Shown: positions 1 to 12,907 of the stretch, piece by piece
Layout: each line of letters begins with the position of its first letter
How positions within the stretch are numbered: position 1 is the first letter of the stretch
DNA from: Candidatus Sericytochromatia bacterium
Lineage (GTDB): Bacteria; Cyanobacteriota; Sericytochromatia; S15B-MN24; UBA4093
Reading direction: 5' to 3'
DNA: 12,907 nt
Assembly: GCA_036676495.1 (NCBI GenBank)
Contig: JAKFCT010000005.1
Location: 1-12,907 of the forward strand
The notes under the pieces: generated by a model
What the model was told of the DNA's origin: nothing
The model's input: only the letters and a program-made list of their open reading frames with translations
Database searches by the model: none
Position numbers and translations under genes: made by a program

Positions 1-1
1 C

Positions 2-127
2 GGCGGCTACGGCTACCTCAAGGACTTCCCGGTCGAGCGCATGATGCGCGACTCGAAGCTCTGCGAGATCGGCGAGGGCACCTCGCAGATTCAGCGGATC
101 GTCATCGCCCGCAACCTCGGCCTCTAA
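2..127 (+). CDS. Acyl-CoA dehydrogenase, C-terminal fragment (gene starts before the window)
   Basis: Frame from base 2 reads [41 protein letters not shown], matching the ACAD C-terminal signature (GGxG...ER.xRD.K...I.EGT..IQ...IAR). TAA at 125-127. Confidence 0.93.
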
Positions 128-140
128 TCGCCCCAGAGAA

Positions 141-169
141 GCCCCGCAGCCAAGGCTGCGGGGCGTCTT
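141..169 (+). terminator. Probable intrinsic terminator after the acyl-CoA dehydrogenase
   Basis: GCCCCGCAGC-CAAG-GCTGCGGGGC (141-164), a perfect 10-bp stem followed by GTCTT, 13 nt after the stop. Confidence 0.7.
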
Positions 170-253
170 GCTGGGGACTTTCCCCTTTCCCGACGCGATG
201 CGCTAAGTTTAGTCAACTCTTAACGGCAGATTTACCGAATTCCGGCGCGACCT

Positions 254-261
254 CCCGATAA
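254..261 (+). promoter_or_regulatory. Putative sigma28(FliA)-like -10 element for the LysM gene
   Basis: CCCGATAA, 7/8 to the GCCGATAA consensus, 48 nt upstream of the ATG. No canonical TAAA -35 seen. Confidence 0.4.
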
Positions 262-267
262 GACCTT

Positions 268-302
268 TGGATGGAAGGTAAACCAACGTAGACCGAGGGA
301 GG
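268..302 (+). repeat. Left arm of an inverted repeat flanking the LysM gene (pairs with 1327-1357)
   Basis: 268-281 TGGATGGAAGGTAA is the exact reverse complement of 1344-1357. 285-291 AACGTAG pairs with 1335-1341. 297-302 GGGAGG pairs with 1327-1332 (one G-U). Confidence 0.85.
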
Positions 303-309
303 AAACACC

Positions 310-1326
310 ATGAGCATCGAAGTCAAGAAGTTCAGCAACGCCCTGCTCGCCCAGCCTGTCCGCAAGGAAGCGGAAGCGACCAAGCCCCAGCAGACCGCGA
401 CCGCGGCTCCCGCGACCCAGGACAAGGCGCAGCTGACCGGCCGCTACACCGTTCAGGTGGGTGACACCCTCGGCCACATCGCTCAGAAGTTCTACGGCAA
501 GGCCTCGCGCTGGCCCGAAATCTACGAGGCCAACCGCGACAAGCTCCGCCACCCCGACATTCTCTTCCACGGCACGACCCTTCGGATTCCCATGGACCGC
601 ACGGTGAAGCCGGCTCCCAAGACCGAAGCCCCCATCGTGAAGTCCGAGCCCAAGGTTGAAGTCGAGCCCCAGACCGAAGCCAAGCCCAAGCGTGACTGGG
701 ACCTGGGCGGCGTCGCCCCCAAGACCCCCGTCGTGACCGTCCCCAAGGCCGAGCCCAAGACCGAGCCCAAGGTCGAGCCCGCGGTCGAGCCCCAGTACCC
801 CACCGTCGGTGAGTACGTCAAGGAGCGCTTCGACAACAGCGTCGACACTTTCACCACCGGCCTGCACGGTGCGGCCGAGATCGCGTTCCCTCCCCTGCTG
901 CTCGGCGAGATGGCGGCCATCCAGGCCAAGCACCGCAAGAATGCCCTCCAGCAGATCTGGAACCTCCCGATGGATCCCCAGGGCAACTGGAAGATCAAGG
1001 CCGCGGAGATCAGCGACAAGGCTTCGGCCGCCGCTTCCAAGGAGATCGGCCAGCTCCCCGGAGTTCGCGCCATCCGGGCCACGGGTGAAGCCATCGCCGA
1101 CGGGGCGATGTACGTGGGCCGCGGCGTGAAGGCCGCCGGTGAAGCCGTCGTCGACGGAGCCGTGGCCGCCGGTGAGGCGATCGCCGATGGCGCCATCTAC
1201 GTCGGAGACGCCATCGCCACCGGAGTCCGCGAGACCGGCAAGGCCATCGACCGCGGCGTCACCGAGACCCGCAAGGGCGTCGGCGGCTTCTTCCAGAACT
1301 TCGGCCGCTGGATCGCCGGAAACTAA
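310..1326 (+). CDS. LysM peptidoglycan-binding domain protein with Pro/Glu/Lys-rich linker and C-terminal amphipathic 11-mer repeats
   Basis: LysM motif YTVQVGDTLGHIAQKFYG...WPEIYEAN...PDILFHGTTLRIP (nt 445-591), SD GGGAGG at 297-302, strong GC3 bias, PKTEPKVEP linker, GEAIADGA-type repeats. Confidence 0.9.
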   Translation: MSIEVKKFSNALLAQPVRKEAEATKPQQTATAAPATQDKAQLTGRYTVQVGDTLGHIAQKFYGKASRWPEIYEANRDKLRHPDILFHGTTLRIPMDRTVKPAPKTEAPIVKSEPKVEVEPQTEAKPKRDWDLGGVAPKTPVVTVPKAEPKTEPKVEPAVEPQYPTVGEYVKERFDNSVDTFTTGLHGAAEIAFPPLLLGEMAAIQAKHRKNALQQIWNLPMDPQGNWKIKAAEISDKASAAASKEIGQLPGVRAIRATGEAIADGAMYVGRGVKAAGEAVVDGAVAAGEAIADGAIYVGDAIATGVRETGKAIDRGVTETRKGVGGFFQNFGRWIAGN

Positions 1327-1381
1327 CCTTCCCCCTACGTTCCTTACCTTCCATCCATCCTTCCATCCATCCAAACCATCC
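1327..1381 (+). repeat. Pyrimidine-rich CCAT/CCTT repeat tract; right arm of the inverted repeat flanking the LysM gene
   Basis: Only one G in 55 nt. CCTTCCATCCAT x2 (1347-1370) and five CCATCC copies. Complementary to 266-302. Confidence 0.85.
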
Positions 1382-1421
1382 GCATCGCGGGGGGAGCTTC
1401 GGCTCCCCTCGGGGTGTTTCT
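1382..1421 (+). terminator. Terminator hairpin after the LysM gene
   Basis: CGGGGGGAGC-TTCG-GCTCCCCTCG stem with a cUUCGg tetraloop. G-U pairs support the + strand. Followed by TGTTTCT. Confidence 0.75.
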
Positions 1422-1555
1422 CCGCTCGGCTTAACCTTTCCGGCCACCCGGAGATCGTCTCCCTGAGCGCGCTTCCCCCCGCTCAGAGCGCCCAAAAGGG
1501 CCGAGCAACTTTCACCCAAGCTTAATCGGGAGACAAGACACTTTGGGCGTCCCGG

Positions 1556-1563
1556 GCCGATAA
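1556..1563 (+). promoter_or_regulatory. Putative sigma28(FliA)-like -10 element
   Basis: Perfect GCCGATAA 33 nt upstream of the ATG at 1597. No canonical TAAA -35. Confidence 0.5.
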
Positions 1564-1596
1564 CACTGATGGAACAGCTTGAGTGGAGGAATCGTC

Positions 1597-2487
1597 ATGC
1601 AGATGCCCAGCGCCATCAACAACGTCGCCAGCAACCTGCGCCAGCGCGTCGCCGGGGTGATGGAGAACCTGCCGGGTTCCCTCGACGAACTCTCCACCAA
1701 GGCCAACGAGCTTCTCGACAAGACTCCGGACGCCGTTCGCCAGGGAGCGAAGGACCTCCTGGCCAACCAGCAGGTGGCCGAAGGCTTCAAGACCATGTTC
1801 GGCGCCGGCGATTCGATCGCCCTCTCCAGCGCCGCTACCGGCGGAGAAGTCGCCGCGGTCGCCACCCAGAGCGCCGAGACGGTCGCCACCGCGACCAAGG
1901 CGGCCAAGGGCGCCAAGGCCGCCAAGGGTGCGGCGGACGCCACCAAGGCCGCCAAGGGCGCGGTCGAAGCGACCAAGGTCGCGGCCGAGACCACCGCGGC
2001 GGCCGTGAAGACCGCCGAAACCGCCTCTTCCGTCGCCACCACGGCCGGCGAAGGTGCCAAGGGTTTCCTCAACTCGATCAAGGACAAGCTTTCGGGACTC
2101 GGCAGCAAGCTCAAGGGCGCGCGCTGGGATTCCTTCAAGGCCGGCCTCAAGCAGATCCTGCCGGGCCTGGGCAAGGCCGCCCGCTCGGGCGCCATCGTCT
2201 CGGCCATCTTCTCGGGCATCGGTAACATCTACATGATGCTCAACGGCGAGCGCTCGACCCGCCGCGCCATCGGCGGCATCGTCAGCGACACCGTCGGAGG
2301 AGCCGCGGGCGGTGTGGTCTCGGCCCTCGCGTCCGGCGGTGCCATCGCGGCCCTCGGCGCCCTGGGCGTGGTCGGCTGGCCCGTGACCCTGGCCGCCGCC
2401 GCGGCCGGCTTCCTCGGCTTCCTCGCCTTCGACAAGCTCTTCAAGGGCTCGGGCCTGAAGGACAAGCTCATCCACCTCTTCACCTAG
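1597..2487 (+). CDS. Hypothetical Ala/Gly-rich protein with KAAKG repeats and a C-terminal hydrophobic glycine-zipper hairpin
   Basis: GGAGGA SD at 1585-1590 favours ATG 1597 over the track's 1579 start. Typical GC3 bias. C-terminal VGGAAGGVVSALASGGAIAALGALGVVGWPVTLAAAAAGFLGFLAFDKLF. Confidence 0.85.
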   Translation: MQMPSAINNVASNLRQRVAGVMENLPGSLDELSTKANELLDKTPDAVRQGAKDLLANQQVAEGFKTMFGAGDSIALSSAATGGEVAAVATQSAETVATATKAAKGAKAAKGAADATKAAKGAVEATKVAAETTAAAVKTAETASSVATTAGEGAKGFLNSIKDKLSGLGSKLKGARWDSFKAGLKQILPGLGKAARSGAIVSAIFSGIGNIYMMLNGERSTRRAIGGIVSDTVGGAAGGVVSALASGGAIAALGALGVVGWPVTLAAAAAGFLGFLAFDKLFKGSGLKDKLIHLFT

Positions 2488-2516
2488 CGCCCGCGGCAGT
2501 TTCGTAGGCAAAAGCA

Positions 2517-2552
2517 CCGACACGCCCCGTCGCTCGATCGACGGGGCGTCGG
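2517..2552 (+). terminator. Hairpin, probable terminator after the 1597-2487 gene
   Basis: ACGCCCCGTCG (2522-2532) / CGACGGGGCGT (2539-2549), a perfect 11-bp stem extendable by CCG/CGG. Poor U-tract. Confidence 0.6.
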
Positions 2553-2649
2553 CGTGTGCGGGTTTAACCGGTTTTAACCTTTCGGTGTGAAACCCTCCGG
2601 CCATGGGTATACGGGAATCATTCGCCCCGCTTGCCACCCGAGGATCCCC

Positions 2650-3231
2650 ATGGCCAACGACGGTTCGCAGAAGAAGCCCGGCTTTCTCGACAACCTGCTC
2701 TCCAGCATGGGGTTGAAGAAGGAAGAGCCGCAGCCGCCTGCCCCCGTGCGATCCGCCGGGTCCCGGCCCCTCTCTCCGCAGGGCAAGTCCAAGTCCGCGC
2801 AGTTCGTCCGCTCTCAGGACACCCGGCCGCTTTCGGCCGGCAAACCCGCCGAGACCGTCCCGCTGACGCCCCAGGAGAAAGCCAAGCAGTCCGAAGAGCG
2901 CCGCTACCTCATCTCCGCCTTCGAGACCACTCCCACGCTCATCCCGGAGTTCCAGAACCCCCAGTACATGTACAAGCTCATCTCCAACGAGCGCGAGTAC
3001 TCCCAGGAGTATCTGAGCGAGCTGCTGCAGCGCCGCAAGGAGATCCTGATCGAGCATGGGGAGAGCATGCCTCCCGAGGCCGAGGAGGAGCTCGCAGAGA
3101 TCGACCTGAAGATCCAGGAGCTGCGCAACGACCTCACGCGCCTCTTCCTGCTGATCAAGCGGGTCGCCGGCATCCAGAAGAGCGGCACCGGCGGCACCGA
3201 CTTCCTGGATCCCCTCAAAGGGAAGCGCTGA
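2650..3231 (+). CDS. Hypothetical protein: disordered Pro/Ser-rich N-terminus and helical/coiled-coil C-terminus
   Basis: GAGGA SD upstream of ATG 2650. GC3-biased codons from 2650 on. Heptad-like EEELAEIDLKIQELRNDLTRL. Confidence 0.8.
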   Translation: MANDGSQKKPGFLDNLLSSMGLKKEEPQPPAPVRSAGSRPLSPQGKSKSAQFVRSQDTRPLSAGKPAETVPLTPQEKAKQSEERRYLISAFETTPTLIPEFQNPQYMYKLISNEREYSQEYLSELLQRRKEILIEHGESMPPEAEEELAEIDLKIQELRNDLTRLFLLIKRVAGIQKSGTGGTDFLDPLKGKR

Positions 3232-3257
3232 GCGCCTCAACCCCCTCAAACGCGCTC

Positions 3258-3280
3258 GGGCCCGGTCTCCGGGCCCTCTC
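3258..3280 (+). terminator. Possible terminator hairpin
   Basis: GGGCCCGG-TCT-CCGGGCCC, an 8-bp stem then TCTC, shortly after the stop at 3231. Confidence 0.5.
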
Positions 3281-3285
3281 GCCTA

Positions 3286-3315
3286 TTGACCCTCCGTTCC
3301 ATGTAACAGTATATT
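3286..3315 (+). promoter_or_regulatory. Sigma70-type promoter for the PRC-barrel gene
   Basis: TTGACC (3286-3291), 18-nt spacer, TATATT (3310-3315), in an AT-rich patch. Confidence 0.65.
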
Positions 3316-3437
3316 ACACGCAACGGGCGCGCGGTCACGGCCGTTCGGGGCCCGCGACCGGGAGAAGGGTGCCGCGCGAGCCCGATTCGGGCAGGGGTCG
3401 GGCCGGAATCGGACGAGAACTGACGAGGAGAAGGGCC

Positions 3438-4172
3438 GTGAGACAGCGAGGCATTCGCAACCTGATGGACCTGACGGTGGTCACCCGGCGCGGCGTCACC
3501 ATGGGAGACGTCTCGGACGTGCAGATCGATCCGGCCGAGCAGCGCGTGCTGAAGCTCACCGTCGACTGGGTCAGCGACCTCCGGCAGGTCTACGGCCCGG
3601 ACATGGACCTTCCGTTCTCGCAGATCGCCAACTTCGATCCGCATCAGCTGGTGGTCGCCGACGAGATCGCGGAGACGGCGGGCCTGGATCTCCTGAACTA
3701 CGGGGACGACGGCCTCTTCCTCACGGCCACCCAGCTGCTGGATCATCCCGTCCGCACCCAGGAGGGGCGCGACCTCGGCACGCTGGCCGACGTCTTCTTC
3801 GACGAGGACGACGGCGCCATCATCGGGTACGAGGTGGTCTCGGAGCGCTCCGAGGCCGAGCATACCCGCTCCTTGATCCTCTCACCGTCGACCGACCTCG
3901 AATGGCGCCAGGAGGCGGTCATCGTCCCGGATCGCGTGAAGACCGTGAGCGTCAGTGCCACTCCCGACCTGAGCCGGCGGGAAGCCCAGGACCAGCAGGA
4001 GGATCTGGACTACGTCTTCGAGGCGGACGAGCCCGACAAGCGGACGGACGACCCGGATCTCGGCTACAACGACGAGCTGAACAGCGACGGGCTGGTGCCG
4101 GACCCCAACGTCTATCCCTACGGGCACCGGGTGGGCTTCATCGAGGAGGACCCGGACTCCCTGCTGGGTTAG
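3438..4172 (+). CDS. Tandem PRC-barrel domain protein with acidic C-terminal tail
   Basis: Two PRC-barrel-like repeats (LMDLTVVTRRGVTMGDVSDVQIDP; LLDHPVRTQEGRDLGTLADVFFDEDDGAIIGYEV). GTG start at 3438 after GAGGAG. Alternative in-frame GTG at 3369. Confidence 0.85.
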   Translation: MRQRGIRNLMDLTVVTRRGVTMGDVSDVQIDPAEQRVLKLTVDWVSDLRQVYGPDMDLPFSQIANFDPHQLVVADEIAETAGLDLLNYGDDGLFLTATQLLDHPVRTQEGRDLGTLADVFFDEDDGAIIGYEVVSERSEAEHTRSLILSPSTDLEWRQEAVIVPDRVKTVSVSATPDLSRREAQDQQEDLDYVFEADEPDKRTDDPDLGYNDELNSDGLVPDPNVYPYGHRVGFIEEDPDSLLG

Positions 4173-4231
4173 CTGCGGATACTTCTCGGTTAGCCGCGAA
4201 TACTTCTGGGTTAGCCGCGGGCGCTACTTTC
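4164..4231. repeat. Three imperfect 21-bp tandem repeats overlapping the PRC gene stop codon
   Basis: GGTTAGCTGCGGATACTTCTC (4167-4187), GGTTAGCCGCGAATACTTCTG (4188-4208), GGTTAGCCGCGGGCGCTACTTTC (4209-4231). Confidence 0.9.
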
Positions 4232-4256
4232 GATCTCACCGAGCAGGCGTTATAAT
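4228..4256 (+). promoter_or_regulatory. Sigma70-type promoter for the DUF561 gene
   Basis: Perfect TATAAT at 4251-4256 with a weak -35 TTTCGA at 4228-4233 (17-nt spacer). Confidence 0.65.
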
Positions 4257-4289
4257 TGGGGCGTTTCCCTCGCTTGAACGGAGAAGTCC

Positions 4290-5042
4290 ATGACCACCCA
4301 TGCCCTCAACGCCGCCCTCCAGAACCGCACCTTCGTCAAGGTCATCGCCGGGATCGACAACTTCGATCCGGCCAAGGTCCTGCCGGTGGTCGACGCGGCG
4401 ACCGCCGCCGGCGCCCATGCCGTCGACATCGCCTGCGATCCCGAGCTGATCCGGCAGGTCAAGGCCCGGACCTCCGTGGCCGTCTTCGTGTCGTCGACCG
4501 AGCCCCAGAAGCTGATCGCCGCCGCCAAGGCCGGCGCCGACGTGCTCGAGCTCGGCAACTTCGACGCGATGTACCGCGAAGGCCTCACCCCCACCGCCGA
4601 TCAGATCCTCGGCTGGACCCGCGAGGTGAAGGCCGCCGTGGGCGATGCGCTTCCCCTCTGCGTGACCGTTTGCGGCCGTCTGCCCCTTGCCGAGCAGATC
4701 GACCTGGCCCAGATGCTCCAGGCCGCCGGCGCGGACATCATCCAGGCTGAGGGCACCGTGGGCACCGCCCCCGTGACCGACACCGCCTCGGCGATCGCCT
4801 CCATCACCGCCGCCCTGGCCAACGCCGCCGAGATCCGCCGCGCCATCGAGATGCCGATCTTCGTCGCGGGTGGCATCACCCCCGAGAACGCCGCCTTCGC
4901 GATCGCCGCGGGCGCCAACGGCGTCGGCGTCGGCAAGGCCGTCTCCTCCCAGACCAGCGACGCCGCGCGCGCAGCCGTGGTCCGGGGCGTGGTCACCGCC
5001 CTCGAGGCGGTCCGCACCGCCCACCCCGGCCTCAAGGCCTAA
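4290..5042 (+). CDS. ycf23: DUF561 / Ycf23-family TIM-barrel protein
   Basis: Motifs KVIAGIDNFD, VDIACDPEL, LELGNFDAMY..G, AGADIIQAEG and GANGVGVG resemble cyanobacterial/plastid Ycf23. GGAG SD upstream. Confidence 0.8.
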   Translation: MTTHALNAALQNRTFVKVIAGIDNFDPAKVLPVVDAATAAGAHAVDIACDPELIRQVKARTSVAVFVSSTEPQKLIAAAKAGADVLELGNFDAMYREGLTPTADQILGWTREVKAAVGDALPLCVTVCGRLPLAEQIDLAQMLQAAGADIIQAEGTVGTAPVTDTASAIASITAALANAAEIRRAIEMPIFVAGGITPENAAFAIAAGANGVGVGKAVSSQTSDAARAAVVRGVVTALEAVRTAHPGLKA

Positions 5043-5051
5043 CCCTCCGCT

Positions 5052-5090
5052 CGAAGCGGCGCCGGACGGGGTCCGGCGCCGCTTCGTCTT
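5052..5090 (+). terminator. 16-bp perfect hairpin after DUF561
   Basis: CGAAGCGGCGCCGGAC-GGG-GTCCGGCGCCGCTTCG followed by TCTT. Confidence 0.7.
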
Positions 5091-5121
5091 GGCCGGCCCC
5101 GCCTGGGACCGGCCCTTCTTT
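5091..5121 (+). terminator. Second hairpin with pyrimidine tail
   Basis: GGCCGG-C-CCC-GCCT-GGG-A-CCGGCC then CTTCTTT. Confidence 0.45.
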
Positions 5122-5122
5122 G

Positions 5123-5131
5123 TGATAAGAT
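5123..5131 (+). promoter_or_regulatory. Possible extended -10 promoter for lysS
   Basis: TG-A-TAAGAT within the AT-rich TGTGATAAGATAAAACT. Confidence 0.45.
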
Positions 5132-5188
5132 AAAACTTCGCTCGCCCCAAGGGACGAACCATTCCCCATGCCACCCAGGAGGCCCCCG

Positions 5189-6685
5189 TTGGAACCCACG
5201 ACCGCTAGCACCCCCGCTGAACTGACCGAGCACGAGCGCGTTCGCCGGCAGAAACTGGCCGAACTGCGGGAGAAGGGCATCGAGCCCTATCCCTACCGCT
5301 TCGAGCGCTCCCACTCCAACGAGGAACTCCAGGACGCGTACCGCGCCCTCACCGATGGCGAGGAGACGCAGGACGTCGTGCAGGTGGCCGGCCGCATCAT
5401 GGCCCGCCGCGACACCGGCAAGCTCCAGTTCATCGACCTGCTGGACGGCACCGGCAAGATCCAGCTCTTCATCTCCAAGGCCACCGTGGGCGAGCAGATC
5501 TTCGAGACCCTCTCGCTGCTCGACATCGGCGACTTCATCGGCGCCGAAGGCACCATCCGCCGCACCAAGAAGGGTGAGCTCTCGGTGGCCGTCACCGGCT
5601 ACGAGCTCTTGAGCAAGTCCCTGCGCCCGCTTCCCGACAAGTGGCACGGCCTCGAGGACGTCGAGACCCGCTACCGCCAGCGCTACCTCGATCTGATCGT
5701 CAACCCCGAGTCGCGCGACGTCTTCCGCAAGCGCTCGCAGATCCTCCGCGAGATCCGCCACTTCCTCGAAGATCGCGGCTTCCTCGAGGTCGAGACCCCG
5801 ATGCTGCACGCGATTCCCGGCGGCGCCGCCGCGCGGCCCTTCGTGACCCATCACAACACGCTCGACATGGAACTCCACATGCGCATCTCGCCGGAGCTCT
5901 ACCTCAAGCGCCTCCTGGTCGGCGGCTTCGAGAAGGTCTTCGAGATGAACCGCAGCTTCCGCAACGAGGGCATCTCGACCCGGCACAACCCCGAGTTCAC
6001 CATGATCGAGGTCTACCAGGCCTACGCCGATTACCAGGACATCATGGCCCTCACCGAGGACCTGGTCTCCCACGTGGCCAAGGTGGTCTGCGGCTCGACG
6101 GTGATCCCTTACGGCGATCGCATGGTCGATCTCACCGCTCCCTGGCCCCGCCTCACCATGGAAGAGGCCATCACCCGCCAGATCGGTGAGGACGTCGGCG
6201 CGCTCGACGTCAACGGCCTGATCACCCTGGCCGAGAAGCGGAACGTGCCCCTACCCAAGGAGCTCACCCGCGGCCGGATCGTCAACGAGATCTTCGAGGC
6301 CCTCGTCTGCGACGAGCTCATGGACCCGGTCTTCATCATCGACATGCCCGTCGAGATCTCGCCTCTGGCCAAGCGCCACCGGCTGCACCCGCAGCTCACC
6401 GAGCGCTTCGAGGCCTTCATCGTGGGTCGCGAGCTGGCCAACGCCTTCTCCGAGCTCAACGATCCGCTGGATCAGCGCGATCGCTTCGAGGCGCAGCTGC
6501 TCGAGCGGGAGATGGGCAACGACGAAGCCCACCGGATCGACGAGGACTACCTGACCGCCATGGAGCACGGCATGCCTCCGGCGGGCGGCCTCGGGATCGG
6601 CATCGACCGCCTGGTCATGCTGCTCACCAACCAGCCCTCCATCCGCGACGTGCTGCTCTTCCCGCAGCTCCGGCGGCGGGACTAG
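5189..6685 (+). CDS. lysS: Lysine--tRNA ligase (class II)
   Basis: OB-fold N-terminus, PLPDKWHGL, RYRQRYLDL, GGAAARPFVTHHN, RISPELYLKRL, FRNEGISTRHNPEFT, GMPPAGGLGIGIDRLVM. AGGAGG at 5177-5182 supports a TTG start at 5189 rather than ATG 5168. Confidence 0.98.
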   Translation: MEPTTASTPAELTEHERVRRQKLAELREKGIEPYPYRFERSHSNEELQDAYRALTDGEETQDVVQVAGRIMARRDTGKLQFIDLLDGTGKIQLFISKATVGEQIFETLSLLDIGDFIGAEGTIRRTKKGELSVAVTGYELLSKSLRPLPDKWHGLEDVETRYRQRYLDLIVNPESRDVFRKRSQILREIRHFLEDRGFLEVETPMLHAIPGGAAARPFVTHHNTLDMELHMRISPELYLKRLLVGGFEKVFEMNRSFRNEGISTRHNPEFTMIEVYQAYADYQDIMALTEDLVSHVAKVVCGSTVIPYGDRMVDLTAPWPRLTMEEAITRQIGEDVGALDVNGLITLAEKRNVPLPKELTRGRIVNEIFEALVCDELMDPVFIIDMPVEISPLAKRHRLHPQLTERFEAFIVGRELANAFSELNDPLDQRDRFEAQLLEREMGNDEAHRIDEDYLTAMEHGMPPAGGLGIGIDRLVMLLTNQPSIRDVLLFPQLRRRD

Positions 6686-6694
6686 GGGGGGCCT

Positions 6695-7636
6695 TTGGCC
6701 GAGTCGCGCTCGTTGATGAGCATGCTTTCCCTCTGGGGGCGCAACCTCCCGGTCCTCGTGATGCCTCCGGGCTCGTCGATCCTGCTCGCCGGGATCATCG
6801 CGCTCGCCGGCTGGGAAATCGGGCTCAACATGCCGTACGCCGTCTCCGACATCCTGGCCGTGCGCTCCATGGGGGCCGTCGCCCTCGGGGTCGCGACCGG
6901 TGGCACCGGCTGGCAACAAGCCTTCTCGGCCATCTACGCCACCCTCAAGGCCATGCCTTCTCCCTCCACCCCCGCGGTCGCCTCGGCCATCGTCACGGCG
7001 ACGGTCCTCCTGGTCGCCGCCGGGGGCTGGATCAATACCTCTCTCGCCCTCATCCGGGGCGAAACCCCCAGCGAAAGCACCTGGTGGCGGGGCGTGCAAC
7101 GCTCCTGGGTCTCGACCCTTTGGTTCTTGATCCTCTTCGGCTTGGCCTTTTCGGCCATCGGCCTCAGCGCCATCGCGGGAACCGCGGTCCTGCGGGGAGC
7201 CGTGACCGGCACCCTGGCCGCCGGAGCGCCCACCTTGATCGCCGCGGGCGGCGCGCTCGCCATGTTCTTCCTCTCCTTCATCGGCGCCTTCTACGGGATT
7301 GCCGTCACCTCCTTGACCGGCATCGTCGCCATCGCCGAGCCCCAGACGCCGTTCCTCAAGCTGCCAGCCCGGGCCCGCCGGATCTTCAAGGCGGGTGACG
7401 GCTGGCAGTTCCTGCGCCAGCTCTCGCTGGCCCTCTCGGTCTGGATCGTCCTCAAGACCCTGGCCTACCAGCTCGTCATTCCCTTCGCGCCGCTCGCCGC
7501 GCCCTTCGGTCAAGCCGCCTCCGTCGGAGGGGCCGTGCTCTACGCCATGCTGACGATCGGTGACGGGCTCGTCCTGCTGCTGGCCATCCTGCTGGCCTCG
7601 CGGACCTACCTTTACGGTAAGGAAAAGGTCTCCTAG
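6695..7636 (+). CDS. Polytopic membrane protein of unknown function
   Basis: About 6-8 hydrophobic segments. Starts 9 nt after the lysS stop (TTG 6695; alternative ATG 6716) and ends 2 nt before the GNAT start. Confidence 0.75.
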   Translation: MAESRSLMSMLSLWGRNLPVLVMPPGSSILLAGIIALAGWEIGLNMPYAVSDILAVRSMGAVALGVATGGTGWQQAFSAIYATLKAMPSPSTPAVASAIVTATVLLVAAGGWINTSLALIRGETPSESTWWRGVQRSWVSTLWFLILFGLAFSAIGLSAIAGTAVLRGAVTGTLAAGAPTLIAAGGALAMFFLSFIGAFYGIAVTSLTGIVAIAEPQTPFLKLPARARRIFKAGDGWQFLRQLSLALSVWIVLKTLAYQLVIPFAPLAAPFGQAASVGGAVLYAMLTIGDGLVLLLAILLASRTYLYGKEKVS

Positions 7637-7638
7637 CC

Positions 7639-8193
7639 ATGTTCCGCCATGCCCTCGGGGCAGACGCCGAACTACGCCTGCTCGAAGCGCGCCACGCCAG
7701 CGCGCTCTTCGCCCTGATCGACGACAACCGTCCGCACCTGCGCCAATGGCTGCCATGGGTCGATCTGACCCGCACGGTCGAGGACTCCCGCTCCTTCGTC
7801 GAGCTGACCCTGCGGCAATTCTCGCAAAGCAACGGCTTTCACGCCGGAATCTGGTACCAGGGCGAACTCGCCGGCATCATCGGACATCACCGGATCGACT
7901 ATTCCAACGGAGCCACCATCCTGGGCTACTGGCTGGGCGAACGCTTCCAGGGCAAGGGCCTCATGACCCGCGCGGTGGAAGCCTTCGTCCACCATGCCTT
8001 CATGGAGGTGAAGCTCAACCGCTTCGAGATCCGCTGCGCCGTCGGGAACGAGCGAAGCCGGGCGATTCCCGAGCGGCTCGGCTTCAAGCCGGAAGGCGTG
8101 CTGAGGGACGCCGAATGGCTGTATGACCACTTCGTCGACCATGTGATCTACGCGCAGCTCGCGAGGGAATACCTCGAACGAGCTGCGCGTTGA
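7639..8193 (+). CDS. GNAT N-acetyltransferase, RimJ/RimL family
   Basis: NRPHLRQWLPWV, LGYWLGERFQGKGLMT (acetyl-CoA motif A), NERSRAIPERLGF.EG.LR. Confidence 0.93.
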   Translation: MFRHALGADAELRLLEARHASALFALIDDNRPHLRQWLPWVDLTRTVEDSRSFVELTLRQFSQSNGFHAGIWYQGELAGIIGHHRIDYSNGATILGYWLGERFQGKGLMTRAVEAFVHHAFMEVKLNRFEIRCAVGNERSRAIPERLGFKPEGVLRDAEWLYDHFVDHVIYAQLAREYLERAAR

Positions 8194-8237
8194 TCCCAGG
8201 CCCAAGACCCCTTCGTGGCCGGCTAGCGGCCGGCTGG

Positions 8238-10673
8238 CTAGCGGGCTCCCGCCACCAGCCGCGGCACGTCCGCGCGGTCGGCTGACGCCGGCACGGCCCG
8301 CTCCTCATCCTTGAAGAAGGCGATCACTTCCAGCAGGACATGACCCTGGCGCTGGAGATCGATCGCGGCGCTGGCCACCATGCCGGCGGCGCTGGCCGTC
8401 TCGTGGGCCGAGCGATTGATGTACTCCACCGCCTGAACGATCTGTTCTCCGCCCTTCCGCTGCTCGGAGGTCGCCGCCGAGACCTGGAGAGTCATCCGGG
8501 TCATGGAGGCGAAGGCCTTGGCGATCTGCTCGGAGCCTTGCGCCTGCTCCCGGGTGGCGGACGAAACCTGCCGGGTGAGGTGATTCATGGAGGCCACGGC
8601 CTGAGTGATCTGCTCGGCGGCCCGGCTCTGCTCGCGGGTGGCCTGACTGACGTGCGTCATCAAGGAGGACACCTGCTCCACGGATCGCACGATGGATTCC
8701 AGGGCTTCGCCCGAGCCCTGGGCCAGCTGGGTGCCGTCGGCGATCGCCCTGCTGCCCTGCTGGGTGCTCTGGATGGCCAGCCCGGTCTCGTGCTGGATCC
8801 CGGTGATGAGCTTGGCAATCTCGCCGGTAGCCTTGGCGGAGCGCTCGGCCAGCTTGCGGACCTCGTCGGCGACCACCGCGAAGCCGCGGCCGTGCTCGCC
8901 GGCCCGCGCCGCCTCGATCGCCGCGTTGAGGGCGAGCAAGTTGGTCTGCTCGGCGATATCGTCGATCACCGAGATGATCGCCCCGATCTCCTCCGAGGAC
9001 TTGCCCAGGGACGCGATCACCGAGACGACCTCGTTCATGGCGCGGTTGATCTGGGCCATGCCTTCGATGGTCTGCGTGACCGATTGACGGCCCTGCTGCG
9101 CAGTCTCCGCGGCCTTCTCGGCGAACTCGCTCGCTTCGTGGACGTTGAGCGCCACCTGCTGTACGCTGGCCGCCATCTCCTCGATCGAGGCCGAGGTCTG
9201 CGAGACGGTTGCCGAGAGCGCGTCCGCGCTGGCCGCCACGTGCTCCACGCTGGACGCCGTCCGCTCCATCGCCGCGGAGGTCTCCGTCACCGAGTCGGTC
9301 AAGCTATCCGCATTGCCGGCCACCTGCTGGATGCTGGCGGCCATTTCCTCCATCGCGCTGGAAGTTTCCTCGACCGCCGAGGCCTGGGTCTGGGAGGACC
9401 GGGCCATGTGCTCGGCGCTTCCCGAGATCTGGTCGGCTCCCGACGCGACCGAGGCGGCCACGCTCCGCACCTGGCCGATGACCTGCCGAAGGTACCCGCG
9501 CATCTGCTCGAAGGTCTTTCCCAGCTCGCCGAGCTCGTCGTCCCCGAGCACGGTCACGGGATGGCCGAGCTCGCCCTTGGCGATGAACTGAGACGCCTCG
9601 GTCAGCTTCTGCAGGGGACGGAAGACCCGGCGGCGCATGACCACCGTCGCGAAGAGCACCATGCCGATGGTCAGCAGCGTCAGCACGATCACCATCGCGG
9701 ACTGGAGAAGTTGCTCCTGCTTGGCCAGCGCCACCCGCTGCGCCGTTTCGGCGCTGACGGCATCCGCCACGCTCAGGATGGCATCGATCCCCTCGGTGGC
9801 CGAAGTCATCCATTCGGCGCCGGTAACCGGGTAAGCGACCCCGCGGTTGCTCGCATCGTAAACCGCGGCGCGAACCTGCTGGAACTTGCCCAGGAAGATC
9901 TCATCCATGCGCTTGACGGCCGCGCGCACCTGGGAATCGCTCGACGACTGGGCATCGAGGGCCCGCAAGAGCTCGAGGTTCTGTTCCACGATGCCACGAT
10001 TCCGGCTCAGGGTCAGTCCCACGTCGGCGGGAATGGGGCGGTTCTGGGCGATGAACGATCCGAGCGCGGCGCGCTCGCGGCCGGCATATTCGGAGGCCAG
10101 GAAGACGATTTCCTTGATCTGGAGGTTGCTGCGGTAGGCCTCGTCCATGGGGTTCGACGCGACCAGGGCATCCCGCCGGACCACGCTCAAGGCCTCGATG
10201 TAGGCGGTCATCCCCCCGACCCACCGCTCGACCGCGATCGTCGCCGTCGACGTCCTGATCGCTTGATCCACGCTCACACGCGCCTCGTCGAGGGCCTTGC
10301 GGCGCTCCGCGAGGTTCGCGAGACTGGCATGGAGCGGGTGATTCGTCTTCCCGGCCACGATCCGCTCGGCGAGATGCTTGGCCTCCGCATACGAGGCGTC
10401 CCCGGCAAGGCGCAGCGTCTCGATCTTCTGGCGGGTCTCGGAGCTCACGTTCCGGACATCGGAAAGGGCCGTGGCCGTCAAGCCGCGCTCGACGGCCCCC
10501 TTCGCGGTGGCCTTCAGGGCGTTGTCCGCCAAGCGGTTGGCATCTTCCAGCCATTGGGTCTTCTGGTAATCGGAGACCACGTTGAAGGTCTGTTTCCCGA
10601 GCGTCGCGAGGACGGTCAGTGCCAGCAACCCATAGAGACCAAGCAGGATTTGTCGAATCTTCAATTGCTTCAT
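8238..10673 (-). CDS. Methyl-accepting chemotaxis protein with NIT-like sensor, HAMP domain and elongated signalling domain
   Basis: Two TM helices. Periplasmic ERGLT / EYAGRERA / W..SAT..ID motifs. HAMP (RPLQKL...GEL...DELGEL...F..M). Tip [45 protein letters not shown] spacing favours the second ATG (10673) over 10676. Confidence 0.95.
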
Positions 10674-10885
10674 CATTCACTCCTGGAATCGAGCAAGCCC
10701 ACGCCAACCGTGCGTCAGGACGACGGTGATAAGCAAGGTTTGGAGCCCGAGAGAAAACCGTGGAAGCGAGGACAAGGCAAGGCTCGACTTGACTTGGAAA
10801 CGTGCCGACTGAAGGGGCGACATAGAGGTTATTCCCCGTTAATGCGTACTTTTTGCGGACAGAAAGCGCTTTTTGACGTTCCGGG

Positions 10886-10930
10886 AAAGAATCACATGCG
10901 CCATGCGATCGAGATCACATGGCGCATGTG
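10886..10930 (-). terminator. Long hairpin, probable minus-strand terminator downstream of the thiolase
   Basis: CACATGCGCCATG (10893-10905) / CATGGCGCATGTG (10918-10930). The inner C/A mismatch is a G-U pair on the minus strand, followed by ATTCTTT. Confidence 0.6.
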
Positions 10931-10988
10931 GCGCGCGTCCTGGATTCAACACAGCCGCGTCTGCTCGCCCTGGCATGGAGCGGGGTTA

Positions 10989-11028
10989 CGCATCGAGGGC
11001 GGCCAGCAAACTGGCCGCCCTCGATGCG
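10989..11028. terminator. 18-bp perfect inverted repeat just downstream of the thiolase stop
   Basis: CGCATCGAGGGCGGCCAG-CAAA-CTGGCCGCCCTCGATGCG. No U-tract. Confidence 0.55.
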
Positions 11029-11047
11029 ATTCGATTTCGGAAGCGAG

Positions 11048-12229
11048 TTAGCGCTCGACGATGACGCCGGTCCCCATGCCCCCGCCGATGCAGAGGCTCG
11101 CCAGGCCGTAACGGCTGTCGCGGCGCTGCATCTCATGCAGCAGGGTGACCAGGATCCGGGCGCCCGAGGCGCCGACCGGATGGCCCAGGGCGATCGCCCC
11201 GCCGTTGACGTTGACCTTCGCCATGTCCGGCTTCACCTCGCGGGCAACGCCCAGCGACTGGGCCGCGAAGGCCTCGTTCAGCTCCCAGAGGTCGATCTGA
11301 TCGGGCGTGAGGCCCGAACGCTGGAACAGCTTCTGGCTGGTGGGGTGGGGGCCCATGCCCATCACCTCGGGTTCGACACCGGCCGAGGCGTAGGTCACGA
11401 TGGTCGCCAGCGGCTTGACGCCGAGCTCCTTGGCCTTCTCCTCGCTCATCAGGACCAGCGCGGCCGCGCCGTCGTTGATGCCCGACGCGTTGCCGGCCGT
11501 GACCGTGCCGTCCTTCTTGAAGGCGGGACGGAGCTTGGCGAGCGAATCGACGGTGGTCTCGGGCTTGGGGTACTCGTCGGTGTCGACGATCTTGGGCTCA
11601 CCCTTCCGCTGGGGGATGGAGACCGGGACGATCTCGTCCTTGAAGCGGCCGGCGGCCATGGCCTCGGCAGCCTTGCGCTGGCTCTCGGCGGCGAAGGCAT
11701 CCTGCTCCTCGCGGGTGATGCCGTAGCGCTCGGCGACGTTCTCGGCGGTGATGCCCATGTGGTAGTTGTTGAAGGCATCGGTGAGGCCGTCGTGGATCAT
11801 GGAGTCGACCATCTGGACGGCTCCCATCCGGGCGCCCCAGCGGGCGTTGGGAACGAGATAGGGAGCCGCGGACATGTTCTCCATGCCGCCGGCGACGATG
11901 ACGTCGGCGTCTCCCAGGAGGATGGCCTGGATGGCCAGGTTGACGGCCTTGAGGCCGGAACCGCAGAGCTTGTTGACGGTGAAGGCGGGCACCTCGGCGG
12001 GGACACCCGCCTTGATGGCAGCCTGACGGGCGGGACCCTGGCCGAGACCGGCCTGCAGGATGTTGCCCATGATGACTTCATCCACCTGCTCGGGGCTAAC
12101 CTTGGCCCGGTGAAGGGCTTCGCGGATCACGGTCGCGCCGAGCTCCACGGCGGGCACGTCCTTGAAGACGCCGCCGAAGGACCCGACGGGAGTGCGGACG
12201 GCGCTGGCGATGACGACTTTAATCGACAT
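11048..12229 (-). CDS. atoB: Acetyl-CoA C-acetyltransferase (thiolase II)
   Basis: NKLCGSG (active Cys), [26 protein letters not shown]. Start [16 protein letters not shown] at 12229 after a GGAAGGA SD. Confidence 0.95.
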
Positions 12230-12245
12230 AGGGGTTTCCTTCCAG

Positions 12246-12905
12246 TTAGGCGAGGGCGAGCTCGCGGACGTCGGGAGAGACCGTGAGCTTGGCCTCGGTC
12301 TTGGCAACGACCTCGTCGACGGTCACTCCGGGGGCGAGCTCCTTGAGCACCAGGCCCGCGCGGGTGACCTCGATGACGGCGAGGTCCGTGACGATCATGT
12401 TGACGCAGGCCTTGCCGGTCAGGGGCAAGGTGCAGGTCGTGCGGATCTTGGGGGTGCCGTCCTTGCTGGTGTGCTCCATGGCGACGATCACGCGCTTGGC
12501 GCCGGCCACGAGGTCCATGGCTCCGCCCATGCCCTTCACCATCTTGCCGGGGATCATCCAGTTGGCGATGTCTCCGAACTCGGAGACTTCCATGGCCCCC
12601 AGGATGGTGAGGTCGACGTGGCCGCCGCGGATCATGGCGAAGGAGTCGGCGGACGAGAAGTAGGCCGAACCGGCCAGCTCCGTGATGGTCTGCTTGCCGG
12701 CGTTGATGAGATCCGGATCCTCCTCGCCCTCGACGGGGAAGGGGCCGATGCCCAGGAGGCCGTTCTCGCTCTGGAGGACCACGTCCATGCCGGCGGGAAT
12801 GAAGTTGGCCACCAGGGTCGGCATGCCGATGCCCAGGTTCACGTAGTAGCCGTCACGCAGTTCCTGAGCGATGCGCTGGGCGATCTGATTACGATCCAAT
12901 GGCAT
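12246..12905 (-). CDS. scoB: 3-oxoacid CoA-transferase subunit B (ScoB/AtoA/PcaJ family)
   Basis: [10 protein letters not shown], catalytic [32 protein letters not shown]. Adjacent to the thiolase. Confidence 0.92.
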
Positions 12906-12907
12906 GA

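Follow-up and report, generated by a model that had tools for sequence, protein, structure and literature searches.

Known examples of bacterial mRNAs whose 3′ UTR pairs with their own leader are very few. The type I toxin mRNAs are among them: in hok and aapA1, long-range 5′-3′ pairing keeps the full-length mRNA translationally inert, and these short toxic-peptide genes also have an antisense RNA partner and depend on 3′ processing for activation. Two non-toxin cases, icaR and hbs, were found in the literature. The 3′ UTR of Staphylococcus aureus icaR mRNA is described as carrying a UCCCCUG motif that pairs with its own Shine-Dalgarno (SD) sequence, blocking translation and forming an RNase III substrate; by the same account, the starting collection held 3′ UTRs of more than 100 nt, and icaR was picked from it because its 3′ UTR is long (Ruiz de los Mozos et al. 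2013, PMC3868564). For the hbs mRNA of Bacillus subtilis, a 14-bp pairing of the 5′ UTR with the 3′ UTR is reported to modulate how RNase Y cleaves the leader (Braun et al. 2017, PMC5737220). Anti-SD-like words hundreds of nucleotides away from a ribosome binding site are described in a recent preprint as pairing with that site, promoting decay and blocking initiation, and as being depleted from natural genes (Gill et al. 2025 preprint, PMC12697547).

The locus described here lies in a window of 12,907 nucleotides, the whole stretch of DNA analyzed, from a Candidatus Sericytochromatia metagenome-assembled genome of 4.14 Mb and 66% G+C, and encodes a 338-aa LysM-domain protein, unlike the short toxic peptides of hok and aapA1. 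The LysM gene resembles icaR in being a non-toxin gene with a pyrimidine-rich anti-SD word in the 3′ UTR that is complementary to its own SD. It differs from icaR in that this word directly follows the stop codon in a short tail of approximately 60 nt rather than lying in a long 3′ UTR, in that two further helices would extend the pairing up to the predicted 5′ end, and in that its tail, a G-poor tandem repeat, could pair in several registers. As in hbs, a 14-bp leader/tail duplex would form within a monocistronic mRNA, the LysM unit being monocistronic by prediction, and by analogy it could conceivably protect the 5′ region; unlike the hbs pairing, which as described overlaps the RNase Y site and not the SD (PMC5737220), the predicted LysM pairing includes the SD itself. 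The earlier note on this DNA had called such pairing unusual for a gene that does not encode a toxin, which was overstated given the precedents described for icaR (PMC3868564) and hbs (PMC5737220). In contrast to the depletion reported in the preprint (PMC12697547), the LysM anti-SD word stays conserved in one position, which points to use rather than avoidance.

Leader and tail of the LysM gene

The LysM coding sequence occupies positions 310 to 1326 of the forward strand, as do all features below, and ends with TAA at 1324 to 1326. Its product, for which orthologues were found, consists of a LysM domain (residues 46-94), a Pro/Lys-rich linker, and a conserved C-terminal part of unknown family that gave no usable match against the protein atlas. 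Upstream is a predicted alternative-sigma promoter (231-261) with TTTACC at 231 to 236, a 19-nt spacer and CGATAA at 256 to 261, the latter within a predicted −10 box, CCCGATAA, at 254 to 261 that we take to resemble sigma-28/SigD boxes. A genome scan found the pattern TTTAC..CGATAA(A/T), followed by an SD and an open reading frame, upstream of 11 genes, and it is retained upstream of the LysM orthologues. GGATGG was considered as a regulon-wide leader motif and rejected, as it is absent from the leaders of all 10 further genes that have a TTTACC..CGATAA promoter. Downstream of the gene, an intrinsic-terminator-like hairpin followed by GGGTGTTTCT lies at 1388 to 1411, and the orthologues have a hairpin at the same place. 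With promoter and terminator both predicted, the LysM gene is best explained as a single-gene transcription unit. An RNA-library contig (run X8) from a relative approximately 90% alike begins with adapter sequence attached at a point 10 nt upstream of the ATG, within helix 3 (see below); this could reflect processing or a start site farther downstream and, if transcription does begin there, the leader arms would be absent from that RNA. An Rfam scan of positions 150 to 1650 returned no match.

Leader and tail share three colinear complementary blocks comprising 27 pairs (14 + 7 + 6), one of them G-U. In helix 1, TGGATGGAAGGTAA at 268 to 281 (as RNA, UGGAUGGAAGGUAA), at or adjoining the predicted first transcribed bases, faces its exact 14-nt reverse complement, UUACCUUCCAUCCA, at 1344 to 1357. 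Helix 2 is formed by AACGTAG (AACGUAG) at 285 to 291 and its perfect partner CTACGTT (CUACGUU) at 1335 to 1341. Helix 3 pairs the SD, GGGAGG at 297 to 302 and 7 nt upstream of the ATG, with the anti-SD-like CCTTCC (CCUUCC) at 1327 to 1332, with the G-U at G299-T1330. The right arm begins at the first base past the TAA and the left arm 6 nt past CCCGATAA, and the duplex stops short of the terminator hairpin, leaving both arms bracketed by the predicted −10 box (254-261) and hairpin (1388-1411). The blocks and the placement of their arms relative to stop codon, −10 box and terminator had been put forward in the earlier note, and direct reading of the sequence bears them out. The calculated duplex energy of 262-309 versus 1327-1381 is −40.5 kcal/mol (RNAduplex).

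The tail itself is a G-poor, C-rich, unstructured tract (1327-1381) with a single G in 55 nt. Windows as G-poor and C-rich number 19 genome-wide, overlapping and representing about a dozen loci, and the LysM tail is the longest. Positions 1347 to 1372 contain 2.2 copies of a 12-nt tandem repeat, CCTTCCATCCAT, and because of this repeat the left arm has a second pairing register, at 1359 to 1368 for GGAUGGAAGG. Neither the gene-model scan nor the G-poor-tract scan found another gene in the genome with this leader/tail architecture.

Folding and chance expectation

Both the minimum free energy fold (−484.5 kcal/mol) and the centroid fold of the 1151-nt LysM mRNA contain all three helices. The leader alone folds at only −5.2 kcal/mol with a fully open centroid, and the tail alone is also unstructured. 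The energy of −40.5 kcal/mol was reached by 6 of 24,994 random genomic 55-mers paired with the LysM leader, and by 15 of 24,990 random genomic 48-mers paired with the LysM tail. Among dinucleotide shuffles of the tail, 0/400 matched either the run length or the energy of the native pair (z −6.2). When the 48-nt leader and 55-nt tail of 2913 crude gene models were compared, the longest perfect complement was 14 nt in two models, 11 nt in three, and 10 nt in nine; the two models with a 14-nt run are the LysM gene and another that contains a dispersed repeat. Ranked solely by duplex energy, the LysM gene falls at about the 7th percentile of the 2913 models and is no outlier, because G+C-rich flanks pair easily; since duplex energy does not discriminate at 66% G+C, run length and shuffles were used instead. 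By these measures the leader/tail complementarity exceeds chance in its own genome. The panhandle predicted in the earlier note is kept in both full-length folds, and it beats shuffled sequence and genome-wide background alike.

Dispersed repeats or the ends of a mobile element were ruled out as the source of the arms, as the 14-mer of helix 1 is found in the 4.14-Mb genome only at its two arms. The 10-mer core of helix 1 has 17 genomic occurrences, in unrelated contexts.

Conservation among orthologues

In seven close orthologues, 160 of 175 pair cells (91.4%) hold standard pairs, compared with 38 to 51% when the partner is slid. The cells that are not Watson-Crick comprise 15 G-U, five A-C and 10 others. 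Three pairs have changed on both sides, a number reached by 7 of 500 shuffles. Helix 3, which contains the SD, has 97.5% of its cells paired in the seven close orthologues, and it varies only by C/U opposite G, so that pairing of the sense-strand RNA is kept and complementarity of the DNA is not. In helix 2, one A-U pair has become C-G by a double change in L026, and by positional alignment the helix decays in L002, L003 and L028. Helix 1 has a U-U mismatch in three of six sequences, again by positional alignment. In L003, the leader carries GGATGGATAG and the tail CTATCCATCC. The GGATGG core of the helix 1 5′ arm is kept in all orthologues with a leader of the LysM type.

At the family level, L004, L006 and L008 combine a GGATGG-type (GGAUGG) leader with G-poor CCATCC-type (CCAUCC) tail repeats. 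Their tails also contain exact anti-SD words: GTCCTCC in L006, ATCCTCCC in L008 and CCTCCC in L004. Where L006 has a C-G pair (GGAGGAC/GTCCTCC), L008 has U-A instead (GGGAGGAT/ATCCTCCC). Against shuffled tails, the cognate duplexes score z −1.0 (L004), −2.8 (L006) and −1.9 (L008), and their longest runs, 8 nt, were equalled by 128 to 166 of 400 shuffles. Pairing in these three is not clearly above that of composition-matched shuffles, and the signal is largely one of composition. A downstream paralogue in L004 has the leader GGGGTGGGG and a G-poor CCCCA-repeat tail ending CCCCACCCC, with a leader/tail run that is not above shuffles (reached by 127/400). L030 and L031 keep the leader GGATGG and have no CCATCC tail, and L005 has neither, implying that the pairing is dispensable in some lineages. 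For the distant homologues L009 to L018, the longest leader/tail complements are 5 to 9 nt, nothing notable.

The expectation that complementarity would be conserved among orthologues holds for the seven close ones, compensatory changes included, but not for distant relatives, in which pairing is not clearly better than that of shuffles or the tail element is missing. A comparison of sense and antisense duplex energies, over the orthologues with both arms (counted as eight, with L001, L002, L003, L004, L006, L026, L027 and L028, or as the nine rows from L001 to L008), did not favor the sense strand, the antisense being equal or better in all orthologues compared. These energies are uninformative because purine-rich versus C-rich arms give many antisense G-U registers.

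A proposed self-closing mRNA and its alternatives

We consider it probable that 5′-3′ UTR pairing of the icaR/hbs kind masks the SD and the 5′ end of the LysM mRNA. From the predicted promoter and terminator we infer that both arms lie on one RNA, and their nested arrangement would favor pairing in cis in the cell. The G-poor, pyrimidine-rich tail would pair with the unstructured, purine-rich leader through helices that span from approximately the first transcribed base to the SD. On an mRNA still being synthesized, or under steady initiation, the SD would be occupied and terminating ribosomes would cover helix 3, so that the mRNA remains open. When initiation falls, the tail could zip onto the leader, blocking the SD and burying the 5′ end. 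The closed mRNA might be kept as a silent store or, as for icaR, offer RNase III a double-stranded substrate; a gene for RNase III is present in the genome. Alternatively, the effect may run in the other direction, with the pairing shielding the leader from nucleases, as for hbs. The best reading is that fold-back of the LysM mRNA would be a rare but already known mode of translational self-throttling.

It is possible, though unlikely, that the leader is instead a two-site CsrA operator formed by GGAUGG and the GGA in the SD, that the tail is a separate element such as a rut site, and that their complementarity is incidental. A rut site is a long, C-rich, G-poor and unstructured RNA, a description fitted by the composition of the tail (1 G in 55 nt) and by its lack of structure, and the genome encodes Rho (contig C10, 118078-118293). 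It also has fliW-csrA beside a flagellar gene, with csrA at 34132-34284 of contig C23, and the leader of its flagellin gene holds ACACGGATGTT and AAGGAGGA, a near-consensus CsrA site. PMC7652899 gives a SELEX consensus for CsrA, RUACARGGAUGU, and describes the FliW-CsrA-hag circuit; the LysM leader resembles that of hag in that a GGAUG word lies close to its 5′ end and its SD contains a GGA. The GGA words of the LysM leader are GGAUGGAAGG at 269 to 278 and GGGAGGA at 297 to 303, the latter overlapping the SD, and GGATGG is retained in L030 and L031 despite their lack of a complementary tail. However, in the genome itself and across the genus the match runs far past the GGA words (GGUAA/UUACC and AACGUAG/CUACGUU) and shows compensatory changes, and GGATGG occurs in 0 of 10 leaders of the other same-promoter genes. 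High-affinity CsrA sites are described as displaying GGA in a hairpin loop (PMC7652899), but the LysM GGA words lie outside predicted hairpin loops and, unlike in hag as described there, it is exactly the two candidate CsrA sites that pair with the tail. The intrinsic-type terminator is no more than 7 nt past the tract, which leaves little room for Rho.

Tail pairing does not exclude binding of CsrA, and the two could coexist. We regard as distinctly unlikely a combined arrangement in which the tail acts as a conserved multi-register zipper, closing the mRNA over the span between its initial transcribed base and the base that directly follows the stop codon, and, since it covers both candidate CsrA sites of the leader, would also compete with FliW-CsrA control as a cis-acting RNA antagonist or mimic of CsrA. 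Each terminating ribosome would melt the anti-SD helix and pass the SD to the next initiation event, and the mRNA would lock shut after the last ribosome departs. If true, such competition would act on a cell-wall gene belonging to a sigma-28-like regulon, in a relative of the cyanobacteria that is not photosynthetic.

There is a slim chance that the tail acts in trans, as a 3′-UTR-derived sRNA or on a second mRNA, pairing with the LysM leader and perhaps with other purine-rich leaders. The same complementarity would suffice in trans, the layout, an unstructured seed with a terminator hairpin after it, is like that of 3′-UTR-derived sRNAs, and the methods of the icaR study include an mRNA-dimer assay (PMC3868564). 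Against this, the 14-mer target has no second copy in the genome, and three nested colinear helices with an anti-SD word right at the stop codon suit a panhandle formed in cis. Of similarly low probability is the absence of any function, with a slippage-prone pyrimidine microsatellite in the tail matching a purine-rich leader by chance. The tail is indeed a tandem repeat whose units and copy number vary among close relatives, and shuffled tails of distant orthologues pair nearly as well as the real ones, but leader and tail arms are kept where the flanking intergenic DNA has diverged, and the G-poor tail recurs over four genera's worth of orthologues. Because selection is reported to act against anti-SD-like words in genes (PMC12697547, preprint), their retention by the stop codon needs a reason.

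Least probable, with a very small chance of being correct, is phase variation by DNA inversion, in which the arms would be inverted repeats bounding a segment that can flip, turning the whole ORF around with respect to its promoter. Imperfect inverted repeats do flank the ORF just inside promoter and terminator, and recombination sites would likewise show concerted change of both arms, but a Pfam scan of the 12.9-kb contig's 16 long ORFs found no recombinase family, the orientation is the same in all nine both-arm assemblies (our own, L002, L003, L004, L006, L008, L027, L028 and L029), contigs of four runs, which drop rare variants, contain no strand-changing joint, helix 3 DNA identity is down to 3-4/6 in L028 and L002 with pairing kept there via G-U, and the arms contain the SD. 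The low rank already given to inversion in the earlier note is upheld by the contigs, the orthologous assemblies and the gene content of the contig.

The self-closing LysM mRNA would add to a very small group. Comparative support is limited for icaR, hbs and the toxin mRNAs, whereas the LysM arms are conserved genus-wide with some compensatory change, and a looser form of them persists at the level of an uncultivated Sericytochromatia family. A literature search on Sericytochromatia untranslated regions found nothing relevant, and no RNA biology is on record for the lineage. The LysM tail indicates that anti-SD words, which genes are reported to avoid in general, can be retained at a fixed place. 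With an anti-SD word at the first base past the stop codon and the predicted 5′ end taken up by the other arm, the gene is a clean test case, which could show whether terminating ribosomes and 5′-end sequestration are coupled in the mRNAs of bacteria.

Predicted leader–tail pairing in the LysM mRNA

The LysM CDS (310..1326, forward strand) is flanked on both sides by terminator-like hairpins and encodes a 338-aa protein in which a Pro/Lys-rich linker connects a LysM domain to a conserved C-terminal part that domain and protein searches assigned to no family. Direct reading of the sequence confirmed the three complementary blocks that the earlier note had described between the 5′ UTR (leader) and the 3′ UTR tract at 1327-1381 (tail). 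Helix 1 (268-281/1344-1357) and helix 2 (285-291/1335-1341) are perfect reverse complements, and helix 3 pairs the SD GGGAGG (297-302) with CCTTCC (1327-1332) with one G-U. The arms are also placed as described: the right arm starts at the first base past the TAA stop, the left arm starts 6 nt past the box CCCGATAA (254-261), and 30 nt separate the end of the duplex from a terminator-like hairpin at 1388-1411. The duplex energy of 262-309 against 1327-1381 is −40.5 kcal/mol (RNAduplex), the leader alone and the tail alone are predicted to be essentially unstructured, and in a full-length fold of the kind that the note had proposed, here of the 1151-nt transcript 262-1412, all three helices are present in both the MFE (−484.5 kcal/mol) and the centroid structure. 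Between stop and terminator, the tail contains a single G in 55 nt. It includes a 12-nt tandem repeat (1347-1372, 2.2 copies), which lets the leader sequence GGAUGGAAGG also pair perfectly in another register, at 1359-1368.

The box CCCGATAA is part of a promoter-like pattern, TTTAC..(15-21 nt)..CGATA(A/T), that is conserved upstream of LysM orthologues and lies upstream of 11 genes in the genome, mostly encoding secreted, peptidoglycan-binding/hydrolase-like, or Gly-rich membrane proteins. Its −10 part is, we presume, similar to sigma-28/SigD boxes, and the 11 genes appear to make up the regulon of an alternative sigma factor whose −10 box is sigma-28-like. Sites include window 231-261 and, on other contigs, C9:15716, C14:129842, C14:95345(-), C23:2385(-), C23:45137(-), C57:51615, and C70:29332, among others, in the form TTTACC, 17-19 nt, CGATAA, and frequently preceded by CTTAAC/GCTTAGC. 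The next gene downstream (1597-2487; 296 aa, rich in Ala and Lys, its C-terminus hydrophobic and Gly-rich) is separately promoted, with its own GCCGATAA box at 1556-1563. It has no Pfam or NCBIfam match, is similar to two genes behind the same promoter type (C57:51679 and C70:29420), and its UTRs exhibit no mutual complementarity.

Chance, repeats, and DNA inversion

The genome background was the 4.14-Mb assembly (66% G+C), of which the window is one entire 12.9-kb contig. An energy of −40.5 kcal/mol was reached by 6 of 24,994 random genomic 55-mers paired with the LysM leader and by 15 of 24,990 random genomic 48-mers paired with its tail. In the shuffle comparison called for in the earlier note, no dinucleotide-shuffled tail out of 400 equalled the real one in run length or in energy (z −6.2). 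The genome scan that it also proposed was performed on 2913 crude gene models, built from long ORFs that are G+C-rich at third positions and given the start favoured by the SD. The measure was the longest perfect pairing of the 48 nt upstream of the start with the 55 nt past the stop; a 14-nt run was found in two genes, 11 nt in three, and 10 nt in nine. The other gene with a 14-nt run (C82:106655-109816) bears a dispersed GCCGCGGGCGCT repeat, which explains its match. By duplex energy alone the LysM gene is unremarkable among the 2913 models (approximately the 7th percentile), since duplexes form readily from G+C-rich flanks and terminators. Equally G-poor, C-rich tracts occur at only about a dozen loci genome-wide, and the LysM tail is the longest.

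A dispersed repeat was ruled out as the source of the arms: the 14-mer of helix 1 has no further occurrence in the genome, and the 10-nt core is found 17 times, in unrelated places. With 56 occurrences on each genome strand, GCCGCGGGCGCT is a dispersed intergenic repeat, often behind ..CTGCCTTTCGAAACA, and it ends a set of three 21-nt tandem units (CTGCTGGGTTAGCTGCGGATA-like) at window 4161-4225. Another G-free CT-rich tract, of repeated TCCTTCCTCTCCTCTCCC, lies at C85:22954-22999 and is directly followed by its purine complement GGGAGGGACGG.

That the arms are instead inverted repeats of an invertible DNA segment, which the earlier note rated as less likely, we consider very improbable. The order promoter, leader arm, ORF, tail arm, terminator is identical in all nine assemblies with both arms, none of the contig's 16 long ORFs belongs to a recombinase family, and in contigs of four public runs, although these hide rare variants, the arms show no joint that changes strand. 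Inversion also fits poorly with helix 3, where the variation is of the G-U type and the SD is one of the arms; the comparison of sense and antisense duplex energy did not discriminate between selection on RNA and on DNA.

Conservation among LysM orthologues

The taxonomic family is represented by only 10 species genomes in the collection searched; together with two further collections, 13 distinct orthologous loci were available. Six close relatives (78-83% protein identity) were aligned full-length with the LysM mRNA. Standard pairs occupy 160 of 175 pair cells (91.4%), compared with 38-51% after the 3′ partner is shifted by 1-3 columns. Both-side changes occur at three pairs, a value reached by 7 of 500 shuffles in a lenient control (structure read from one member sequence, rows related). 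Non-Watson-Crick cells comprise 15 G-U, 5 A-C, and 10 others. Helix 3 varies only by C/U opposite the G of the SD, which preserves sense-strand RNA pairing, and its DNA complementarity drops to 3-4 of 6 in two relatives. Helix 1 suffers a U-U mismatch in three of six sequences, and helix 2 is decayed in L002, L003, and L028. Alternative registers partly make up for these losses: two perfect 10-nt partners exist in L002, helix 1 is lengthened to GGAAGGTAAAC/GTTTACCTTCC in L028, and L003 has GGATGGATAG in its leader and CTATCCATCC in a distal repeat. Against shuffled tails the close relatives score z −4.0 to −6.2, and L003 z −2.3.

The conserved complementarity sought by the earlier note holds for close relatives and fades beyond them. 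Three distant loci from two other genera (L004, L006, and L008; 40-51% identity) have leaders opening with GGATGG(G/A)ATGG directly past the −10 box and a G-poor tail of CCATCC-type repeats followed by a terminator. They contain exact anti-SD words (CCTCCC in L004, GTCCTCC in L006, ATCCTCCC in L008), and between L006 and L008 a C-G pair with the SD flank is exchanged for U-A. Their cognate duplexes score only z −1.0, −2.8, and −1.9, respectively, against shuffled tails, and their 8-nt runs are frequent among shuffles. Conservation at this distance is of a purine-rich leader facing a pyrimidine-only tail, in no fixed register. L030 and L031 possess the GGATGG leader and no CCATCC tail, and L005 neither, so the leader motif is of some value by itself, and orthologues can do without the pairing. 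Nothing comparable was found in homologues outside the family.

In L004 (reverse-complemented; 2763-2832 and 3697-3776), a downstream tandem paralogue has a leader with GGGGTGGGG and a tail of G-poor CCCCAA repeats ending CCCCACCCC, plus TTTCCTCCCCC: the same architecture in other letters, with pairing not above composition-matched shuffles. A leader pyrimidine word (CUCUC or CCCCUCC) able to pair locally with the SD is present at L006:1389-1437, L008:257-305, and L005:2461-2498(-). With a weaker or missing tail element, the SD may thus be masked locally; the local SD folds of these three loci are no better than shuffles.

A possible switch for untranslated mRNAs

On balance, we think it probable that a functional leader–tail RNA pairing exists, and are less confident of the direction of its effect. 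The best-supported reading is that the tail would pair with the leader in cis, possibly also in trans, hiding both the 5′ end and the SD. Since the anti-SD starts at the first base past the stop codon, any ribosome that terminates must cover it; the tail is also the last part to be transcribed, so the first ribosomes load in its absence. From this we infer that the duplex would form mainly on mRNAs no longer translated. It would switch these off, leading to storage or to exposure of the duplex to RNase III. These steps derive from the anatomy and from two precedents. In Staphylococcus aureus icaR, base pairing of the 3′ UTR to the SD prevents initiation and supplies a substrate to RNase III (PMC3868564), and a 14-bp 5′/3′ UTR duplex modulates RNase Y action on Bacillus subtilis hbs (PMC5737220). 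Such pairing on non-toxin mRNAs is thus already known, and the earlier note's view of it as unusual is overstated. Distant anti-SD-like words are reported to be repressive and generally depleted from genes (PMC12697547).

In metatranscriptome run X8, contigs of an approximately 90%-alike relative cover 313-575 and 764-1335 and continue into the tail. One has an Illumina adapter fused to the 10 nt preceding the ATG, at approximately position 301, within helix 3, and may start at a discrete RNA 5′ end; as a single contig from a different organism, with DNA carry-over possible, it carries little weight either way. Cleavage of the SD duplex would be consistent with the icaR model, and a transcription start would contradict an mRNA closed by leader–tail pairing for that RNA.

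The genome also codes for flagellin, fliW-csrA, Rho, and RNase III. The tail covers two elements of the leader, which are also the two GGA-containing elements expected for CsrA (PMC7652899), and interplay of tail pairing with FliW-CsrA is possible. A FliW-like ORF lies immediately 5′ of csrA (C23:~33900-34300), and the flagellin leader (C29:16938-17345(-)) contains ACACGGATGTT, near the CsrA SELEX consensus, and AAGGAGGA at the SD, which suggests a Bacillus-like FliW-CsrA-flagellin circuit in this Sericytochromatia genome. The C-rich, G-poor tract looks like a rut site, yet a hairpin terminator follows directly.

The LysM locus would represent a new, comparatively well-conserved case of 5′-3′ UTR pairing in an uncultivated lineage, distinguished by an anti-SD adjoining the stop codon, a duplex extending to the predicted 5′ end, and a multi-register tail made of repeats.
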